Source: a virus (taxonomy: Duplodnaviria > Caudoviricetes). Taken from it: a DNA stretch of 64,000 nucleotides. Shown here in pieces: positions 1 through 64,000 of this stretch. Both the position numbers and the translations under genes were made by a program. The notes beneath the pieces are model-generated. The model saw only the letters and a program-made list of their open reading frames with translations, was not told the origin of the DNA and did not search any database. Location: IMG/VR virus record IMGVR_UViG_3300031994_000022; one strand, given 5' to 3'. Each line of letters starts with the position of its first letter. Within the stretch, counting starts at the first letter, position 1.

Positions 1-1041
1 GGTACTCCATGCTGTTATATCATCAGCAGCGATAGCAGTACCAGCAGATGCCGAACCAATTGATGTAGTAGTTGCAGTATACTTAGTATCTGTAGCTGCA
101 ATGGTAACCGTACCACTTGAGTTTGTTACCGACACATTACCTCCAGCTTTAAGGTTAAGGGCTGTCGTATTATCTCCAAGTATCTGAGTACCATTAACCT
201 GAATAGGTCTGTGTGTATTTGTATCTGAACCCGGAATTCCAAGTCCAGTAATATCTGACTTTGCTACCGCTGTGACGGATTTTATATGTCCTTCGGCAGT
301 AGTTGCAATCTTATATAATCCCTCAGACTTTGCTGTGGTCAATCTATTTGCATCAGTTGCGTGTGTATATGCGGTATTACCATAATCACCACGGTAAGCG
401 GTTGAAGAAGTAGTACCGAGTGCGAGTGATGGACTTATCTCTACATATGCTGTTCCACTCCATCTATATGTAAGATTTGTAGAAGTATCTACATATATCT
501 TTCCAGTCTCACCAGTTGTTGGGAAACTTGATTTTGCCGAATACTCCAATACATCATCAACATATGATGGAAGCTGTGAACTAGGAACAAGTCCATTTGC
601 ATCAAGTTCTGCAACTCCGTTAGCAGCACCCTTAGAAGCTGTAGTAATAGCACCTACATCAGAAGCTGTCAATGTAACAGCACCAGTTTTACTATTTACA
701 GATGTAACTGGAGCAGAAGTAAGTACCTTGTTACCGCCAGAGTATAAACATCCATCAGTACCTACATAAGCGGTATCATGTGAATAAGTCCGAGGATTCG
801 CTGCTTGTGATGTAGCACCAATCAAAAATATTTTTGATGAAGTGTCTGTAGAGCCAGCAGTATTCTTAGTATCTGTAGTGGCAACTGTTCCTATATCAAC
901 TATTCCTGATGATGGCGACTTAGTTGTGCCATTTACCTTTACTCCGGTTACAGTACCAACATTAGTAGTATAACCAGATACAGTATCTTGCACATTATAC
1001 GTCACACCATCAGGCAACTTTATAGAATTTATATTCGCCAT
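1..1041 (-). CDS. Tail fibre protein (3' end runs off the window; absent from the ORF track)
   Basis: ATG at 1041-1039 after AGGAG. Open to position 1: MANINSIKLPDGVTYNVQD...GAANGVAELDANGLVPSSQLPSYVDDVLEY..., with Thr/Gly/Ser-rich fibre modules. Confidence 0.8.
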   Translation of the reverse strand, partial: MANINSIKLPDGVTYNVQDTVSGYTTNVGTVTGVKVNGTTKSPSSGIVDIGTVATTDTKNTAGSTDTSSKIFLIGATSQAANPRTYSHDTAYVGTDGCLYSGGNKVLTSAPVTSVNSKTGAVTLTASDVGAITTASKGAANGVAELDANGLVPSSQLPSYVDDVLEYSAKSSFPTTGETGKIYVDTSTNLTYRWSGTAYVEISPSLALGTTSSTAYRGDYGNTAYTHATDANRLTTAKSEGLYKIATTAEGHIKSVTAVAKSDITGLGIPGSDTNTHRPIQVNGTQILGDNTTALNLKAGGNVSVTNSSGTVTIAATDTKYTATTTSIGSASAGTAIAADDITAWST

Positions 1042-1134
1042 AATTTCTCCTTTCTTTTTATAATGAGAGCCGATAGTAGTATTTCATACCATCAGCTCTC
1101 TGTATTTTGTTTTTAAAAAGTATGAAATTATTTG

Positions 1135-2154
1135 TTATGAAACTGTAACAGTACCTGCCGTTCCGGTAAATGTAGGTTGTGATACAGAACCTGCAGCAGT
1201 TGTTGTACCAGCAAGCTGTGTTTTTGTACCCGTAAATGTAGGCTGCGAAACACTACCGCTTGGTGTACCACTAACACTTACGTCGCCTTCAGTACCGGTA
1301 AAGGAAGCTGTGAATGTGCTAGGTACTGCAATATTTCCAGTAACAAGTCTTGCACCAGTACCAGTAAAAGCAGGAGCTGACGCTTGATAAGCTGCATCTC
1401 CGGTCTTTACGGTAACCGCAGTTCCCGCAGATGGAAGAGTACCTGCGCTAAATGAACCTGCTGTAATTGTGAGTGTTTCATTTGCAACTGTATATGTTGG
1501 CATTGTTGCAGATGGAAGAGTACCTGCCGAACCAAATGGTGTAATTGATGTTGTACTTCCTGCGGTTTTTACACTTATCGTAGGTGCAGCTACACTTCCA
1601 GCAGGTGTATATGTGGCAGTACCTGAAGAAGCAGCACTAACAGTAGTCGACTGATTTGCAGTTGTATTTGTTGATACACTTACAGAACCCTCTGGTGTAA
1701 ATTTTCCAGTTGAAGTTGTAGCCGAACCTGTAAATGTAGGCTTTGATACAGTACCCTTTGGCTGATAGTTACCACTTGTATTGTCTGTAGCGGTAATTGT
1801 TACAGTACTAGATGAACCTGTAAAAGTAGGCTTTGAAACTGTACCAGCGGGTGTAAAGCTACCACTTGCACTATTTTTTGTAGCAAGTGAACCAAGCCCA
1901 CTCATATCACCAAATTCGTGCCACTTTGTTCCATCAAAAACAAATTCTTTTTTATTATAAAATACTGCATCGTTAGCAACAGCAGTATAATCTGCACCAC
2001 TTATCTTAATAGGATTAGTTGTTGCTTCATCTGTAAGGGTAGTAGTAGTTGTTCCTTTAACTTTTATAGCACCGCCAATTTGTGCTCTTGCTACGGCATC
2101 TTTAATGTCATACGAATTTCCAGAAGGTAATGTAATTTTACTTATATCTGCCAT
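1135..2154 (-). CDS. Tail fibre-like protein with P.G.VS.PTFTG repeats
   Basis: Repeated G(T/S)VS(K/Q)PTFTG units. N-terminus (ISKITLPSGNSYDIKD) resembles that of the downstream fibre gene. Confidence 0.7.
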   Translation of the reverse strand: MADISKITLPSGNSYDIKDAVARAQIGGAIKVKGTTTTTLTDEATTNPIKISGADYTAVANDAVFYNKKEFVFDGTKWHEFGDMSGLGSLATKNSASGSFTPAGTVSKPTFTGSSSTVTITATDNTSGNYQPKGTVSKPTFTGSATTSTGKFTPEGSVSVSTNTTANQSTTVSAASSGTATYTPAGSVAAPTISVKTAGSTTSITPFGSAGTLPSATMPTYTVANETLTITAGSFSAGTLPSAGTAVTVKTGDAAYQASAPAFTGTGARLVTGNIAVPSTFTASFTGTEGDVSVSGTPSGSVSQPTFTGTKTQLAGTTTAAGSVSQPTFTGTAGTVTVS

Positions 2155-2171
2155 AATTTATCTCTCCTTTT

Positions 2172-2558
2172 TTAATTTGTCGTGAATATTAAATTTTCAT
2201 TATCTAATGTATCTAAATAACACCTTACCTTATTATTCCATGCTTCACGTTCCGCACTTGTAATATGATGAACTGTGTCTTCAATATGTTCTTTATACAA
2301 TGAATCGGTAAATGGCATATCAATGAGATATGATGATCCGTCTCCGATTTTAATTCCCGGAATATTATTATCATCTTCATCTGTCATATAATCTGAATAT
2401 ACATATATACAACCCCTTACAGAAACTAAATCTGGATGCAAATTCCAATTAGCTATTGTGTCGTAAAATATCGGAGTTGTATGTTGAGCAATCAGCTCTT
2501 TTATTCGTGTGTCGTATACACGCAATCCAGGAAGATCGAGGTATTTTTTCTGAGCCAT
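2172..2558 (-). CDS. Small fibre-associated protein
   Basis: IKIGDG...LPF motif typical of tail-fibre N-terminal modules; HITSAEREAWN motif; N-terminal KYLDLPGL..YD..IK motif. Confidence 0.6.
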   Translation of the reverse strand: MAQKKYLDLPGLRVYDTRIKELIAQHTTPIFYDTIANWNLHPDLVSVRGCIYVYSDYMTDEDDNNIPGIKIGDGSSYLIDMPFTDSLYKEHIEDTVHHITSAEREAWNNKVRCYLDTLDNENLIFTTN

Positions 2559-2634
2559 ATTATCCTCCTTTCAATGGATGTTATTTCCTCTCTAAATTGA
2601 TTAATCTATGCGCGATTTAGAGAACAAACAAAAT

Positions 2635-2661
2635 AAGAGAGTGGTGCGAGACCACTCTCTT
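2635..2661 (-). terminator. Intrinsic terminator
   Basis: 11-bp perfect stem AAGAGAGTGGT/ACCACTCTCTT followed by a U-rich tract on the minus strand. Confidence 0.65.
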
Positions 2662-2680
2662 GGGTATATAGTGTTATAGT

Positions 2681-4024
2681 TTAGGCGAACAGAGCTTCGA
2701 TATCAGCAGTAGCGATACCCTCTGTTGCAGCATCAGTATAGGCATTAGCGTTAGACTCTGCTGTAGCTGCAGCACCACTTGCATCATAAGTTCCACTTGC
2801 GATGCTACCGCTGATTGCTGTGATAACACCGTCAACCTCTGTTACAGAAAGAGCAAGTCCGTCTGTACCAGCAGTCTGTGCAACTGACGCATCGAGATCA
2901 GCTATAGCACTATCTGTATAGCCCTGTGCGTTTGTAAGAGCATTTGCAGCAGCACCATAATTATCATATGTCTCTGCAGCAATACTTCCACTTACAGCAG
3001 TTACCTGACCATCTGTAGTTGTTACAGAAAGTGCGAGACCATCTGTAGAAGCTGTCTGTGACTCTGTGTGAGCAGCGATAGCAACCTTGTCTGCTGTTAC
3101 TGCATCATCAGCAATCTTAGCAGTTGTTACTGCACCAGCATCAATCTTTGCAGTTGTTACAGAACTATTTGCAAGTTCTGCTGTTCCAATTGAACCAGCA
3201 ACGATAGTAGCAGAAATCTCATTGTTACCGTCTATAACAAGCTGAACCTGAGTTGCATCTTGCTTTGCTGTATAGATGTCAACAAGTGACTGAGCGGCGA
3301 TGTACAGAGGATCTGTTACGTTTTGAAGCTCAAGTTTGATGTACTTACCAGCATCAGCTGCTGTAGGTGTTCCACTACCAACGATAAGAGTAGTAACATC
3401 TACGTTACCATCCCAAAGCTTGTTGTTTGAGAATGTGATGTTTACTACAGAACCATCTTCAACAACCTGATCCTTTGGTACGTTGATATCTATAAGCTTC
3501 TCAGATGCAACTGGGTCAGATGCACTACCTATACCCTGATAGATTGAATATACACGAGCGTAATCAGATGTAGCACCATTGTCTACAATGTATACTGTCT
3601 TTATGTTAACGTTACTATCAACATAATGCTCTGTAGCGACCTCCTCGTAACTTAAACCAGAATCACTAATCTGTCCGTCTCCGTTATATATCATAATATC
3701 TCCGTATGAAACGTCATCATGATAATATCCAGTTATAAGTTCGTCAATGCCAATATCTGTCTCAGATACCGATCCATCCGAGTTAGATTTAACAACCTTA
3801 TCACCACTAGCAGAAGCTATCTTATCCATGAATCCAGAAACATCTGGAATGTCTACAGTATAAGAAGCCGTTCCAGAAGCATCAGCTGTTTTAAAGAAAC
3901 TAACTGTATTACCTACTACTGTAATAGACTTGATTGATTTTGCATCCTCTGTACCAATGTACTGCTTAATAAGTGTGTCGTAACTTGTCAGATTAGCAAG
4001 TGTCATAAATTGTTTTGCTGCCAT
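2681..4024 (-). CDS. Fibre-like structural protein
   Basis: VTTAKIA/D repeats, duplicated QTA.TDGLALSVT..DG.(V/I)TA(V/I)SGSIA units; paralogous in part to 4135-5136. Confidence 0.7.
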   Translation of the reverse strand: MAAKQFMTLANLTSYDTLIKQYIGTEDAKSIKSITVVGNTVSFFKTADASGTASYTVDIPDVSGFMDKIASASGDKVVKSNSDGSVSETDIGIDELITGYYHDDVSYGDIMIYNGDGQISDSGLSYEEVATEHYVDSNVNIKTVYIVDNGATSDYARVYSIYQGIGSASDPVASEKLIDINVPKDQVVEDGSVVNITFSNNKLWDGNVDVTTLIVGSGTPTAADAGKYIKLELQNVTDPLYIAAQSLVDIYTAKQDATQVQLVIDGNNEISATIVAGSIGTAELANSSVTTAKIDAGAVTTAKIADDAVTADKVAIAAHTESQTASTDGLALSVTTTDGQVTAVSGSIAAETYDNYGAAANALTNAQGYTDSAIADLDASVAQTAGTDGLALSVTEVDGVITAISGSIASGTYDASGAAATAESNANAYTDAATEGIATADIEALFA

Positions 4025-4134
4025 AATTTTTTCTCCTTTCGAAAAGAAAATGTTATAATATAAAAGAGAGGGAAAATCCCTCTCTTGGTTAACTATTATT
4101 ATGCAGATTTTTCATCTGCCTTTCTTATAAAATA

Positions 4135-5136
4135 CTACTCAAAAAGTGCCTGTATATCTTCATCAGCAACACTTTCAATATCCTCGTCTTGAAGTGCAGT
4201 ATCTGCAAGATCAAGCGAATCATTTACATCAGAAGCAAGCTTTGCTCTTGTGATTGAGCCATCAATGAGTGTGCCAGTAATCTGATTGTTGCTATCGATA
4301 GATATCTGGATATAATCTGTTGTTCCACCAGTGTATACATCAACAAGGCTATTAGCAGGAATATAGATATGTTCACTTGAACTGTTAGCCAAAATTATAT
4401 CTATATATTTGTCACCCACCTTAGCACCAGGGTAAGGTTCATCAGCCACAGTAACTGTACCTACAGAACCACTTTCAACAAACATATCCTTAGCTATTGC
4501 AATTGAGGTTATTTTCTCACTAGGATCTGGATTCTGAGCAGAACCGTTTGATCCTTGATAGAAATCATACTTCTTACTAAACTCATCTTGTGAACCACCA
4601 GATGTTTCTACAACATATACTGTTTTAGAACCAGCATCACCTTGCACATCTCGCTTTGTTGCGATTTCATCAAGTGCTGTGTAAGCCATAGAATCAGCAC
4701 CGTTAGTATAGTAGATACCACCCTTGGTAACGTTAATTCTTGTACCTACATACTTGTTATCTGCATTCTTCTTCAAAGCGTAAATCTGTGCAGCAAGACC
4801 ATTCTCGCCACCATCATTTACGCCGACAAAACTCCATGTTCCGTCATTATGCTCAAACTTTGCACCACCACCATCTGTCTCGTTGAAGATAAGTGCCTTA
4901 CCATTAGTACCTTCAACAAGTCTCTGTACGAAATTACTGAGGTCAGGCTGTGGAAGAGTGATAGCATACTTTGGAGCAGTAGAACCAACTGGCTCTTCTA
5001 CATCATAAAACTTCAAAATGTTGCCATCGATTGCTACAGTTTTAATACTTTTCGCATCCTCTGCGGCAACATAATTTTTAAGAAGCTCATCATAAGTGGT
5101 GAGATTCTCAAGTGAGATAAACTGTTTAATTGCCAT
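4135..5136 (-). CDS. Fibre-like structural protein (paralogue of 2681-4024)
   Basis: Shared N-terminus (KQF..L.NL..YD.L.K.Y...EDAKSIK), shared KD..VE.GSV and YI.A.SLVD.YT blocks, and shared C-terminus (DI.ALF). Confidence 0.7.
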   Translation of the reverse strand: MAIKQFISLENLTTYDELLKNYVAAEDAKSIKTVAIDGNILKFYDVEEPVGSTAPKYAITLPQPDLSNFVQRLVEGTNGKALIFNETDGGGAKFEHNDGTWSFVGVNDGGENGLAAQIYALKKNADNKYVGTRINVTKGGIYYTNGADSMAYTALDEIATKRDVQGDAGSKTVYVVETSGGSQDEFSKKYDFYQGSNGSAQNPDPSEKITSIAIAKDMFVESGSVGTVTVADEPYPGAKVGDKYIDIILANSSSEHIYIPANSLVDVYTGGTTDYIQISIDSNNQITGTLIDGSITRAKLASDVNDSLDLADTALQDEDIESVADEDIQALFE

Positions 5137-5205
5137 AATTTAATCTCCTTTATACATGTATAAATAAAATTAAAAAGGTGTGGGGTTACCACACCTCAGT
5201 TACCA

Positions 5206-5802
5206 TTATTGTTCGGGAAATAAGTCCCTGATATTTTCATCGTCCTCTGGTTGAATATCTCTATTGATTATTTCTTCCACCATTGGTCTTACTACGGGTT
5301 CAACTAAAACCTCAATTTCATCCTCAAGTTCACGTTTAAGAACTTCAATTTTTACATCAAGCTGTTGTTCAGTTACATACCCTTTTTCGTCAAGATAATC
5401 CTTAGTTGCAACCTCGTTCACCTCGACCGAAAGATCCTCGCCAATAGTATAAGTTGTCAGCTCGTCTGCGGTGATTCTTCGCACTTTTTTCACTCCACCC
5501 ACAGTTTGTACCACTACGAGAATATACGAGCTAGAATCGAACGTAGTAGGGTGGTCAGCAGTGATTTTATGCTGTCCTCTAACTTGGTAAAGACCATCGT
5601 ATAACGATGAAAGTATTATTTTATTTTCTAATGTTCCGGTTAATTCAGGAATACCAATAACCTCAAGCTGATTCTGCTTGTTAAGGAAGCCATATTGACC
5701 ACGATCTGAAATCCACAGATACGCAGGGTATTTAATCTTACCTTCCTCAATAGCCTTGATGGTATTCGCATAAGTTCCATGTGTAAAAATAGGAGCTAAC
5801 AT
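5206..5802 (-). CDS. Hypothetical virion/fibre-associated protein
   Basis: Good RBS; sits in the fibre cluster; C-terminal DENIRDLF motif. Confidence 0.6.
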   Translation of the reverse strand: MLAPIFTHGTYANTIKAIEEGKIKYPAYLWISDRGQYGFLNKQNQLEVIGIPELTGTLENKIILSSLYDGLYQVRGQHKITADHPTTFDSSSYILVVVQTVGGVKKVRRITADELTTYTIGEDLSVEVNEVATKDYLDEKGYVTEQQLDVKIEVLKRELEDEIEVLVEPVVRPMVEEIINRDIQPEDDENIRDLFPEQ

Positions 5803-5819
5803 ATTGTATCCTCCTTCTT

Positions 5820-6560
5820 TTATAATTCTATAAAGTTACTTGATGGCTCCGGATCTGGTTTGAGATTATCTACATCTATGATTCCATCGTTAGCATCATC
5901 AACTTCATCAAACATTGCGGGCTGTAATATCTCAACACCCTTACCAATCTGTTCACCGTCATGTACCAGATGAAGATTTTCCTTCTCGCCAATCTCAAGG
6001 TCGTTCGGCATCTTCTGCATCTCTCTATTAAGCTGATTCATCTGTGCCTTAAATGCTTCAATATCCTCAAAGTTGACATAGTCATTAAAACCATTAGGTC
6101 TCTGAACCATAAGAGTAGTAGAGTTACTCTCAAGCTTATCAATAACCATTGTTGTAGGATCATCTATTGGCGTATCACTTCCTTGTTCCTCAGTTACGAC
6201 CATAGTAGTACCTTCAACAACGTGTTCTGACTTTACACTTGGCTCAACGCCACCCTCGAACTTTATAAGTGTTAGACGCAGTGTGAGAGTACCCGACACC
6301 TGAGTAAGCTTAGTTGTTACTGGCAGCTCATATCTAAGATAATCCTTATACATGTCCTCATCTAACGTCAGTACTTCACTGTGGAAGTTACCGTTTGGAT
6401 CAACATACTTCAGCGTTACAGTATAGTCTTTTAACTCCGTACCATTATACATAGGTGGTATAAGGAACTGAATCTTATCTATCATAGACTCTTGCTGAAA
6501 TATAACTGTACGGACAGTAGTATTAAGGTTCTTATATTTATCCATTACTATTGTATACAT
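5820..6560 (-). CDS. Baseplate upper (BppU N-domain-like) protein
   Basis: Q.ES..DKIQF.IP..Y....L..Y.V.LKY..P.G pattern characteristic of BppU-like N-terminal domains. Confidence 0.55.
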   Translation of the reverse strand: MYTIVMDKYKNLNTTVRTVIFQQESMIDKIQFLIPPMYNGTELKDYTVTLKYVDPNGNFHSEVLTLDEDMYKDYLRYELPVTTKLTQVSGTLTLRLTLIKFEGGVEPSVKSEHVVEGTTMVVTEEQGSDTPIDDPTTMVIDKLESNSTTLMVQRPNGFNDYVNFEDIEAFKAQMNQLNREMQKMPNDLEIGEKENLHLVHDGEQIGKGVEILQPAMFDEVDDANDGIIDVDNLKPDPEPSSNFIEL

Positions 6561-6609
6561 TACATTTCTCCTTTATCTAAAAAGGAGAGGGATTTACCTC
6601 TCCTTAAGT

Positions 6610-8442
6610 TTATTGTGGGACTTTATACCAACAACGATTGGCACCAATCCATTGGTATTCTCCAATAAGATATTGTGGGCTTTCATTTTTAGCAGTATAG
6701 AAATTTCTAACTAACCCATAACTACTCCAATAACCAGTATCTGGATATTCGTAATATACCCATTCATTAGTACTTGGGTCACGGAAGTATCCTTCTGTCA
6801 AATCAGACGTGTTCACCGGATACCATCTTGTTCCATCATATACAATGCCACCAGTATAATATCCGTGTGTTCCCGGATCATAACAGAACCACGCATCTCC
6901 AACTTCTGAATCTTCTGGTGGAAACTCTGGATAATCATATGATTGGGTTGTTTCTATTCCTTTAAAGTAAACACCACCCTGTACTTCACTTCCTGTGTAT
7001 GGTATAAATGTACCTTCGAAATCTATGAAACCATTCCAATGAGGATAGTTATAACTACCATCACCACCTACAAAATTCACATCTTTAAACATTTGTGTAT
7101 AAGTAGCATTAGGGGATAAATCATCTCTCCATTCACTCAGATACATTGATATATACTCTGGGGCAGAACCACCATAATAATAACTTGATAAACCGCCATC
7201 AAACATGTGGTCAAAATGTTCTACATTAGATACATCCCAATCTTGTAATTGTGATGGATCAAATATGTTTCTATAAAATAAATATCTCATTGATTCTATA
7301 TTAGATACATCCCATGTTTCAAGTCCAAGTATATAACCCATATCAGTATGATATCCGTTAAATAATCCATCAATATTTGTAACCTCAGAAAGATCCCAAT
7401 CATCAACATGTAATGCTCCCGGGAAATAACTGCTTACAAGACATTCGCCTTGTGAAACATCTATTGGATTATTCGGTATCTTCCATCCAGACAAATCTAT
7501 ATCTGAATCATAATTGTTTACATCGGGATTATATATATGATTAAGTGTTGTGGCACTGGTTACATCCCAATTTTGTATAGATACATCTTCAGAGTAATCA
7601 TATATTAAATTTTCAAAATCAGTTACATTACTTACATCCCAAGTGCCCAACCCAATAAAAGAGGGTTGAACACCTGATGTGTCAATCTGTGAACTTATAA
7701 GATAACTTAAAGTTGTTGTATCTCCAAGATCCCAATTGCTCACATTTATTTGAGTAATATTACCATAATAACCCGATAAAGCATTTCTCCAAGTGTCCTC
7801 AGATACTATACAGTTTTGAAGATCATATATCTCAGTATCCACTTCTATATCTTGTAAATCTATACCACCACCATTAGTAAAATCCGTACCAGACAAATCT
7901 AGCTGTGGGACATGTGCAGCACCAAGATTAATATTATAACCTTGACTAATACATGATCTCATACCGTATACTGTTCCCATATAATTATTTAAGTAAATAT
8001 TTGGAGTATATTCAGCAACAACAGTAACTCCAGTTAGATCAATTACATTATTCATTGAGTTAGTCATAATATCTCCAACACCTTCCAATGGATATTCGTC
8101 TTCAAGTGTCACACCATCTAACTCAATATAATTATATTTATTGTTAGTATTACTAGGTGCGATAGTGTCGATACTATCATCTATCGTCAATCCGTTTACA
8201 CCATACCACCACACAGTTTCCGTACCATCATTGTTCGGTTGTACCTTAACCCATATGTCATCACCATCTTGAGGTGAAAATACACACCCTATTGGACTAT
8301 TGGAGTGTTTAAACTTTAATGTCGAACTTGTATTAGTTACATGTCTAGCTAATAAATCAGGCAAAGTGCTATCACTATACTCCACACCAGTGCAATAATC
8401 GTCAGGGGCAAAATCATACTTAGCTTGAAAATTATCTATCAT
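6610..8442 (-). CDS. BspA/DUF285-type leucine-rich-repeat protein (putative adhesin/receptor-binding)
   Basis: Repeated WDVSNV..(F/M)..(L/M)F units: WDVSNVTDF, WDVTSATTL, WDLSEVTNI, WDVSNIESM, WDVSNVEHF. Confidence 0.75.
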   Translation of the reverse strand: MIDNFQAKYDFAPDDYCTGVEYSDSTLPDLLARHVTNTSSTLKFKHSNSPIGCVFSPQDGDDIWVKVQPNNDGTETVWWYGVNGLTIDDSIDTIAPSNTNNKYNYIELDGVTLEDEYPLEGVGDIMTNSMNNVIDLTGVTVVAEYTPNIYLNNYMGTVYGMRSCISQGYNINLGAAHVPQLDLSGTDFTNGGGIDLQDIEVDTEIYDLQNCIVSEDTWRNALSGYYGNITQINVSNWDLGDTTTLSYLISSQIDTSGVQPSFIGLGTWDVSNVTDFENLIYDYSEDVSIQNWDVTSATTLNHIYNPDVNNYDSDIDLSGWKIPNNPIDVSQGECLVSSYFPGALHVDDWDLSEVTNIDGLFNGYHTDMGYILGLETWDVSNIESMRYLFYRNIFDPSQLQDWDVSNVEHFDHMFDGGLSSYYYGGSAPEYISMYLSEWRDDLSPNATYTQMFKDVNFVGGDGSYNYPHWNGFIDFEGTFIPYTGSEVQGGVYFKGIETTQSYDYPEFPPEDSEVGDAWFCYDPGTHGYYTGGIVYDGTRWYPVNTSDLTEGYFRDPSTNEWVYYEYPDTGYWSSYGLVRNFYTAKNESPQYLIGEYQWIGANRCWYKVPQ

Positions 8443-8454
8443 GATATCACCTCC

Positions 8455-9876
8455 TTAAATTGCATGTATTACGATACCCTCACCAACTTGGGTTTGAATA
8501 TCTGTATTAGCATAAAATCTTACATTAGAACCGTCCGAGTCTATGGCTTGATAAAGTTGGTATCCGTTACCATCGTCATAAACAAGGGTTGCACTTTCGT
8601 AATTCATACCACTAACATATGTAGCAATCTTAGCTCTATCTTTATATATAGTAATTCTATTTCCGGGTGCATTAAATAATATAAATTGTGAAATGCAAAA
8701 ATCATGAAAGTCTTCTGGTACAGAATATGTTGTCCAAGTATTAGGCATTAAGAACGTAGTAGGGTAATCGGCAATTATAATAGACTCCGTATAATCGCAC
8801 ACCCAATAATCATCAGTATTTATTTCTCCAGATTCTGGTTCAATATTAGTGTATATAATTCTACTTTGTGCTTCATTGTCAATCACCAACATTTGACTAT
8901 TGACATGTACATCTATATTTCTACTAGGAATAGTATCGCACTTAAATGTGAGAATACCATCACCTTGAGCAATACAACGTATATTACAACTTAGATATTC
9001 TTCAATATATTGTTCATATGGACGCACCACAATAAGCTGCTCATCCTCATTATCTGTAATACCATCACAAGGTACAGTTATGGTATTAGTATTCCTGTTC
9101 CAACTACCTTCTCCTGTTACGAGAAGAGTAACCTTTTTTGTAATGATAACTAAATCTTTAGCATGTTCTGCTTGTTCACTATAATATTTTGCATTATCCT
9201 TGTCTTCACCTTCACGAGTATTAGTGCCACCCACAGAGTATGATTGAGAGAGTACTGAAGAAGCGTTAGCCTGTTCACTATAATACTTCGCATTATCTGT
9301 ATTCTCACCCTCACGAGTTCCGGTTCCACCTTTAGCGTATGACTCTGACAGATTCCTATAACCAAGGCTTTCTTGGTTAAGAGCTTCAATATCATCTATA
9401 ACCCCTTCGGCTTCTTGAACAGCACCCAATAAGTCTTGCAGTATATTGGTGTCAAACTGTGTTGCTGCGTCATCATCACTAACAACGCATTGCTCGACCA
9501 ACATATAGCCAGTAACAGTACCAATTATTACACCATCATCACCCCATATAATGTGATACTCGCCGTGTTCATCGACTTCTATATCAACTTCACCAGAAGA
9601 GAGTATGAGTTGATATGGCAGTTTGCCAGCTTCATGTGTGTCATTTGGCTCAAGTGACATTTTATATACATCTCCACTGCGAACCAAATGCTTGAATGAT
9701 ACAACCTTTTTGCCTTTCATAACAAAAGTACAATGAGTATCATCCAGTTCTTTCTTCTTACCGTTTTCCGTAATTGTGAATTCAACTGTACGGTTACGGT
9801 CATGCTGTTTAGCATAGATATAATCTGAATACTTATTATTCATTATATCTATAGATATCTTTTGTACATTATCCAA
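8455..9876 (-). CDS. BppU-family baseplate upper protein / fibre anchor
   Basis: AKQHD..R.VEF.I.ENG N-domain; two copies of S.SY..GGT.TREGE..DNAKYYSEQA. Confidence 0.7.
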   Translation of the reverse strand: MDNVQKISIDIMNNKYSDYIYAKQHDRNRTVEFTITENGKKKELDDTHCTFVMKGKKVVSFKHLVRSGDVYKMSLEPNDTHEAGKLPYQLILSSGEVDIEVDEHGEYHIIWGDDGVIIGTVTGYMLVEQCVVSDDDAATQFDTNILQDLLGAVQEAEGVIDDIEALNQESLGYRNLSESYAKGGTGTREGENTDNAKYYSEQANASSVLSQSYSVGGTNTREGEDKDNAKYYSEQAEHAKDLVIITKKVTLLVTGEGSWNRNTNTITVPCDGITDNEDEQLIVVRPYEQYIEEYLSCNIRCIAQGDGILTFKCDTIPSRNIDVHVNSQMLVIDNEAQSRIIYTNIEPESGEINTDDYWVCDYTESIIIADYPTTFLMPNTWTTYSVPEDFHDFCISQFILFNAPGNRITIYKDRAKIATYVSGMNYESATLVYDDGNGYQLYQAIDSDGSNVRFYANTDIQTQVGEGIVIHAI

Positions 9877-9894
9877 ATCTCTACCCCCTTTCTA

Positions 9895-10557
9895 TTATGA
9901 TGGCAATTCAACAGCCGCCTTAACAGGATAACCATTGCCAATTATTAAATATTCTTTATTGCCAACGGTTGCCCTCACGTTTTCGTCTACATCTATATTT
10001 GGTGCTAAAAGCGTTAGATACAGATTATCCATAAATCTTTGATTATTATACGCCTTTATAATTTGGACATCATTAGAATAAGGACTTAATCCACCATTTA
10101 CATTATTATATGGACTAGCATTTGAACCATAAACAATAAATTTTAGCCTACTATAATCACATGTTGCTAGCCAATAATCTGTTACAACCCAACTATCCGC
10201 AGACGTTTTCGGTGCGATAAATGCTACTTGAATCGGAGTATTTGCTGTTTTGGTAAAACCTATTGCAATTCCACCGTTTGATAAAAGTTCATAACATATT
10301 TTTATTGGGAGAGAACCAGAATCCGCATAAATATAACGTATATTGGTTGCACTTCCAGTAAACCAATGTTGGTAGTACATATAGCTGCTATTAGATAAAT
10401 TTGGCTCGTATGCATATCTCAATTTGGCATATCCACCTTGATCATCCCAAGTATAGTCTGAAGTATTCTCATCTATGATATCCACAGTAAATCCAATATT
10501 TGCCATGGCGGTATCCATATTAGCTCTAGTTGGTGTCGCTACATTTATTGTATTCAT
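9895..10557 (-). CDS. Hypothetical baseplate-region protein
   Basis: 220-aa ORF whose start overlaps the Tal stop codon. Confidence 0.6.
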   Translation of the reverse strand: MNTINVATPTRANMDTAMANIGFTVDIIDENTSDYTWDDQGGYAKLRYAYEPNLSNSSYMYYQHWFTGSATNIRYIYADSGSLPIKICYELLSNGGIAIGFTKTANTPIQVAFIAPKTSADSWVVTDYWLATCDYSRLKFIVYGSNASPYNNVNGGLSPYSNDVQIIKAYNNQRFMDNLYLTLLAPNIDVDENVRATVGNKEYLIIGNGYPVKAAVELPS

Positions 10558-13500
10558 TCCTCTATTCTCCCTTCTATTCCTGTTGAAGTAGTACTTGATA
10601 AAGTTGATATTCTCGCATTAGTTGACGTAGTTGCGTCACCACTTGGTATACCGTATACTATATTTCCAATTTTAATTGTATTTAAAACTGCCGTTGGTTC
10701 TTCACTAGGGTTTGCAATAACCTCTGTACCACCCACAGCAGATATAACATTATTCTCAATGGTGATATTATCACCAGCGACAAGTGTGTCTTGCTTACTT
10801 GATAAAGTACTGAGTAAGGATTGATTATTTATATATATATCCGTATCAGCATAAAGCTTATCAGACCTTACCGATGTAGTAGTCCTTACAACTGAAGGTG
10901 TAATAATCGAATCCTCTTTGCCCAGACCTTGTTCGGTAACTATCCAGTCTCCAATCTCTGAGCCTATACCTACGTCAGCAGTAACTTCGGCATTACCTTT
11001 ATAATTAAGTTCATATTTTCCGGTGGCAGTATTATATTTACCAGTTAATCCACCACCACCAAAATTAAACTCTCCAGTGACAAGATCTATGTAAGAACCA
11101 GAAGTGCCAGTGCCATTCCAATTCTCACTATAGACTTCTCCAGCCACTATCTGAGAACCAGTGATGTATCCAGAGTTAACGAACTTTGCATTAACACCGT
11201 AACCTTCTACAGTTACCCATGCTCCTTGCTTGTCATCTCCACCTTTAGGATCCCAATATTTATATGTATTCTCACCTATAGCAAGAGCAGTGGTTTCCCA
11301 ATTGTCCTCAGTAAATACTATCTTATTATTCTGTATTCGGAGTTGCTTTGGACTATATGTCTGTGTTATGTCATCATATGATCTGGCAATCAGACCGTTC
11401 TCGTCATACATTATCTCCTCGACATCGTTATTAACTATCTTATTTACATCCGCTGGCATTCCTTCCTCGCTCCAAGAATCTACCTCGTCCGTAATAGCAG
11501 AAGATTTCTCAACTTGATGCACTGTCGCAGTATATGACGTTGACATTGACTGAGCTTTTGACAATATATCTTGAGCATCCGAAAAATAATTTTTCACTTT
11601 GGTTACATTTGAAAAAGTAACATTTATACTATCGGGATTACCATAATTATATGACACACCAATAAGACGAAGTTTGTATAACTCTTCATCACATTCACAC
11701 ACTATGTAATCACCGATTGCAAAACGCTCTTTGTAATTTTTAAACTCTGTTGTATTTAAAAGATTCTTCAGAGAATCTGAAAGTGTGAATTGCAGTTTTG
11801 TGGCTTTGTTTAATTCCTCATTCGCAAGTTCCAAAACCCTCTTGGCGTAATTGATCACTTCGCCATCCGAAATACCATCTGATATATAATTAGGATTGTT
11901 GTAATCTCCCTCACGAATATAGTGGAAGAACACCGTGTATAAATCTTCTCCGATGAATTTTTCGAGATTAAATTTATCTTGCCATTCTGTCATCTTGGTT
12001 CGATAGTCATCTCTCTTTGTCTCCCATTCTTTGACCGTAGCTTCACGCTTCTTCATCTCCGAATCAACAAGTTCTTTGCGGTGATAGTAAGGATAGTACA
12101 AAGGATTGTATAAGTCGTAGCCATAGAAATCTTTATCTTTATCACCAATGCGTTGACTCTGCATTACCTCAAGAGTCCCAGTGAATGCCTTTGCACAAGT
12201 TTCAAGGATGTCGAGAGAGTACTGCGTCAGAATATCTGAGAATGATGGTGGATCACTTCCAACAGCATCATCAACTGCTTGAATATAATCACCATTATCA
12301 TCTCTAGGGATATCAATATCTATTATGCTTTTAACCGTACTGTCAGCTTTCGCCAAACGCTTCTCAACTTTCTCCTGCATCCACGCCATATAATCTTCAT
12401 ACACTTCTGTTGTATAGAGATATGCGGTAAGTGGAACAGTAGTAGTATAACTATCATCTGGGTCTCCTGTGTTATAGACTTTAACATTACCAGTCCAAGT
12501 GTATGTCGGTACTTCGGATGTAGTTGTTGTCTCTATCCATTTAGGATCAATATCAATGTAATCAATGTAGTTGTAGCCATTTGCTTGTAAATATATAATG
12601 TGTCCTAATTTTTCAGGAGGGTCGGGATATCGACCTTCATACCAAGCTTTGTATCTTTTCCCGTCGTCACGGAAATCACCAATATCCATATAGTTGGTAT
12701 TTATATCAAAATGATATGTCTTACCATCTATTATCGCGAAACCACGAGCATAGTTATTCCCATTTACTTGCTTCAATACCCATTCTCCGGCTTCTCCAGA
12801 TTCGTTATAGAATTGATAATCTTGTCCCGTTTGGTGTATACCACTCTTGTCCACATAGCGATAAACATTTCCGTACTTGATATACTGATCTTTCTGTAAC
12901 TCTTCGTTATTGCCAGTTTTGACATAAAATTTATTATTCTGCCATCTAGTATTTGTTTTTGTGACAGTTCTTGTGATCGGATCTGTTGAGTGAGTACTAT
13001 CTGTAATCTCCATACGGTAGATATTATTAAATTGCAGTGAAGCAATATTCTTAATTTCATTATCAATCTCAGTATCAGACTCTGGAAGTTTATTCAAAAA
13101 ATAAACTTTGTTGTTCGCATTTCCGAAATACTGTCGAAGACCATCACCTTCATTTGCCACAACTTCCCAAGTAACGGTGCCATCAGTAACTGTATCACCT
13201 ACGTGTGGGTCAGTTATAATAGGTTCTGTTGTCCCAGACTTTCCAGGCACTTCGCATTTTAGACTCATGTTATACGGCAGCTTGGAAGTAAATACCGTTT
13301 CATCTTTTACATAGGTCTTGTTTGCTTTCCAAGCAACACCTCCACCTTCGACAATCTGTCGTGCGGATGGGAGAGTAAGAATGTTCTTGCGAACTATCCA
13401 TTGTACCGTACCGTCTTCAATTATCTGTCCTTCGTATACCGACGTAGCATCGAATTCTTCAGCACCAGAACGCCCCGGATCTCCTTTTTCACAACACTCC

Positions 13501-14639
13501 AAATAGCACCACGAAGGAAGTGTTTTTACATAAACAATATCACCAAGGTCGTATCCGGTTTCAGGTTTCCACGGTTTGCCATTTATTCTCGGCATCATAG
13601 ATGTCTTGTAGTAATAGTAGTTGTTGATAGCGTCATACCAATTCGCAACTACTTCTTGATATTTCTTTATGTTCTTATCATAATACTCGCTGTACTCTTG
13701 TAGTTTCGCCACTAAAGCTGGTGGCATATCAGCGTAATCAGCTTCAGAAAATCTATAAATGTACGGTGTACCACTAGGATTACAATTGATGATAGCAGCG
13801 TTGATATTATCATCACCACCAGTAACATAGAAACAATTCTTAACTTGTCCTTCGTCACCATCAACCGTCATCTTCTCCGAAAAGTTGTTATATGAAATAA
13901 ATATGTTGGCATCTTTGCCGTAGCCTTTTTGTATATGAGTTCCTCCACACTTTGGACATACATCTGTGAAATTACCTCTATAGTTACAATCAAGACATAT
14001 GTTATCCAAATCATATGCCGAAATCTGTCTCTTCACCGAATCAAATAAAAACAGACACTCAATCTCTTTAGCGATAGTGTCTGTCAGTACTTGGTAGATA
14101 TTCTGATTACTGATACTAAATGTACGTTGTATATTGCATAATGTATCGTCTACGTGTCCTATTGACCATCCTGGTGTCTTAACCGATAAGACACGGTGGA
14201 GCAGCGAACCTCTCGGATTCTCCTCGTTATAGAATACCGTAGTTACATAATCGTCTTGCAATATATCTGACTCAGTATTTACTTCGAGGCTTCGAATAAT
14301 ACGATTACTTAATTCGTGTTCTGCGGCAGAAGTAAGAGTTACTTTCTTTACCGTAGAATTATCCTCGTCTATACTTACGTCAGCTTTATAATATTCATGA
14401 TGTTCCGGGATATACACGTATTTGAATGATATAAGATCATCCCAGACATTACATTTTACTCCATTTACTTCCTTGTAAACATCGAAAGACATTTCATCAG
14501 CACTATTCATATTAATGTTGACGTTAACATCTTCTATATTTATGTTATTGATTTCACCAATGTGATGGTGATATATGTTGGAAAGTATGAAGGTCGGCTG
14601 TTCGATTTGGTCGAACATATCATAAGAAAATTTTTGCAT
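10554..14639 (-). CDS. Tail-associated baseplate hub/spike protein (Tal-like)
   Basis: Follows Dit; phage tail endopeptidase-like N-domain; CxxC..CxxC ribbon; two WK....Y..(G)D.V carbohydrate-binding-like repeats. Confidence 0.75.
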   Translation of the reverse strand: MQKFSYDMFDQIEQPTFILSNIYHHHIGEINNINIEDVNVNINMNSADEMSFDVYKEVNGVKCNVWDDLISFKYVYIPEHHEYYKADVSIDEDNSTVKKVTLTSAAEHELSNRIIRSLEVNTESDILQDDYVTTVFYNEENPRGSLLHRVLSVKTPGWSIGHVDDTLCNIQRTFSISNQNIYQVLTDTIAKEIECLFLFDSVKRQISAYDLDNICLDCNYRGNFTDVCPKCGGTHIQKGYGKDANIFISYNNFSEKMTVDGDEGQVKNCFYVTGGDDNINAAIINCNPSGTPYIYRFSEADYADMPPALVAKLQEYSEYYDKNIKKYQEVVANWYDAINNYYYYKTSMMPRINGKPWKPETGYDLGDIVYVKTLPSWCYLECCEKGDPGRSGAEEFDATSVYEGQIIEDGTVQWIVRKNILTLPSARQIVEGGGVAWKANKTYVKDETVFTSKLPYNMSLKCEVPGKSGTTEPIITDPHVGDTVTDGTVTWEVVANEGDGLRQYFGNANNKVYFLNKLPESDTEIDNEIKNIASLQFNNIYRMEITDSTHSTDPITRTVTKTNTRWQNNKFYVKTGNNEELQKDQYIKYGNVYRYVDKSGIHQTGQDYQFYNESGEAGEWVLKQVNGNNYARGFAIIDGKTYHFDINTNYMDIGDFRDDGKRYKAWYEGRYPDPPEKLGHIIYLQANGYNYIDYIDIDPKWIETTTTSEVPTYTWTGNVKVYNTGDPDDSYTTTVPLTAYLYTTEVYEDYMAWMQEKVEKRLAKADSTVKSIIDIDIPRDDNGDYIQAVDDAVGSDPPSFSDILTQYSLDILETCAKAFTGTLEVMQSQRIGDKDKDFYGYDLYNPLYYPYYHRKELVDSEMKKREATVKEWETKRDDYRTKMTEWQDKFNLEKFIGEDLYTVFFHYIREGDYNNPNYISDGISDGEVINYAKRVLELANEELNKATKLQFTLSDSLKNLLNTTEFKNYKERFAIGDYIVCECDEELYKLRLIGVSYNYGNPDSINVTFSNVTKVKNYFSDAQDILSKAQSMSTSYTATVHQVEKSSAITDEVDSWSEEGMPADVNKIVNNDVEEIMYDENGLIARSYDDITQTYSPKQLRIQNNKIVFTEDNWETTALAIGENTYKYWDPKGGDDKQGAWVTVEGYGVNAKFVNSGYITGSQIVAGEVYSENWNGTGTSGSYIDLVTGEFNFGGGGLTGKYNTATGKYELNYKGNAEVTADVGIGSEIGDWIVTEQGLGKEDSIITPSVVRTTTSVRSDKLYADTDIYINNQSLLSTLSSKQDTLVAGDNITIENNVISAVGGTEVIANPSEEPTAVLNTIKIGNIVYGIPSGDATTSTNARISTLSSTTSTGIEGRIEE

Positions 14640-15434
14640 TTACCTCAATCCCACCTTTCTGATTTCCCTGTATTCCAAAGTTATGTCGGCTTGCTTATTG
14701 ATGGTAAAATGATTCTCTGAGTTACCATAGCTCGTCACAAACCTTGGATATTTATAATTAAATTCATGTATCCAATCATGGGCAGTATTAGTGCTACCAA
14801 TCTGCTGTACGTCACCATTTTCTATAGTGATGGTTTCGCCAGCTACACAGTTCTTGAGTTCCATATCTCTGTTCTCCGTGGTATTGATTAAATGTAGTTC
14901 ACCACCTTCCGCCAATTGGATTGTTACTGTAGGATATATATATCCTTCTTCGTCTGTATTTACGTTGATGTCAAAAGCAGCTTCATTACTGAAATGCTTA
15001 ATGATGCGAGAGTAGCCATACGGAGCATTTGTATGGAGAGTAATCTTAAGACCTATGACTTTATCTCCAGCGTACTCTTTTTGTACTGTCCAATATCCTT
15101 GATACCATACATCACTTGTGGTACTATCATCATCAACATATCTAAACCATTTATATTGTTTCCGACATAACCATCGGGTCAGCTCCGACACGTCATCATC
15201 GGTTAAATTCAAATCGTCATCCGGAAACTTACAGAAGTCTTTCATGATAAGGTATGTCGCAGTCAGATTGTCGCCATAGTCATAGCCGACCCCCAAAGAC
15301 TTATCATTTCGGGCACCCTTTATGGTTTTCATTTCCATATTAGAAGTGTCCATTAGTTCTTCTGTGTTTTCAAACACGAGGATATAACCAAATTCCGACA
15401 ACGATCTGCCGTCAAAAATGAAATCACTTATCAT
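14640..15434 (-). CDS. Distal tail protein (Dit)
   Basis: DFIFDG..LSEFG...RWL.R..YK...TNAPYGY, typical of siphophage Dit; lies between tape measure and Tal. Confidence 0.8.
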   Translation of the reverse strand: MISDFIFDGRSLSEFGYILVFENTEELMDTSNMEMKTIKGARNDKSLGVGYDYGDNLTATYLIMKDFCKFPDDDLNLTDDDVSELTRWLCRKQYKWFRYVDDDSTTSDVWYQGYWTVQKEYAGDKVIGLKITLHTNAPYGYSRIIKHFSNEAAFDINVNTDEEGYIYPTVTIQLAEGGELHLINTTENRDMELKNCVAGETITIENGDVQQIGSTNTAHDWIHEFNYKYPRFVTSYGNSENHFTINKQADITLEYREIRKVGLR

Positions 15435-15449
15435 AATTAATCCCTCTTT

Positions 15450-15710
15450 TTATACGTATTTATTCATTTCCTTAAGTATCTTTTTCTTGACTGATTTCTG
15501 CTTGTCTATAACCTCAACATATTTCTGCTTCAGTATCTTGAGAGAATCAATCAGTTTATTATATTCTTCTTCCTTTTTATCCATAGCTTCTTGACGCTTC
15601 TCAAAGTACTCGACCTTGTCTTTGAGAGCGTTGACTGTGCTTTCAAGTTGCTGTATCTTTTCTTTGTATTTTTCATTCTGTCTTTTTAATCGACTTTTAT
15701 CTGTTAACAT
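15450..15710 (-). CDS. Small coiled-coil hypothetical protein
   Basis: K/E-rich heptads; RBS AGGAGG upstream. Confidence 0.55.
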   Translation of the reverse strand: MLTDKSRLKRQNEKYKEKIQQLESTVNALKDKVEYFEKRQEAMDKKEEEYNKLIDSLKILKQKYVEVIDKQKSVKKKILKEMNKYV

Positions 15711-15735
15711 CCTGTTACCTCCTTATTAAAAAACA

Positions 15736-15761
15736 CTAGGGTAGGAGAGTACCTACCCTAG
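15736..15761 (-). terminator. Intrinsic terminator after the tape-measure gene
   Basis: CTAGGGTAGG/CCTACCCTAG 10-bp stem followed by a T-run on the minus strand. Confidence 0.7.
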
Positions 15762-15772
15762 CATAATATAGA

Positions 15773-18700
15773 TTAATATCTATTCTTTTTTAAAGTATTA
15801 TTACCCATTGCTTGACCTATAGTAATCTCTTGCCAGAATTTCTCAAGCTCTTTGTCTTGTTTCATTTCACGCTTGAAATCATTGTAGTTCTCAACATTAG
15901 GTAATTCGATTGTAATGTTATTGTTCGAAGTCACATTCCTTACATTACTAGAGCCGACATTTGGTACGGCAAGTCCAACAGTAGTAGGAATATTTCCTTT
16001 CGCAATTTCCCACAATCTTTGTGACATATCATGGGTAAAGACCATATCTCCACGATTGAGTGGTGTAAGCATAGCACCATCAGATGTACGATAGATAAGC
16101 TCGGATGCATTTTCCTGAGTCCATGCAAGCTGGTCACGAGGTGAAGCTTTAGTACCCTTAGCATAACCAAGCCAGTCACCATTTGAACCAAAGGTATATG
16201 ACTTGCCTCCGATGGTTTGCTTTCCGGTCACCATATATCCTTCGCTGTCAAAGTAGTACCAATCACCATCAATCTTTAACCACTCATTTTTTGGATATGA
16301 ACCATCGGAATATTCCCACCAATAGCCTTTGTCGTTATGTTTCCAAGAACCATCCCAACTTGAATCCCAATAACCTTCGCTGTTGAGCCAGTATCCATCA
16401 ACATATTCATTTGCGGCATATGAACCATTTCCGTATTGATACCAATTACCTCTATCATCTTTCTGCCATGAACCTTTATGGAAAAGTTCTTGGACATCAT
16501 CTTTTATAGACGCACCACCAGTTTTCTTATCGGTACCATTACTAGGTGTATCAGAACCATCAGAAGATTTGGGTTTATTATTCTCTGAATTGGTAAGGGT
16601 TATCATACCATCAGCTATTGTTTTAACATCAACTGACATATGTTCGACAATACCTTTAACACCATTCGTAGCAGGGTCGGTAACCTTCTCCATTGATTTT
16701 CTAAAATCATCAATGATACTTCCTACATTTCCAATCTTATCTCCAAGACTTTCAAAATGCTCAGTTGATTTAATATCATAATCATTTTTAACTTCTTGCA
16801 GTCCTTTAGTAATAGCTTCTCCATTCTTTTGGATATAAGGCTGCATATTATTCATAACTGCAATAATACTTTCAGTTTGATCATTAAGATATTCTTCAAC
16901 GCCAGATTTCATATCATCAAGCATCTGATTGGTTTCGGAAATATATCTGTCCCATTCAGTTTCTTCGAGTTGTTGCTGTGCATCATTTAATTGCTTTTGA
17001 AGTTCCTGACGCTTCTTACGAGTTTCCTCAGAATCATCGCCTTGATAAGCGGCAAGTTGCTTTTCGAGGTCACTGATAGATTTTGTTTGATTGGCAATAT
17101 TTTTTTGGAAATCATATAAATCCTTTTCGGTATTTAATGATTCTTTAAACTTGTCTATAAGTTCACCAAGAGATTCAATGTATTTACTAATACCTTCTCT
17201 TACAAGACTCTGCATAGCTTCCATAGCTTCTTTTTCGGCATTTGCGGTATCACGCATAGCTTGAGCTATCTTTTCTTGTTCTTCAATAATATTTTTATTA
17301 TTTGGATCATTTGCTAATTGATTGCTTACTATGGTATATTGTTTTTGATAACGCTTTAAACGCTCGGTAGCATCAGTGTATTGAGCACTGATCAGACCAG
17401 CTTGTGCAAATCCACGGTTATTTAAAAAGCCTTTATCATTATAATTATTCTCGCTTTGCAGAAGTCCGATTAACCAATCAGCTTCATTAGCTATATCCGA
17501 AAGTCTTTCTTCTAACCAATCAAACTTATCCCACTGTAACTGCATAATTGTATTATTCAGTTTAACAAGTTCAGTGTTAGATTCTTCGTAAGCTTTGTTG
17601 ACATCCTGTACTTGCTGATACATGTCATTCCAAGCTTCAGTACCTTCTTGGATTTTTCCATTGACAACAGCGTCATTGAATCTTTTCACAGCTTCATCAA
17701 GTTCTTCAGCATATTTTTTATTCTGATCTTTTTCATATTCAACAAGTTTGTCATAATATGATTGATCTACGAAATAACCATGTTCCTCAGTACGTGCAAT
17801 ACGCTCATTAATGATGTCAGCTTGCTTCTCAATGTTAGTAATTTGACCTTCATATTCGGCAATAATATTTTCAAGCAGTTGCTTATATTGATCTTTAACA
17901 GCTATCTGGAGATCCTTAACCGCATCACCAGCAGCAACAGATTTATTGTAGAGTTCTTGATAATTTTGAATGGCTTCGACAAGATACTTATTAGCAATCT
18001 TCTCGATGTCGTTACCACTCATTAAACCTTCACGAACCTTACGCTGATAGTCGCCTGTTGCCCATGCAGCTACAGCTTTATTGTATTGTTCTAAGTCATA
18101 TGCATATTGCTTAGATGATTTAGCCGTTGTCTCGTCATCGCCGTAATCTTCCCAGTTTAATTCCTTACCGTCATTAACGGCAACTTTTTTAGCGTTGCGG
18201 AGATACTCTTCTTGGGCAGTAGTCTGAGCTTTAATTTCTTGATTAAGTTGCTTAATCTTTTCGCCAATCTTTTCGTTACGTTTCGCCCAATTCTCATAAA
18301 CATCGTTGATAACTTTGTCAAGTCGGTCAATCTCTTCCTCGATACGTTGGATGGCAACTTCAATCCAATCAAATGTCTCATCGGTATCCTCAGAAGCTTT
18401 GTCGTTGTTGGTGGAGTCTCCACCACCACCGTTATCTCCTCCACCTCCGGAAGATTTAGATGAACCACCGCCACCATATTTACCAGTAGCACCAGTTTGT
18501 GTTCCGTTCCATTTATATTTAATCCCTTTAAGTGTTTTTACATCAACAGCACTAATATTTACTCTTGCATCTGATGGTGCGCCGTTAAAACCTTGCGTTG
18601 TTTCTCCAACTCTAACTGTATCCCATTCATAATCTGCCGTTATTGCACCACCAGTTATTTCGGAAATCCATGCTTTAAACTGAGCCATAGTGCCTGAAAA

Positions 18701-21700
18701 CTGAGATTGTAGACTGGCAAGAGTAGCAAGAAATGGTGCACTATTAAGATAAGCTCCAACTTCAAAATCAGACGAATCTAATTCTGCAATTTGTTGAGCT
18801 AATAAGTTAGCATCAGACCAAAATGCATCGTCATATAATTCAGCATTAAATAATATTTTTTTACTAGCCTCAACACGTAATTTTCCGATAGCCTCAATAT
18901 CTCCTTCTATGGCATCTTCAATTAGTTCGGCATTTTTAATAATAAAATCAGCATCAATTTCTGGACTAAGCTCTGGGATAGCTTTCCCTTCCTCATTATA
19001 AACAGCAATAAGATTCTGAACCTTATCAGTCATTTTTGTTATTATTTCAGAATCGCTATCTTTTGCAGCTACAGCTTTATCAAACGCTGTTTTGTTTTGT
19101 GTGACATATTTAGATAATTCTTTAAGGGCAGTTGCATGTGCTTTATAACGTTTTGTTAATCTTGATTCAACTACTTCTTGAGCATTAGTTATACCTTGTT
19201 CTTTAAGTTGCTGAATATAATATTCCTTTTCGGCATCAGTAACATGATCCAAATCATCTATAAGTGTATCTAATACACCACTTTGATCTACATATGCAGT
19301 TGCAAGTTGGTTTGTTGCAGTTTGAGCAGCGTCAGCATCACCAGCATTTTCTACAAGAGCATCATTGTATTGCTCAATAGCAGAAGAGAGGAGATTGACA
19401 TCTTGGTCAGCACCAGCATCAAATGTTGTACCACCAAATGCACTATTAACAGCCTCAATCTCAGTAGCAGTTGCTTTACCACCTTCAACTTTAGTTTTAT
19501 TGTATGCTGTCGCCAAATCATCACCAAATGCATCATCCATAGCTTTGAGATCTGCAACACCTTTAGAAGATTTGGTTTCGATTTCGACATCAACAGTGAT
19601 AGGACTCATACGTTTAGATAATTCTTCTTTCAAAGCATCATAATCTAAACTCTCTGTATCTGGTTCTAATTCTATTCCTAATGCTATTTGTCTTTCTTCA
19701 GGTGTTAATTCTTCCAAATACTTATCCGACCAATTATCACCCATAATCTCTTTAAGATGCTCATATTGTTCATCAAGATTTTCTATACCTGGTTCTAATG
19801 GATGTGATTTTACATAATTAGTCAATGTTTCATAAGACGATTGTGCATCTTGAGTACTCTGTTGAAAATCTTTGCCCATAGAATCATAGTCTTTTGCTAA
19901 ATTCCATGCACCAAATTTACCAGAGAAATGCATAAGATAACCAGCATCTACGGCACCAATACCTTCGTTACCAGTAACTTCGTCAACACCAGCTATAAGC
20001 CCTTTACCGTATTCTTCTCCATATTTTTTACCATCGGCACTATCAATTTTTAATATTTCATCAATAGATATTTCACCATCTTCAGCAGCTTTTGCTATTA
20101 CCGAATCAATGTAATTATATACTTCATTTTTTCCTAAAAATACAGCACCATCTTCCGTCTGTAAAATAGGTGTGAAGGCAATTGTGTGTTCAGTCTCATC
20201 CCATTCAAACGTACTACTGCCACCAAAAACAGTATCAATCGTACCAACTTCAGGATTATAATTATCCCAAGACGCCAACTCTTTTTCATATGTTTTCTTC
20301 AACTCGTCAGACCATTCGATAATGGTTCGTTTATCCATATCGACATTGCCAAACTTATGAAGCACACCACTATCAATATCATTTTCAAATTGAAGATAAT
20401 CTTTTCCAGCTTCTTTGCCCCAATCTGATAGTTTTTGACGTTCACGATCTACTTCGGATTCTTCTGCTTGTATCTTATGAATATTTCCCTCGGAATCATA
20501 ATAAGTGCCACCAATTTCAGGTATATTTTCTGGATTATATTTATCATTTATTCCCTTTAAGGTAGAATCATATATTGCTCTTTTATAATTTAATATGGCA
20601 TTTAACGTATCATCGTCAATTCCTTGTTCTTCTAATTTTGCAAAGAATTCCTCATTCATTGATTTTAACTTATTAAAATCAAATTCTTCCATGTTATACA
20701 TATCTTCAACAACTTTATTGAATTCTCCAGCAAAATCATAATCAAGGCTTTCGTCATTACTCCAATCAGTTAACAACTGGTTAAAATTATTTGGATCAAT
20801 CATAGATTGAAGATTATTTATATACCCAACATATTCTTCATAAATATCTTCATATCCAGCTATAATATTACCTTCTGAATCTTGAAAAGAAGCTAATACT
20901 TCATATAATGTATTAATATATTCAGTGATTTCAACAGTATTTTTATCAACAACTTCTTTCCATTTTAATTGATCTTTTTCGTTACCTTCTCTAATTGCGT
21001 TGACATACTGATTGTATCCTTGTTGTGTATAGTCATTTTGATAATACTCAGCCCAATCTTTATAACTAGCATTAGTTTCTTCATTCGCAACCACCTTGCC
21101 ATTATCTTCAAGACTATATGTTTTGCCCGTATAACCAGTATTCAGAACATCCTTAGCATTAATAGCAGCACTTTCACGTTGAAGTTTAATATTTGTTTCT
21201 AAGATACGCTGTTGAGATTCTAACAAGGATTTGGTTCTTGCCAACCTATCTATGTCTCCTTGATCTGATAATGTCAAAGTTCCCTTGGCTTGAATGGATG
21301 CTATATCATCATCAATCTTTTTAATCTGAGAATTTAAACTACTTAATTCACTTTCAGAAGATTGTAATTCACTCACGGATTTATCAAGTTTTTCAGTAGC
21401 TTTTGAAATAGCCTCCAATTCTTTTTCTTTTTGAGCTTTGCCAGTAAGTTCATCCCAAAGTTCTTTAGCTTTGTCAATAATCCAACTTACAGCCGCCATT
21501 ATAGCCGCTGAAGTCAAGGCATTAACAATAGATTTACCCACACTTTTAAAAGCGTTGCCAAGTTTAGTAGTCTTATTAGATGTTTCATCCATTATTGAGT
21601 TAATGCCTTTAACAGCAGCTTGACCAGTTTCACCAGTTTTTTGTAATTCAGTTTTTAATTCTTGTAACTTGGTTTTAACATTGTCTGTTAAGTTAACCGA

Positions 21701-21856
21701 GTTCTCTAAATCCATACCTAAGAATTTTGCCGTTGGATCTGAAGAATTTAATTGTATATAATCTAAAACATTATTATATTGATTAATATCTTTTTTATTA
21801 TTGGCATGTTGATACATCGCACCAATCAATGTACCAGAATCGTTTGTATTAAATAG
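15773..21856 (-). CDS. Tape measure protein, exon 2 (C-terminal cell-wall-binding repeats)
   Basis: Long helical protein ending in GYAKGT...AWTQE...E.I. The apparent ATG at 21859-21857 supplies the intron's terminal G. Joins in frame to exon 1 (..KKLG|LFNT..), giving ~3364 aa. Confidence 0.85.
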   Translation of the reverse strand, partial: LFNTNDSGTLIGAMYQHANNKKDINQYNNVLDYIQLNSSDPTAKFLGMDLENSVNLTDNVKTKLQELKTELQKTGETGQAAVKGINSIMDETSNKTTKLGNAFKSVGKSIVNALTSAAIMAAVSWIIDKAKELWDELTGKAQKEKELEAISKATEKLDKSVSELQSSESELSSLNSQIKKIDDDIASIQAKGTLTLSDQGDIDRLARTKSLLESQQRILETNIKLQRESAAINAKDVLNTGYTGKTYSLEDNGKVVANEETNASYKDWAEYYQNDYTQQGYNQYVNAIREGNEKDQLKWKEVVDKNTVEITEYINTLYEVLASFQDSEGNIIAGYEDIYEEYVGYINNLQSMIDPNNFNQLLTDWSNDESLDYDFAGEFNKVVEDMYNMEEFDFNKLKSMNEEFFAKLEEQGIDDDTLNAILNYKRAIYDSTLKGINDKYNPENIPEIGGTYYDSEGNIHKIQAEESEVDRERQKLSDWGKEAGKDYLQFENDIDSGVLHKFGNVDMDKRTIIEWSDELKKTYEKELASWDNYNPEVGTIDTVFGGSSTFEWDETEHTIAFTPILQTEDGAVFLGKNEVYNYIDSVIAKAAEDGEISIDEILKIDSADGKKYGEEYGKGLIAGVDEVTGNEGIGAVDAGYLMHFSGKFGAWNLAKDYDSMGKDFQQSTQDAQSSYETLTNYVKSHPLEPGIENLDEQYEHLKEIMGDNWSDKYLEELTPEERQIALGIELEPDTESLDYDALKEELSKRMSPITVDVEIETKSSKGVADLKAMDDAFGDDLATAYNKTKVEGGKATATEIEAVNSAFGGTTFDAGADQDVNLLSSAIEQYNDALVENAGDADAAQTATNQLATAYVDQSGVLDTLIDDLDHVTDAEKEYYIQQLKEQGITNAQEVVESRLTKRYKAHATALKELSKYVTQNKTAFDKAVAAKDSDSEIITKMTDKVQNLIAVYNEEGKAIPELSPEIDADFIIKNAELIEDAIEGDIEAIGKLRVEASKKILFNAELYDDAFWSDANLLAQQIAELDSSDFEVGAYLNSAPFLATLASLQSQFSGTMAQFKAWISEITGGAITADYEWDTVRVGETTQGFNGAPSDARVNISAVDVKTLKGIKYKWNGTQTGATGKYGGGGSSKSSGGGGDNGGGGDSTNNDKASEDTDETFDWIEVAIQRIEEEIDRLDKVINDVYENWAKRNEKIGEKIKQLNQEIKAQTTAQEEYLRNAKKVAVNDGKELNWEDYGDDETTAKSSKQYAYDLEQYNKAVAAWATGDYQRKVREGLMSGNDIEKIANKYLVEAIQNYQELYNKSVAAGDAVKDLQIAVKDQYKQLLENIIAEYEGQITNIEKQADIINERIARTEEHGYFVDQSYYDKLVEYEKDQNKKYAEELDEAVKRFNDAVVNGKIQEGTEAWNDMYQQVQDVNKAYEESNTELVKLNNTIMQLQWDKFDWLEERLSDIANEADWLIGLLQSENNYNDKGFLNNRGFAQAGLISAQYTDATERLKRYQKQYTIVSNQLANDPNNKNIIEEQEKIAQAMRDTANAEKEAMEAMQSLVREGISKYIESLGELIDKFKESLNTEKDLYDFQKNIANQTKSISDLEKQLAAYQGDDSEETRKKRQELQKQLNDAQQQLEETEWDRYISETNQMLDDMKSGVEEYLNDQTESIIAVMNNMQPYIQKNGEAITKGLQEVKNDYDIKSTEHFESLGDKIGNVGSIIDDFRKSMEKVTDPATNGVKGIVEHMSVDVKTIADGMITLTNSENNKPKSSDGSDTPSNGTDKKTGGASIKDDVQELFHKGSWQKDDRGNWYQYGNGSYAANEYVDGYWLNSEGYWDSSWDGSWKHNDKGYWWEYSDGSYPKNEWLKIDGDWYYFDSEGYMVTGKQTIGGKSYTFGSNGDWLGYAKGTKASPRDQLAWTQENASELIYRTSDGAMLTPLNRGDMVFTHDMSQRLWEIAKGNIPTTVGLAVPNVGSSNVRNVTSNNNITIELPNVENYNDFKREMKQDKELEKFWQEITIGQAMGNNTLKKNRY

Positions 21857-21872
21857 CATATTAATATATAAT
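21844..21872 (+). promoter_or_regulatory. sigma-A-type promoter for the intron-borne antisense gene
   Basis: TTGTAT(21844-49)-N17-TATAAT(21867-72); AAGGAG RBS at 21895-21900; ATG at 21909. Confidence 0.65.
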
Positions 21873-22938
21873 ATCTTTGTGAAACATTATATATAAGGAG
21901 AGTACATTATGGGGATATTAAGATATTGTCAACATTGTATGGGAATAAATAAAACTAGTAAAGAAGAAACTGATCCGAGAAATGGTTTTACAGTAACATT
22001 AGTTTATTATACGTTTTATCATGGCTTTGTAGCCAATGATATGGTAACAACATGCCCAATGTGTCAAGGCGAATTAACAAAAATGAACCTAACCACAGAA
22101 GAGTGGAAGTATACAACTAATGTATCACTTGACCAAGATTTCATTTTTGCAATGGACAAATTAAAACAAGATGATATAATCGAATTTAATATAAAAATTG
22201 CAAAATTTAAAGAAACTTATGATACCGTTGAACTTGCTCGTGTTCAAGCTAGATCTACAAGTTCGTCATCTACCCAATCCACCAACATCCCCAAATGCCC
22301 AACGTGTGGCAGTACCGACATCAAGAAAATATCCGGTACAAAGAGATGGTTGGGTACAGGATTGTTTGGTCTTGCTTCATCCGATTTAGGAAAGACTATG
22401 CAGTGCAACTCGTGTGGATATAAGTTTTAAATATTTCTACTCATGCGCACAAACCGCTAGTAGAAGAGTAGTAGCACTACTAGCCGGAGCTTTTTCATAG
22501 GCTTCTCAAACCTATGTCTTGGACTCTACCTTCATGCCTTTCGACACGCCCACTTGAGAGCCTCTGGGGGCGACACTTATTAACTGTTCAAAAATTGCTA
22601 AATTTGAACAGTTAAAAAAAATAATAATTATTTAAGTGTTCAAAATTTGCCAAATTTGAATAGTTACCAGTACGTCTCCCTGCTGATTGGATTATTGGGT
22701 AGGATATAACGGTGTACCGTTATACTTGAGAACCAATAACCTTTCCAGTCCTTGTGCGAGCCTCACGGACATCGCAGAGTGCGGAGCTACCCACACCCAT
22801 ATCAGTGGTACGAGAGCCAATAAAACCCTCGTTTGATTTTACTTGTGTATCCTACGCCAATAATGGCGGTCTTTGTGTTTTACCCACGGTTATTTAGCCG
22901 TGGCACGGGAATACACCTGAGCCTACTTAATTACTTTA
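21857..22938 (-). mobile_element. Group I intron (1082 nt) in the tape measure gene
   Basis: P1: exon CUGGGU pairs with IGS GCUCAG, with a U.G pair at the splice site. P10: exon-2 CUAUUUAAU pairs with AUUAAGUAG. P3 GCUCGC/GUGGGC; Q AAUCAGCAGG; R CCAGAGGCUC; S AAGGUAGAGUCC (P7 GGCUC/GAGUC); P8 GUGUC-GAAA-GGCAU; terminal G at 21857. Confidence 0.9.
21909..22430 (+). CDS. Zinc-ribbon protein encoded antisense inside the intron
   Basis: Four CxxC pairs (CQHC, CPMC, CPTC, CNSC); Gly-rich hydrophobic WLGTGLFGLAS segment; own promoter and RBS; no homing-endonuclease motif recognised. Confidence 0.8.
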   Translation: MGILRYCQHCMGINKTSKEETDPRNGFTVTLVYYTFYHGFVANDMVTTCPMCQGELTKMNLTTEEWKYTTNVSLDQDFIFAMDKLKQDDIIEFNIKIAKFKETYDTVELARVQARSTSSSSTQSTNIPKCPTCGSTDIKKISGTKRWLGTGLFGLASSDLGKTMQCNSCGYKF

Positions 22939-25900
22939 ACCCAGCTTTTTGGTACCTATGACAGTACCAATACCTATAATGGCAGTTTTAAATAAACCAA
23001 TCTTATTAACAATAGCATCTAATATCTCGATAAATTTAGTTCCAGTATCAATTAAACCTTTAAGAAAATCGGAATTAATTGCATCATTTATTAATTCTTC
23101 AAGAGCTGCTTTTGCTCTATTTATGGAATATTCAAGACCTTGCTCAAAATTCTCTTGCTCACGCATAGCACTACCAGCACTATTCTCAGCAGTTTCGTAT
23201 GCAGATTCTAGAGTGTCAATATTGTCAAGAATGGCGAAAAGCGTATTCGCATTTCTTTTTCCAGCTAGTGCCTCTCCAAGAGATGCACGTTCTATATCAT
23301 CAAGATTCTTCCATTCTTTTCCAATACCTATAAGAATATCATATATAGATTTATATGTTTTTTGATCAGCTTCAAGAATATCAAAACCAGTAAGTGATTT
23401 AACTAAACCTTGGAGTTTAGAAGTTGTTTCGGTAAACTCATCTGCTTCTTCTCCAAGCTCCTCGAGATCCGTTTTAGATCCACGAATACGAGCCGAGAGA
23501 GTTTTGAATGTAGTACCTACAGATTCAGGATTCTGAACTACAGTATTTGCAGCAGTTACTAATGCCACAGATTGTTCTAAAGAAGTGTTAGCGGCATTAA
23601 GAGACGCAGCTGAACGCTGTAATGCCTCACCAATACCAGCGGTATCTATTGCATAATTATTTGCCACTTCATTAAATACATCCACAATATGTTCCGCTTC
23701 ATCAGCTTGCATCTGATAACCTTGTAAGGTTGATATAAGTGATTGATTAGCGGCATCAATATCTATACCATCACCAACATTTTTGTAAAGAAGTGCAACA
23801 CGAGCAAGTTCTTTGGCATCAGGTACATTGTATCCAAGACGTGCCCAATCAGCTGTTGCACTGATTGTGTCGGTTATAGTTGAACCTAAATCTTTAGCTG
23901 TATCAGCATACGATTGAAAATCGCCTTTAATCTGTTCAAGACTTTGTTCAGATACTTTAGCAAGTTCAACCATTTGAACGTTAAGATCTTGTATGGTTGT
24001 AAATGCTTGGCGAGCATAACGAATTATGTCTTGGAAACTAAAGTATTGAGCAAAGAACTTTGCATTCATATCAGATAAACGATGAGAGAATTGACTTAAA
24101 AATCCCCCTCCTTTTACATCATCACCTAATTCTTTAAATCGAGCATCAACCTTAAGTAATTCCGTGATAAGATCGTTTAATTCACTTTGAGGTTTAGAGG
24201 TATCAAAATTTTGAAACAAATTTTGTAATTTTAAATAGTCTTGATATACATCAGTTGCTTTAAAAGCACGTTTAGTATTTTTACTTAATACATCATTTAT
24301 CTTTGCTAAATTCTTCTGAATTGAATTCTCATTAGCTAACTTATTTTCAGCGAGAGTAGCTTCTTGAGTTAATTGTTTTAACCGATTTTTTGCCTCAGCT
24401 AACTCTTGCAATTCTTTTTCTGAAACAATATTAATGGTATCTGAATCACCTTGAATACGAGCCAATGTCGATCTTAATTCATCAATCTCACTAGAAAACT
24501 CAGGGATATATTTTCTCTTTTTCTCTAGTGTATCAAGTGAATTCATTGCATTATCAATATCTGAGATATATTTATTTAACGCTTTTTGATTTTGTAAATC
24601 TTTTAAATTTAATGCATCTTTAAGAGCCGCAGCACTAGTTGCTACACCTCTAGTAATTCGCTCATTTTCTTCCTCAGTAAAATTAAGTTTCTTAAGTTCG
24701 GTTATCTCATCATCAATCTTAGCGATTTCTTCATCTCTAACTGAATTATCGCCATTTTTTATTTTTTTGATCTCAAGTTTATTACGTTCATTAACCAACT
24801 TAATGTATCGGCTTATACTTTTTTCTCGCTCTTTATCTGAATCTGCATCGTCTGATTTTTTTGTCTTTGTTTTATTTTCAGATTTATTTAATTCTTCGTT
24901 GGCTTCAGCTACGGACTCTTTCGCTTTGGCAGTCTGTTTAGCCGATTCAGTAACGTTATCTAATGACGATGATTCACTATTCAACGATGCCTCTGTTGGC
25001 TCGGTTGACGCTGCTAATTCTTCGTTGGCTTCTTTTACAGACTTCTTAGCTTCAGCCGTTTGTTTTGCTGATTCTGTTACATTATCTAAATCCGTTTGAC
25101 TTATATGGGTTTCTATAGGTTTCTTATTTTTTACTTTAACATTTACGCTATTTTTACTATTTGTATCAATAGGATTATTGTTAATAATCTGTACTTGTGT
25201 AGTTATTTCTTTAAACTTTTCAATAACTGAATCTAACAATCCAGATATCTTTTCTAAAGATTCTCCAAATAAATCTTTTTTAGAAATATCAGATATTAAA
25301 TCTCTAATATCTGAAAGATATTGTACTATTTCTGTTAAATCTACTTTTTCGTCATCTAAATTAATAATTTCATCAGTGTCTTTTAATCCAGATTTTTCAC
25401 GCAGTTTGCTTCTAAAATAAGAATCATCTGGTGTAGGTAGGTTGATATTTGACAAGTCTAAACCAAACTCATCAAACCCCATAGCTTGTTTTAGAATTTT
25501 AAAAAAGTCCATATATCTATATATTTGACTTTCGGCTGATTCTAATTGTGAAACGTTAGATGAACCAAAAGTTTCATATAATTGATCTATACCACCTTTA
25601 AAATCTACAACATTATTAATATATGCAAATAATTTTTCTTCGCTTCCGGCTTGACCCACAACTTTTGAATATGCGTTCTTATATCTAGACATTGTAGATC
25701 TTAAATAATCTTTAGTCGCAGCTTCTCGTTCTTGAGCAATTCTATCTACTCCTTGATTGATTTGAACATTATAAACTCCAGTTCCGACTTTTTGATTTAC
25801 TTCATCGAGTTTACCTAATAAAATATCCACACTAGATATAATATTGGTAAAACCATTTTCATCATCGACAGAGCCTAACGTATTTCTTATATCTAGCAAA

Positions 25901-26949
25901 TGTTTAGATATTTGTTCTAAAACATCAATCAACGGTTTAAGACTCTCATCATTTACCGAACTTTTTAATGTGTCTCCTAATAATTCGGCATTTTCACTCG
26001 CCTCTTTTGCTTCGGTTGATATTTCTGACGTAGCATCATTTGCTTTTTTTATTTGATCGGGGGAGATGTATACTTTATCTTGTAATCTTCCAAAGGAGTC
26101 TTCAATATCTTTTACTTCAAATCCCATTTCAGACATGAGTTGAATTAAATCAAATACTTTTTGTTGAAATACACCCCAACTTTCTTCATCAAAACTAAGA
26201 AATTCTCCATCTTTTGCAGAACTACTCATTTCATCCATAGCAGATTTCAAATCAGCCATCATTCTGTCTCTAGTAGCACGATACTCTTCACGTTTTTGTC
26301 GTTCCGCTTCTCTTACAGCATCCGCCGTCCTTTTTGCTTCTTCTCGTTGCTGTTTCAATAAATCAGATTGCTGCTTTACATAATTCTCATTAGCATCATA
26401 TGTAATATCTGACATATGACTATTTAATTGTTGATTCGCTTTATTTGTAAAATTATCATAATACTCTTTTAAATAATCTTGTTTAAAAACATCAGAATTA
26501 TTAAAAATACTGTCAAATATATTTTTATAAATAGACGAAATTTCTTGACCGAATTTATTTGAATAAGTTTCCAAAAATGCGTAAAATTTTAAAAAGTATT
26601 TTTCGCCCTTACTTATTGATTCAGATGATATCTTTGAAATATCAAAAGATTCGATAAACTTTTCAATATCCACGCCAGAATTTAAAGCTTCTTTTTTTAT
26701 AGAGTCAATATCTTTTTTTACAGTTTTGGTATTCCATAATTCCAAATCTGTTCTTTTAGTATTTCTAGCTTCATCCCATAATTCATTTATTGATTTTTTT
26801 AATTTCTTTACTTCCGAATCATCGGCTTTGGGAGTTAATTTCGTTTGATTAATTTTATTTTGAGTGTCTAAAACCGATTCGAGTCTAGACACTAATCCAT
26901 CTAAAGCGGAGGTATCAACACCACCACTACCAGTTACACCTTTAGGCAT
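22939..26949 (-). CDS. Tape measure protein, exon 1 (TP901-type core)
   Basis: TP901-family core (ATADWARLGY...IVDVFNEVANNYAI...VGTTFKTLSARIRG). The ORF-track stop TAA is the first three nt of the intron. Confidence 0.9.
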
Positions 26950-26967
26950 AGCATCTTACCTCCTTTA

Positions 26968-27489
26968 CTAATATAATCTTTCTACTGCTTTATAAACTTT
27001 GCTCATTACGCTATCAAATTCTTTTTGTTTTTCATCATCTATTTCCTTTATTTTTTTATTCATTTCCGAAACCATTTTTGTATAAGGACTAAAACTTCTT
27101 TTAGCCGGTCTTCCCCATTCTGTAAATTGTGGGATTGGAGTCCTCCAATATGGAATTCCTGGATGTGGATGATTTTTACCTTTATACGCTCCACCGTGAT
27201 AACCTTGCATAAAAGAGTTTTCAAATATGATTTCATTTCCCAAAAATGAAGCATCAAAATCTACGCTATAATCCGTTCCGTTTAAGTTAACTTTAAAAGC
27301 GTTATATAAAGAGCCGGAGCGATCATATAAAATAGGGTCATATTGCGAATACCATCGAGTAATCACGTCATCTCCAATTAAATATAATTCCTCGGCATAT
27401 CTTTTAGGATAAACTTCATTCATTTTTTCTAATTTACTTTTTGCTTTTTTTATAGCGTTAATCGCTGCAATAATATCACGAGTCCTCAA
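26968..27489 (-). CDS. Hypothetical tail-region protein
   Basis: Likely TTG start at 27489 after GGAGGTGA; WY..Y.P..Y.R...LY motif. Confidence 0.6.
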   Translation of the reverse strand: MRTRDIIAAINAIKKAKSKLEKMNEVYPKRYAEELYLIGDDVITRWYSQYDPILYDRSGSLYNAFKVNLNGTDYSVDFDASFLGNEIIFENSFMQGYHGGAYKGKNHPHPGIPYWRTPIPQFTEWGRPAKRSFSPYTKMVSEMNKKIKEIDDEKQKEFDSVMSKVYKAVERLY

Positions 27490-27512
27490 ATCACTCACCT
27501 CCAATAATATAA

Positions 27513-27710
27513 TCAATACAATAGCAACACCTCCGTCAAAGTAATTCCTAAACAATTCAACATCTTCTCGGCATTCTCTGGATTGGGCACAATATCTCTT
27601 ATTACAGTTTTTTCTATTATCTCGTAAGCTAATCCCGTTTCTTTAACAAGATCGCTCACCGATTTATTCTGCTGATACATCAGATCTTTAATTAAATCTA
27701 CAATTATCAT
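27513..27710 (-). CDS. Small Cro/XRE-like HTH protein
   Basis: IK.LM..QN.SV.DL..ETGL....I......P......K....LG.T..EV pattern. Confidence 0.6.
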   Translation of the reverse strand: MIIVDLIKDLMYQQNKSVSDLVKETGLAYEIIEKTVIRDIVPNPENAEKMLNCLGITLTEVLLLY

Positions 27711-27872
27711 TTCTTTTTCTCCTTTATATTTAGTACGTAATCTTTACAATTACGCTATATTGGAATTAAATATGTTATACATAACACAATGAATATAAAA
27801 TATGTCATCTATAACATATTCAACTAAAAAAAGCCCAAGAGCGACTATCCACCCTTGGGCTATAATCACTTG

Positions 27873-28286
27873 TTAATTCTGCTTACTCATTTGATCCATA
27901 AGTCTTTCCACAGCTTTACGATCTCGTTCGTCTACAGCCATATCCATAGCTCTTTCAAGCTGATCCAGCATCATTACTTTACTCTCATCACGAGAATATT
28001 CACCATTCATGCTGTGACCATAAGAACTACGTCCATAACTTCTGTTATACATAGGGTTCATTCTGTTAGAACGACCTCTCATAGCATAACTATTTCCGTT
28101 GGTATAACTACCTCCGGTCTGAGAATATCCCATTGAATCTTGAATTGAATCCATTTCATAAATATCCTTTACGATATCTATAAAACTATATAACATTTCG
28201 ACATCTTGCTTATCGAATTTTTGCTTGTTTAAGATATCATCTATTTCACAACAAGCTCTATCATAAGTCTTATCTATTATATCCAT
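27873..28286 (-). CDS. Cassette gene 6: helical protein with a Gly/Ser/Tyr/Arg low-complexity linker
   Basis: RBS AGGAGG; composition; terminator-like hairpin at ~27832-27861. Confidence 0.7.
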   Translation of the reverse strand: MDIIDKTYDRACCEIDDILNKQKFDKQDVEMLYSFIDIVKDIYEMDSIQDSMGYSQTGGSYTNGNSYAMRGRSNRMNPMYNRSYGRSSYGHSMNGEYSRDESKVMMLDQLERAMDMAVDERDRKAVERLMDQMSKQN

Positions 28287-28304
28287 CTTGAAATACCTCC
28301 TTTC

Positions 28305-28760
28305 CTACGCTATTCTGTCTAAATCGATAATCGCATTTTTAACAAGTATCGGTTGAGTACTTGTATTAGTAATTGCAACATTTTGACAACATCCACGAGG
28401 AATAGGTATTTCAACTGTTCTAGCTACATTAAAGAAGTTAGCATCAGTTGGAGGATCAGTTGCTACTGCAGCAGGAGTTACCACCATTGTTGTAGCAGGT
28501 TCTGTAACACCATTAACAGTAACTGCAAGACTTATTGCTTCAGCTGTACCAGTAGAGAGTACTGCTATGTTTGCGCTAAAGTCTATTGACAACCTTCCAT
28601 ACATTGCACAAGGATTATTTACAACGCCTCGAACTTGAAAAAGTCCAGAGTCATTTTGGTGTACAATATATCCATTGTTACAAGGAAAGAAATCATTGCT
28701 AAAAACGACAGTGGCACCAGGTGCAACTGTCTGAACTATATTTTCTCTATATTCAGCCAT
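28305..28760 (-). CDS. Cassette gene 5: beta-sandwich, BclA-C/C1q-like
   Basis: QTVAPG..V.F...SGLF.VRG...F.ANIA...ISLA...NG..EP pattern; all-beta composition. Confidence 0.6.
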   Translation of the reverse strand: MAEYRENIVQTVAPGATVVFSNDFFPCNNGYIVHQNDSGLFQVRGVVNNPCAMYGRLSIDFSANIAVLSTGTAEAISLAVTVNGVTEPATTMVVTPAAVATDPPTDANFFNVARTVEIPIPRGCCQNVAITNTSTQPILVKNAIIDLDRIA

Positions 28761-28891
28761 AATTGTTTACCACCTTTCATATTTAAAAAGTCGTCCGACC
28801 TCCAAGACGGAAGCCGAACGACTCGGTATCAAAATTAGTATTTAAACTAAAAATTTCTTACGAAAAAATGTTACCTATTAGAATGAAAGGG

Positions 28892-29623
28892 TTATGCTCC
28901 ATAACCGCATCCGTATCCGTAATTGTAACCACATCCACATCCATTTGGATTCTGTACAATATAGGCAGGGATTGGTACTGGTGCCAGATATCTTTCGAGA
29001 GCACTCGTCTGTGCTTCATTGTTTGCAATTATAGCTGCAGTCTGCGCATTCTGTGACGCAGCAAGCTGTGACATAGTAAGTTGCTGCTGAAGAGCTGCAA
29101 TTTGCTCGTTCTTTGCGTCTATCTTATCAGCACACATCTGATCTAATATACGCTGTGTTGAAGCGTTATTTGCTTCAAGTACATCTCTAAGAGCATCGCT
29201 AATACTTGCCCTATCTGCACAAGCTTCACGAGCTATATCGGCTGATAAATTAGCTATAGCTAATCTGTTTTCACAGCAACATGAAGCCTGATTGGCTGCC
29301 ATGTTTGTTAACTGATTTGTGATATTTGCAGTCTGGTTGCATCTTGAAACTTCTGCATTACTAAGAGATGTCTGGATTCCAGAAATACCTGACATTATTG
29401 CAGACTGGTCGAAACCACGCTGAACGTCATTTACAACATAAGGAACTCCGCCGTAACCACCGTTACTGCCGTTGCCCCAACCATTATTTCCCCAACCGCC
29501 AAATGCGAAGAGGAAGAGGAGTATAAGCCACCAGCCATCTCCTCCGTTGCCGAAGCCGAATCCATTTCCATTTGTTACTGCTGCAACATCTGCTGCACTT
29601 AAAGAACCATCACTAATTGCCAT
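28892..29623 (-). CDS. Cassette gene 4: Gly-rich hydrophobic N-segment plus long Gln/Ala coiled coil
   Basis: GFGFGNGGDGWWLILLFLFAFGGWG followed by heptads; CCC motif; CGCGY..GCG tail. Confidence 0.75.
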   Translation of the reverse strand: MAISDGSLSAADVAAVTNGNGFGFGNGGDGWWLILLFLFAFGGWGNNGWGNGSNGGYGGVPYVVNDVQRGFDQSAIMSGISGIQTSLSNAEVSRCNQTANITNQLTNMAANQASCCCENRLAIANLSADIAREACADRASISDALRDVLEANNASTQRILDQMCADKIDAKNEQIAALQQQLTMSQLAASQNAQTAAIIANNEAQTSALERYLAPVPIPAYIVQNPNGCGCGYNYGYGCGYGA

Positions 29624-29721
29624 AATTTTGTTCTCCTTTTCATAATTTTATTAATTGATGCGTCCATCAATCCTTACGTAAGGAATTTATTAAAACAGCT
29701 ATTAAGCTGAATTAAACAAAA

Positions 29722-29940
29722 TTAAAAACGACCACTCATCATCTGCTGAAATTGAGTAGCCGCTTGAGATAATTGATTAAATTGTTCTTGAGTCATTTGA
29801 CCACTATTGAGTAAATCTTGTACTCTCTGTTTTGGGTCGCCTTGAAAACTTTGTCTAAACTGATTAAACTGACTCATCATATTGGCAAAGCCATTATTTT
29901 GTTGCTTGCCAAACATATTAAATAGTGAACTTACCGCCAT
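29722..29940 (-). CDS. Cassette gene 3: Gln/Met-rich small protein
   Basis: QFNQFRQSFQGDPKQ.VQ.LLNSGQMTQ.QFNQL; start overlaps the upstream gene end. Confidence 0.7.
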   Translation of the reverse strand: MAVSSLFNMFGKQQNNGFANMMSQFNQFRQSFQGDPKQRVQDLLNSGQMTQEQFNQLSQAATQFQQMMSGRF

Positions 29941-30487
29941 CTGTTTCTGTCTCCTTCCTTGTATTATTAAAAGTATTTCCAGTAAAAGTAGAAGATATAG
30001 TTGAAGTGTTATTAGGTTTTGTTTCTAATTCTAAAATTCTAAATTCTAAATCACTGTACTTCTTTTTTAATTCATCATACTTTTCTTTGGTGACATAATT
30101 ACTCATATCTATTTGAGGTTGGACAACTTCCTTTTGAACTTCTTGAACAACCTCAGCTGTAACTTCCACGGGTGGATCACTAAGAACTTTTTTAACTAGA
30201 GGTAATGGTATTCCGTTATTATCCACTGTTTTAAAATATACAAAATCTCCTTCGGAATCGAAGAGTGGAACGGTAGTGCCTCTAGCAACTGGATACGACT
30301 TAGCTCCAGCTTCTCCTTGAACCCATGCGAAATATGAGTTAGACGGTGATGTTCCCGACATTTGTGTCGGTAACATTTGTTCGTTCATTTGTTGGGGATA
30401 CATTATTGGTTGTTGAAGCATAGTTGGTTGCATCAACGTAGGGTAGTATCCTAAATTATAATTACTTGGTGTTGTGTAGTAAGCCAT
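29918..30487 (-). CDS. Cassette gene 2: Gln/Pro-rich N-terminus plus WVQGEAGAKSY domain
   Basis: RBS AGGAGG; globular block followed by YVTKEKYDEL coiled coil. Confidence 0.7.
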   Translation of the reverse strand: MAYYTTPSNYNLGYYPTLMQPTMLQQPIMYPQQMNEQMLPTQMSGTSPSNSYFAWVQGEAGAKSYPVARGTTVPLFDSEGDFVYFKTVDNNGIPLPLVKKVLSDPPVEVTAEVVQEVQKEVVQPQIDMSNYVTKEKYDELKKKYSDLEFRILELETKPNNTSTISSTFTGNTFNNTRKETETDGGKFTI

Positions 30488-30514
30488 TACAACTTACCTC
30501 CTTTCATTTAAAAT

Positions 30515-30889
30515 CTATCTTTCATAATAAAAAATTGGAACTTCCATTAAAGAGTTCCAATCATCATAAGCTATTCCATTTTTTACAGCGATTACGTGAC
30601 TACCAGTTGCTAACACATAATCTCCGCTTGGATGATCATAACAAAAATCATCCACCGTATAACAATCAGGACAAGTATTCGGAATGACTTTACGGACAAA
30701 ACCACAACCTCTAAGATATGAATCCCATACCGAATTACTACTAGGCATATCTTTCATTAAATATCCCTGAATACATAATTCTATATAAGTCTTATCCCAA
30801 GATTGATTTAATACTTTAGAAATAGCACGTATTGTACAATCCCCAACCGACTTGTAGTTGGGGTTCTCATTATAGTGTCTGTAAGCCAT
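30515..30889 (-). CDS. Cassette gene 1: putative Cys-His peptidase-like protein
   Basis: GDCTIRAI ... SHVIAV ... YDDWNS spacing resembles a papain-like Cys/His/Asp triad. Confidence 0.5.
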   Translation of the reverse strand: MAYRHYNENPNYKSVGDCTIRAISKVLNQSWDKTYIELCIQGYLMKDMPSSNSVWDSYLRGCGFVRKVIPNTCPDCYTVDDFCYDHPSGDYVLATGSHVIAVKNGIAYDDWNSLMEVPIFYYER

Positions 30890-30910
30890 AACTCATACCT
30901 CCGTTGGATA

Positions 30911-31429
30911 TTATTCTACTTGCTTTTTTAATTCTTCTATTACTGAGTTTATGAGTTCTTCAGATATAGAAAACTCTTGTTTGAGATTGTAAAGTAGAGC
31001 AGTAACAGAATATTCATTCTTTATAAAATCATCTAATCGCATCTTGAGCAGAGTCTGAAATTCCGCATATTCCGATGGTGGAATAGCAGCAATCAATGCG
31101 TCGATTGCTCCGACTTTATTAAGCTCATCGTAATAATAATCTATAGAATGCTCATCATCTATTTTAAGTTCTATGTTTGTATAGTTCTCAATAAGTTTCA
31201 TATAAAAAAACATATAACGACTTGGACTATTAAAAACTATCAATGATCTATCTCCATCTTGTTTTCTACAGGTGGCATTAATTATGCCTTCACAAATAAC
31301 CACCTTATTGAGATAGTTAATATAATCAGTAACTATATGCTGTTTAATGAAGTTTTCCATAGCAGACCCTTTTTGTTTCGCTGCTACGTTATATTGCCTT
31401 AAAAATGCATCGACCGATATTTTTCCCAT
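30911..31429 (-). CDS. Hypothetical protein, possible tail assembly chaperone
   Basis: Helical ORF upstream of the tape-measure region; Y...NI.......YDEL..G motif. Confidence 0.45.
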   Translation of the reverse strand: MGKISVDAFLRQYNVAAKQKGSAMENFIKQHIVTDYINYLNKVVICEGIINATCRKQDGDRSLIVFNSPSRYMFFYMKLIENYTNIELKIDDEHSIDYYYDELNKVGAIDALIAAIPPSEYAEFQTLLKMRLDDFIKNEYSVTALLYNLKQEFSISEELINSVIEELKKQVE

Positions 31430-31446
31430 TATTCATTACCTCCAAA

Positions 31447-31863
31447 TCACTCTTCAATTAAATTATATAAAACCATTAAATAATCAGCTGGTATACCAGC
31501 GTCTATAATATCTGTGTATTTTATCTTCTTTATTTGTAAATCTGATTCAGAATGAAGTATCTCATCCAAATCCTTATTAAAGTTATTCATTGTTTCCTCA
31601 AAGTTCTTATGCGCCTCTTGGAAATCTGTTATGGTTTCGAAATCCTCCTCGTGAGGTTCAAATATTCCAAATCTACCTTCGGAATCATAAGACCCATACT
31701 TCTGTATTTTTTCTTCTCTGATAGTATTGAAATTATCTACCGTTGGTTCAAATTGTTTAAGCATGCCGAGAAGTTTAAATTTAGCCAAACTATTTACTTC
31801 CGGTACATTATCAATAATTCTCTTAATTACTCGACTGTATGTTAATACGTCTTCAATTGTCAT
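31447..31863 (-). CDS. Hypothetical protein
   Basis: 138-aa ORF in operon; I.KYG motif. Confidence 0.55.
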   Translation of the reverse strand: MTIEDVLTYSRVIKRIIDNVPEVNSLAKFKLLGMLKQFEPTVDNFNTIREEKIQKYGSYDSEGRFGIFEPHEEDFETITDFQEAHKNFEETMNNFNKDLDEILHSESDLQIKKIKYTDIIDAGIPADYLMVLYNLIEE

Positions 31864-31884
31864 ATCCTTTTTTCTCCTTATTTG

Positions 31885-32079
31885 TTATTTCACTGTAAAT
31901 CTAAAATTATATCCATCACTTGTGTGAATATGATATTCGTTATTTTCGCAGAAATATTTCATGTTTGTAATCTGTGTATTAGTATTAATATCCATTAGAA
32001 GATTACATTCTTCTGGAGTCACCGTATAATTACGGTCTTGTAAAAATCTCTCGATTTCGTGCGAATACATTAATACCAC
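31885..32079 (-). CDS. Hypothetical protein
   Basis: Short ORF packed in the operon. Confidence 0.5.
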   Translation of the reverse strand: MVLMYSHEIERFLQDRNYTVTPEECNLLMDINTNTQITNMKYFCENNEYHIHTSDGYNFRFTVK

Positions 32080-32094
32080 CTTCTTATGGTTTAA

Positions 32095-32592
32095 TTACGT
32101 ATCCTTTTCCTCATACATATTCAATACACCTTCGCCAATAAGAATCGCATCTGATTCATCATCTGACTTGGGTTTGATATTATATTTGTCCGTAACATAC
32201 TTTACAGAAAATTCTTTTTGTTCTTGTCTCTTTATTCCTTTACCGTTTGGAAAATCTGGGATATACTTACGCCACGAACTAGGCATAATACAATGAAACT
32301 CTGCATCATGAGTAATACACCATGTATATATAACTCCTTGGATACGATTAAGTTTCTTTTGTACTTCAGGATTACCATGACAATACGTATCCTCAATATA
32401 AACAATGGAAGGGTGGTAGTATTCCAATCCCTTCCATAGCTTTAATCCCATTTCTTTTTGCCTCTCTTCAGTATCCTTTATATTACTCATATCTATAATA
32501 TGAGATTCTATATACTTTCCATTTTCCCAAAGGGCAAGTCCAGAACATTTGGTTGAACAATCGAGACTTAACAATCTCGTTCTATTCATCAT
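32095..32592 (-). CDS. ruvC: RuvC-like Holliday junction resolvase
   Basis: LSLD.ST..SG.A, VYIED, P..W(R/K), and DDESDAILIG RNase-H-fold catalytic motifs. Confidence 0.8.
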   Translation of the reverse strand: MMNRTRLLSLDCSTKCSGLALWENGKYIESHIIDMSNIKDTEERQKEMGLKLWKGLEYYHPSIVYIEDTYCHGNPEVQKKLNRIQGVIYTWCITHDAEFHCIMPSSWRKYIPDFPNGKGIKRQEQKEFSVKYVTDKYNIKPKSDDESDAILIGEGVLNMYEEKDT

Positions 32593-33059
32593 CTATCCTC
32601 GCTTGTTAGTTTTACAGTCCAAGCACGTTTCTCTAAGAGTTCTTCGTATTTCCTCTTAAGATGATTGATACTTGCCACGGTAATATTATTCTTAAACTCC
32701 GGGTGAGTTTCTGTATATAATTCATAACGACAGATATCATCCATAACTTGATCCCACGAATCCTTAGAATGATCTCTTTCTTCCTGTACCTCATCTTCAA
32801 ATCTTAAAATACGAACCCTTATTGTTGTTGCTTGGTTCTCATCTACCTTTTTATCAATGGCATCTACTTTATCCCACAACGCTCTAATCCCTAAGAACTT
32901 TCCAATTAGTCCTCCTATCCACGACCATGGATTAAATTTAATTGGAGATATCTCAACTGCACTAAGTAGAAAAATAACTAAAGCAGTTTTCGCTCCCGGT
33001 ATAGAAATCAAGGATTTCCACATGTCATAAAACTGTGCAAATGTTGTCGCAAGTATCAT
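32589..33059 (-). CDS. Membrane protein of the lysis module (holin-associated)
   Basis: N-terminal TM segment, EISPIKFNPWSWI, R.RILRF.DE motif; adjacent to holin. Confidence 0.55.
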   Translation of the reverse strand: MILATTFAQFYDMWKSLISIPGAKTALVIFLLSAVEISPIKFNPWSWIGGLIGKFLGIRALWDKVDAIDKKVDENQATTIRVRILRFEDEVQEERDHSKDSWDQVMDDICRYELYTETHPEFKNNITVASINHLKRKYEELLEKRAWTVKLTSEDR

Positions 33060-33322
33060 ATCGTGTAATCATTATCCTTAGATAGTTGTTTATATACCTG
33101 ATGGATTGCTACCGCAACTGCACCGCTGGAGATGCCTTGTGCAACGGCGAGATATGATAATCCATTCATAAATATGCCTGAAATTCCTCCTAAAACTAAA
33201 GCTATAATAGGAATGAATTTATCTTTAATAAATCCAGCTTGTTTGATTGCATAACATATACAATATACAACCATGGCAATAACAGGAATACAGTATTCTT
33301 GTATTATTTCAGATATATCCAT
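33056..33322 (-). CDS. Holin
   Basis: 88 aa with three hydrophobic helices; KFIPII.LVLG...G..SG..AV..HQ.YKQ motif. Confidence 0.75.
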   Translation of the reverse strand: MDISEIIQEYCIPVIAMVVYCICYAIKQAGFIKDKFIPIIALVLGGISGIFMNGLSYLAVAQGISSGAVAVAIHQVYKQLSKDNDYTI

Positions 33323-33324
33323 AA

Positions 33325-34497
33325 TTAAACCTCCTCTTTTAAAAATAAAAACAAGTCTGCTATAGAATTATATTTGAATTCATTAGCATATATTAATTTA
33401 TAATTTAAATGATTGTTTTTTAAAATTTGTTCTTTTTTCTTTAGTTTTTCATAATAAGTTATTGTTTCAGTTGTTGTTGGTTTATAATCTTTTGACCACA
33501 ACATACCAACTATTTCAACATACCAATCTTTATTATTGTAATGAATCAAATAATCACAATTCATTGCTCCATTATAATGATTGTATTTATCAAGATTTTT
33601 ATATAATATATTTCTCTCATAATTTATATTATTATCAATTAACCAATTTGAGACCATACACTCATATGACGAATCACATTTCTCACCATTAGACAAATAA
33701 TATTCCGGTTGTCTATTATTAGGTTTATATCCATAATGAATACATGCTTGTCCCCAAGTTCCGAATCTTAATTTATATGCTTTTTCTCCAGGAAGATCAC
33801 TATTTTCTCTAAGTTCTCTAACAGTCGGAACCCTATTGTTTTTATTGACAAAATTCATAAAAGCATTTTCTAAATACTCATCAGTATATATATAATGCCC
33901 TCTAGGTTGATATCCATTTTGTTTTATAAAATTCGTGTATGTATTATAATTACGACAAATACAATGATATAAATCTATTCCATATTTATTATTCAATTCT
34001 TTTATTGTCGGAACTTTTTTATACTCGCTAACATAATTATCTAAAATATTGTCCAATACTTTTTTATCGTCATATTTATTCTTATATTTTCCATTATTTT
34101 CAACAATATAAGTATAGTTACTATTTCCACATAATTCTCGAACCTTATACCAACTTCCAAAATGCTTTCTATATGTCCGAGAACTTGGTAAACCAAATTG
34201 AGAACTATGTGTATCCCAATATTCGCAAGATGGGAAAAATCCATTTTCTTTCTCATACTTTTGAATTATTGCCAGTAGTTCATCATCAGAGTATTTTTTA
34301 CAAAAACTATCTAGAGACTTTGGTAAATTTAATTCGTCCTTCATATTACTCATATTTCCCCAAAGAGTAATAACTGTTTTATATATTTTATTCTCGTATA
34401 ATATTTTTTGTGTAATAATATTGTTCCATCCAATTTCTTCTTGTAACTCTAATAATTTTTCTATACATTCTTCCTTTGTGCATTTTAATTTTCCCAT
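33325..34497 (-). CDS. Free-standing homing-endonuclease-like protein (repeats plus PD-(D/E)xK-like nuclease)
   Basis: Repeated Y(S/T)DE.L...(F/V)P(S/T)......LP....Y...FG.W units; C-terminal DS.YE...L....I.YE...CDY.I....YVE..G; AT-richer than neighbours. Confidence 0.7.
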   Translation of the reverse strand: MGKLKCTKEECIEKLLELQEEIGWNNIITQKILYENKIYKTVITLWGNMSNMKDELNLPKSLDSFCKKYSDDELLAIIQKYEKENGFFPSCEYWDTHSSQFGLPSSRTYRKHFGSWYKVRELCGNSNYTYIVENNGKYKNKYDDKKVLDNILDNYVSEYKKVPTIKELNNKYGIDLYHCICRNYNTYTNFIKQNGYQPRGHYIYTDEYLENAFMNFVNKNNRVPTVRELRENSDLPGEKAYKLRFGTWGQACIHYGYKPNNRQPEYYLSNGEKCDSSYECMVSNWLIDNNINYERNILYKNLDKYNHYNGAMNCDYLIHYNNKDWYVEIVGMLWSKDYKPTTTETITYYEKLKKKEQILKNNHLNYKLIYANEFKYNSIADLFLFLKEEV

Positions 34498-34538
34498 TAT
34501 TATTCCCCTTTCCTACATCTCTCCACAAAAAATAAAAA

Positions 34539-34605
34539 GTGCAGAAGAGTAGCGTGGAAAGGATACTACTCTCATAAAGGTCATGACTCCTTTATGTTTC
34601 TGCAC
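34539..34605 (-). ncRNA. Three-way-junction RNA leader upstream of the endonuclease
   Basis: GUGCAGAA/UUCUGCAC closes two hairpins (CAUAAAGG/CCUUUAUG and AGAGUAGU/GCUACUCU), followed by a U-run. Confidence 0.65.
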
Positions 34606-34643
34606 AAAAATAATAACAACCAATATGGTTGATATTAACTCCT

Positions 34644-35678
34644 TTATATTTCACTTATAGATTTTTGTTTAATTTGTTTTATCCCATTTTCATCAAAATA
34701 TTTTCCTATATTTTCATCTGCTGAAATATCCGTATATAAACTGACCATATCAGCCGATTCCCAATTAACAATATCTTGTATTACATTAGTAGGTATATTA
34801 TTCTTCACTAAAGCAGTTGTAAAATAATGTCTCAAACTGTGCCAATAAAAATCTTTACCTAAGAACTTTGTATAATTAGAACTCCATCCGTCCATAGTAT
34901 CTATAGACATAGGTTTTGAATAATCATTCATATTAGGGAATAACCATTCACTATCAATATTATTTTCTTGTCTATATTCAAGCCAAAGTTTTAAATACGG
35001 ATCAAATGGTTTTTTTAAAACATATAATTGTATTTCTTTACCTCTAGCTCCTCGTCCTTTGGTTTTAACTTTTTCGGGAGTTTTATATAACGAACCGAAT
35101 AAAACATTTTCTTCATTAAAATAAGATACCTTAAATCTAGGTATCTCGGATTTTCTTCTCCCTGAATTAATAGCAAGTGATACACAACAAGCTTGTCTAT
35201 ATTTTTTTTGTTCAACAAGCCATCCAAGAAGACTTTCTATTTCATCTTCGGTAAAAATTGTTTTTTCACGTACAGTTTGATTTACAGGAGATTCTATTTT
35301 TTTAATCACACTTCTATAATTAAAATATTCTTCTTCTTCATCGAGTATATTTTCAATATAATTTGAAAGAGAAGAAAGTGTTGATTTTACTCTTCTTATT
35401 CTTTTAGGACTCCATCCCCATTCACTAATAGCGTGATTTTGAAATCTTGCAAACTCACGCTTTGTGATTTCTGTAAATCTCTTATTGTTGTTATTTTTTA
35501 AATTATAAACAAAGAATATATCAAGATCTGATTTATATTGAGAAATAGTATTAGGTGATCTATCAATTGATTTAAGATAATCTAAAAAATCATTTGATAA
35601 TTCTATGTTTTCCGGAAGAATCTGTGATAGAGATTCTTCGTCTGTGATGTTATTATATACTGTCTTTCTTCCTATCAA
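34644..35678 (-). CDS. Tyrosine recombinase/integrase
   Basis: SG.R.SE, KTKG, HSLRHYF and ..LY catalytic motifs (W at the second His/Trp position). Confidence 0.9.
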   Translation of the reverse strand: MIGRKTVYNNITDEESLSQILPENIELSNDFLDYLKSIDRSPNTISQYKSDLDIFFVYNLKNNNNKRFTEITKREFARFQNHAISEWGWSPKRIRRVKSTLSSLSNYIENILDEEEEYFNYRSVIKKIESPVNQTVREKTIFTEDEIESLLGWLVEQKKYRQACCVSLAINSGRRKSEIPRFKVSYFNEENVLFGSLYKTPEKVKTKGRGARGKEIQLYVLKKPFDPYLKLWLEYRQENNIDSEWLFPNMNDYSKPMSIDTMDGWSSNYTKFLGKDFYWHSLRHYFTTALVKNNIPTNVIQDIVNWESADMVSLYTDISADENIGKYFDENGIKQIKQKSISEI

Positions 35679-35776
35679 ATTCCTCCTATTTTTTTGTAAT
35701 AATGTTTGTAAATATAAACATTAACATTATTTTTGATTAATAACTTATTCTATGTTACTATTCAAAATTTACGTTA

Positions 35777-36886
35777 CTATATCAGTTCCAATATACTTTT
35801 TAATACCTTTACAACATATTCAATATCTTCATATGTGTTCTGATTGCTAAGTGTAAACCGTACACATTCCAATGCTTCTTCGTCACTAAGTCCATACGCT
35901 GTTGCTACATGACTAGGTTTATCCGAATCTGACGAACAAGCTGAACCAGTACCTATATAGATTCCATATTCATTAAGTAAATTCTGTAAACTCATTCCTG
36001 ATACCCCAGGGAATCTTATATATATATTATTTGGCAATCTACTTTCTCGCGAACCCACAAGTATTCCACCCAGCTCTTCGAGATAGCTCAATAAAACATC
36101 TCTTTTATGTTGAAGATCGGAATTGTTATAATCCAATAACTCGAACGCCATCCCAAGACTTGCAATAAGTGGAGTAGGATATGTGCCACCAACTAATCCT
36201 TGTTCACCAAAAATAACAGGAGTTACTTTATCTTGCAGTTCTTGACGCACGTAAAGTAATCCGCTACCTTTTAATCCTCCAATCTTTTGACCAGACATTG
36301 ATAATGCGTCTATACCCATTTTATTAACATTAATGGGATAGTATGGAATATATTGTGTAGCGTCTACATGAAGATATCCACCAAATTTATGAACTAATTT
36401 GGCAATATACTTAATTGGTTGTATAACACCGCTTTCTGAATTAGCCATCTGAATACTGACAAGAAATGGCTTAGATTTTGCTTCACACAGTACTAGAGTT
36501 TCGTATAACGAATCAGTATTAATAATTCCATCTTCATATACGTCCAACATACATTTCGAATATGGAAGCCAATCGTATAATTCCATAATGTCGTTATGTT
36601 CTACGCAACTTGTAATAAACATAATTTCAGGACGTTTGCGCATTACGCCTTGAATTAATATATTATTTGACATTGTTGCCCCAGATGTAAAAAATATTTC
36701 ATCTTGTCTGCACGATAATTTAGATGCAATAATATCTTGTGTATTCGATATTATATTCATAGCATCCAAACCAGGAGAATGAACTGAACTAGGATTTGCA
36801 TAATATATTTCGGCAATTTCTGTAAATTTTGTCAATATATATGGATCAACTTTTGTACTTGCAGCATTGTCTAAATATATCCCCAT
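35777..36886 (-). CDS. iscS: Cysteine desulfurase (IscS/NifS family)
   Basis: IYLDNAAST, ANPSS.H, FTSGAT, HVDATQ, SGQK (PLP Lys) and GSACSS (catalytic Cys). Confidence 0.9.
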   Translation of the reverse strand: MGIYLDNAASTKVDPYILTKFTEIAEIYYANPSSVHSPGLDAMNIISNTQDIIASKLSCRQDEIFFTSGATMSNNILIQGVMRKRPEIMFITSCVEHNDIMELYDWLPYSKCMLDVYEDGIINTDSLYETLVLCEAKSKPFLVSIQMANSESGVIQPIKYIAKLVHKFGGYLHVDATQYIPYYPINVNKMGIDALSMSGQKIGGLKGSGLLYVRQELQDKVTPVIFGEQGLVGGTYPTPLIASLGMAFELLDYNNSDLQHKRDVLLSYLEELGGILVGSRESRLPNNIYIRFPGVSGMSLQNLLNEYGIYIGTGSACSSDSDKPSHVATAYGLSDEEALECVRFTLSNQNTYEDIEYVVKVLKSILELI

Positions 36887-36890
36887 AACA

Positions 36891-37091
36891 TCACCGCCTA
36901 TCTAACCATTCTTTATATAATAGATAGGTCTCATCACGTTTAAACAAAAAAACAACAATCGGTTGTTGTGTGTGAGAATCTATACTAGGGTAAATATCTA
37001 CAGGTTCAATCCCTTTGCCCCAATAAAAAGCTGCTTGTTTGGGATTGAGTATAGGTATGTATTTGTCTAAATTTATATTTTTATTATCCAT
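36891..37091 (-). CDS. Small hypothetical protein
   Basis: KQ..F....G..P.DIY motif shared with the upstream gene. Confidence 0.6.
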   Translation of the reverse strand: MDNKNINLDKYIPILNPKQAAFYWGKGIEPVDIYPSIDSHTQQPIVVFLFKRDETYLLYKEWLDRR

Positions 37092-37130
37092 TTATTTCCT
37101 CCAATCACTTTCAAACAATAATGACTGTTA

Positions 37131-37310
37131 TTATACAAAAGTAGATTTTTCAAACAGCATTACCAACTTGCCATTTCCATCTACATATATATCACATGGA
37201 TACATTCCAAAGGCTATAAATACTCGTTGTTTATCATTATCCGTTACTCGAATAACTTTAGTAGGATTATATTCATGTGTATTGAAATTTGGTTGTACTA
37301 TCATTTCCAT
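37131..37310 (-). CDS. Small hypothetical protein (paralogue of 36891-37091)
   Basis: Likely ATG at 37310 after AAGGAG; KQ..FI..G..P.DIY....LV.LFEK. Confidence 0.55.
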   Translation of the reverse strand: MEMIVQPNFNTHEYNPTKVIRVTDNDKQRVFIAFGMYPCDIYVDGNGKLVMLFEKSTFV

Positions 37311-37338
37311 TTTCTCCTTAAAAAAGGAAGAGCCAATA

Positions 37339-37821
37339 CTACTCTTCAGTATTGGCTTCCTCTGTATATTTCTTATGATATCTTCTAGTTCTACGAGGTT
37401 TATACTCTGTTTGAACTGGTTCAGATTCTTCTGCTTGAGTCTCTTCGACAACTGGAGTTTCTACGTCTACCTCCTGATTAGTTGTTTGAGTCTCAACAAT
37501 AACATTCTCTTCAATAACCGGAGTTTCTGTAACAACCGTTTCTTCTTTAACCACTGGTGCAGAAGAGAAGAGTGTATTTAGTTTATTCTGTAATTTCTGA
37601 GAAAACTGTGAGTAATCTGTAATATTATGTTTAATTAAAACCTGCTGAATATCTTCTTTAGTTTTTTTACCAATATTATAACCACCAATAACCTCATATA
37701 AGTCATGGCATTTTTCACTATCAAAATTATACATCCACTTTGGCAGAGAATTATATTCTCCACAATTTGGACAATACTGATATGATTTACCACAGAAAAT
37801 ACAGTTTCTTTCTTTAGCCAT
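37339..37821 (-). CDS. Zinc-finger protein with acidic/basic low-complexity tail
   Basis: CIFCGKSY.YCPNC N-terminus. Confidence 0.65.
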   Translation of the reverse strand: MAKERNCIFCGKSYQYCPNCGEYNSLPKWMYNFDSEKCHDLYEVIGGYNIGKKTKEDIQQVLIKHNITDYSQFSQKLQNKLNTLFSSAPVVKEETVVTETPVIEENVIVETQTTNQEVDVETPVVEETQAEESEPVQTEYKPRRTRRYHKKYTEEANTEE

Positions 37822-37891
37822 AATAAGTTCCTCCTTACTAAAAAGGGGCTATCTAAAAAAGATAACCCCCTTTATTCAAAATCAGTTCTTA

Positions 37892-38722
37892 TTAGCCAAT
37901 GAACTGCTTTGTATCATAATCATCTGTATCATCTGCAAGTGCGATGTAATACAGAACCTGATTCTTTGCACAGTAATCCTTGAAAGCTGTAGCTGAGAAA
38001 TTCTGAGTTGACTCAGTATCTACAGTCCAATCGAAGTCCGGACTCATCTGGAACTTCTCGAATACAATGTAAAGAGCAAGAACCTCTTCAGACTCACAAA
38101 GGTCTGAACAAAGTACTCTAAATGTAGCCTTGCACTCCTTAGGGAACTTATCGCCCTGTACATTAACTCTTGCAGCAACGATATCTTGACCCACTTTACG
38201 CTCATACTTAATCTGTACAGTATTTGTTACATCTGTAGGAAGCTTAAGAGTTGTTCCTGAGAGTACATATTTACCTGCTTCTGGCTGAGGATCCTCACCT
38301 TCGGCTGGTACATACTTCTTCTCAACATCAACATTACCATTGTCTGTTGTACCATAAACCTTGAGTGTTCCCGCAATTGGTGCTTCTGGAAGTTCAACAA
38401 TTCCTGTTCCCTTATCTGCGAGGAATATTCTTGGCATTATTACATCAGTACCAGTTACCTTAGATGTACCACCATTCTGAAGTGCGAAAAGGTTAAGTGA
38501 GAATGTAGCATTCTCTCCAGAAACCTCAACAGACTTCGATGTAAAGTATCTCTTAAGAAGTGCTCCCTGAGCATCTGTCTTATCTTTTGTCTCGGAAGTT
38601 GTATTGATTGAGAAATTAGAAATCTGATCAAGAACTGCGAGGATATCGCCAGTTGACTTAGACTCAAACCATCCGTCTACGACTCTATCAATAACAAGAT
38701 TATCAAAACTTGTAATAGCCAT
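37892..38722 (-). CDS. Major tail tube protein (putative)
   Basis: Size and position after the neck genes, strong RBS, downstream terminator, beta-rich composition. Confidence 0.65.
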   Translation of the reverse strand: MAITSFDNLVIDRVVDGWFESKSTGDILAVLDQISNFSINTTSETKDKTDAQGALLKRYFTSKSVEVSGENATFSLNLFALQNGGTSKVTGTDVIMPRIFLADKGTGIVELPEAPIAGTLKVYGTTDNGNVDVEKKYVPAEGEDPQPEAGKYVLSGTTLKLPTDVTNTVQIKYERKVGQDIVAARVNVQGDKFPKECKATFRVLCSDLCESEEVLALYIVFEKFQMSPDFDWTVDTESTQNFSATAFKDYCAKNQVLYYIALADDTDDYDTKQFIG

Positions 38723-38758
38723 AATTCTATTCTCCTTTTCTAAAAATTAAAAAAGACA

Positions 38759-39637
38759 CTACTTTTTTGTAGCGTCTTCATTCATAGGCTTTATATTCAA
38801 GCTCTCTCCATTAACCGAGAGAGAATCTTTAAGTGTTTTACCACCACGTTTATTATACTTATCATCACTATACATCCACTGAAAATTGCTAGATGGAATT
38901 TTGGATGTATCGACAAATCCCGACATACTTCCTTGAAACATAGCACAAGCTTGTTTTTTACCTTGAATTTGAATAAGGGATTTAGTAAATTGATATAATG
39001 TAAGAGAATAGGCAGTTTCATATGTATATGGAAATTCTTCAGTATTAACTAAAGATATAATTCCATTATGAAACATTGATTCGTATTTATCATTTTTGTG
39101 CCTAGCACGTTGTCGTCTATCATCCAAGATAAGTATTTTAGCGGTTGCTTTATTAGCGGCTTTCCTACCTTTATGTTGAAAGCCAATCATTTCTCTAACA
39201 TAAGGTATCATTTCTTGATACAATTGTTCAGTAAAAATATATTGCGCGGGTTCATATTTTACACCATTTATTGTTAGTGGTTCTAAATTAACAAGTACAA
39301 TCTGACCTTCAGTATCGTCTTTGTTTTCCTTATAATTCATTGGAGTTAATTTTGAAAAGTCTAAATCTCCAAATATCAACCTAGTATCTTCAACATTAAA
39401 ACTATGTGTGATTTGAATGAAAAATTGCCAATCCGATACAGACATAAAATCTATGCCAGCATCTGCAAAAGTACTTGGCATATCCCATGCACAAGAACAC
39501 ATTAACCATATTGTGTTGGTAAATTTTTCTTCTCCTGCATCTGTAATCTGATCAATAGTTGGTTGATATATGGTCAACAAATCACTAATCTTAATCGGCT
39601 TACCTCTTAGTATCTTTAATTTATCTATTTCAGCCAC
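38759..39637 (-). CDS. Hypothetical neck/tail protein
   Basis: I.QPT...I and L(T).YQF motifs; position. Confidence 0.55.
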   Translation of the reverse strand: MAEIDKLKILRGKPIKISDLLTIYQPTIDQITDAGEEKFTNTIWLMCSCAWDMPSTFADAGIDFMSVSDWQFFIQITHSFNVEDTRLIFGDLDFSKLTPMNYKENKDDTEGQIVLVNLEPLTINGVKYEPAQYIFTEQLYQEMIPYVREMIGFQHKGRKAANKATAKILILDDRRQRARHKNDKYESMFHNGIISLVNTEEFPYTYETAYSLTLYQFTKSLIQIQGKKQACAMFQGSMSGFVDTSKIPSSNFQWMYSDDKYNKRGGKTLKDSLSVNGESLNIKPMNEDATKK

Positions 39638-39639
39638 AA

Positions 39640-40209
39640 TTAACGCCTCAGATTAAAAGTTCGTCCGTCAGCCCTAGTTAGTGAATTTGTTGTCTTTTGT
39701 TCAAACACAAGAGTACGAGTAGAATATGAATTATCCGTAACACTTGGTTTATCAGATACGAGTTTTAATTCATTTCCAAAAATATTAGAACCATTGAATT
39801 TATCTATAATTATTCCCGCAATTAAATCTTTTCGAGCTGCTCCGATTTCTTCGACAATACCATTAGCCTCATGACACAAAATATAAAAAATGATTTCTTG
39901 ATATTTGATTGCTGGATTATATCTAGCGTTATCATCAAATGAAACCTCATAACATATAAAATTTTGCACATCGGTTTGTGTCTCTGGAATAATATATTCT
40001 GGACGAATATTTACTCCAAAATACTCATCATTCTCGGATTCAGCATCTTCAAGTTTTTTATTATTTAAAAGCCATATAAGAATGTCATCATCTAAAAGCT
40101 GTTGCTTTATGATTTCTTTATATCTAATATCATCTTCATTTGGCTTTTTCATTAAATCTATAAGATATTGTTTCTGCTCAGGTAAGAGCTTGCGCTTTCT
40201 TTCTTGCAT
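39640..40209 (-). CDS. Putative tail terminator/completion protein
   Basis: I.P...IPETQ....NFICYE..F...R.DL.A..I...FN; position. Confidence 0.5.
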   Translation of the reverse strand: MQERKRKLLPEQKQYLIDLMKKPNEDDIRYKEIIKQQLLDDDILIWLLNNKKLEDAESENDEYFGVNIRPEYIIPETQTDVQNFICYEVSFDDNARYNPAIKYQEIIFYILCHEANGIVEEIGAARKDLIAGIIIDKFNGSNIFGNELKLVSDKPSVTDNSYSTRTLVFEQKTTNSLTRADGRTFNLRR

Positions 40210-40220
40210 ACTCCACCTCC

Positions 40221-40867
40221 TTATAGACTAACGATTTGAAGTTGAAGAGTTCCAACTATATCATCTCGTATATTTTTAATTGTTAATACCTTACCTAAGT
40301 AATTTTCATCTCCTAAGAATTTTATTTTAATTATATTAGGAGAATCACTTTCTATAACTTTAATCAATTCCCCAACATTTATATCATCGATCCAATATGA
40401 CCATTCGCCCGGAGTTTGATCTTTTAATATTTCGTTGGAATTATAATAGGTAAGAATTATTTTTTTATAAGAACCATTGACTTTGATATGTGGTTCTGTA
40501 CCAGCATAAGTAATTTCAGCATAGGTACCGTAATCTTCTGAAGATGGGGTAGTAGTATCTTCGGATGGGAGATTAGATTCTTTGTAGTAATCCGCCCACA
40601 TTCCGAGAAGCTTTCCGTTTTCATCACGTTCTATATAATCATGATTTTGGTCAAAAACATCTTGTGCGAATGTGAACATTATATTACCTTTATGAGCTAA
40701 TCCCTCTACTTTTGTAGTACGCCATGTTATTGGCTCCGGAAGATCAGCACTTATTATAGTACGAGTATTATAAAAGAGAGTTTTTGTTATATCATTATAT
40801 GGAAGAATAGCCTTAGTCTGATTTTCAACTACTTCCGTCTTGTATGAAAACCAAACTCCAGAATTAT
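40221..40867 (-). CDS. Neck/head-closure protein, exon 2
   Basis: Frame is open from 40867 (NSGVWFSYKTEVVENQTKAILP...) into the track's 152-aa ORF. Confidence 0.75.
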
Positions 40868-40891
40868 CAAATATGTTACTTTATTAGTTCG

Positions 40892-41890
40892 TTAATCTAA
40901 TAAAGAATTATTTATATTATAGTAATTGCAAAATCTATCGTATTTACGTTGAAGAAATAAATCTGCATCTTTATATAACCAATCTAAAAATATTTTACAA
41001 ACATTCCTACCACTTATTGTAAAAACTTTAGTAATTCCATTATGACAAGACGCATCATATATTCCAGGATTTATAGAAAGAATGTTTTGACAGTACTTTT
41101 GTAAATCTTTACAGTAATCTTCGGTTGCAGTAATAGTAACAATGATAGGTTTATTATTTTCATTTCTATATGATTGACATATACTACCATCTCCATCAAA
41201 AACCCCTCTGGTATAATGAGATAATAATTTTTCATCAATCCAATTAGGAAAACCTATTTTTAAACTTTTATCAGGAACTATACCTTTATCATTTAACATT
41301 TCACATATATGTTTGCTAAATATATTTAAACGATACTGATTTTTATACAAATATCCAAAATCATGTTTATTTGAATAATCTAAATATTCTAATGGCTTTT
41401 CACTTCCAATTTCTACCCTCACTCTTTCTAAAATATCCCGGTCTTCCTCTTGTAAAGAAATACTTACGGTTGATTTACTAATATTATTAGAACCATCTGA
41501 ATGTAATAATCCCATAATATAAGCTTTATTTGGAGTGTCTATATTATCAAAATATGTTTCGTTTAATTTATATTTACGTGCAAACCTTTTTTGATCCGGT
41601 TTAATTCCCATGTCTCGTAATATTCTCAATATAGGTTTGTGCCCACAATTATACATTTTTCCTATTTCTACACTCGATTTTCCGTTTATATAATTTTGCT
41701 TTATATTTTCTTTTTCAATATCCGTGATATATCTATAATCAAATCCATGATTAATACTATCTGTTTGTTTTAAATATTTATAAACAGTAGTATTAGACAC
41801 ATTGTAATTATTACATATATCATAAACAGACATTCCTTCTTTGTATTTTTGCACAATAGTATTAATTGTATCATCAGATAATTTATACAT
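40892..41890 (-). CDS. Intron-encoded LAGLIDADG homing endonuclease with N-terminal HTH repeats
   Basis: AYIMGLLHSDGS and HYTRGVFDGDGSI motifs; likely ATG at 41890 after GGAGG. Confidence 0.85.
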   Translation of the reverse strand: MYKLSDDTINTIVQKYKEGMSVYDICNNYNVSNTTVYKYLKQTDSINHGFDYRYITDIEKENIKQNYINGKSSVEIGKMYNCGHKPILRILRDMGIKPDQKRFARKYKLNETYFDNIDTPNKAYIMGLLHSDGSNNISKSTVSISLQEEDRDILERVRVEIGSEKPLEYLDYSNKHDFGYLYKNQYRLNIFSKHICEMLNDKGIVPDKSLKIGFPNWIDEKLLSHYTRGVFDGDGSICQSYRNENNKPIIVTITATEDYCKDLQKYCQNILSINPGIYDASCHNGITKVFTISGRNVCKIFLDWLYKDADLFLQRKYDRFCNYYNINNSLLD

Positions 41891-41923
41891 GTTTTTATTC
41901 CTCCGAAAAATAAACATAATAAA

Positions 41924-41983
41924 AAGACAGTAATCTTCGTATTCGGAGTACGAAGAAAGGGGAGCTACCCCATGTCCTGTCTT
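41924..41983 (-). ncRNA. Three-way-junction RNA leader upstream of the LAGLIDADG ORF
   Basis: AAGACAG/CUGUCUU closes a GGGG-UAGCU-CCCC hairpin and a CUUCGUA-CUCCGAA-UACGAAG hairpin, followed by a U-run. Confidence 0.65.
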
Positions 41984-42209
41984 AATAACTAATTCTAATA
42001 TAAATAATTTTTCTTCATGTCACCATGAAGTTCAGACCATATCAAACTCCTAATAGGAGTGTCCCCATTTCGAGCACTTGCTCTACGTCTTATGACTGGT
42101 CGTTGAACCTTTTTGCTTACGCAAACTTGGCTGCTGATTGTCTCATTGAGAGTTCCCAGCAATTAGAGGACTTTCGACATATAGTTACCTATATGAAGCG
42201 CATTAATTT

Positions 42210-42750
42210 ACGAATTCTGACTTTGTTCTACTCCCCACATTTCCATTTGCTTACCCTTGTACATCCATTGAAATTTATATCCACAAGGAAGAATCGCCCA
42301 TGTTGGAAAGTCATTATTATACAAACTTGCAGTCGCAACCACAAGCCATCTATTCCATACACCCTTTTCATTTTTGATATCACAATATAATCCCGTAGGA
42401 AATACACTGGATACCACATCTGAAAATTTCTCTTTATAATAAGGTATAGTACATTCGTAAGATGGTTTAAACATAATACGAAGATCAACTTCATCCTTAT
42501 TTAACGACTTATATGCTGATAAAATATATTTTATTTCTACCGGTATTTTTGTTTTAGAACATTCTGGATGAAGATTAGTATTTTTGCCTTTTTCATCATC
42601 ATGTTCGTAATCATAAAAATACGCTATCATACTAGCTGGATCATCATACCAAGTATGCTCAATAATATCTTGAGCCTCATAACTGTGACGTTGTCCATTA
42701 GTATGAACACCACCAACACTAAGACTACGTTTGTAATCATTAAAATTCAT
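42210..42750 (-). CDS. Neck/head-closure protein, exon 1
   Basis: ATG at 42750 after GGAGGTG; 541 nt + 647 nt = 1188 nt, in frame (395 aa). Confidence 0.75.
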
Positions 42751-42763
42751 AGCGCAACACCTC

Positions 42764-43114
42764 CTAATCTTGAGGTGCATTTTTTGCACTTTGGATTTTC
42801 ATAATCTCAGCACCAGCATCAAGTATCAGTTTACGATACTTAGCAAAATCAAAGTTTTCGGTTATACTATTTTTGGCTTCTTCTAACAAACTAAGTACCG
42901 TTACTAACTCTGGTGGTTCTCCGAGTAATTCATTAAGACCGGATATTCGCCAAAGTAGAGTAGTATTAGCTTGTTCTAGATTTACTTCCGGAAACTTTTC
43001 TTTAGTTTCCAAATCTTCCGCTACAAGTAGCAAGAAGAATATTCTCTTACGTAACACTTCCTTTATTTCCGAGATTTGCATATCTGCAAACTCGCCATAC
43101 TTATGTGGATACAT
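42764..43114 (-). CDS. Hypothetical head-completion region protein
   Basis: Likely ATG at 43114 in TAATG overlap with the upstream stop. Confidence 0.55.
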   Translation of the reverse strand: MYPHKYGEFADMQISEIKEVLRKRIFFLLLVAEDLETKEKFPEVNLEQANTTLLWRISGLNELLGEPPELVTVLSLLEEAKNSITENFDFAKYRKLILDAGAEIMKIQSAKNAPQD

Positions 43115-43575
43115 TAGACGTTGCCTAAATAAGGGTTCCAAATATAACCCTTATCCCTTAGCATTGATCTTACTTTGTTTTCGGCATCTTCTAATATTCC
43201 ACGAAGTTCACTAATGTGAGCTGATTGTGAATAGTATTTCTGTTCTTTACTATTAGTAATCATTTGATTAAGTAAAGTAGTAGTCCTAAGTATAGGACTC
43301 AACCATTCACATATCATTTGACAACCAAGCAATTCCTCAACAAAGTTTTTGTCTGTATATTCATTAACGGAAGAAGTAAGAGTGTAATCAATTTCGGCAA
43401 TTTCATCATCTGCCGAAAATGATTCAAATATTCTGATTATGTACGGCTGGCTTAGAGCAGAACGAAGCCATTCTAACATCTGCTCAGTAGCATTAGGTTC
43501 GGGGAGTTCCGCGAACTTGTAGTCCCGTATTTTAATCAGAAATCTTGAATAGATATCATTGTAAGTAGAGGTCAT
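43114..43575 (-). CDS. Putative head-tail adaptor
   Basis: T.Y..IY..FL.KI.DY...M..EWL...YSQ..H...L motif; position after the capsid genes. Confidence 0.6.
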   Translation of the reverse strand: MTSTYNDIYSRFLIKIRDYKFAELPEPNATEQMLEWLRSALSQPYIIRIFESFSADDEIAEIDYTLTSSVNEYTDKNFVEELLGCQMICEWLSPILRTTTLLNQMITNSKEQKYYSQSAHISELRGILEDAENKVRSMLRDKGYIWNPYLGNV

Positions 43576-43592
43576 AATACACCTCCCTTAAA

Positions 43593-44132
43593 TTACTGTT
43601 CAGCAAAAAGTTCGCCAACAAGATTGAGATCTGTACCAAATATTTCATCGAGAGCTTTAATCTTTTTTACGCTATCAAGACGACCATTTGCCACTTGAGT
43701 AGAAGCAATTTTCTTAAGAGATTCGATTGCTGTTTTTGGCAATGCATTAATAGCGTCCACCATTTTTGGTGTATCTAAATCAAGAATACCTTTAAGGTCT
43801 TTAATTGATACCTGATCCTCATAAAACTTTTTTATAGCTGGAAACTCAGCTATAAAATCTTCATCGTCTATAATAAAATATGGATTATAGACATATTCAG
43901 ATTTAGTTCTGACGGCAGCCACAAGATCACGATATTCAATCTCAGTTACATCTCCATAATCTAAAAATGAATAAAGCATACCTGTTTTACTACCTTCGTA
44001 AAAAAGACCACCTTGTACTACAGAATGACACAATATACCATCGTTCTGCTGAAATGTCTTTTTAGCTTTTTCTTCTGTTGGTTCAACTTTGTCAGTTACA
44101 GTTCTTTTTTGCATTGTTTTTGTAGCCATCAT
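43593..44132 (-). CDS. Hypothetical head-associated protein
   Basis: Position after the capsid gene; LDS.KKIK.L.EIF motif. Confidence 0.55.
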   Translation of the reverse strand: MMATKTMQKRTVTDKVEPTEEKAKKTFQQNDGILCHSVVQGGLFYEGSKTGMLYSFLDYGDVTEIEYRDLVAAVRTKSEYVYNPYFIIDDEDFIAEFPAIKKFYEDQVSIKDLKGILDLDTPKMVDAINALPKTAIESLKKIASTQVANGRLDSVKKIKALDEIFGTDLNLVGELFAEQ

Positions 44133-44157
44133 TCTTCTCCTTTTACTCATAAAAATA

Positions 44158-44177
44158 GGAGAGGACTAAGCCTCTCC
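44158..44177 (-). terminator. Terminator after the major capsid gene
   Basis: GGAGAGG/CCTCTCC stem plus T-run on the minus strand. Confidence 0.65.
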
Positions 44178-44190
44178 ATAATCGACGTAA

Positions 44191-45297
44191 TTAAATTGTC
44201 CACTGACCAAACTGATTAGAGATAACTGTTGCAACACCCCAACGTCTCTGAACTTCTTGAGTCATAAGATCGCTCTGGTAATCGCCACGCTCTGTCTTTT
44301 CGAGAATCTCTGTATCACCTTCGTCAACAAATTTAACGAATTTTCCCTCTTCACCAGTAGCCGGAAGAATAAGAAGTACGTTTGAAGCAAATACTTTCTG
44401 CTGAAGAGTTCTATCCTTGAAACGGTTAGGGATAACCATAAGTTTAGCACCCTCATACATTCCAATTGTACCTGTCTCCATAAGAGATGTCTTCATATCA
44501 GCAGCTGCCCACTGAACATCAGCAAGACCACTAAGTTTTGAAAGTGCAGCCTTTGTTCCGAGAATAACTACATCAGAACCATTACCAACTGCAGCTACGT
44601 TATCAACAATAGCGTCAAACTGTGGCTTTGTAGCCTGTGAAAGAATACCAGTTCCAACGAATCCAGTCTGAACAGGAAGCTTTGAAGCTGCTGTAGAAAT
44701 CTCTGCGTATACTTCCTCCTGAATTGCTGCAATATAAGACTCTGTAATCTTAGCAACCATCTTTGACCAATCAAACATTCCTGTGACATATCTGTTGATA
44801 TCTTCACCAATTTTGATTGCGTGAAGGGTAGTCTTTACGCTAAATCTTTCACCAGCTCCGATTCTCTGGATAATATGATCGTGATGAGATGTTCCAGCCT
44901 TTGCTACTGCAAGAAGAGCATCGTTCTCTACATAGAAATCCTGTCTATCATGATATGCAATAGACTTATCCTCCACAAACTGGTTATACCAGTCGCTCTG
45001 CTGAAGTCCTATTACCATAGTCTGGTCGATGACATCTTCTATCACGTCGAACCAAGATCTCTGATTGTCTCTTATAGCTCTACGAACAGCCTTCTTGTCA
45101 TTTATATCTGTTATTCCAAGAACCTGTCTTGAAAAATCAAGTATCTTTGCGTTTGCATCAGCCTTAGAAATCTTCTCACCATCAGCATAAATTTCACGAC
45201 CAAGTGCAACGTCAAGCATGAGATTTGTCATGCCTTCATAATCTGTATCCATAGCTGCAAATACAGCCATTGTATGTTCATTAAAATTCTTAGCCAT
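44191..45297 (-). CDS. Major capsid protein
   Basis: 368 aa; order portal-scaffold-decoration-capsid; strong RBS and terminator; I.GT..AL...G..G.Y.G..L HK97-like motifs. Confidence 0.8.
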   Translation of the reverse strand: MAKNFNEHTMAVFAAMDTDYEGMTNLMLDVALGREIYADGEKISKADANAKILDFSRQVLGITDINDKKAVRRAIRDNQRSWFDVIEDVIDQTMVIGLQQSDWYNQFVEDKSIAYHDRQDFYVENDALLAVAKAGTSHHDHIIQRIGAGERFSVKTTLHAIKIGEDINRYVTGMFDWSKMVAKITESYIAAIQEEVYAEISTAASKLPVQTGFVGTGILSQATKPQFDAIVDNVAAVGNGSDVVILGTKAALSKLSGLADVQWAAADMKTSLMETGTIGMYEGAKLMVIPNRFKDRTLQQKVFASNVLLILPATGEEGKFVKFVDEGDTEILEKTERGDYQSDLMTQEVQRRWGVATVISNQFGQWTI

Positions 45298-45316
45298 TAT
45301 TCTTTCCTCCTTCCTA

Positions 45317-45793
45317 TTAGATTACGTACTTACCATTAGCATAAGTAACAGCAGTACCAGCAGAAGGAGTACCATTAAATCCCTCTGTAGAAACTTCATA
45401 TACATCACCAATCATAAGACGAGCACCCTGACATACATCATCCTTCTCATTTACGAAAAGTCTCTCGTCCTTAAGTTCTCTCTCTACATACTCACTAACT
45501 GCACTGTTGTACATATAAAGAACTTCGTCAGCAGGAAGGTCTGTAACCTCTACATACCAATAACCTGGCTTTGCAGGAACTTCCTCATTAATTATTCCCT
45601 TAAAACCATTAGGTACTGTATCTTGCTCATACTGATCAAAAGATACATAATCGCCACGACCACAAAGCTGACCATTGTCAACTAAATTATCCTGAATAAC
45701 AATGTTGTATACATGTGCATAATTTCCATTCATTGATGCAATCTTAGAAGGAAAAGATGCCATATGCTTATTTGTTGTAACATCAATTTTCAT
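45317..45793 (-). CDS. Putative capsid decoration protein
   Basis: DNG...G...L..GD.(Y/F)EVS..GF pattern; lies between scaffold and capsid. Confidence 0.6.
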   Translation of the reverse strand: MKIDVTTNKHMASFPSKIASMNGNYAHVYNIVIQDNLVDNGQLCGRGDYVSFDQYEQDTVPNGFKGIINEEVPAKPGYWYVEVTDLPADEVLYMYNSAVSEYVERELKDERLFVNEKDDVCQGARLMIGDVYEVSTEGFNGTPSAGTAVTYANGKYVI

Positions 45794-45872
45794 TATTGCC
45801 TTTCTCCTTTCAAATTTTTGACAAAAAAATAAGACCCAAATTTTGAGTCTTTTGATTTACTTTATTATTTTT

Positions 45873-47663
45873 TTACTTTGAAAATATTCCACCATATCTA
45901 GAAGATGACTTAGCAGCCTTCTTAGATGGATTACCAAATAGTTTCATACCAACCTGTTTCTTCTCAGGTTCTTCAGATGAAAACTCAATTTTATTGTGCT
46001 TTGAATACTCAAGCAACATTTTGTCAAGCTTATCAGTTAGCTCATCCGTAGAGAGATCGAAGTAATTCTCTCGCTTTGATAACTCGACAAATTCCTTGGT
46101 TTCTCGAATATTCTTCCAATCCTCTGACTGAAGAATTTCCTTCTTTGCTGGTTCGGACTCGTACTTTGCAAGTTTTTCCTCAATAGCAGAGTAGCTAGTT
46201 TTCATCTGTTCAAGAGCATTCTTCTCATCAGCAGATAAGAACGAAACAAATGTTTCAATTCTATCACCCTTAAGTGAATATACATCTTTCTTTACAGAAT
46301 AAGACTGACGATAGTGCTTATTATTCCACCAATCGTGGAATTCAACTATCTTAGTTTCTTCAATAACATCACAATCATACCATGCACCATCAGACTCACC
46401 GTAAGTATCATTTACAAGAATTGTAAGAGCATTCAGCTTTTCCTTGAGTGATACTGAATAATCTTTCTTTGCACCCTTAACAGACACAGTATAATTTACG
46501 GAATAGTAATTAACATCTTCTGGATCTTCGGTATTATCATCAGGTTCATCAGGTTGTTCTTCTTCCTCAGATTGTACTTCAGGAGTATCGTCTTTATCAT
46601 CAGGATTCTCATCATCGTCCTGATTTTCCTTGTCATCATCATCCTTGTCGCCATCCTCATCGTCATCGTCTTGATCCTCATCGTCAACAATTACCGAATC
46701 ATCATCTTCAGACTTCTTACGCTTTTTCGGACTATCTTCAAAGTTTTCTGTAGAAGGAGTGAAATGCTCTGCAAATACTGCTTCGAGTTCCTCATCTGAA
46801 AGTCCTTCGTACTCAAAATCAATTTCATCAATTGACTTTCCATATTGTTCTAAAAGCTTTTCAAACATTGGTTTTGGATTACCTCCTTCCTCTAGAATTT
46901 CGTTGTTTATATTAAGGTTATCTATTTTCTCGTTAAGAGCAGATAACATCTCAATAACTTTTTCATTCTGTGAGAATATACTATTATTCTCGACACTAAA
47001 GTCGGCAATTGAAATATTGCTTCCAACCATACCAGGCTTTACTTCTTCGCCTGTGTAACGATTCTCTTCAAGTATTGTGACTCCACTAAATCTAAACTTG
47101 TCTATACACAATACTTTCTCTTTAGAGTCATAAGATAATTCATCTACAAATAACTCTACACTCACAGACAATCTCTTTTCTCTTTCTATAATTTCTGCTG
47201 CTTTACTGTATGTTTTCCAAATAATACCAGTACCGTCAACATAAGTCTTATCCATATCTACATCATATACTAATTTAAGATCGGCTGATTCCGGTATACA
47301 GCCAACTGGGATTTCCTCATATACGGTTTCACCATCATCATTAACATACAACTCATGACTAGCAAAAACATCTTTCTCACCATTGTTATATATATATCCT
47401 AAGATTGGCATATTATACGCAGTAGGCAAAGCATTCTCCATAGCCTTTTCAGATATAAAACTTTGGTTGGCATTTTTCTCTGTGTGACAAAGTCTGATAG
47501 GACAATACATATTCAATTCATCATCTTCAGACTGATCATATGTAAACGGTTCATCTATATGAACTACAATGGTAGTGTCATTATCAGCAGAACTGAATTT
47601 TACATTCTTATTCTGAGTTACATAATAATTATATAAATCAGAGAGATATAAGAGTTTTTTCAC
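45873..47663 (-). CDS. Prohead protease/scaffold protein
   Basis: N-domain with H...N.N.S.I, PILG, SVE, F.GVT.L....PGM; long acidic linker; coiled-coil C-terminus; GTG start. Confidence 0.7.
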   Translation of the reverse strand: MKKLLYLSDLYNYYVTQNKNVKFSSADNDTTIVVHIDEPFTYDQSEDDELNMYCPIRLCHTEKNANQSFISEKAMENALPTAYNMPILGYIYNNGEKDVFASHELYVNDDGETVYEEIPVGCIPESADLKLVYDVDMDKTYVDGTGIIWKTYSKAAEIIEREKRLSVSVELFVDELSYDSKEKVLCIDKFRFSGVTILEENRYTGEEVKPGMVGSNISIADFSVENNSIFSQNEKVIEMLSALNEKIDNLNINNEILEEGGNPKPMFEKLLEQYGKSIDEIDFEYEGLSDEELEAVFAEHFTPSTENFEDSPKKRKKSEDDDSVIVDDEDQDDDDEDGDKDDDDKENQDDDENPDDKDDTPEVQSEEEEQPDEPDDNTEDPEDVNYYSVNYTVSVKGAKKDYSVSLKEKLNALTILVNDTYGESDGAWYDCDVIEETKIVEFHDWWNNKHYRQSYSVKKDVYSLKGDRIETFVSFLSADEKNALEQMKTSYSAIEEKLAKYESEPAKKEILQSEDWKNIRETKEFVELSKRENYFDLSTDELTDKLDKMLLEYSKHNKIEFSSEEPEKKQVGMKLFGNPSKKAAKSSSRYGGIFSK

Positions 47664-47700
47664 TTCTCCATATTCCTCCTTTCTTTAAAAATAACAAAAC

Positions 47701-47730
47701 GCAGAGCAGACCTTTTACAATCTACTCTGC
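47701..47730 (-). terminator. Terminator-like hairpin closing the RNA cluster
   Basis: GCAGAGUAGAU/GUCUGCUCUGC followed by GUUUUGUUAUUUU. Confidence 0.6.
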
Positions 47731-49398
47731 AACCGTAATCAATACGGTTCTCTCCTTATATGTGCCTCCATTGGACACTTCATTGAGAGGTGTGGAGGCT
47801 TCTGTCAAAATGACCCGACGTGGTACGCATCAAAGTGAGAGGCGTGTCGGGTTCTGTCCAATATAAAAGGAGCTGTGTGTACCAGCTCCAATTCCTCGCA
47901 ATATTGGCAGTAATTACAGTTTACTGCCGATAATTCCTTAGCGAGTCTCGGCGTTTTTCTTTTCAGATATCTGCATCCTAGTCAGGGTAAGACTGCCGCA
48001 GCTTACGGTAGAACCTCCACGTAAGAACCTGACAAACCTTACGCTTCAACGGTTAAACTTAACTAGTGAGTAATATTCTAACCGTTACTCGCGGTACGAA
48101 AATGTCACGAAAACTATATACTATTCGTGACACAATCTCAGCTCCTCCTACCAATAGGATAGGTGAGTAAGTAGATAATGCGTAGTCCCGGTGTTAACAC
48201 ATAACACTTACCACGACGGAGGCAGGATACTACGACTTACAATATCTGTCAGAGCGTACTCCACATGGAAGTCTGACAATCCCATGCTTCACAGCAGATC
48301 CGCCAATACCCAAGGGCGAAGAGTAGTTTAAGTGCTTAACTCAGGCACAAACATTTTCAAACCGACCTTTTATATTGCGGTAATCGGTCTCCGCATGGGT
48401 TCTGTTTATTTTGCAACTTTCATTTGATGGCTTATGGTAAGTTGCCACCTTTATACATCTCCACATTCACCGCATACCATCACGGATTCCGCTTCATAGA
48501 CATCTACACTTAGGCGGTGAACACCATGTATTGGCTCTGTTCTCGCTCCACTCTTGTGTCTTTACCACAGATTTAAAGTCTACACCTACGCTACTGACTA
48601 CCAATATTTTGAATCGCTAGAAGTTTTAAGTCGTCCTAAAGACCATATGGTTATCCGATATTGCAGTGTTTTACAGATTCGTCATCCAACCATATGAACA
48701 CCTCTGGAAACGTGCCTCCTCGGAATAGGGCTACACCAGTACCATTACGCACCTACGTGTTTAGGTCTTTTCGTTGACCAAATATTAAAGCGACTCGGCG
48801 CGGATCTTCACCGCCATCGTGCTAGTTATAGGGAATTCGCCTCGGTTACCAACCTTAACGCCGCTTATAATAATCCACTTTTTATTTGGAAGCGATGGGA
48901 CACTTCGTTTGAATCACTAGGAGTTTTAGGTCATCCTAAAGACCGCTCGTAATGGGTTTAATGTCTCCATACCGACAAAAAGAACGGCATTGATGCTGGC
49001 ATCGCTACCGCTGAAAAACCTTTGGCTTTTCGTTCATAATCCACCGTTGTAGCATAGGTCGTGGGACACCTACCGCACCGTTCTTGGAATTTCTTTGTTG
49101 TGGGAGTTACCCACTTCATTATTTTTCCTCACACTTCGCCGCCACACTAAATGACTATAAAGGTTCTCACTTGAATTTTAAGGTGGACGAGATATTCCAC
49201 CAGTAGAGTTATTGCGCATTACGGTAACTTCGCTTACCTCGGTACTGTCGGTTAAGGGAGCCGACTCCTATTGGATAGCTGACAACATATCACCTATTGC
49301 CGAGCTTTCATGGTATATTTAACGCCCCCCACTAGGGAAAGAGGTGCTATCCGTTGTCCTCTTATATTTTACTGCCCTATCAAAACCATCATAGGACT

Positions 49399-49502
49399 CT
49401 TCACCCGGTCAATTTTTATTTTACCGACGAGTCAGAACCGTCACTCGTCATCTTCGCTCGGTCAGTTTTTATATTACCGACGAGTCAGAACCGTCACTCG
49501 TC
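49399..49502. repeat. Two-copy tandem repeat, 53-nt period
   Basis: CTTC...CGGTCA.TTTTTAT.TTACCGACGAGTCAGAACCGTCACTCGTC at 49399-49449 and 49452-49502. Confidence 0.95.
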
Positions 49503-49571
49503 TCATCTATTATGGAATTATTTTTTGTTTTATTTGGTTGATTTGGATCATTTGCGTAATACCATTTAAAA

Positions 49572-49595
49572 AAGACGACAAATTAACGTCGTCTT
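49572..49595 (-). terminator. Terminator after the portal gene
   Basis: AAGACGAC/GTCGTCTT stem plus T-run on the minus strand. Confidence 0.7.
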
Positions 49596-49621
49596 AAAAA
49601 TATTGTTTTATTATCTAAAAG

Positions 49622-51178
49622 TTATCCTTCGCTCCTTGCCCTAGAACGTTCACCTGAATCAGATAAATCTCCTTCATCTACTTGTGGTCTTCCTTGTCCA
49701 ATTTCAGAAGTATATCCATCTTCAGTACCACTTTGGGTATAAGATGAATTTAGAGGACGAAGTTTATCACTAAGACCTAATAATTCTTCTTCTACATAAT
49801 TCATACAGATAGTGTCTTTTTCACTAAATCCATTAAGAGTATTGATAGCTAACTTAGTTGGTAATCCATACTGACCAGACGAAAGTAGCTGTTCTCTATA
49901 GTCTGACTTTGTATATGTTGAAATTGGCATAAAACGTACTTTGCAGTCATCGGCACCCTCATAACTAAGCATCCTCATTACCCAAGATTGTATTTGTGGT
50001 AGAAGAGAAGAGATGGCAAATTCTGTGTTGGCAATGGTAGCCATCTTAAATGCATAAGTATTATTGATGGTAGCACCATTAAGTATTTCAGCACCACCAG
50101 CCGTATTTAGTACTTGCTCTGTAGCTTTAGCAACTTTAGTAGTATCAGTTGCTTTATCATCACCAAAGCTTATTTCATGCAATTGTCCAGGAACAATGGC
50201 AGTAGCTATATAATCCGGAATACTATCATTAAGCTTATCAAAATATGGTAATGAAAGATCCGGGTCGATTTTCCAATCGTCTATTCGCTTCGATCCGGTT
50301 ATGGTTTCTAATTCGTACCACAGAAGCTTGTATACGCTCGCAGCATCCCCCGCTGCTTGAATGTCCTCAAGGTCTGCAAGATTTATAATACTATTAAATA
50401 TACCGCTCCAGGGACTGACTATTACATCCAAATCTTCAATTCTAAACTTCATACAAACTTGATACTTAGAATCTATCAGTTGCCACTTTTCACCAGTGCT
50501 TTGATAATTTTTCCAAACATCTTCAAATACTTCTGGTATATATTCAATAAGTTCTTGTCTATTTCTTAGCCATGAGGCATCAAAAAAATAAGACAGATCA
50601 CCTGTCATAAATTTTCCAGCTATCTTACAATAATCAGCTGGTAATTGCATATGAAATACCCCAGTATCATCATGAATATAGATACCATAATAAATATCTT
50701 GAACAAAACAAGTAAATATTATTGGATAAAATTCCTGCTGTAATCTCATTATTGAAACTGCATCAAGAGTATTTTGATAAGATTTCATTATCTTATCAGC
50801 ATTATTTTCTTTGACTAAATCATATTTAGGAATAATGCTTCGACAATCTAAACAAAACATTTCACTAAAGAAATGAACAATCCTATAAAATACATGAGAC
50901 CTATACAGAAGGTACCAGGCTAACGCTCGCAAATTCTTTTCTTGAGATCCGATATTTTGTAAATATTGTCTTAATCTTTCTTTATCAAAAGTAGTAATTG
51001 TTTTATTATAAGTCTTACCAATATCTCTTAATTGTTTAAGCATCTTATCTTTATTTTCAGTAGCAAAATTTGTAACCATATCTAAACGGTCTTTATTTTT
51101 GCTATACCAATCTTTTATTTCAGCCACTGTCGGCTGTTTAGGTGCATTCGACACCTGTGTAGTCTTTGTTCGTGCCAA
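49622..51178 (-). CDS. Portal protein
   Basis: Follows terminase; LP.DYCKI, PL.SSYTQS and GRP motifs seen in SPbeta-like portals. Confidence 0.8.
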   Translation of the reverse strand: MARTKTTQVSNAPKQPTVAEIKDWYSKNKDRLDMVTNFATENKDKMLKQLRDIGKTYNKTITTFDKERLRQYLQNIGSQEKNLRALAWYLLYRSHVFYRIVHFFSEMFCLDCRSIIPKYDLVKENNADKIMKSYQNTLDAVSIMRLQQEFYPIIFTCFVQDIYYGIYIHDDTGVFHMQLPADYCKIAGKFMTGDLSYFFDASWLRNRQELIEYIPEVFEDVWKNYQSTGEKWQLIDSKYQVCMKFRIEDLDVIVSPWSGIFNSIINLADLEDIQAAGDAASVYKLLWYELETITGSKRIDDWKIDPDLSLPYFDKLNDSIPDYIATAIVPGQLHEISFGDDKATDTTKVAKATEQVLNTAGGAEILNGATINNTYAFKMATIANTEFAISSLLPQIQSWVMRMLSYEGADDCKVRFMPISTYTKSDYREQLLSSGQYGLPTKLAINTLNGFSEKDTICMNYVEEELLGLSDKLRPLNSSYTQSGTEDGYTSEIGQGRPQVDEGDLSDSGERSRARSEG

Positions 51179-51190
51179 GTCGCACCTCCT

Positions 51191-53236
51191 TTATCTGCCC
51201 ACTATTTTTGCTGGGCGAATTGTTAATTTATCTAAAAGATAATTTGAAGATACTTTTGGCTTCTGAAGAAGCAACTTACGTCTTTCCTCAGCCAATGCGT
51301 GTCCAAGCATACAACAAGTATAGGCACGGTCGTCATGCATTTTATTAGCTTTTTCTGGGGTTAACTCAAAAGAGTCCTTACCGGATTCCCTTTTCTTTCT
51401 CACCATATTAACCAATTCTTCTTTCAAAGCATCGATATTTGCTAAAGCAATTTTATCTTTCCAATCCAACTTTATAGTTTTAGTATTAACCGATTGTACC
51501 TTACCTAATTCTTCTTGTAATTTATCTTCAAATTCTTTTTCATTTAGTTTTTTCTTTTTTAATTCTTCAATTATTCTTCCACGTTCTTTGTCTAATTTCT
51601 TCTGGTCAATATCAAATACAGTAAGATATTCTTTATTATCATATGTACTTGTGAAACCAATCTTATCTTGATTAAGCATTTCTATTAGTGCTTCATACAT
51701 CATCGATTTAAATTTAGCCGGTTCCATAAGATGAACCTTGTCCACCGCATTTGGGAATCTACCAACATAATCAGCAGAGTATTCTTTATCTATTAATCCT
51801 CTATGAATAATACCATCAGAAGTTTCCCAATCTGGCATCAAGTAATCGGCTATGTTCACACCGCCTCCTCCCGTACCAGCATCAATCCAAATACCGACAA
51901 TATTTTCATATGCATCAGCACCAGCGTTGTAATCAAGAATCATTTGTTTTAAATATTCAATCTGATCAGGCGTTCTCATAGGACTCTTGATTCGTTTACC
52001 GACATCCAAAAGATTAACACCATTAACAATCTTTGCTCTTTTATCAATGCTTCCATCTACTTGTATAAAATCATAAAACTCAGCCACAAGTATAAATGAG
52101 TTATCCACCTTACGAGCAGGGTCATAAAATAACCCATATTTCTTATCACCAGTTTCATTACAATGAATTGGCTTTCGAGTTTCCTCATTACGAGTAATAA
52201 CACCACGTTTTACAATGGCATCCGAACCAGCTTCTGTTGTAAATTGACAGTAATACTCGCGCCTCGCCTTTTCTGGATTTGTTCTCATTTCAGATTCGAC
52301 AGTAGAGCGAGAGAGTAGTGGAGCAATAACTTCACCATGTAATGTCGGTTTGAATGCGAGTTCACAATCAATGTGAAGAACACAATAATCTGGGTCTCCC
52401 ATAATCTGACGTTTAGCAAAATCTCTATATAAAGAATAAAACTTTGTATCAGTAGAAGATGCACTACTAATATAAAACTTTTGGTTTGGTATATCTGTGG
52501 CAAACGTTCTTTGTCTAATAGGGTCAATAGAACGACCACTTGCATCTTTACCAGTCTTTAAGCTTTTATTTACAATAGCAAACGCCGAATATACATTCAT
52601 CATTTCTTCCGATAAAAAACCGCTTTCATCGAAGATTACGTTTCCTCTCATTCCTCTCTTTTTATCTATATTACTGTTGAGCGTCTGAGTCATCGACCCA
52701 TTATAGACTTCGTAATTGAATCCATTAGAAGAATGACTAAAACCATCGCCAGCTGCATTTTTGATTTTTATTTCATCTTTAAATATTTTTCCTGTAGAAC
52801 CTGCAAAGGTATCTATGTTATCATTTGCAATACGTTCGAGCGTTGTGAAAGTTTGTTCTGCCTGAGAACCAGATCCTGAAGCAATATATGTCCAATAATT
52901 ACAGAAACACATGTCCTTCATCATGGTTTCTAAATCTATAACTGTTGATTTTCCCCAACCTCGAGTCGCAACGATTAATACATTTGGACAATTCCATGAA
53001 CGCTGTACTGCTAAAGCTTGAGAATCCAAAAGTTCAATATTAAACCAAAAATCTATACCAGCTACGGGATTACATTGAAAATATTTCTGCATCATCGCAA
53101 TAGCCTGTAACGCTTCAATTTTTCTCGTAGACATAGGATAATCAATTGGCTTTACAAATATTCCATAATCTTTATAGAAATCTTTATCATATTGCAAATC
53201 ATAATCAAAACTATTCGGTGTCCATATCTGACTCAT
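51191..53236 (-). CDS. terL: Terminase large subunit
   Basis: Walker A ATRGWGKS, Walker B VIFDE, ISSA, nuclease YDPAR..DNS, IDAGTGGGG, HDDRAY. Confidence 0.9.
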   Translation of the reverse strand: MSQIWTPNSFDYDLQYDKDFYKDYGIFVKPIDYPMSTRKIEALQAIAMMQKYFQCNPVAGIDFWFNIELLDSQALAVQRSWNCPNVLIVATRGWGKSTVIDLETMMKDMCFCNYWTYIASGSGSQAEQTFTTLERIANDNIDTFAGSTGKIFKDEIKIKNAAGDGFSHSSNGFNYEVYNGSMTQTLNSNIDKKRGMRGNVIFDESGFLSEEMMNVYSAFAIVNKSLKTGKDASGRSIDPIRQRTFATDIPNQKFYISSASSTDTKFYSLYRDFAKRQIMGDPDYCVLHIDCELAFKPTLHGEVIAPLLSRSTVESEMRTNPEKARREYYCQFTTEAGSDAIVKRGVITRNEETRKPIHCNETGDKKYGLFYDPARKVDNSFILVAEFYDFIQVDGSIDKRAKIVNGVNLLDVGKRIKSPMRTPDQIEYLKQMILDYNAGADAYENIVGIWIDAGTGGGGVNIADYLMPDWETSDGIIHRGLIDKEYSADYVGRFPNAVDKVHLMEPAKFKSMMYEALIEMLNQDKIGFTSTYDNKEYLTVFDIDQKKLDKERGRIIEELKKKKLNEKEFEDKLQEELGKVQSVNTKTIKLDWKDKIALANIDALKEELVNMVRKKRESGKDSFELTPEKANKMHDDRAYTCCMLGHALAEERRKLLLQKPKVSSNYLLDKLTIRPAKIVGR

Positions 53237-54560
53237 CTACAGACACCTCCTCTTCTTCAGCAGAGAAAGGAGAGTAAAGTTCTTTTAAATTATGAAGATT
53301 AGTCGTAATATCAATATCTTGCTCCCCTAAATAATCTTTAAGATCAAGATTTTCTCTTAACAATAATCTATTTATTTCTTTAAAAGCATCTCTTTCTTTT
53401 CGTAATGTTTGATTATCAACTCTCATAGTCGCAACAATGTCTGCCCATTCAGATTCATCCAATGCTAATTGTTTCATAATAGAAGCATCAGATATTTCTT
53501 GGACTTGTTGCATACCCCGACATGTGGCAATATCAAAACCATTCACTTGTCCTTCTCGAAGATTTAAATCTTTAATTTTCTGAATTTTACCAGTCCAAGT
53601 ATTTTCACCCTTAATAGAATTCTTGCTATTTTTGAGAGAGATACAGTTTTCGCTTGCAAGTTTAGTAACGCTTAAAGTAATATTCTTTTTCATTTCTTGA
53701 AGAGCTTTAACTGTAGATATATTTTTTTCTGCATTTCTAGTGTCTTGAACTAAATCTGCAATCATATCATCTATCTGATTTATCTGTAGAAAGTTACGAA
53801 CAATACTGATGATAGATGAAGTTCTCATCATATCATCATTACCATTTTCATCAGAATCCAAGAATCCAATAAGCTGAGAATATAAAAATGGTTGGTCGGC
53901 TAACTTTTCCTTTTCAAAAGGAAGATAACCAAGCAACCTCAACGTATCATTTTTATTCTTTTCAAATTGGTCGAGTATCTCTTGATCTTTCGGAAGAGCA
54001 TCCTCAGCCATATCTTCAATGCTAAACATTCCTCCCGTATAATTATCTGACTGTCTATAAGTCAAAGTGTAATACTGAGGCATAGCCGCATTTTTAATAT
54101 AACTCGTCCACACATTAGATTTTGCTTTGCCCGTAGATTGATTAGCGGCTTCAAGCAAAGAAGAATCCCATATGGAATCTAACATTGGTTTGTCGAGAAA
54201 ATAACAAGCATCATCCACAGTTTTCTTTGTGGGTTGTTGCTTTTTTCCATTCACCGTCGGCATAGCAATGTCGGCAGCACATTGCTTGCAACCGTCCGTT
54301 ATTTGACTCGCACAGTTAGGAGCAGTAGAAGAGTAGAAATCGCTTTTCTTCTTAACTTTTCCGCAGTGCTGACAAGTATAATATTTAGAACCAACTCCAA
54401 GTATTTCTAAACATTGTAGTTGGTCTTTATCTTCTAATTTATCAAACAACTTTTGTATTTTATCTATTTGTTCTTTTATATCTTTAAGCCCGGTAATTTT
54501 GTCACTACGAGTATTTGTAGTTGACTTCTGCCCGACTTGTCTCATAGTTTTCGTAGCCAC
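53211..54560 (-). CDS. Zn-finger protein upstream of TerL (putative terminase small subunit)
   Basis: CQHC...FY...CKQC; overlaps the TerL start. Confidence 0.55.
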   Translation of the reverse strand: MATKTMRQVGQKSTTNTRSDKITGLKDIKEQIDKIQKLFDKLEDKDQLQCLEILGVGSKYYTCQHCGKVKKKSDFYSSTAPNCASQITDGCKQCAADIAMPTVNGKKQQPTKKTVDDACYFLDKPMLDSIWDSSLLEAANQSTGKAKSNVWTSYIKNAAMPQYYTLTYRQSDNYTGGMFSIEDMAEDALPKDQEILDQFEKNKNDTLRLLGYLPFEKEKLADQPFLYSQLIGFLDSDENGNDDMMRTSSIISIVRNFLQINQIDDMIADLVQDTRNAEKNISTVKALQEMKKNITLSVTKLASENCISLKNSKNSIKGENTWTGKIQKIKDLNLREGQVNGFDIATCRGMQQVQEISDASIMKQLALDESEWADIVATMRVDNQTLRKERDAFKEINRLLLRENLDLKDYLGEQDIDITTNLHNLKELYSPFSAEEEEVSVDESDMDTE

Positions 54561-54787
54561 AAATTCACCTACTTCCTTTTATTCAAAAATTAAAGTGTCA
54601 AATATTGCACGTTAATATCAAGAATCAATATTAACAAGACAAATACGACACTCTACACTTCGTCCTTAACTAATAAGGCTTATATTTTTCGCCTTTCGCA
54701 TTAAGACTTTCGAGACGCATCTCTACTTATCACATATCCGCAAATATCTGTCTTTCACTGTCTCTCCGAAGATAACAGAGGGCATTT

Positions 54788-54859
54788 TAGCAGGGGTAGG
54801 AATTGCACCCACAACCTCCGGAGCATGAATCCGGCAAACGTCTGTCGTTATGCCCTGCG
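54788..54859 (-). tRNA. Atypical tRNA-Met(CAU), initiator-like
   Basis: Acceptor GCAGGG/CCCUGC with unpaired C1; anticodon arm CCGGA-UUCAUGC-UCCGG; T-arm GUGGG-UGCAAUU-CCUAC; D-loop short and lacking GG; no encoded CCA. Confidence 0.7.
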
Positions 54860-54994
54860 TTAAAATATAGAACACATCGGCTCATTACCCCTGTACACTG
54901 GGAACACAACCGACCACTTACGGACAATACAGGTATCATCCTTTTCGCAGGCTCTCGTTCTATTTGCGTTTGCATGATTTAATGTGTTTGCTCA

Positions 54995-55065
54995 TTGAAA
55001 ATGTAGGATTCGAACCTCGCCCCTACAGCCCAAGTGTAGTGTGCTACCATTACACCACATTCTCA
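54995..55065 (-). tRNA. Atypical tRNA-Pro(UGG)-like gene
   Basis: D-arm GUGU-AAUGGUA-GCAC; anticodon arm CUACA-CUUGGGC-UGUAG; GGUUCGAAUCC T-loop with only a 3-bp T-stem; no encoded CCA. Confidence 0.65.
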
Positions 55066-55155
55066 TTAAAATGGCGTGGGGTATCTAGTATTCCCCACGC
55101 CTTATATATTAACTAGAATTATCCCCACTCTCCCTAGAGGGTGGCAGATTTGTCA

Positions 55156-56091
55156 TTATTCAACTAATGAGCCATCAGGATTAAATACATAATTCTTTAG
55201 TCCAATCCTTACCTTACCAGTTACCATATAACCGGTACTATCAAAGTAATACCACTTGCCATCAACCTTACACCATTCCTTAATCGGATACCATTGAGAT
55301 TCCACACCTTCTAACCAGTATCCTTTATTATTACATTTCCAAGCATAAGTTAATTGATCCCAAGCACCATTCTTATCTACATAATAAAGTTTTCCATCTT
55401 CGGCATAATTCTTCGACTTAATGAATTCATCAGCAGCCATATAACCCGAAGGTTTAAAATAATAATCAACTCCGTCTATAGTCTTCCAAGTGTTGACTGG
55501 ATATGTGCCATTGCTATATACATACCACCATCCATTGTCATCATTCTGCCAACCAGATTTGGATTGATTCAGTTTCTTATTAACTGCCTCACCTATCTGT
55601 CCCATACGACTATACAAATAATCGCCAGGACATGCCTTATTTGCAAAGTCACGATGAACAGTCATATTACAACCATTCTTGTGATTTATTCTATCAGATT
55701 TATTATTAGACCATATCATTTTCTGTATTCCATTTCTCTTACATATGTCTGTACATAATTCAATAAGAGAAGAGTATACAGCTGAATTAACCGCATATGG
55801 ATTTGTAGTATCTGATGCACATTCTATTGTTACAGCACGTTGATCATTTGCTTGATTTGAAGTACACTGAGATGCCTTATTTTCCTCAACATACATAGCA
55901 ATTCTTCCATCTGTACCAATTCCATAATTGGAAGAAGCTCTTGCAGAAGACTTAGAAAATATACTTCCGCAAGTCTCTACAGACAATTGCCCTACCATAC
56001 AGTGGATTGAAATAGTATCAATACTATGATTTCGTTTTCCGTATGTATTAGGAGAGAGTGCTGTGTATTTAACTAACGAACTATTACTCAT
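55156..56091 (-). CDS. Endolysin: Amidase_2 domain plus choline/cell-wall-binding repeats
   Basis: IHC, ASSNYGIG, TIEC, HR.FANKACPG; C-terminal W..(I/V)DG..YYF...GYM repeats. Confidence 0.9.
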   Translation of the reverse strand: MSNSSLVKYTALSPNTYGKRNHSIDTISIHCMVGQLSVETCGSIFSKSSARASSNYGIGTDGRIAMYVEENKASQCTSNQANDQRAVTIECASDTTNPYAVNSAVYSSLIELCTDICKRNGIQKMIWSNNKSDRINHKNGCNMTVHRDFANKACPGDYLYSRMGQIGEAVNKKLNQSKSGWQNDDNGWWYVYSNGTYPVNTWKTIDGVDYYFKPSGYMAADEFIKSKNYAEDGKLYYVDKNGAWDQLTYAWKCNNKGYWLEGVESQWYPIKEWCKVDGKWYYFDSTGYMVTGKVRIGLKNYVFNPDGSLVE

Positions 56092-56116
56092 TGTCTTACC
56101 TCCAAAAAACGTGGAG

Positions 56117-57337
56117 TTATGACAACTCCACGTTATAAATACAATCTATACCATTTTCGTCACAAACCAAAACTGTTTGATTCGGTTTGCCAGATAATCT
56201 CTTTTCTATAGTGTAATCATCTCCGGCACCAGCTATAGAACCACCTTGAATTATCTTAACTCCATTTATGTCTGTACTACTTGGGAAGTGATTATGTCCA
56301 TTCATAATAGCATATGGTATCTTACCGAGCATCATGCTGAGATTGCCAACTCCCGTTTTAGTCAGATTATCAAAGTCTCCGTGTACAGCCACATATTCTT
56401 TTCCATAAAGTTCAAACAATGAAATACCAGAGTCTATGCGATGTTCAGGTTCATCATGAACCTTGATATTATCTATATGCATAGTCATCTGCTTAACAAT
56501 CCAAGTGATAAGATTATCTAGTCTTTCATCATGGACAGCCATTTCTTTATTACTTACAAGTCTGCTGTGATTACCCGCACACTCATATATGTTTACAAAA
56601 CCAAACACATTTGCAAGCTCCACACAAAATGATGATATTACTTCGCTTGCAATCTTAATCTGTTCAATAACATTTTCTCTGTTACTGACTTGAATTGTGT
56701 TATGAATGTTTCCGCTTATTTCGTCACCTAGTAATACTACGTTTACCATTACAGAACCATGTCTGTTTCCAATCTGTATTACTTTATCTAATAGCTGCCC
56801 TAATCTATCTTTTAATATATCAGTATCATATCTGCCAAATGGATTATTAAATGTTTCCCCAGTATGTAAATCTGACAACATTACTATAAGAGAATTATCT
56901 CCATCGTTATAACAAATACTATCCGATACATCAAAATTAGCTCTACCTATTTCTTGAAGTTCTCTTTCAAGATTATCTAATTTTTCTTCTATACGTGCTT
57001 CAACACGATTTTGCTTATTCCAGCCATTACGCTCATCTCTAAATGCAACCTTGGCTCTCTCTAATTCACGCTTCTGATTATTTAGTTTTTCCGTATATTC
57101 ATCTTCGGTAAATTTACTAAACACACCAGCTTCGTAAAATCTTTTAGCTTGCTGATATGGTTTTCTGTAAGCAGAAGAGGAGCGATACTCGTCCTCGTCA
57201 TCTCTGCATTCTTTATTTATATATTCGGCTAATTCGTCCCAATCCATATCTAGAATTCCAGAGTCTTTCATCTGGGCAACTCGCCATATGTATTGTTCTT
57301 CGTTTTCATTCGGATGTCTTTTTAAACTATTCACCAA
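56117..57337 (-). CDS. Calcineurin-like metallophosphoesterase
   Basis: SDLH.G, LGD, GNH, HGD and GH.H motifs. Confidence 0.85.
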   Translation of the reverse strand: MVNSLKRHPNENEEQYIWRVAQMKDSGILDMDWDELAEYINKECRDDEDEYRSSSAYRKPYQQAKRFYEAGVFSKFTEDEYTEKLNNQKRELERAKVAFRDERNGWNKQNRVEARIEEKLDNLERELQEIGRANFDVSDSICYNDGDNSLIVMLSDLHTGETFNNPFGRYDTDILKDRLGQLLDKVIQIGNRHGSVMVNVVLLGDEISGNIHNTIQVSNRENVIEQIKIASEVISSFCVELANVFGFVNIYECAGNHSRLVSNKEMAVHDERLDNLITWIVKQMTMHIDNIKVHDEPEHRIDSGISLFELYGKEYVAVHGDFDNLTKTGVGNLSMMLGKIPYAIMNGHNHFPSSTDINGVKIIQGGSIAGAGDDYTIEKRLSGKPNQTVLVCDENGIDCIYNVELS

Positions 57338-57346
57338 ATCACCACC

Positions 57347-57535
57347 TTACCCATTAAGGTCACGATCGACCTTTGTAGATACTTTTATAGTAAACTGTGT
57401 ACCATCTTTATACGTCTTCTGAAGAAGTTCATATAAATTTACTTCAGCTCCGTCATCATCAAGAAGGGTAGTACCATCCATATAAGCATCTTTAATAGTA
57501 AGTGATTTATTTGTCGTTTCCTTTATTGTTATCAT
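57347..57535 (-). CDS. YonK-like small protein
   Basis: 62 aa; located between HU-like and phosphoesterase genes as in SPbeta. Confidence 0.5.
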   Translation of the reverse strand: MITIKETTNKSLTIKDAYMDGTTLLDDDGAEVNLYELLQKTYKDGTQFTIKVSTKVDRDLNG

Positions 57536-57668
57536 CCCTTTTATCTCCTTATTATACCTTGAGTTAAAAACGTTCCCGTTTCACCCATATGGTTCTCTTT
57601 TAAATTTTTCTCCTTAAATCACTGACGGCTTCTACCGAAGCAGAAGCCGTATTGTAATAAGGAGGTAT

Positions 57669-57926
57669 TTACGAAACAGGAGAGGTTATTTTGAAATATT
57701 TTCCAAAACGTGCTCTCGCAAACTTAACTTCATCTTTGTATGATGCTGGATATACAATAAGTCCCTTCAAAACAACTGTCTCTTTTCCTTCGTTTAGATT
57801 TTGCAAGGTAATCTTACTAGCACTATCCAATACGGCAGATATATCTCTTTTGGCGTATCCGGTATCTTTAGATATCTGCCCCACAAACTCCGGATTATTA
57901 ATCTTTTCTTTTTTCATCCTTTTCAC
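57669..57926 (-). CDS. HU/IHF-like DNA-binding protein (short arm)
   Basis: N..EFV..IS..TG..K.DI..VLD......L..G..V.L.G pattern. Confidence 0.7.
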   Translation of the reverse strand: MKRMKKEKINNPEFVGQISKDTGYAKRDISAVLDSASKITLQNLNEGKETVVLKGLIVYPASYKDEVKFARARFGKYFKITSPVS

Positions 57927-58258
57927 TCCTCGAATATTGTCATTCCTATATTTAGTCCTTTATCAGAAAGAATCTTTATGAAAGGTCTATGATCAACAAC
58001 TTCCGTTCCATCATCTAATTTACGTGTGATCTTTTTGCCTTTACATTTTTCATTCTTACATACCACGACATTAGTGCCGTATACGTATGTAGTAGGTTCT
58101 TTACAATAAGGACAGGTACCCAAAAACTTTTCTCTCTGAGATTCAAGTTTCTGTTTATCATTAGTTACTCGTTTGTACGGTTTAAGTCCAAACATTTCTT
58201 GTCCAATTTCATCGAAAGAGTAGTAGACTTTACCGCCTGTTTTTTTATCCATATCCAT
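57923..58258 (-). CDS. Zinc-ribbon hypothetical protein
   Basis: CPYC...GTNV.VC.N.KC. Confidence 0.6.
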   Translation of the reverse strand: MDMDKKTGGKVYYSFDEIGQEMFGLKPYKRVTNDKQKLESQREKFLGTCPYCKEPTTYVYGTNVVVCKNEKCKGKKITRKLDDGTEVVDHRPFIKILSDKGLNIGMTIFEE

Positions 58259-58358
58259 TTATCTCCTTTAAAATATTGGGGAGAAATTTAATTTTCTCCT
58301 TTGTCTTCATTAGATGATTAAGGAGACCCTAAAAAAATAGGGGATAAAGCCATATTTT

Positions 58359-60980
58359 TTAATCCAATTTTTCGCTTACTGGTACAGTTTTAAAGCATTT
58401 TTTAAAGGTTTTCGGGTTTAAATCATACAATATTTTAAGAAGTATTGGTCTGTTTTTACTAAGTTTTGTGTTAATAATATCTGATTGTCTCTTTACCCCA
58501 GGTGTTATCATAAACGCTCGATTAATCAACCAAGACATTAATCCAATGTATTTACTTGAAAGATTGAGTCTTCTGATATCTTCTATCATCTTGTCGTAAT
58601 CCATACGGAGCAATAACCAATCTTCATAGTCTGTATCAGAATTTTTTATAGTTGAATAATATTTTAAGGAATACTTTTCTATTAGCTCCTCTACTTGTTT
58701 GCATTTTTTCTTATAAGGTTTATCTTCATGATTAACAAAGAAATCTTGTATTGGTATAGATGGACAAGCATATCTCATTCTACCAACCTTTAGTTTGCCT
58801 ACTTCGTTCATTGGGCAAATGATATTTGGATTAATCTTACTTCTGACTTCCGGTTTTATTAACCCAAAGAAAGATGGGTAGCCAAACTCTTTAATATTAA
58901 GCTCGTTACGTATTCTTTGGATTTCCCCATGAATATCCACGTTGAAAGTTTTCTTGGCATTATCTATTGAACACTGCGCTAGTACAGCCAAGATATCAAC
59001 ATACTTTTCAAAATCCTTCCCAAATTCATTATATGTATAACTAAGTCCTACTTGCGCTACATTTGATGATTCTCCAATATCTAATTGGGTTGAAGCTATC
59101 TTGTTGTCTACTATTGCAAAGTTTTTAATATCTCGACCGTATATGTTTTTCTCCATAGGTATATTGTTATCTACGGTAGGATAGTGAGCATAACAATACT
59201 TAGCGTGCTCCACAATATTTTTCTCGTTGGTCACATATACCTGATCTGAGTCCTGGTCGCTACCATTTTCTCTAGCTTGGAAATCCGTACCAATAAGATT
59301 AACGCAGATTATCAACTTCCCTAAATTAAAATATCTATCAAAATATTCATGGTGGTGATTATGAAGATACCCCAAGTTTGCATCTGAATTGTATGGACTA
59401 CGAAATGCGGCAAGATACTCTCCGTCATCGAACCTAGCAGTCCAACATTGTATTGTCCCATCCTCATGGTCTAGTGTGGGATCCTCTAATGGATTTTCAC
59501 CAACTGAATGCATTAACATTCCATAAGGATTACCAACAATAACTAGATTATCTGCATTTTGAATTATATGCCCACTTTTTAAATCTTTTAAATAAGCACT
59601 GATAATCTTAGTACGTCTTTCTCTAAAATAGTCGCAGTTGACAAAATCAGGATTCTGCTTACATAATTCATACAATACTTCGAAATCATTTGAAAAATTC
59701 TTCCACCTTTGGAGATAATCAAAAAAAACATTGTCATCATTCTTTAACTGCTCAATGTATTCAATACTATCAGAAAGCACCTCACCCATAGTATTTATAT
59801 TAAGAGAATTAACCATCTGATAACTCATACGCTGTTTATTTCCGTGCTTACTTTTATGGGCAGTCTTAACTATACCGAACCAACAGCCATTCTCACGAAC
59901 CCTGTCTGACCAATATTCATAGGACACATCAAACTTAAGCCACTTTGTAGCCTGGTCTGTAGTGATCAATTGAATATCTTTAGCTAAATGCTCATTACCC
60001 CACATGTCTATAACAGTGGCGGTCTCATAGTCTTCGCCAAAATAATCCCGAAAGTATTTCTGTATCTTAGTACAGAACGCCGCAGCCTTAAAGAAATGAT
60101 GTCTGAGTAACACATATCCATTTCCCCATTCGGGAAATATAGATTCATCTATCAAAGCTTGTCCGTCAAATATGGTATTCTTTACCTCATAATTATCACG
60201 AGGTATTCCTTGACAATGCCCATTTTCGTCAAGCTCAATACTTAATACTTTTGTTTTGAAAAAAGAGTCCACGTCTTTAAGTATAAGAATATTCTCCGGT
60301 TTTATTTGAACCTTACCTTCAATAGAACTTGCAATAAGAGAGGAGTATGCTCCAATCTCTACTATTGGAGCATTTTTCTTCGGCAGTTTTAATCCCATCC
60401 AAAGAAAGTCGTGAGCTTTCTTCCACAAAGAGGATTTAATAAAGAGAACGGATCCCTTCTTGGCTTTTCCTGTGCTACGATAGAGCATCTTGTAATGTAC
60501 GACCTCGTAGTCGTATTGTTTTGTTTTTTTATTGTACTTCGGATATTTAATATCAACCCCATTAACATAGTGATCGATACGTATATCATCCGCAGATATC
60601 TTTTCGTATTTGTCTTTATTCTCTTCAATAATCTGAATTCGTTTTGCTAAATTATGTTTTCTATCTTCAGCTTCTTGTATTTTATGTTTGATTCCGCGAG
60701 ATTTCGCCACCTTACGTTCTATACGATTTTCTTTTATTTGTTTCCGCACACGTTTTATAGCTTCTTCGTATGAACAGCTTCCATACTTATAATCAATACA
60801 AATAATATCTCTGGTGGATTCTTCTTTCCAAAGCTTAAGCCCATTCTCCATCAAAAAATCTTTAAATAGACTATTGGTTAACATAGCCGGGGTAGTATCA
60901 TATTTAAATCTTACCCCTTGATTTACTTCGCATATAGAACCTGCTGTGTAATTAAATATTTTTATTCCATACTCCGACAT
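58359..60980 (-). CDS. yonO: YonO-type single-subunit (two-barrel) RNA polymerase
   Basis: YRS.GKAK.G, FDGQ, LRHHFFK, FRSP, catalytic NGSDQDSD, AQ.SID.AK; located at the head of the structural operon. Confidence 0.8.
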   Translation of the reverse strand: MSEYGIKIFNYTAGSICEVNQGVRFKYDTTPAMLTNSLFKDFLMENGLKLWKEESTRDIICIDYKYGSCSYEEAIKRVRKQIKENRIERKVAKSRGIKHKIQEAEDRKHNLAKRIQIIEENKDKYEKISADDIRIDHYVNGVDIKYPKYNKKTKQYDYEVVHYKMLYRSTGKAKKGSVLFIKSSLWKKAHDFLWMGLKLPKKNAPIVEIGAYSSLIASSIEGKVQIKPENILILKDVDSFFKTKVLSIELDENGHCQGIPRDNYEVKNTIFDGQALIDESIFPEWGNGYVLLRHHFFKAAAFCTKIQKYFRDYFGEDYETATVIDMWGNEHLAKDIQLITTDQATKWLKFDVSYEYWSDRVRENGCWFGIVKTAHKSKHGNKQRMSYQMVNSLNINTMGEVLSDSIEYIEQLKNDDNVFFDYLQRWKNFSNDFEVLYELCKQNPDFVNCDYFRERRTKIISAYLKDLKSGHIIQNADNLVIVGNPYGMLMHSVGENPLEDPTLDHEDGTIQCWTARFDDGEYLAAFRSPYNSDANLGYLHNHHHEYFDRYFNLGKLIICVNLIGTDFQARENGSDQDSDQVYVTNEKNIVEHAKYCYAHYPTVDNNIPMEKNIYGRDIKNFAIVDNKIASTQLDIGESSNVAQVGLSYTYNEFGKDFEKYVDILAVLAQCSIDNAKKTFNVDIHGEIQRIRNELNIKEFGYPSFFGLIKPEVRSKINPNIICPMNEVGKLKVGRMRYACPSIPIQDFFVNHEDKPYKKKCKQVEELIEKYSLKYYSTIKNSDTDYEDWLLLRMDYDKMIEDIRRLNLSSKYIGLMSWLINRAFMITPGVKRQSDIINTKLSKNRPILLKILYDLNPKTFKKCFKTVPVSEKLD

Positions 60981-61304
60981 TTAATTCTCTCCCTTGCGTG
61001 TCAGTAAATTATATAAGTCTTCTGCTGTACTAAACGGTATTGGATTACCCTCCGCATCTGTTACATCTCCCAAGTGTGTATTTCTGCCGTAATCACGTTC
61101 ATAGCAAAAATAGCTAATCCATCCATCTGCGTCGCACATTACTTCTTCCAATACAGTGATAAGAGCGTCGCTGCAATCAGGGTACTGCATAATACCCATA
61201 TCTGCGAATGGGGCAGTAGTGTGCAAGAGATCCAATACGCCCCGTTGAAAATCATCAACGGCTTGCAATGAGCGAATAGCCTTGGTGAACAAATCTTTGG
61301 TCAT
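60981..61304 (-). CDS. Hypothetical protein
   Basis: WISYF.YE.DYG...T.EDLY.LL motif; tightly packed. Confidence 0.6.
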   Translation of the reverse strand: MTKDLFTKAIRSLQAVDDFQRGVLDLLHTTAPFADMGIMQYPDCSDALITVLEEVMCDADGWISYFCYERDYGRNTHLGDVTDAEGNPIPFSTAEDLYNLLTRKGEN

Positions 61305-62192
61305 TTAAATTCCTCCTTTTACCTTGAAGTATCCTATAGTTTCCTGAAGATCATTAATATTATTACCGCCGTAGTATACTCGCGGATTAACTAAATACAT
61401 TCTTACGGACTTTTTGTCAGTAACCATAAGAATAGCTTTTTCACCTCCAACGGTTATTTCAAATAGTTCGTTTAATGTTCTATTACCATTTCTATTACTT
61501 ATATCTAATATTTCTTCCATTTGACCTGTATTAGGTAGTGATAATTTACTAATATCTTTTTCTTTTGTATTAAAGCAAATAATATTATGCCAAATATTAA
61601 TATAGGGTAGTAGTAATATAAATTTTCCTAATAATTTATGTTCTCTGGAATCATTTGATCTTTCATAAAGGTCTTGAATACTGTTATTAAATATACGGGT
61701 ACATTGTTGTTTATATCTTTTATCTTTAATAATATCTCCTCTATAACAGTACTCAGTATTGATTAATAAATATCCATCTTTGTCGGCGTATATTAATTCT
61801 TTTTCAAATAATACCTTTTTAATCTTAGTCATCGTATTTCTGCTGACATTAAAAATATCTATTAAGAAATCAACTTTTATTTTTTTTCCTTTGTATATTA
61901 TGTATCCTGTATCATATTCCATAAATGTACAAAGATATATAAACCGAAAAGCAGTAGCAGTATCATTATTGATCTTATCTAACAAAGCCTGATACCTTGT
62001 ATGAATAAAATTACCATATTCTTCCTGTAATAAAGTCGGTAACGGAAGAATATTATTATTATAATAACCTAATCCTTTTATTTGTCTTCTATGTGATTCT
62101 TCTTTTTTCTGCATTTCTTCTGAAGATGTAAAATCTCCAGCTCCTAATTTCTCTCCGGTATCAAAATCAACCAAGTTTCTATAATAGCCCAT
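61305..62192 (-). CDS. RepL-like winged-helix replication/maintenance protein (tandem domains)
   Basis: VD..TGE N-terminus; two wHTH-like units ending IN....RG and YLVNPRVYYGG; likely ATG at 62192. Confidence 0.6.
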   Translation of the reverse strand: MGYYRNLVDFDTGEKLGAGDFTSSEEMQKKEESHRRQIKGLGYYNNNILPLPTLLQEEYGNFIHTRYQALLDKINNDTATAFRFIYLCTFMEYDTGYIIYKGKKIKVDFLIDIFNVSRNTMTKIKKVLFEKELIYADKDGYLLINTEYCYRGDIIKDKRYKQQCTRIFNNSIQDLYERSNDSREHKLLGKFILLLPYINIWHNIICFNTKEKDISKLSLPNTGQMEEILDISNRNGNRTLNELFEITVGGEKAILMVTDKKSVRMYLVNPRVYYGGNNINDLQETIGYFKVKGGI

Positions 62193-62230
62193 AAATAATC
62201 TCCTCTCTGTCAAGTAAAAATACTTTACAA

Positions 62231-62299
62231 ATGTTCGTCATTCTGTGTGCATGTTCGTCATTCTGTGTGCATTTAGACCCAAATCTTCGTCATTCTGTG
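62231..62299. repeat. Iteron-like direct repeats
   Basis: ATGTTCGTCATTCTGTGTGC x2 (62231-62270) plus TTCGTCATTCTGTG (62286-62299). Confidence 0.9.
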
Positions 62300-62407
62300 A
62301 CACGCCTTTTACCGATTTACCTATGTTTTTTGGGGGTGGTGCCTATATATGTATATGTCCAGCTTTAATTTCAGCCCTAACAAGCCCACAAACAATAACT
62401 CAACTAT

Positions 62408-62436
62408 ATATTAACACATAATACCTATAATGTCAA
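62408..62436 (-). promoter_or_regulatory. sigma-A-type promoter for the RepL-like/YonO operon
   Basis: TTGACA-N17-TAATAT on the minus strand. Confidence 0.6.
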
Positions 62437-62474
62437 ACAAAAAAAAGGGATAGATACTTCTACCCCCCTTGGTA

Positions 62475-62681
62475 TTACGCAGCTTCAAAGTATACCTCTA
62501 TATCATTATCTCGGTATATAATGATATCCTGACCAATAACACAATGATCTTTATCTAAAAACATTTCCGTATTCCCCGATATTATATTATAACTATCTTC
62601 TAATTCTACGACTTCGTCTATATCTAATACCTCGTAGCAAGTAAACCCCGGTATTGTAATACTAACAATACATCTATCCAT
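62475..62681 (-). CDS. Hypothetical protein
   Basis: 68-aa acidic ORF directly after the repressor; terminator-like hairpin downstream. Confidence 0.5.
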   Translation of the reverse strand: MDRCIVSITIPGFTCYEVLDIDEVVELEDSYNIISGNTEMFLDKDHCVIGQDIIIYRDNDIEVYFEAA

Positions 62682-62682
62682 A

Positions 62683-63285
62683 CTAATTAACCACCTTTCC
62701 TAATACTTTAAATTCATTTACATCTGATAAATGTATAGGGTAATATTTTTTATTTTCAGATATAAGCATATTTTTCCCCAATTTTTTACAATAACACTGT
62801 CCATCTACGTAGAAGATTCCGACATCTCCAATATTTAATTCCAACGTCTTCTGCACCCATACCAGATCATTGTCCTTGTATAACGGTTCCATACTGTCGC
62901 CATTTATATAAACCCCATAATCTGCTGTGATTGGTACTGAAAGAGGAACTGTCATCATTTCATATGTACTATCATCAACGTATTCTCCTACACCGGCAGA
63001 TACTCCCATTGTATACACCGGTAATTCACGGAACATTCTCGCATACATCACAAGACGATTTAAAGCAGTGTCTTGATCTAGGAATTCCTTATTGATATCT
63101 GGTATATGCAGAACCTCACATATTGTTAAGAACTGATATGCATTAGGTATGGTGAGATTCTTTTCCCAGGATGATATTCCTTTATTAGTAATAGGATACC
63201 CTTTAGCGGTTATCAACTCTGCGAGTGCGGTTTGTGATAGATTACGTTCTTTACGTAGTTGCTGCAGTTTATTACCCAAATCCAT
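62683..63285 (-). CDS. CI/LexA-type repressor (XRE HTH plus S24 peptidase)
   Basis: LR..R.LSQ..LA...IS.WE HTH; SAG.G cleavage site; GDSMEP (Ser) and CKK (Lys). Confidence 0.9.
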   Translation of the reverse strand: MDLGNKLQQLRKERNLSQTALAELITAKGYPITNKGISSWEKNLTIPNAYQFLTICEVLHIPDINKEFLDQDTALNRLVMYARMFRELPVYTMGVSAGVGEYVDDSTYEMMTVPLSVPITADYGVYINGDSMEPLYKDNDLVWVQKTLELNIGDVGIFYVDGQCYCKKLGKNMLISENKKYYPIHLSDVNEFKVLGKVVN

Positions 63286-63300
63286 TTTTTCACCTCCGAG

Positions 63301-63334
63301 TACAATTATATACCTTATATCCGATAATTGTAAA
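63301..63334 (-). promoter_or_regulatory. Repressor promoter with overlapping inverted repeat (putative operator)
   Basis: TTTACA-N18-TATAAT on the minus strand; TACAATTAT/ATAATTGTA inverted repeat at 63301-63332. Confidence 0.55.
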
Positions 63335-63471
63335 GAGATAAATTGTATTTTATTATGCGAAAAATCCTTGAACTAAAGATTTTTGTGTTGATAAGTTGTT
63401 GACAAAATCTTGATATAGGGGATAAACAGTAGACAATTAGTATGATATAATAGATTCAGGAGGTGTTGATA

Positions 63472-63645
63472 ATGAAAAATAAAATATGTCCAAGTTGTGG
63501 TCAATTATTATTGTTATTAAAATATCGTATAGGGGTAGGAACTTATAAATGTGATAAATGCAATATTTTTTATTTTAACGGTGATCAGAAGAAAAAAATA
63601 ATCATAAAAAATGGAATTATTTTTTATAATTTAAATAGGGAATAA
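63472..63645 (+). CDS. Small zinc-ribbon protein divergent from the repressor
   Basis: AGGAGG RBS; extended -10 TGATATAAT at 63443-63451; CPSC...CDKC. Confidence 0.5.
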   Translation: MKNKICPSCGQLLLLLKYRIGVGTYKCDKCNIFYFNGDQKKKIIIKNGIIFYNLNRE

Positions 63646-64000
63646 TTACGATTTCATATGCGACTTATAAAAAATATAAAAAATATAGATAAGACCTTGT
63701 TATTGGGTCTTATTTTTATTGCTGATTTTTCATGGAAGTGTGTGGATAAATCTGCAAGCCTGGTTTAGCCTGCTGCTGACCGGGTTTTTGTGAAAAATAC
63801 CCCTATAAGTACCTAAAATAGTTATTTTACGTATTTTTAAAAATCGCATAAAAGTGTGAGATAATATAATTGAGCAAAGCAAAAAATGCTTATCGCACTT
63901 TGAAAATTCTATAACAACTGACGAAATCGCTCCCATAGTGTCAATCAAGAGGTTGTAGCACCGCAAGGTGTAGCACCTAAAAAGGGCTTGGGTAACGACC

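What the first reader, a model, noticed from the sequence alone, without database searches (positions are those of the whole stretch)
21857..22938. Group I intron in the tape-measure gene carrying an antisense, non-endonuclease cargo gene
Seen: the two TMP ORFs (1337 and 2028 aa) are exons. P1 (CUGGGU/GCUCAG), a 9-bp P10 (CUAUUUAAU/AUUAAGUAG), P3, P4, P7 (variant GGCUC/GAGUC), P8 and P9 are all present. Splicing gives in-frame ...GTKKLG|LFNT... (~3364 aa). Between P9.1 and the terminal G sits a 173-aa four-CxxC protein on the OPPOSITE strand with its own sigma-A promoter and RBS. Established: ORFs in group I introns are normally same-strand homing endonucleases. Inference: the ribozyme acts as a neutral landing pad that hides a lysogen-expressed moron inside an essential gene. 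One candidate function is superinfection exclusion acting on TMP-mediated injection, genetically locked to its cognate TMP allele.
Basis: partly seen in the sequence, partly recalled or inferred. Interest (0 to 1): 0.86.

Follow-up and report, generated by a model that had tools for sequence, protein, structure and literature searches.

The report
Atypical intron carrying antisense gene
A giant phage tail tape-measure gene is split by a self-splicing-type (group I) intron that standard RNA models miss, and the intron's tail end houses an independently expressed backwards-facing zinc-ribbon gene of unknown function, while related introns also carry defence and toxin-antitoxin genes.

Summary
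Window 21857-22938 (minus strand) lies between two tape-measure (TMP) ORFs and has group I intron topology. P1 has a U·G at the 5' splice site, P10 is 9 bp, the last base is G, and P3/P7 form a pseudoknot. I found 11 homologous elements at the same TMP site. On a 12-sequence alignment 91% of cells pair (slid controls 32-42%) and 52 of 82 pairs change on both sides. Joined exons are in frame in every locus, and uninterrupted TMP alleles exist. Rfam RF00028 does not hit this family. It does hit a second, canonical intron in a relative's TMP in the same search mode. Two hairpins between P3 and P4 are atypical.

The antisense 173-aa four-CxxC ORF is real. It has an RBS and a conserved TTG-17-TATAAT promoter-like site. 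It belongs to an unnamed family of at least 375 clusters, with no nuclease motif and no fold match. It abuts the 3' splice site in 10 of 11 related introns. It also occurs outside introns, in a defence island and a prophage lysogeny region.

Related introns additionally carry NsnA/GmrSD_N-like, DUF3800, MazEF and other genes. The "landing pad for morons" idea is therefore partly supported. The proposed function and lysogenic expression are untested.

The parts
22939..26949 (-). TMP exon 1 (1337 codons), ending ...GTKKLG
   Evidence: ORF. Pfam PhageMin_Tail 7e-25 and phrog_4211 2e-60. Its last 300 aa align to internal regions of many uninterrupted TMPs of 2000-6000 aa.
21857..22938 (-). Group I-type intron, 1082 nt
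   Evidence: Bounded by P1 and P10. The last base is G. Exons join in frame. The structure is supported by covariation in 12 homologs.
22437..22938 (-). Ribozyme part, P1 to P9.x. G+C is 41-49% against about 25-35% in the flanks
   Evidence: Composition. Conserved, covarying alignment A3.
22917..22944 (-). P1 and internal guide: CUGGGU (22944-22939) pairs with GCUCAG (22922-22917). AUUAAGUAG (22931-22923) is the P10 half.
   Evidence: helix 1: 100% paired, U·G at the splice site in 10/10, and the distal pair is C-G in 7 and U-A in 3. P10 partners co-vary in L104, L224, L217 and L226.
22845..22916 (-). P2 domain: an outer stem with a bulge enclosing two hairpins
   Evidence: helices 2-4: 7, 4 and 4 pairs changed on both sides.
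22804..22808 (-). P3 5' strand, CCACU
   Evidence: Pairs with AGUGG at 22554-22550. The forms CCUCU/AGAGG, UCACU/AGUGA and UCCUU/AGGGA occur in relatives (helix 6: 100% paired).
22755..22798 (-). Two extra hairpins, H1 and H2, between P3 and P4. H2 is capped by a GNRA loop. This is atypical for group I.
   Evidence: helices 7 and 8: 96% and 100% paired, 4 pairs each changed on both sides. Clade B has only one such hairpin.
22683..22748 (-). P4 (CUGG/UCAG) enclosing P5, with A-rich J4/5 and J5/4
   Evidence: P4 is invariant, so there is no covariation to support it. It was assigned by analogy with the RF00028 consensus AAU-UGCGGG-AAA ... AAUC-CGCAG shown. P5 co-varies (helix 10).
22568..22680 (-). 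P6 (GGGAGAC/GUCGCCC with an A·G) closing a variable extension. In the window the extension holds two AT-rich palindromic modules.
   Evidence: helix 11: 100% paired, 3 pairs changed on both sides. The modules at 22586-22609 and 22638-22661 are unique in the window.
22521..22564 (-). P7 (G-A-GGCUC / GAGUCC with a bulged A), P3 3' strand, P8 and J8/7 (GAAGGUA)
   Evidence: helix 12: 100% paired. The forms GGUCA/UGAUC, GACUA/UAGUC and GGCUU/AAGUC occur in relatives. The G-C next to the bulge is invariant in 12/12.
22437..22516 (-). P9 hairpin and P9.x region
   Evidence: P9 co-varies within clade A (helix 15). I did not resolve the structure of P9.x.
21909..22430 (+). Antisense 173-aa protein with two zinc ribbons (4 x CxxC)
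   Evidence: ORF. It has 375 homolog clusters. The eight Cys are invariant in 33 sequences. It is the largest + strand ORF free of overlap in a window that is 85% covered by minus-strand ORFs.
21844..21902 (+). Promoter-like site and RBS of the antisense gene: TTGTAT (21844-21849, inside exon 2), 17-nt spacer, TATAAT (21867-21872), AAGGAGAG (21895-21902)
   Evidence: Read. A TTGnnn hexamer, a 17-nt spacer and a TATAAT-like hexamer (TATAAT, TAAAAT or TAGAAT) precede the homologous gene in 7 of 8 loci. L217 has TTTACT-16-TATAAT. The site is not listed by the consensus scan.
15773..21856 (-). TMP exon 2 (2027 codons plus stop), starting LFNTNDSG...
   Evidence: ORF. The ATG at 21859-21857 belongs to the intron. 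Choline-binding repeats lie near the C-terminus. Its homolog P0002 sits in the same arrangement.

Best explanation
The stretch is a functional but atypical group I intron that interrupts one 3364-codon tape-measure gene.

How the intron works (mechanism inferred from the group I family):
- The ribozyme folds from the late TMP transcript.
- It pairs its internal guide with both exon ends, forming P1 and P10.
- Splicing is started by guanosine and finished at the terminal G, which restores ...KKLG|LFNT....

The antisense gene:
- The stretch between P9.x and the 3' splice site does not take part in the fold. It serves as a cargo bay.
- In the window the bay holds one autonomous gene on the opposite strand, a two-zinc-ribbon protein with its own promoter-like site and RBS.
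- This gene is therefore transcribed independently of, and against, the late operon.
- I read it as a moron-type accessory cassette. Most likely it is a nucleic-acid-binding or sensor-type protein involved in phage-phage or phage-host conflict. I do not read it as the intron's homing enzyme or a splicing factor.
- Relatives load further genes (defence-type, toxin-antitoxin, DNA-binding) into the same bay, on either strand.

What is shown: the RNA topology with covariation, exon continuity, conservation of the site, the variable cargo, and the cassette's occurrence outside introns.

What is inferred: catalysis, timing of expression, and the protein's function.
For: Intron:
- P1, P10 and the terminal G are present and the junction is in frame.
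- 11 homologous elements sit at the same ...K-L-G| codon of TMP genes that are only 33-77% identical.
- On the 12-row alignment 91% of cells pair, against 77.5% in shuffles (0/500) and 32-42% in slid controls. 52 of 82 pairs change on both sides, including the P3/P7 pseudoknot, P6 and P2.
- P10 co-varies with the exon 2 start: AAUCAAGUAG/CUAUUUGAU in L104, 11 perfect pairs in L224, UGUGUAAG/CUUGCACA in L217, UGCGAG/CUCGCA in L226.
- Exon 2 of L226 and of L217 has no start codon at the boundary, yet both are open in frame with exon 1.
- Uninterrupted alleles exist. P0125 reads ...AKNLN-LFGYKNNDG... and then matches the exon 2 start of L097.

Cargo:
- No endonuclease family is found in Pfam, PHROGs, NCBIfam or PADLOC.
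- Invariant residues are the eight Cys plus a few Ser, Pro, Leu and Ile. No His, Asp, Glu or Asn is invariant or nearly invariant.
- Homologs lie outside introns, next to McrBC and in a prophage lysogeny region.
- The intron copy P0115 and the non-intron copy P0062 share a 100% identical C-terminal 90 aa. The 131-aa ORF downstream of each is 98% identical.
- The bay also holds an NsnA/GmrSD_N-like gene (PADLOC 2e-40) and DUF3800 in L217, PemK/MazE in L224, a 525-aa NUMOD1/HTH ORF in L001 and a membrane-anchored ORF in L091.
Against:
- Rfam RF00028 gives no hit even at E <= 10 on short stretches. A canonical intron in the TMP of L077 scores 57.9 bits in that mode.
- The two hairpins between P3 and P4 have no precedent that I can name.
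- P4 is invariant, so covariation does not support it.
- The zinc-ribbon gene abuts the 3' splice site in 10 of 11 related introns across both clades (33-56% identity). Disposable cargo would be expected to come and go more often, which leaves room for a role tied to the intron.
- The promoter's -35 is weak, and promoter-like hits in the region are no more frequent than in shuffles.
- No clear terminator follows the gene in the window.
- The function is unknown: there is no fold match.
Confidence: 0.6

Rival explanations
1. The zinc-ribbon protein is the intron's own mobility or maintenance factor. It would be a new kind of homing endonuclease, or a DNA-targeting subunit that recruits a host nuclease, encoded antisense.
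For: - It is the one constant passenger. It sits directly at the 3' splice site in 10 of 11 related introns, in both ribozyme clades.
- Zinc ribbons are common DNA-binding modules in HNH-type enzymes. That is from my own knowledge and the abstract of PMC3592412.
- The C-terminal ribbon is rich in conserved Lys and Arg.
Against: - No HNH, GIY-YIG, LAGLIDADG, PD-(D/E)xK or other nuclease domain is found.
- No acidic, His or Asn residue is invariant or nearly invariant.
- No structural match to a nuclease was found.
- The same cassette occurs away from any intron, and was exchanged recently between intron and non-intron sites.
- L091 has the intron without it.
Confidence: 0.12
2. The antisense unit is mainly regulatory. 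Transcription from its promoter runs against the late operon through the ribozyme, or the protein binds the intron's DNA or RNA. Either would damp TMP expression or splicing, for example by keeping tail genes silent in a lysogen.
For: - The promoter-like site straddles the 3' splice site, and its position is conserved.
- No convincing terminator separates the gene from the antisense ribozyme in the window.
- Two AT-rich palindromic, operator-like modules sit in the P6 extension and nowhere else in the window.
Against: - Relatives L104, L225 and L001 have a GC-rich hairpin with a T-run right after the gene. That would stop antisense read-through (by eye).
- The protein family also occurs where there is no intron or TMP to regulate.
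- The palindromic modules are absent from many family members.
Confidence: 0.12
3. There is no splicing. The phage makes two separate tape-measure-like proteins, and the structured RNA between the genes has another role.
For: - Exon 1 ends at a stop codon and exon 2 of the window starts with ATG.
- Rfam does not recognise an intron.
- There is no transcript evidence.
Against: - There is no Shine-Dalgarno sequence before the exon 2 ATG.
- Exon 2 of L226 and of L217 lacks any start codon at the boundary.
- Uninterrupted alleles read straight through the site.
- P1 and P10 pair with both exon ends and co-vary with them.
- The P3/P7 pseudoknot core co-varies.
Confidence: 0.05

Closest known systems
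Group I introns in tape-measure genes of Bacillus cereus-group prophages (TMP-IVS1 to IVS3; Tourasse and Kolsto 2008, PMC2504315)
   Same: These are self-splicing-type introns inserted at conserved positions of a prophage TMP gene. Related introns occur at homologous sites in different phages, and the internal guide is adapted to the site.
   Different: - No DNA similarity to any phage record was found.
- The present family is missed by RF00028 and has extra hairpins between P3 and P4.
- It carries a conserved antisense non-nuclease gene and, in relatives, defence or TA genes.
- I read only the passages of that paper returned.
Canonical phage group I introns with a same-strand HNH, GIY-YIG or similar homing endonuclease (T4 td/nrdB/sunY, SPO1, Twort). 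One example sits in this very gene family at L077:3918-4309.
   Same: P1-P10 architecture, the P3/P7 pseudoknot, the terminal G, and an ORF placed in a peripheral region so that the core can still fold.
   Different: - The canonical intron in L077 scores 57.9 bits with RF00028 and carries a same-strand ORF with CxxC and His motifs of HNH type.
- The window's intron scores nothing.
- Its ORF is antisense, has its own promoter-like site and lacks nuclease motifs.
Cyanobacterial tRNA-Leu (IC3-type) group I introns
   Same: By eye, the J6/7-P7-J7/3 and J8/7-P7' strings (CAGA-GGCUC-UCA..., GAAGGUA-GAGUCC-AA) resemble the CAGAGACUC ... AAGAGAGAGUCCAA of these introns, including the bulged A in P7. 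This is recalled from memory and was not tested.
   Different: The window's intron has a large P2 domain, hairpins between P3 and P4, a long P6 extension and a 3' cargo region. IC3 introns are small and carry no ORF.
Phage morons (Juhala et al. 2000 concept: an autonomous promoter-gene-terminator unit inserted in a late operon)
   Same: A single gene with its own promoter-like site and RBS lies inside the late structural gene array. It is absent from some relatives, and related copies lie in prophage lysogeny regions and defence islands.
   Different: It is nested inside an intron inside an essential gene, not between genes. No terminator is evident in the window. Expression in a lysogen is not shown.
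IStrons of Clostridioides difficile (a group I intron fused to an IS605-type element)
   Same: A group I ribozyme whose 3' part carries non-endonuclease genes, so that insertion into a coding gene is tolerated through splicing.
   Different: IStron cargo is a transposase module on the same strand, and it mobilises the element. No transposase is present here, and the insertion site is one fixed TMP codon.

Membership tests
Group I intron | P1 helix between the 5' exon end and an internal guide sequence, with a U·G wobble at the splice site | tested here: met
   CUGGGU/GCUCAG. U·G in 10/10 sequences with a 5' end. The distal pair is C-G in 7 and U-A in 3 (helix 1).
Group I intron | P10 between the guide sequence and the start of the 3' exon | tested here: met
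   9 bp in the window. The partners change together in L104, L224, L217 and L226.
Group I intron | The last intron nucleotide is G (omega-G) | tested here: met
   ...AUG|...UUG|...CAG| and ...UCG| in all 8 loci listed.
Group I intron | Core of P3-P9 with a P3/P7 pseudoknot and a P4-P6 domain | tested here: met
   P3, P5, P6, P7, P8 and P9 co-vary. P4 is invariant and was assigned by analogy. Two extra hairpins between P3 and P4 are atypical.
Group I intron | Guanosine-binding G-C pair in P7 next to a bulged nucleotide | tested here: met
   G-C at columns 463/517 is invariant in 12/12, and a bulged A or C precedes it. Its function as the G site is inferred.
Group I intron | Match to the curated covariance model Rfam RF00028 | tested here: not met
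   No hit at E <= 10 on 561-, 1801- and 1455-nt stretches. The control intron in L077 scores 57.9 bits in the same mode.
Group I intron | Self-splicing with guanosine and Mg2+, and a spliced junction in vivo | not testable with these tools
Homing endonuclease (LAGLIDADG, GIY-YIG, HNH, His-Cys box, PD-(D/E)xK, EDxHD) | A recognisable catalytic domain or motif in the intron ORF | tested here: not met
   Pfam, PHROGs, NCBIfam and PADLOC give only sub-threshold zinc-ribbon hits. No catalytic-type residue is invariant or nearly invariant.
Homing endonuclease (LAGLIDADG, GIY-YIG, HNH, His-Cys box, PD-(D/E)xK, EDxHD) | Nuclease fold | tested here: inconclusive
   AF2 model, pLDDT 77. Foldseek against PDB gives no hit at E <= 0.001. 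VIA-align gives best Z 3.7. Only a family member is found in BFVD.
Phage moron | Own promoter and translation signals, independent of the surrounding operon | tested here: inconclusive
   A TTGnnn-17-TATAAT-like site and a strong RBS are conserved in position in 7 of 8 loci. The -35 is weak, and the scan finds no excess over shuffles.
Phage moron | Own terminator | tested here: inconclusive
   None is detected in the window. A GC hairpin with a T-run follows the gene in L104, L225 and L001 (by eye).
Phage moron | Present or absent among otherwise related phages, and found in other genomic contexts | tested here: met
   Absent from L091. Present in a defence island and a lysogeny region. Recent exchange is shown.
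Phage moron | Expressed from the prophage and beneficial to the lysogen | not testable with these tools
   No expression data. The lifestyle of the window's phage was not determined.
Known anti-phage defence systems (PADLOC) | HMM match of the zinc-ribbon protein | tested here: not met
   No family matched the window's protein or P0115. P0018 gave only a weak PbeC hit, E 0.0013.

The most novel reading that the evidence does not exclude
A family of Rfam-invisible group I introns sits at one fixed codon of giant tape-measure genes in phages and prophages that appear to infect gut Bacillota. The host range rests on one Lachnospiraceae genome. These introns work as a protected cargo platform. Their 3' bay accumulates independently expressed conflict genes: the conserved antisense zinc-ribbon gene plus swappable defence and toxin-antitoxin modules. 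Splicing hides the load inside an essential structural gene, so the cargo cannot be lost without precise intron deletion. On this reading the zinc-ribbon protein would be a new anti-phage or superinfection-exclusion factor.
Probability: 0.35. Interest if true: 0.85.

Novelty: new variant of a known kind. Interest (0 to 1): 0.68.

Why it matters
- Group I introns in phage structural genes are usually seen as selfish elements that carry at most their own homing enzyme.
- Here one intron family repeatedly carries other genes, in either orientation, at a fixed site in an essential gene. These include a conserved antisense gene of a large uncharacterised family, a defence-type nuclease relative, DUF3800 and a MazEF pair.
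- If confirmed, this adds self-splicing introns to the list of places where phages store accessory and defence genes.
- It would explain how an insertion of 1-4 kb in a tape-measure gene is tolerated.
- It gives a handle on a zinc-ribbon family of at least 375 clusters with no known function.
- It shows that the standard covariance model misses a whole group I lineage, and that fast-filter scans can miss even canonical introns.

Tried and rejected
- Rfam, gathering mode on the window and on 10 related loci: nothing. That scan also missed the canonical L077 intron that scores 57.9 bits in a focused search. Gathering-mode negatives here are therefore weak.
- Rfam, E-value mode on the intron: only chance-level hits such as miRNA families and rteR.
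- blastn of 2 kb around the intron against 50,697 phage records: no match.
- Viral-contig scans with five patterns: only one true relative, L002. The 63 hits to GAAGGTAGAGTCCAA and the 35 hits to GCAGGGAGACGTANTG were chance (the hits were not screened further).
- Most of the 117 metagenome and genome hits to the 18-mer were chance, in high-GC DNA. They were filtered by a second motif.
So I had no expression data and no lifestyle call.
- Alternative P4 pairings were rejected. CUGC/GCAG is broken in L109, L217 and L224. CUGAU/AUCAG is not kept in clade B.
- I considered whether the 3' strand of H2 is the true P3. There is no consistent pairing with the P3' region.
- I considered whether the antisense of P9.1 acts as a terminator for the cargo gene. 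It is not listed by the scan, and the MFE fold does not form it.
- Fold searches of the cargo model found only generic zinc ribbons and helical hairpins (PDB Foldseek, VIA-align wide, BFVD). The Atlas look-up gave only unnamed clusters.
- No covariance model was built, because the alignment exceeds 400 columns.
Full report
**What is at the coordinates.** Nearly all genes of the 64-kb window lie on the minus strand. ORFs of at least 120 aa on that strand cover 85% of it. Two adjacent minus-strand ORFs are tape-measure-like:
- 22936-26949 (1337 aa; PhageMin_Tail 7e-25; phrog_4211 2e-60);
- 15773-21859 (2028 aa; choline-binding repeats near the C-terminus).

Exon 1 ends ...GGT at 22939 and runs straight into TAA. 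The second ORF's ATG occupies 21859-21857 and has no Shine-Dalgarno sequence before it. The 1082 nt between (21857-22938) consist of two parts. One is a stretch of about 500 nt with raised G+C (41-49% against 25-35% around it). The other is a 173-aa ORF on the + strand (21909-22430).

**Relatives.** The phage collection has no similar DNA. A protein search with the start of exon 2 found one relative, on a 21-kb Logan contig (L001). L001 has the same layout. The exon 1 end ...CTGGGT is followed by a conserved structured stretch, then a homolog of the antisense ORF (49% identity), then ATG|CTATTTAAT and an exon 2 homolog.

An 18-mer shared by both, combined with a second motif, then recovered seven more elements from viral, metagenome and genome collections. 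Look-ups of homologs of the antisense protein gave three more (L217, L224, L225). L226 extends L172 and lies in a Lachnospiraceae genome.

All elements whose 5' end is held sit after the same ...K-(K/S/R/Q/N)-L-G codon of a TMP gene. The TMP exons themselves are only 33-77% identical. Two ribozyme clades are visible. The larger clade A comprises the window, L001, L104, L109, L224, L225, L091 and L097, with L217 more distant. The compact clade B comprises L002, L077 and L172.

**Is it a group I intron?** I derived a structure by hand and tested it on MAFFT alignment A3, which has 12 rows. The results were:
- 91% of 807 cells form standard pairs. Shuffles give 77.5% (0 of 500 reach the observed value). 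Sliding the 3' partners by 1-3 columns gives 32-42%.
- 52 of 82 pairs show changes on both sides.
- P3 is CCACU/AGUGG, with CCUCU/AGAGG, UCACU/AGUGA and UCCUU/AGGGA in relatives.
- P7 is GGCUC/GAGUC, with GGUCA/UGAUC, GACUA/UAGUC and GGCUU/AAGUC in relatives.
- P3 and P7 cross, which gives the pseudoknot typical of group I.
- P6 is GGGAGAC/GUCGCCC and changes to GAGAGGC/GCCGCUC and GGGAAGC/GCUGCCC.
- P7 has a bulged nucleotide next to an invariant G-C pair. J8/7 reads GAAGGUA.
- P1 keeps U·G at the splice site in 10/10 sequences.
- P10 co-varies with the first codons of exon 2.
- The intron ends in G in all eight loci listed.

Against membership, Rfam RF00028 gives no hit at E <= 10 on short stretches of the window or of L002. 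This is a real difference and not a failure of the tool. The TMP of L077 has a second interruption, which L172 lacks. That interruption scores 57.9 bits (E 4e-14) in the same mode and carries a same-strand HNH-like ORF.

The likely reason for the miss is architecture. One hairpin (clade B) or two hairpins (clade A; H2 has a GNRA loop) lie between P3 and P4, where group I introns normally have a 3-nt junction. Both hairpins co-vary (helices 7 and 8). There are also a large P2 domain and a variable P6 extension. P4 (CUGG/UCAG) is invariant, so I assigned it only by analogy with the model consensus shown.

**Are the two ORFs one gene?** Yes, on four grounds:
- Joined exons are in frame in every locus.
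- In L226 and L217 the intron ends ...UCG| and ...CAG|, with no start codon at the boundary. The exon 2 frame is nevertheless open, for more than 520 codons in L226.
- The last 300 aa of exon 1 match thousands of TMPs. In many long ones the matching region is internal and the protein reads on.
- P0125 is 83% identical over that region. It continues ...GAKNLN-LFGYKNNDG..., and its next residues match the exon 2 start of L097 (E 6e-9).

**The antisense gene.** It has an RBS (AAGGAGAG, 7 nt before the ATG) and TTGTAT-17 nt-TATAAT, with the -35 lying inside exon 2. A TTGnnn hexamer, a 17-nt spacer and a TATAAT-like hexamer precede the homologous gene in 7 of 8 loci. L217 has TTTACT-16-TATAAT. The consensus scanner does not list the site, since its -35 matches at 3 of 6 positions. 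Promoter-like hits in the region are no commoner than in shuffles.

The protein family has 375 clusters at E <= 0.001, none with a name. An alignment of 33 members shows three parts:
- an N-terminal zinc ribbon with a highly variable insert;
- a conserved helical segment (...FIxAMDKLKQxDxIEFxLKMSQFK);
- a strongly conserved basic C-terminal zinc ribbon (PKCPTCGSTNIKKISGTKRW..GLFGLASS..GK.M.C..CGYKW).

The invariant residues are the eight Cys and a few Ser, Pro, Leu and Ile. No typical catalytic residue is invariant or nearly invariant. Pfam, PHROGs, NCBIfam and PADLOC give nothing above threshold. An AlphaFold model (pLDDT 77) has no significant match in the PDB or by VIA-align, and matches only a family member in BFVD.

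**Cargo or partner?** The gene is the element nearest the 3' splice site, always antisense, in 10 of the 11 related introns. Only L091 lacks it. That argues against a random passenger. But it also occurs where there is no intron:
- between UvrD/DUF3644 and McrBC genes (L220);
- in a prophage lysogeny region near CI-like, PIN and integrase genes (L222).

The intron copy P0115 and the non-intron copy P0062 share a 100% identical C-terminal 90 aa. The 131-aa ORF downstream of each is 98% identical, while their N-terminal domains differ. L001 keeps a remnant of a window-type 3' end (...CNSCGYKF*) beside the ribozyme. This is followed by an inserted 525-aa NUMOD1/HTH ORF and then a different allele of the gene. 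The gene therefore behaves as an exchangeable cassette.

The space between ribozyme and cassette is used for other genes:

| Locus | Extra genes in the bay |
|---|---|
| L217 | NsnA/GmrSD_N-like (PADLOC 2e-40; Pfam 2e-14) and DUF3800 |
| L224 | PemK/MazE |
| L091 | membrane-anchored 149-aa ORF |
| L172, L077 | several unknown ORFs |

Intron length ranges from about 1.0 to 4.3 kb.

**Reading.** The best-supported picture is an atypical group I intron whose 3' region is a cargo bay. In the window the bay holds a single autonomous antisense gene of the moron type. The specific proposals have no support yet: exclusion acting on TMP-mediated injection, a lock to the cognate TMP allele, and lysogenic expression. 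The lifestyle of the window's phage was not determined. L172 lies in a Lachnospiraceae genome contig. L217 lies on a 308-kb scaffold, and L222 and L223 lie near integrase genes.

Three rivals remain. The protein may be a new mobility factor. The antisense unit may be regulatory. There may be no splicing at all. I rate these at 0.12, 0.12 and 0.05.

**Novelty.** Group I introns in TMP genes are known (PMC2504315). Five full-text searches found no description of an antisense non-endonuclease gene conserved in a phage group I intron, or of defence or TA genes inside one. That library is incomplete, so this is not proof of absence. I class the finding as a new variant of a known kind.

Noticed in passing
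L077:3918-4309 (minus); also L002:1-300: The TMP of clade-B relatives L077 and L002 has a second, canonical group I intron about 100 codons upstream (RF00028 57.9 bits). It carries a same-strand ORF with HNH-like CxxC and His motifs. L172 lacks it, so L172 is an intron-less allele for that site.
   Followed up: partly
window 22586-22609 and 22638-22661: Two copies of an AT-rich palindromic module (GTTCAAATTTnnCnAnTTTTnAAC) form the P6 extension and occur nowhere else in the window (0.01 expected by chance). The same module is in L109, L091 and L097. It could be an operator-like protein site or just a peripheral hairpin.
   Followed up: partly
L001:831-872 and L001:885-2462: A remnant of a window-type zinc-ribbon gene end (...CNSCGYKF*) lies next to the ribozyme. 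It is followed by an inserted 525-aa ORF with NUMOD1 and several HTH motifs (weak Cbp1-like hit) and then a different full-length allele. This is a footprint of cassette replacement. The 525-aa ORF may be a DNA-binding remnant of a homing enzyme.
   Followed up: partly
L217:6001-9616; L222:6001-6894: A 4.3-kb version of the intron carries NsnA/GmrSD_N-like and DUF3800 genes on the TMP strand. The zinc-ribbon gene is paired with a 131-aa ORF, and the same pair (98-100% identical) sits in a prophage lysogeny region elsewhere.
   Followed up: partly
L104, L225 and L001, just after the zinc-ribbon stop codon (for example L001:806-830): A GC-rich hairpin, GCCCCACG-AAAA-CGTGAGGC, is flanked by A and T runs. 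It looks like a terminator on both strands, so inside the intron it would also face the TMP transcript. It is absent from the window.
   Followed up: no
window 15773-21856 (exon 2, residues about 1837-1932): The C-terminal part of the TMP carries choline-binding repeats and matches an endolysin PHROG (phrog_7854, 5e-16). This suggests a cell-wall-binding or lytic module at the end of a 3364-aa tape measure.
   Followed up: no
L224:8120-12504: TMPs of this lineage are extremely long. Exon 1 alone is 3685 aa in L224, and uninterrupted relatives reach 6157 aa. This implies very long tails or non-ruler domains.
   Followed up: no
(tool behaviour): The gathering-mode Rfam scan of 84 kb missed an Intron_gpI match that scores 57.9 bits (cut-off 50) when the 551-nt stretch is searched alone. 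Negative gathering-mode scans for group I introns should therefore not be trusted.
   Followed up: yes

Follow-up and report, generated by a model that had tools for sequence, protein, structure and literature searches.

Between its portal gene and the next head-region gene, the rumen phage sequence analyzed here leaves almost 2 kb free of genes, which raises the question of what occupies this part of its structural operon. The window, that is, the whole stretch of DNA that was analyzed, is 64,000 nucleotides long, and the gap covers 1958 bp of it (47664-49621), with all sense features on the minus strand. Its upstream neighbor is the portal gene (49622-51178, minus strand; phrog_2739, E = 4e-79), and the gene 3' of the gap (45873-47663, minus strand; phrog_3313) encodes a head-region protein of 596 residues, initially taken for a scaffold, for which Pfam, NCBIfam, and PDB searches returned no assignment. 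The original prediction, made from the sequence alone, had singled out this gap as the only long stretch of the operon without open reading frames, and this is the case: the longest ORFs within it are 53 residues on the minus (sense) strand and 95 residues on the plus strand, and nowhere else in the window is there a gene-free stretch of nearly this length.

Several of the features first noted in the gap are readily recovered. Its GC content is higher than that of the flanks (0.40-0.47 versus 0.30-0.39), and all three of the terminator-like hairpins originally listed are located on the minus strand, at 49595-49572, 47889-47869, and 47731-47700. Duplicated motifs are present as 52-nt copies 53 nt apart, as 37-nt copies 300 nt apart, and as a hairpin pair at 47851-47764. 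An explicit scan for H-type pseudoknots gives three matches in the gap, compared with 0.44 ± 0.59 in shuffles and zero to one in coding controls, and it again finds the pseudoknot that had been proposed, at about 48395-48364. The description of the gap as nearly continuously foldable, by contrast, does not hold, as the mean MFE z-score in 150-nt windows is -0.91 in the gap versus -0.67 in the coding flanks, and the segment 48000-47626 alone is clearly exceptional (z of -3 to -5.5). MFE z-scores were consequently discarded as a marker of the tract, given that they do not separate it from the coding flanks except at its 3' end.

Searches of the gap agree with the initial impression that it holds no tRNA, tmRNA, group I intron, or group II intron. 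The models of ROOL (RF03087), GOLLD (RF01998), and phi29 pRNA have no match in 47400-49900 even at E ≤ 10; the ROOL model scored 287 bits in phage contig L084, used as a positive control. A blastn search of the tract against GenBank phages gave no match, and no sigma-70-like promoter was found before the array of units described below. No Rfam family is reached at gathering thresholds, an outcome that had been expected to indicate novelty. This expectation stands for some units, such as the 240-nt U2b, but not for the drum-like and abiF-like units, for which matches below threshold exist.

Small RNA cassettes downstream of the portal gene

The tract comprises about a dozen separate small folded RNAs, all of them on the sense strand. 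About 20 related rumen phage contigs carry the same units in differing subsets and orders, with sharp junctions and at 75-98% identity. The distance from the portal gene to the next gene varies among these relatives from 176 to more than 2200 bp; those with 80-97% identical portals have arrays of 660-2280 bp in which both the units and their order differ, and distant relatives have at this site only a small ORF of 53-59 residues, which is absent from the window. Even at portal protein differences of about 20% between relatives, the units remain intact, and compensatory changes are seen in U2b, U7, U12, and U13. Close relatives differ in which units they have and in what order, and the single unassigned giant RNA that had been one of the two forms first suggested is therefore contradicted. 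The differing subsets and orders, together with the sharp boundaries, point to an array of independent cassettes, and the other suggested form, a polycistronic RNA array, fits this mosaic.

The site downstream of the portal gene is an insertion hot spot that takes GIY-YIG homing endonucleases as well. In relatives an intact endonuclease is found there, and in the window positions 49591-49523 encode a 23-residue C-terminal remnant of such an enzyme (tblastn, 56% identity, E = 0.001, against a 343-residue ORF of contig L038). A hairpin search places a terminator-like hairpin in the same region, 3' of the portal gene (49572..49595, minus strand). Units of the array are also found in other surroundings: in L084, tRNAs directly flank U2b and a drum-like unit, with a tmRNA and the 287-bit ROOL RNA beside them, and in phage L019 an abiF motif adjoins a tRNA. 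The role in head assembly or packaging that was initially proposed had been drawn from position, and we do not retain it, given that the position is an insertion hot spot and that two units occur in the tRNA/tmRNA/ROOL island of L084.

Units resembling toxin-linked RNAs of Clostridia

For four unit types, bacteria have counterparts that are flanked by a promoter and a terminator and directly precede a nuclease toxin gene. The first, U1 (49369..49508, minus strand), is a tenpI-like type III antitoxin array, recognized by its repeats and by homology to a TenpN-linked RNA. It contains two 53-nt repeats (49502-49450 and 49449-49397) that are 92% identical, and a divergent third that begins at 49396 and runs into U2a. 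Each repeat combines a hairpin with an A-rich linker, a GACCG complementary to the loop, and a junction that reads GAAGAT or GAAGAG, and for repeat 2 (49450-49406) the pseudoknot scan predicts, from sequence only, an H-type pseudoknot with a long A-rich loop. Both the size and the number of the repeats lie inside the published tenpI range of 39-57 nt and 1.9-3.0 copies (PMC3401426, Table 2). Over 56 nt, positions 49506-49451 share 93% identity with a bacterial RNA (locus L096) that is followed by a terminator and then by a frameshifted TenpN gene (NF047358 in two pieces, E = 1e-21 and 5e-25), the fragments of which are recognized by NCBIfam only and missed by PADLOC and Pfam. This repeat plan and the GAAGAT junction recur at eight more TenpIN loci.

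U1 thus resembles tenpI RNAs (PMC3401426, PMC12283969, PMC13682666) in having two to three copies of a 53-nt repeat, some of them non-identical, with a GAAGAT junction, and in that an A-rich linker joins the hairpin to a segment complementary to its loop, with which an H-type pseudoknot could form. Unlike tenpI, it has no TenpN downstream, and neither a sigma-70 promoter nor a dedicated terminator frames the repeats. By tblastn, a TenpN gene is absent from the window and from every phage locus, and the U1 RNA is therefore an orphan. Among the phages examined, U1 is present in this window alone.

The second type is a cptI-like, 45-nt H-type pseudoknot (48357..48401, minus strand) within unit U7 (48411-48298), identified by the pseudoknot scan and by alignment to CptI; its length lies inside the 40-48 nt of CptI-type units. 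Aligned in register and without gaps to the published E. rectale CptI repeat (PMC4627078, Table 2), it is identical at 28 of 45 positions, a score that is weak as plain sequence and is equaled by 2 of 300 shuffles; the shared blocks are GACCGAT, ATATAAA, GGTCGG, and TTGA. Conservation extends to S2, the A-rich L2, and the 3' tail, and in S1 three double changes preserve the pairing. The pseudoknot is followed by the junction AAATGTTTG, as between the repeats of cptI arrays, and three such arrays (L130, L131, and L137) have this junction in common with U7. The pseudoknot plan of U7 is also that of cptI arrays upstream of confirmed CptN genes. A plain BLAST match of U7 in bacteria lies inside an ORF and was rejected as spurious, and pattern searches of IMG/VR with U3 and U7 returned the same phage clade only.

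In common with CptI (E. rectale; PDB 4RMO; PMC4627078), U7 accordingly has a 45-nt H-type pseudoknot with S2 strands ACCGAU and GGUCGG, an A-rich L2 (AUAUAAA), a UUGA tail, and, beyond the tail, the array junction AAAUGUUUG. It differs from CptI in its 5' tail and in being a single copy, where CptI has 1.9-3.4 tandem repeats. The gap has no sense ORF longer than 53 residues and hence no CptN-linked layout, so that, unlike in CptIN loci, no CptN gene lies beside U7 there.

The third type is represented by U12 (47764..47851, minus strand), which holds two tandem abiF-type hairpins (47851-47813 and 47799-47764) assigned through RF03085 and homology. Hairpin 1 scores 32.1 bits where the gathering score is 37, and hairpin 2 is not reported by RF03085 even at E ≤ 10, which sets both apart from the members of this family. 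Near-identical copies pass the model in bacterial locus L098 (39.6 bits) and in phage L019 (44.4 bits). In about 20 of 399 Clostridia genomes, Abi_2 is directly preceded by an RNA with 82-94% identity to hairpin 1; the bacterial homologs of this hairpin are, with flanks included, about 90% identical, and they are promoter-proximal to Abi_2 in five of the six loci tested. Among the phage copies of U12, 6 of 23 pairs covary.

The layout of U12 is that of RCd22, the AbiF antitoxin of the C. difficile prophage phi027, which neutralizes AbiF in trans and in which motifs at positions 9-41 and 61-95 precede a terminator (bioRxiv 10.1101/2025.04.15.648962). In U12, the motifs start at 47851 and 47799, a comparable spacing of about 52-55 nt, and a Rho-independent terminator follows (47731-47700). 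Unlike RCd22, U12 has no abiF/Abi_2 gene downstream, the next gene being the head-region gene, and no Abi_2 was found in the window or in its relatives. The terminator hairpin is part of U13 (47690..47755, minus strand), which pairs a first hairpin with this strong terminator-like one (z of -5; 10 of 19 pairs covary) and sits just before the ribosome-binding site of the 596-residue gene.

The fourth type comprises two units that resemble the drum motif (RF02958), for which no function has been published since 2017 (Weinberg et al. 2017, PMC5737381). Drum-like RNA #1 (47946..48054, minus strand) scores 37.9 bits, below the gathering score of 43 (E = 6e-05 in 2.5 kb and 0.0015 in 64 kb), and has copies in at least eight relatives. 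Drum-like RNA #2 (48409..48502, minus strand), the 3' part of U6 (48607-48412), scores 26.4 bits (E = 0.03) and is 81-86% identical to two bacterial elements directly upstream of PBECR4 genes, one at L097, which just reaches the gathering score (43.0 bits), and one at L095 (41.6 bits); it is a homolog of this unit that lies between two tRNAs in L084. Both units thus fall under the gathering score, unlike members of the family, but both can be aligned along the entire model, a terminator lies 3' of #1, and homologs of #2 reach the threshold. Drum RNAs usually carry a terminator (PMC5737381), and its usual position, 3' of unit #1, is occupied by that of U11 (47869..47945, minus strand), which a hairpin search resolves into a hairpin and a Rho-independent terminator-like hairpin (47889-47869); unit #2 has no terminator of its own.

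The drum fold is seen in the Infernal alignments only, and no consensus structure emerged when 17 phage and bacterial copies were aligned with MAFFT, which is not structure-aware, and passed to RNAalifold. At six Clostridia loci, the order of elements is drum, terminator, PBECR4. Genomic context alone therefore suggests that drum may be an antitoxin or regulator of the PBECR4 RNase, its candidate cognate. PBECR4, which PADLOC does not recognize, has no homolog in the window or at any phage locus. A bacterial BLAST match to the 3' part of unit #1 proved to lie inside an ORF and was set aside as spurious.

U2b and the remaining units

Over half of the tract (U2a, U2b, U2c, U3, U4, U5, U8, and U9) has no toxin-linked counterpart. 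U2b (49035..49271, minus strand) is a complex structured RNA of about 240 nt that belongs to no known family, with eight helices, GNRA-capped hairpins, a variable insert (49137-49103), and a likely CCAC/GUGG pseudoknot. Across 16 sequences, 96.6% of cells are paired, compared with 31-51% when the partners are slid, and double changes are seen in 16 of 48 pairs, compared with 2-5 when slid. Columns 227 and 247, a pseudoknot pair, occur as A-U, U-A, and G-C; the all-column covariation scan was otherwise too noisy. Neither a pattern search of 401 Clostridia genomes nor a BLAST search of 399 retrieved U2b from bacteria. U2b is a genuine new structured RNA. Its presence in the tRNA/ROOL island of L084 suggests a different biology, and its role may be unrelated to the antitoxin-like units.

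The other units are smaller, and all lie on the minus strand. The 97-nt U2a (49272..49368), common to nine relatives, has a predicted fold in which one-sided changes only are seen, and U2c (48978..49034) forms two hairpins followed by a U-run. U3 (48901..48977) consists of two compact H-type pseudoknots (48977-48952 and 48944-48918) with a UUAAAC or UAAAAC linker, for which neither a bacterial cognate nor a match in other viruses was found. A second U3 pseudoknot core, U3' (48608..48644), is 89% identical to U3, the differences being C/U changes that preserve pairing as G-U. U4 (48781..48900) is common to L001 and L081 only, the 135-nt U5 (48646..48780) to L002, L004, L012, and L076, and U8 (48178..48297) to L001, L081, and L083. 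U9 (48096..48177) has two hairpins, the second of which (48133-48101) is terminator-like. Its resemblance to a palindrome upstream of AbiEi-like DUF6088 genes spans 22 nt only and was rejected as marginal, and bacterial BLAST matches to U8, as well as one of two to the U2c/U3 junction, lie inside ORFs and are spurious.

Possible functions of the array

On balance, we favor reading the tract as a multi-family decoy-antitoxin array, a set of toxin-less RNAs drawn from at least four toxin-linked families, with which the phage would probably disarm several host defenses at once. A decoy against host defense had been among the functions first proposed, and it fits the evidence, as four unit types match RNAs preceding TenpN, CptN, Abi_2, and PBECR4 nuclease genes in Clostridia. 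Searches for TenpN, Abi_2, and PBECR4 revealed neither homologs nor gene fragments in the window or in the approximately 20 arrays. Clostridia are the likely host class, and one genome, G361, holds TenpIN (the 93% match to U1), CptIN, and drum-PBECR4 together. Neither the portal protein nor a prophage of this phage lineage turned up in those genomes that gave the best antitoxin matches, and these hence provide no host link by prophage.

Type III toxins process their own RNA repeats and are inhibited by them, and from the literature a single repeat is known to act in trans; phage PhiTE escapes ToxIN via a pseudo-ToxI RNA (PMC3475682). In the mechanism we propose, infection would shut off host transcription and the labile host antitoxin RNAs would decay, leaving the toxins free to abort the infection. 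At this point, look-alike RNAs would be supplied to the host toxins by the phage transcript. Type III toxins would cut their own units from it at the kept junctions (GAAGAU in U1 and AAAUG in U7), and the released phage RNAs would bind the toxins and hold them inactive, such that one locus could blunt several abortive-infection systems. We infer that the array is transcribed and that its units bind host toxins.

The proposed array has its closest parallel in the pseudo-ToxI of the Pectobacterium phage PhiTE (PMC3475682), likewise a toxin-less phage RNA that resembles a host type III antitoxin repeat, and like it would neutralize host endoribonucleases after transcription shut-off. PhiTE, however, draws on one family, made effective by expansion or recombination in laboratory escape mutants, whereas the array is a natural locus of putative activity, in which at least four families (tenpI, cptI-like, abiF, and drum) and other structured RNAs are shuffled as cassettes across a phage lineage.

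A number of observations count against decoy function. A terminator-like hairpin lies 3' of the portal gene, with no sigma-70-like promoter detected, and the array is part of a late structural operon. Most anti-defense genes are early. U1 is confined to this window, hairpin 1 of the abiF pair and both drum units are sub-threshold, and the cptI-like unit is a single copy.

The decoy reading could be extended to the whole tract, as an RNA "anti-defense island" in which every unit decoys a different RNA-controlled host nuclease and the cassettes are reshuffled at the homing-endonuclease hot spot; we put this forward tentatively and with some doubt. If it were true, U2b, the U3 UAAAAC pseudoknots, U2a, U5, and U8 would mark undiscovered RNA-toxin defense families, and drum would be the sign of a novel type III-like system whose toxin is the PBECR4 RNase.

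We think it unlikely that the tract is instead a general stable-RNA island, akin to the tRNA/tmRNA/ROOL/GOLLD islands of large phages, with the antitoxin-like units as some of its passengers; it is equally unlikely that the units are, as this would imply, processed from a precursor and serve translation-related or other RNA functions. The surroundings of U2b and the drum-like unit in L084 and of the abiF motif in L019 would be expected of such an island, ROOL and GOLLD have been noted in prophages and in the neighborhood of tRNAs (Weinberg et al., PMC5737381), and the large share of units with no toxin-linked counterpart and the complex covarying fold of U2b, typical of RNAs with sophisticated functions, point the same way. 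ROOL and GOLLD (RF03087 and RF01998) are, like the units, non-coding structured RNAs of rumen or Firmicute phages, and U2b co-occurs with ROOL and tRNAs in L084, but there is no sequence or structure match, and the largest unit is about 240 nt rather than one large RNA. The window's array contains no tRNA, and a stable-RNA island leaves unexplained why the four unit types with specific toxin-linked RNAs in bacteria (in some cases at 90-94% identity) cluster together without the toxins. Such an island and a decoy array are nevertheless compatible and not mutually exclusive.

It is improbable, in our judgment, that the tract is debris, in which a recombination hot spot has gathered fragments of TA loci and other DNA that are functionless for the phage. 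The GIY-YIG homing endonucleases in relatives and the 23-residue remnant in the window are consistent with such an origin, as are the strong variation in content among relatives, the restriction of U1 to the window, and the degraded Abi_2 and PBECR4 genes that bacteria hold beside intact RNAs (L100, L101, L093, and L095). Debris would, however, be hard to reconcile with some 20 arrays in which no toxin-gene fragment was detected and all units are on the sense strand, or with units that stay intact across portals about 20% different and show compensatory changes, and 2 kb of useless DNA is rarely kept in a packed structural operon. A single large RNA or long structured 5' leader, acting in cis on the head gene or in prohead assembly or packaging like phi29 pRNA, is very improbable, for although the location between portal and head-region genes, the sense orientation, and the strong hairpin directly before the ribosome-binding site of the 596-residue gene would suit it, arrays behind portals that are 80-97% identical differ in length, units, and order (with just a small ORF in distant relatives), the pRNA, ROOL, and GOLLD models find nothing at E ≤ 10, no long-range pairing links the units, and internal terminator-like hairpins divide the tract.

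Antitoxin RNA mimicry is known from one laboratory case, that of PhiTE pseudo-ToxI (PMC3475682), and a November 2026 review of phage counter-defense names none but protein inhibitors for type III systems. The tract yields leads of its own: the drum RNA, without a function since 2017, is placed upstream of PBECR4 RNase genes, and U2b is a new 240-nt covarying RNA common to rumen phages. Near-identical antitoxins could, in addition, point to candidate hosts, such as G361 with its three matching systems. If the decoy-antitoxin reading is true, phages would counter abortive infection by multiplexed RNA decoys that travel as cassettes, and gene-free gaps in phage genomes would become readable as catalogs of the RNA-controlled defenses of their hosts.

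A gene-free tract of exchangeable units

The tract (window 47664-49621) has the minus strand as its sense strand, as does every gene in this region, and lies between the portal gene (49622-51178; phrog_2739, E 4e-79), with the terminase gene (51191-53236; phrog_2) further upstream, and a 596-aa gene of unknown function (45873-47663; phrog_3313), which cannot be called the scaffold gene of the original prediction. At 1958 bp it exceeds every other gene-free stretch in the window, its longest minus-strand ORF spanning 53 aa, and it is GC-richer than its flanks (0.40-0.47 versus 0.30-0.39). Three terminator-like hairpins, duplicated motifs (53-nt and 37-nt direct repeats), and a pseudoknot are present where they had been predicted. 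The near-continuous foldability claimed for the tract did not hold up: its folding energy is unexceptional over most of its length (mean MFE z-score -0.91 versus -0.67 in the coding flanks), reaching z-scores of -3 to -5.5 only at 48000-47626. Upstream of the terminase region, a tRNA-like sequence just below the tRNA threshold (28.4 versus 29 bits) adjoins a tRNA-Pro (54788-54859 and 54995-55065, minus strand); at the equivalent place in the relative L019, an abiF RNA (44.4 bits) lies beside a tRNA.

Relatives were gathered through the portal protein in IMG/VR, from metagenome contigs, and by the conserved pattern of one unit. Among phages with a portal identity of 71% or more, most of them from rumen samples, the site spans 660 to more than 2200 bp, and BLAST against the window tract returns sharply delimited blocks of 75-98% identity, which are present, absent, or reordered between phages. 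Their breakpoints delimit about 13 units (U1 to U13). This comparison of intergenic regions, advised in the original prediction, thus favors its RNA array over its single giant RNA. In more distant relatives (46-59% identity), among them a prophage in Ruminococcus sp. AM36-2AA, the site contains only an ORF of 53-59 aa, in some with a GIY-YIG homing endonuclease in addition; the ORF product is absent from the window. This conserved protein (e.g., MDNKKFIITTN...) lies between the portal and the next gene in L021, L026, L028, L032, L035, and L056. GIY-YIG endonucleases occupy the portal/head-gene junction in three loci (L038 6087-7115, L007 5223-6035, and L025 6270-7235), and a 23-aa remnant of such an enzyme's C terminus directly precedes the RNA array in the window (49591-49523). 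Given this remnant and the variable presence and order of units, the junction is an insertion and recombination hot spot in this phage lineage.

Relatives of toxin-linked RNAs

Nothing in the gap reaches Rfam gathering thresholds, as the original prediction of novelty would have it, but under permissive settings three minus-strand matches appear below those thresholds: drum (RF02958) at 48054-47946 (37.9 bits versus a gathering score of 43) and 48502-48409 (26.4 bits), and abiF (RF03085) at 47851-47813 (32.1 versus 37 bits). When the whole tract was searched by BLAST against 399 genomes of class Clostridia, specific matches emerged. The first abiF hairpin has matches of 82-94% identity, including its flanks ACAGAA and UCAUUU, in about 20 of these genomes; in 5 of 6 loci examined, the bacterial homolog follows a sigma-70 promoter and directly precedes an Abi_2 (PF07751) gene. 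At L119 (1492-2547), a RhuM-family (PF13310) gene instead of Abi_2 lies behind an abiF RNA 94% identical to the window hairpin. A second hairpin (47799-47764), undetected by Rfam, shares the flank and the CAC-R-CCUCUCA loop of the first but differs in its stems, and 6 of 23 pairs in the hairpin pair covary among phage copies. The same layout, a pair of motifs spaced by about 52 nt with a terminator behind them, is that of RCd22 of C. difficile, which binds and neutralizes AbiF in cis and in trans (bioRxiv 10.1101/2025.04.15.648962).

Bacterial counterparts of the second drum-like unit, 81-86% identical to it, are two elements scoring 43.0 and 41.6 bits for drum; each lies immediately upstream of a PBECR4 (PF18813) gene, which is truncated in one case. 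Within a 151-genome sample, drum occurs in 4 genomes, PBECR4 in 5, and both in 3. The order drum, terminator, ribosome-binding site, PBECR4 RNase gene recurs at six loci in Clostridia genomes (L070 845-1614(-), L071 313-1066(+), L093 1320-1427(+), L097 735-1577(-), L095 1215-1577(-), and L146 1501-2200(-)), matching the arrangement of a type III toxin-antitoxin pair. No drum-PBECR4 link was found in the literature searched; Weinberg et al. noted drum only as associated with nearby proteins and a 3' terminator (PMC5737381).

One of the 53-nt repeats in U1 matches a bacterial RNA at 93% identity over 56 nt. Behind that RNA come a terminator and a gene assigned by NCBIfam to the TenpN toxin, broken into two frameshifted pieces (E 1e-21 and 5e-25). 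A survey of 300 Clostridia genomes gave nine TenpN loci, and the eight with readable upstream sequence carry two to three repeats of about 50 nt built like U1: a hairpin, an A-rich linker, a loop-complementary segment, and a GAAGAT junction. U1 falls inside the published tenpI range of repeat size and copy number (PMC3401426). Against the E. rectale CptI repeat (PMC4627078, Table 2), the U7 pseudoknot (48401-48357) gives a gap-free alignment with identical GACCGAU, AUAUAAA, GGUCGG, and UUGA blocks and 4 of 4 S1 pairs kept, three through double changes; as plain sequence the match is weak (28/45, equaled in 2 of 300 shuffles). Searching with the shared blocks retrieved a canonical CptIN locus in which two repeats of 45 nt precede a terminator and the toxin gene; the toxin matches CptN (E 4e-51) and PDB 4RMO (E 2e-71). 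The pseudoknot plan is common to twelve CptN loci, three of which share the inter-repeat junction AAATGTTTG found directly after U7. Under strict search settings, three type III-like pseudoknots turn up in the tract; shuffles give 0.44 +/- 0.59 and coding controls 0-1.

No TenpN, Abi_2, or PBECR4 homolog was found in the window or any related phage locus, and the gap leaves no room for a CptN gene. One sampled bacterial genome, G361, combines TenpIN (L096, G361:C243; the 93% match to U1), CptIN (L138, G361:C157; its cptI resembling U7), and drum-PBECR4 (L146, G361:C127). The host of the phage may be close to G361; a search of that genome for a related prophage found none.

U2b and the remaining units

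U2b (49271-49035) is a genuine structured RNA with GNRA-capped hairpins and a variable insert. Across 16 sequences, 96.6% of cells pair (31-51% with slid partners), and two-sided changes affect 16 of 48 pairs (2-5 in slid controls), the covariation among homologs that the original prediction called for. A pseudoknot is likely, one of its positions reading A-U, U-A, and G-C. U2b has no match in Rfam or in about 400 Clostridia genomes. A 240-nt U2b does lie between tRNAs in a 130-kb IMG/VR phage contig, in an island (L084, 269-6487, minus strand) with at least 11 tRNAs, a tmRNA and a 287-bit ROOL RNA nearby, and a drum-like unit between two tRNAs. The window tract might similarly be a general stable-RNA island; we consider this rather unlikely as the main explanation, and it is compatible with decoys.

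U3 consists of two compact pseudoknots with a UAAAAC linker, with a second copy 300 nt downstream; no cognate was found by its pattern in IMG/VR or among the bacterial antitoxin arrays compared. U2a, U4, U5, U8, and U9 differ too little between relatives for their structure to be probed. A hairpin in U9 (48101-48133, minus strand) resembles a palindrome that two bacteria carry shortly before AbiEi-like (DUF6088) genes (L113 1478-1515 and L114 1538-1575), a statistically marginal match of 22 nt only.

A putative decoy array

It is nearly certain that the tract is built as a mosaic, with several units homologous to toxin-linked RNAs. The best-supported explanation is that independent small RNAs are arrayed here, several of which, judged by homology, would be toxin-less copies of RNA antitoxins; that they work as decoys, as the original prediction had offered, seems somewhat more likely than not. 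Type III toxins process the precursors of their own antitoxins into units and are inhibited by a single unit given in trans (PMC4627078, PMC13682666). A stop in host transcription releases these toxins, and a pseudo-ToxI RNA lets phage PhiTE escape ToxIN (PMC3475682). A phage transcript may supply decoys for TenpN, CptN, and AbiF, and probably also for PBECR4, with drum as the candidate antitoxin; the retained junction motifs would let host toxins themselves free the units.

Against decoys count the late-operon position, the lack of a recognizable promoter for the array, the sub-threshold Rfam scores, the occurrence of U1 only in this window, and the more than half of the tract left without explanation. 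Functionless debris gathered at the hot spot is improbable. One giant RNA, or a cis-acting RNA, serving head assembly, including a pRNA-like factor, is very improbable, as it does not fit units that vary and are reordered among close relatives.

Antitoxin mimicry by RNA is an already known principle; a natural, multi-family, cassette-like array of orphan antitoxins is not described in the literature searched. The pairing of drum with PBECR4 opens a further new lead, as does the 240-nt RNA.

Follow-up and report, generated by a model that had tools for sequence, protein, structure and literature searches.

Positions 48608-49075 of the DNA that we analysed (hereafter the window, a 64000-nt Caudoviricetes stretch from IMG/VR record IMGVR_UViG_3300031994_000022) hold a row of separate small RNA units on the minus strand and not two copies of one RNA. 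As judged by sequence comparison, five of these units (X1, Z, Y1, X2 and Y2) are pseudoknots of two type III-style antitoxin RNA families, interleaved with the optional modules V, U and W. They form part of a gene-free gap of 1.96 kb between the portal gene and the next head-module gene (phrog_3313), and the whole array in this gap is probably a multi-family array of RNA antitoxin decoys, extending the pseudo-ToxI principle of phage phiTE. The features referred to below are as follows.

47664..49621, minus strand: the complete array, free of genes and lying between the portal gene and the head gene that comes next
49362..49502, minus strand: three tandem 52-53-nt hairpin units, with matches to bacterial repeats
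49201-49368: module A, found in most relatives
49035..49073, minus strand: X1 (blocks 1 and 2 of copy 1), a predicted H-type pseudoknot of the ToxI type with a 6-bp stem 1 and a 3-nt loop; stem 2 joins the 4-nt loop segment CCAC with the downstream GUGG, and an AUUAU tail follows
48978..49034, minus strand: module V (block 3 of copy 1), an optional small hairpin RNA ending in a U-run
48952..48977, minus strand: Z, a repeat-1-type unit of the antitoxin-like family associated with PBECR4; its stem 1 is GUC/GAC, stem 2 has 4 bp and loop 3 is rich in A
48908..48944, minus strand: Y1 (block 4 of copy 1), a repeat-2-type unit of the same family as Z, starting 33 nt after Z
48869..48906, minus strand: X2 (blocks 1 and 2 of copy 2), with the architecture of X1 but another stem 1, of 5 bp; loop 3 is A-rich and 10 nt long
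48781..48868, minus strand: module U, a structured segment that separates X2 from W and is also conserved in L002 and L004
48645..48780, minus strand: module W (block 3 of copy 2), approximately 135 nt and optional, with block 3 inside a GGUC...GACC hairpin
48608..48644, minus strand: Y2 (block 4 of copy 2), a unit of the repeat-2 type that stands alone
48354..48403, minus strand: CptI-like unit, by comparison with the published CptI repeat and cptIN loci

A preliminary description had read this stretch as two back-to-back copies of one ribozyme-like RNA. On the minus strand we saw its four blocks in the same order in both copies (copy 1, 49069-48908; copy 2, 48903-48608), with 17 nt between blocks 1 and 2 in each and 1 compared with 94 nt ahead of block 3. 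The 64-kb window contains block 4 (37 nt) at 48908-48944 and 48608-48644 and nowhere else, and two matches were reached in none of 100 shuffles. Block 1 (8 nt) also has just two occurrences, yet 28 of the 100 shuffles gave at least two matches, so that its recurrence alone is uninformative. The differences between the stems of Y2 and Y1 are indeed changes from G-C to G.U, and the units do belong to an array, as had been proposed. The idea of a single invariant four-block core with an expandable periphery fails, however, because the blocks are separable and are not inherited together in related phages: X is present without Y in L005 and L007-L010, block 3 is missing from copy 1 in L002, L004 and L025, and L031 has lost the 3' tail right behind the knot.

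This separate inheritance also bears on the suggestion that the two copies are ribozyme cores, cleaving or ligating themselves and so processing the array, which we regard as extremely improbable. Compact pseudoknots with invariant unpaired nucleotides are present, as one would want of a ribozyme, but the helix proposed to close the core competes with a covarying local pseudoknot, RNA-library contigs run continuously through both copies, and the relatives of both knots are antitoxin repeats, which in characterized type III systems are cleaved by the toxin protein and do not cleave themselves (PMC4627078). The same bacterial type III-style relatives of both knot types speak against the ribozyme or scaffold role drawn from the blocks earlier. 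Rfam cmscan likewise listed no ribozyme family (hammerhead, twister, twister-sister, pistol, hatchet, HDV or glmS), either in the whole window at gathering thresholds or in 47500-50500 at E <=10, in agreement with the earlier failure to match a known ribozyme.

We analysed the pairing of the X units across related phages. All positions of the 15 phage instances were paired (100%), with compensatory changes in five of the eight pairs, and the observed values were reached by 0/500 shuffles; slid controls dropped to 27-50% pairing. When bacterial repeats were added, the members being chosen by a model with no encoded stem 2, 99.3% of positions were paired and again 0/500 shuffles reached this value. 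Stem 2 changes from CCAC/GUGG to CCUC/GAGG in L003, L007-L009 and L031, and stem 1 of X2 covaries across L002, L004, L025 and L033. The hairpin with UCCCA in its loop is supported, its stems covarying and differing by compensating changes. Homologues retain the predicted pairings of the pseudoknots, both X and Z/Y covarying. The long-range closing helix between the 3' tail of block 4 and block 2 is not supported, block 2 pairing locally with the loop of block 1 instead.

Searching with a model built from the phage units (R1), we found two tandem 42-nt units in the bacterial genome G048, scoring 33.6 bits each, with -35/-10-like hexamers upstream and a terminator hairpin and an ORF of 188 aa downstream. 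The product of this ORF matched the Pfam family ToxN_toxin (PF13958; E 4.5e-40) and the PADLOC model AbiQ (4e-27), and a second genome (G188) carries another ToxN locus with X-type repeats. On alignment, X1 and the repeats preceding ToxN in G048 are identical at 29 of 39 positions. By this comparison X is collinear with the tandem repeats ahead of ToxN/AbiQ genes in two Lachnospiraceae genomes; the knot core agrees with the bacterial ToxI-type repeat, but loop 3 and the tail do not. Loop 3 and the tail are the toxin-contacting parts in ToxIN. In size and fold X is an H-type pseudoknot within the ~34-45 nt of ToxI and AntiQ; from the start of X1 to that of X2 is 167 nt, a distance that takes in V, Z and Y1, and the two units have different stems 1 and loops 3; hence they are not tandem repeats in the ToxI/AntiQ manner. 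Neither X nor Y was matched by an antitoxin RNA family in Rfam. Further candidate relatives of X were rejected: an IUPAC pattern search gave the match rate of the reversed control, with its sole match (L166) in coding sequence, and the weak BLAST matches to X1 fell inside ABC-F ATPase coding sequence (L201 and L203), in another coding sequence (L204) or on a ribosome-binding site and start codon (L207). These matches, and a near-identical short one in L202, were treated as chance.

The second family comprises Z, Y1 and Y2. Judged by its geometry and its repeat-1/repeat-2 signature, Z-Y1 is a complete two-repeat cassette with a period of 32-33 nt, like the repeats ahead of genes for PBECR4-domain nucleases. 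Z and Y1 of the window are spaced by 33 nt, the corresponding units of L002, L003, L031 and L033 by 32-33 nt, and the bacterial loci show the same 32-33-nt period. BLAST of Z plus Y matched contig C21 of genome G039 at 77% over 56 nt, where -35/-10-like hexamers are followed by two repeats that are not identical, then by a terminator hairpin and an ORF of 210 aa for a PBECR4 protein (E 7.8e-19). Nine of the 11 close homologues of this ORF had upstream repeats (nine Lachnospiraceae loci, 19 units); of the other two, one aligns only from residue 51 and one is a stop-interrupted fragment. This PBECR4-associated two-repeat RNA is uncatalogued, and we define it here from the nine loci. Its units consist of a 3-bp stem 1, a 3-nt loop, a 4-bp stem 2, 1 nt and a 7-nt A-rich loop ending in AAC, and Z, Y1 and Y2 fit this geometry without a gap. 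Among 30 Z/Y-type units, 97.5% of positions were paired and all four stem-2 pairs showed compensatory changes; the paired fraction and the covariation score were reached by 0/500 shuffles. Repeat 2 adds a fourth G-C pair to stem 1, and the phage Z and Y units match the repeat-1 and repeat-2 signatures respectively. The H-type pseudoknot proposed for block 4 is thus supported once the bacterial relatives are included, although the eight phage copies alone contain no compensatory change.

Z-like tandem repeats were found in G251 (L205) and preceding PBECR4 genes. Y differs from every bacterial repeat-2 unit in loop 1 and in the sequence of stem 2; an exact-pattern search for Y itself had no match in 185579 species representatives and a Y covariance model had none in 151 Lachnospiraceae genomes, neither result being proof of absence. 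A pattern of the Y loop only, searched in IMG/VR, gave chance matches besides L002 and L003, among them L001, which lies in a coding region. The PBECR4 proteins behind such repeats are annotated as domain-containing or hypothetical and no further. The PBECR4 toxin (PF18813) had no sequence match in the PDB and no NCBIfam name, and its fold was matched neither by Foldseek (E <=0.001) nor by VIA-align (Z >=5), the ToxN and CptN entries in the PDB included. By architecture only, PBECR4 and its repeats make up a toxin-antitoxin system.

The knots could instead be nuclease-stalling elements, similar to coremin or other xrRNAs, that halt a 5'-3' exoribonuclease (RNase J, for example) and either leave a stable non-coding RNA or protect the messages of the neighbouring head genes. 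Z and Y share a 3-bp GUC/GAC stem and an A-rich stretch of the UUAAAC type with what we take to be the coremin sequence of plant viruses, and the array lies between a terminator hairpin and highly expressed head genes. However, coremin has a YGAD tetraloop on its 3-bp hairpin 1, a conserved 10-nt spacer and a separate second hairpin (PMC6546385), whereas Z and Y have 8-nt loops, the middle of which pairs, with covariation, with the 3' segment that would otherwise belong to a second hairpin. Furthermore, the relatives of X and Z/Y are repeats that precede ToxN and PBECR4 genes and are separated from them by a terminator hairpin, an arrangement as in type III systems, and stalling would leave the CptI-like unit unexplained. 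We consider this explanation to have a low probability, and the antitoxin-repeat assignment is retained below.

The modules between the knots have separate histories. V is missing in L002, L004 and L025, and RNA contigs from runs X21 and X22 skip it (48977-49034); it is 90-92% similar to small RNA genes in G367 (L192) and G027 (L206), which have their own promoter-like hexamers and terminator hairpin. Module U had no Rfam match and no bacterial BLAST match. For W, relatives outside the phage clade were not found, and L002 and L004 retain its first ~25 nt alone. The block 3 shared by the two copies is a coincidence between two unrelated modules, V and W.

The remainder of the array contains further units of the same kind. 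No ORF was found in the gap under code 11, code 4 or TAG=Q, and a terminator-like hairpin with a U-run stands at each end of the array (~49565-49595 and 47685-47728). The CptI-like unit, 200 nt downstream, was compared with a CptI reference repeat, taken from a primer sequence in PMC4627078, and with canonical cptIN loci, at least 120 of them; its loop, A-rich loop and stem 2 agree with those published for CptI, its stem 1 is a compensatory swap, and a stretch of L031 reads like repeat 2 of bacterial cptIN loci. Bacterial repeats in G332 and G306 show 91-94% identity to the 52-nt units, and in G306 and G086 a terminator hairpin and then an ORF come after the matching tandem repeats. Sub-threshold Rfam matches indicated abiF-like and drum-like RNAs as well, and L110 and L089 hold other small arrays that mix abiF-like with CptI-like units. 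BLAST of the gap against GenBank phages returned nothing.

Related phages gain, lose and rearrange these modules. The gap measures 600-1960 nt among close relatives and is absent altogether in relatives at 56-59% portal identity. It is very improbable that the gap encodes a single large structured RNA whose core is conserved and whose periphery varies, acting in scaffolding or packaging in the manner of the phi29 pRNA, ROOL or GOLLD. Its place right behind the portal gene, the occurrence of module A and X1 in most relatives and the exchange of hairpins at fixed positions would fit such an RNA; on the other hand, no part of the gap matched a large RNA in Rfam, L033 has X, Z and Y but not module A, L009 and L010 have minimal arrays without most modules, and in bacteria single modules are found by themselves, equipped with promoter-like hexamers and a terminator hairpin of their own.

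The 1.96-kb array appears to be transcribed, as indicated by assembled contigs from RNA libraries, which cannot fix strand, ends or processing. Rumen metatranscriptome contigs match the array without one difference and span 47676-49289 (run X3) and 47845-49261 (run X4). The end at 47676 lies just past the downstream terminator hairpin, and both ends of the run X4 contig (47845 and 49261) are flanked by adapter. Depth over the array in the RNA libraries was similar to that over the head genes; in run X3 it was 20.8 compared with 1.6-5 for portal and terminase. Coverage at this depth is not what one would expect if the modules were non-functional debris of recombination with host toxin-antitoxin loci, accumulated in a tolerant intergenic site. 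Such an origin, in keeping with the extreme mosaicism, the variable gap length and the lack of any gap in the more distant relatives noted above, is quite improbable given that the phage copies show compensatory changes among themselves (CCAC/GUGG compared with CCUC/GAGG, and several variants of stem 1) and that X1 is kept in all nine distinct relatives with at least 80% portal identity and a complete gap.

Under the decoy reading, the phage transcript would supply during infection knots that bind the toxin RNases of the host and stand in for its short-lived antitoxin RNAs. With the toxin RNases occupied in this way, abortive infection would not be triggered. The conserved single-stranded tails may be toxin cut sites that release the units. 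No cognate toxin gene lies directly downstream of the X or Z/Y units in the window: tblastn of ToxN, PBECR4 and CptN against it gave nothing, and no such Pfam family was found among its ORFs. Neither ToxN nor PBECR4 was found in five related contigs of 19-44 kb, although these are 13-32% complete (CheckV) and the ToxN control also gave no signal. The phage units are single or paired and interleaved, compared with homogeneous tandem arrays in the bacterial loci.

The units may, alternatively, be antitoxins for the phage's own toxin genes elsewhere in a genome of ~140 kb, serving prophage maintenance or phage exclusion. Genes for an integrase and an S24 repressor-like protein lie in the window, and the phage is therefore probably temperate; the window covers less than half of the genome, so that toxin genes may lie elsewhere, and there are reports of phage genomes with type III toxins (PMC12283969). 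We regard this as unlikely, if worth keeping in mind: the homologue searches above found no such toxin gene, every bacterial locus examined has its toxin gene directly behind its repeats, and here units of at least four families are packed with no intervening ORF.

Returning to decoys, we can sketch a broader picture, which we hold tentatively and would put slightly below an even chance. The phage clade may carry a hypervariable 'anti-toxin RNA island', a single transcript with decoys for at least five defence nucleases controlled by antitoxin RNAs (ToxN/AbiQ, CptN, PBECR4, AbiF, the toxin of the 52-nt repeats and possibly the DUF3800-linked drum), its modules being swapped like anti-CRISPR genes; PBECR4 and its two-repeat pseudoknot RNAs would then constitute an undescribed type III-like toxin-antitoxin family. 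If the array works in this way, wild rumen phages would use RNA mimicry at large scale and against several toxin families at once, from a dedicated, fast-evolving locus for escape from type III toxin-antitoxin defence. Such arrays could also show which bacterial repeat-plus-nuclease loci are real defence systems, much as the present one pointed to PBECR4 nucleases behind pseudoknot repeats.

To our knowledge, escape from type III toxin-antitoxin systems by RNA mimicry is represented by one laboratory case, that of phage phiTE. The pseudo-ToxI of this Pectobacterium phage, described by Blower et al. in 2012 (PLoS Genet.), reportedly allows escape from ToxIN abortive infection by molecular mimicry. 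Both there and here, a phage RNA resembles a type III antitoxin repeat with no toxin gene beside it. However, phiTE mimics one family (ToxI), whereas the array contains at least four (ToxI-type X, PBECR4-type Z/Y, the CptI-like unit and the 52-nt repeats) and adds abiF-like and drum-like RNAs, with its units single or paired, interleaved and shuffled among relatives; its function would be the same by analogy. RNA anti-CRISPRs are solitary CRISPR-repeat mimics in phages. They resemble the array in that a phage makes its own copy of the RNA to which a host defence protein binds, with the other components of the system left out, but the defence class and the RNA fold are different, and the likeness is an analogy only. 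Compared with the ToxI and AntiQ repeats of ToxIN and AbiQ (PMC4627078; PMC8860590), X is similarly an H-type pseudoknot (~39 nt) in which loop 3 is rich in A and the tail is single-stranded, but it has neither an adjacent toxin gene nor tandem repetition, and its loop 3 and tail diverge from the bacterial repeats. The CptI of Eubacterium rectale CptIN (PMC4627078) is likewise an H-type pseudoknot, with an A-rich loop packing on stem 1, and many tenpI loci, like Z-Y, consist of two non-identical repeats (PMC12283969, PMC13682666); the toxin associated with Z and Y is a PBECR4-domain protein (PF18813). Finally, the coremin or Xrn1-resistant RNA of beny- and cucumoviruses (PMC6546385) has the 3-bp GUC/GAC stem followed by a conserved A-rich spacer and occurs in tandem in some viruses, whereas the bacterial relatives of Z and Y precede nuclease genes.

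The genes of the window, nearly all on the minus strand, are those of a tailed phage, and the 1.96-kb gene-free gap that holds the four-block stretch lies within its head module:

51191-53236, large terminase subunit
49622-51178, portal
starting at 47663, more head-module genes

Other genes encode an integrase, an S24 repressor-like protein, a holin, an amidase and choline-binding repeats, a set that speaks for a temperate phage infecting a Gram-positive host. Completeness is rated at 13-32% for related contigs of 19-44 kb, which puts the genome probably near 140 kb. The gap (47664-49621) contained no ORF under code 11, under code 4 or with TAG read as Q. Read along the minus strand, it begins after a hairpin with a U-run directly past the portal stop, and a second such hairpin closes it, directly upstream of the next gene's ribosome-binding site. 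An Rfam search of the whole window at gathering thresholds returned no family except one tRNA elsewhere in the window, and a search of the gap at E values up to 10 gave only sub-threshold drum and abiF matches, both outside the four-block stretch.

The preliminary description had read 49069-48908 and 48903-48608 (minus strand) as two copies of one ribozyme-like core, and reading the sequence bore out all four blocks in both copies, at the positions given. The 37-nt last block occurs twice, which 0 of 100 shuffles reproduced; the 8-nt first block likewise occurs twice, and this is not significant by itself. Portal-based and pattern-based searches gathered a dozen distinct related phage loci. 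The gap was found only in phages with at least 71% portal identity (~170 nt stand there in relatives at 56-59%), its length ranges from ~600 to 1960 nt, and its make-up is a mosaic with sharp junctions. Among the related loci, block 4 was present only in L002, L003, L004, L025, L031 and L033 besides its two occurrences in the window, whereas blocks 1 and 2 occurred without it in L005 and L007-L010; copy 1 lacked block 3 in L002, L004 and L025, and in L031 the 3' tail was gone directly after the knot. The four blocks are thus not inherited as a single unit, and the idea of an invariant core fails. Block 3 of copy 1 is the opening of module V, a small hairpin RNA whose relatives in two bacterial genomes (G367 and G027) are small RNA genes standing on their own, and in copy 2 block 3 forms the loop of the hairpin with which module W begins; the two occurrences belong to unrelated modules.

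Blocks 1 and 2 together make up a single pseudoknot, X: bridging an A-rich linker, CCNC in the hairpin loop of block 1 pairs with the block-2 segment GNGG. This loop pair covaries (CCAC/GUGG, CCUC/GAGG and CCGC/GCGG, plus a UCGC/GCGA form), and stem 1 has at least five different sequences. In 15 instances, selected from 17 motif hits by a script requiring pairing, all positions were paired with compensatory changes in five of the eight pairs, values reached by 0 of 500 shuffles; sliding the partner lowered pairing to 27-50%. As this selection had itself required pairing, the count was redone with members picked out by a covariance model encoding stem 1 only, giving 99.3% paired positions and again 0 of 500 shuffles. 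The long-range closing helix proposed to enclose the inserts was not upheld, as its GUGG is already used in X, none of its pairs covary and either half is often present without the other.

A phage-built X model, run over 151 Lachnospiraceae genomes, matched two adjoining 42-nt units in G048. There, -35/-10-like hexamers, the two units and a terminator hairpin precede an ORF that matches Pfam ToxN_toxin (E 4.5e-40) and PADLOC AbiQ (4e-27). The model also found the same repeat type at a second ToxN locus (G188), whose toxin is 59% identical. X1 of the phage and the G048 repeat align gap-free with 29 of 39 positions identical, including 18 of the first 20. There is thus good support for homology between X and antitoxin-type repeats of bacteria, and X is a ToxI-type unit. 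The ToxIN locus of G048 faces a convergent DUF3800 gene (L167 2-601, plus strand), an arrangement that suggests a small defence island. A lone X-like pseudoknot (28 bits), which may be a chance match, lies between two coding regions of G016:C165 (L168, about 1500-1540, minus strand).

When the whole gap was compared by BLAST with 401 Lachnospiraceae genomes, G039 matched over block 4 (Y) and the stretch just upstream of it. At the G039 locus (L200/L209, G039:C21), -35/-10-like hexamers are followed by two non-identical repeats and a terminator hairpin, and then by a 210-aa ORF whose product has a PBECR4 domain (PF18813; E 7.8e-19). Homologues of this ORF occur in 18 of the 401 genomes, and nine close ones have one to three such repeats upstream. 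All units of this type share one gap-free geometry, a fixed difference between repeats 1 and 2 and a period of 32-33 nt. In the window, Z (48952-48977) is of the repeat-1 type and Y, starting 32-33 nt after it, of the repeat-2 type, so that Z and Y form a cassette with Y as its second repeat. Over 30 units, 97.5% of positions were paired, with compensatory changes in all four stem-2 pairs, and 0 of 500 shuffles reached the paired fraction or the covariation score. The pseudoknot predicted for block 4 is confirmed only through this wider family, because the phage Y copies alone show no covariation. Homology of Z and Y to the bacterial antitoxin-type repeats is likewise well supported. For the G039-type protein, neither sequence nor fold comparison gave a solved relative, and on locus architecture alone it is a putative toxin; with the pseudoknot repeats it forms a candidate type III-like toxin-antitoxin family, of which we found no description in the literature. 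ORFs with this domain (L200/L209, L210-L218, L220-L226) regularly have promoter-like hexamers upstream, followed by pseudoknot repeats and by a terminator hairpin; distant homologues have longer repeats (~60 nt) instead.

The gap carries further modules, all on the minus strand:

49362-49502 (compare L171 about 1500-1612 and L173 about 1500-1604), three tandem 52-53-nt hairpin units, 91-94% identical to bacterial repeats in G332 and G306
49201-49368, module A, the gap part most widely common to relatives
48409-48502, drum RNA match, sub-threshold (26.4 bits; gathering score 43)
48354-48403, CptI-like pseudoknot, no cptN gene nearby
47946-48054, drum RNA match, sub-threshold (37.9 bits; gathering score 43)
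47813-47851 and 47764-47809, two abiF-like hairpins (32.1 bits; gathering score 37)

In its loop, its A-rich loop and its stem 2, the CptI-like unit matches the Eubacterium rectale CptI repeat, taken from a primer in PMC4627078; stem 1 differs by a compensatory swap. The shared motif is found in canonical cptIN loci, at least 120 of them, from Lachnospiraceae or related Clostridia in nearly every case, and an array stretch in L031 (5835-5875) reads like repeat 2 of such loci. In G306 and G086, repeats matching the 52-nt type form tandem arrays with a terminator hairpin and an ORF behind them. The G306 ORF is 301 aa long with a C-terminal C_GCAxxG_C_C, its N-terminal 180 aa matched no Pfam family, and repeats and ORF are probably another repeat-plus-toxin family. 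One Lachnospiraceae genome (L172, G358:C4) has a site that is 94% identical to 81 nt of module A (49273-49353). Drum RNA has been reported to accompany certain protein genes nearby, which may be related to DUF3800 genes (PMC5737381). The abiF-like unit has BLAST relatives in many Lachnospiraceae genomes, and small arrays of abiF-like and CptI-like units occur in two other MAGs, in one of them among tRNA genes. One of the two, a Christensenellales-like MAG (L110, with the abiF-like site at 4575-4619), has a 300-nt array of an abiF-like and a CptI-like unit, equipped with promoter-like hexamers and a terminator hairpin of its own. In the other, a Clostridia MAG (L089 1300-2700, minus strand), a CptI-like unit and a module resembling window 48095-48150 lie inside a run of tRNA-like sequences, picked by eye, that follows promoter-like hexamers.

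The array is found in RNA. Two metatranscriptome runs of one sheep sample yielded a contig identical to 47676-49289 and one with two differences to 47845-49261, evidence in the form of contigs, from which strand, ends and processing are not provable. Depth in run X3 was 20.8 on the array compared with 1.6-5 over portal and terminase, one RNA contig ends at 47676, just past the downstream terminator hairpin, and variant arrays were present in RNA runs of two other studies. The run X4 contig carries Illumina adapter at both ends (47845 and 49261), as if many cDNA fragments ended there.

Taken together, the stretch is best explained, on sequence comparison, as part of a multi-family antitoxin-decoy array, whose RNAs would act as decoys. 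Cognate toxins were not found in the window or in the related contigs, the genome being incomplete. A nuclease-stalling role like that of coremin remains a rival; Z and Y lack the defining features of coremin. As a decoy array, the stretch would extend the principle of pseudo-ToxI to several antitoxin families.
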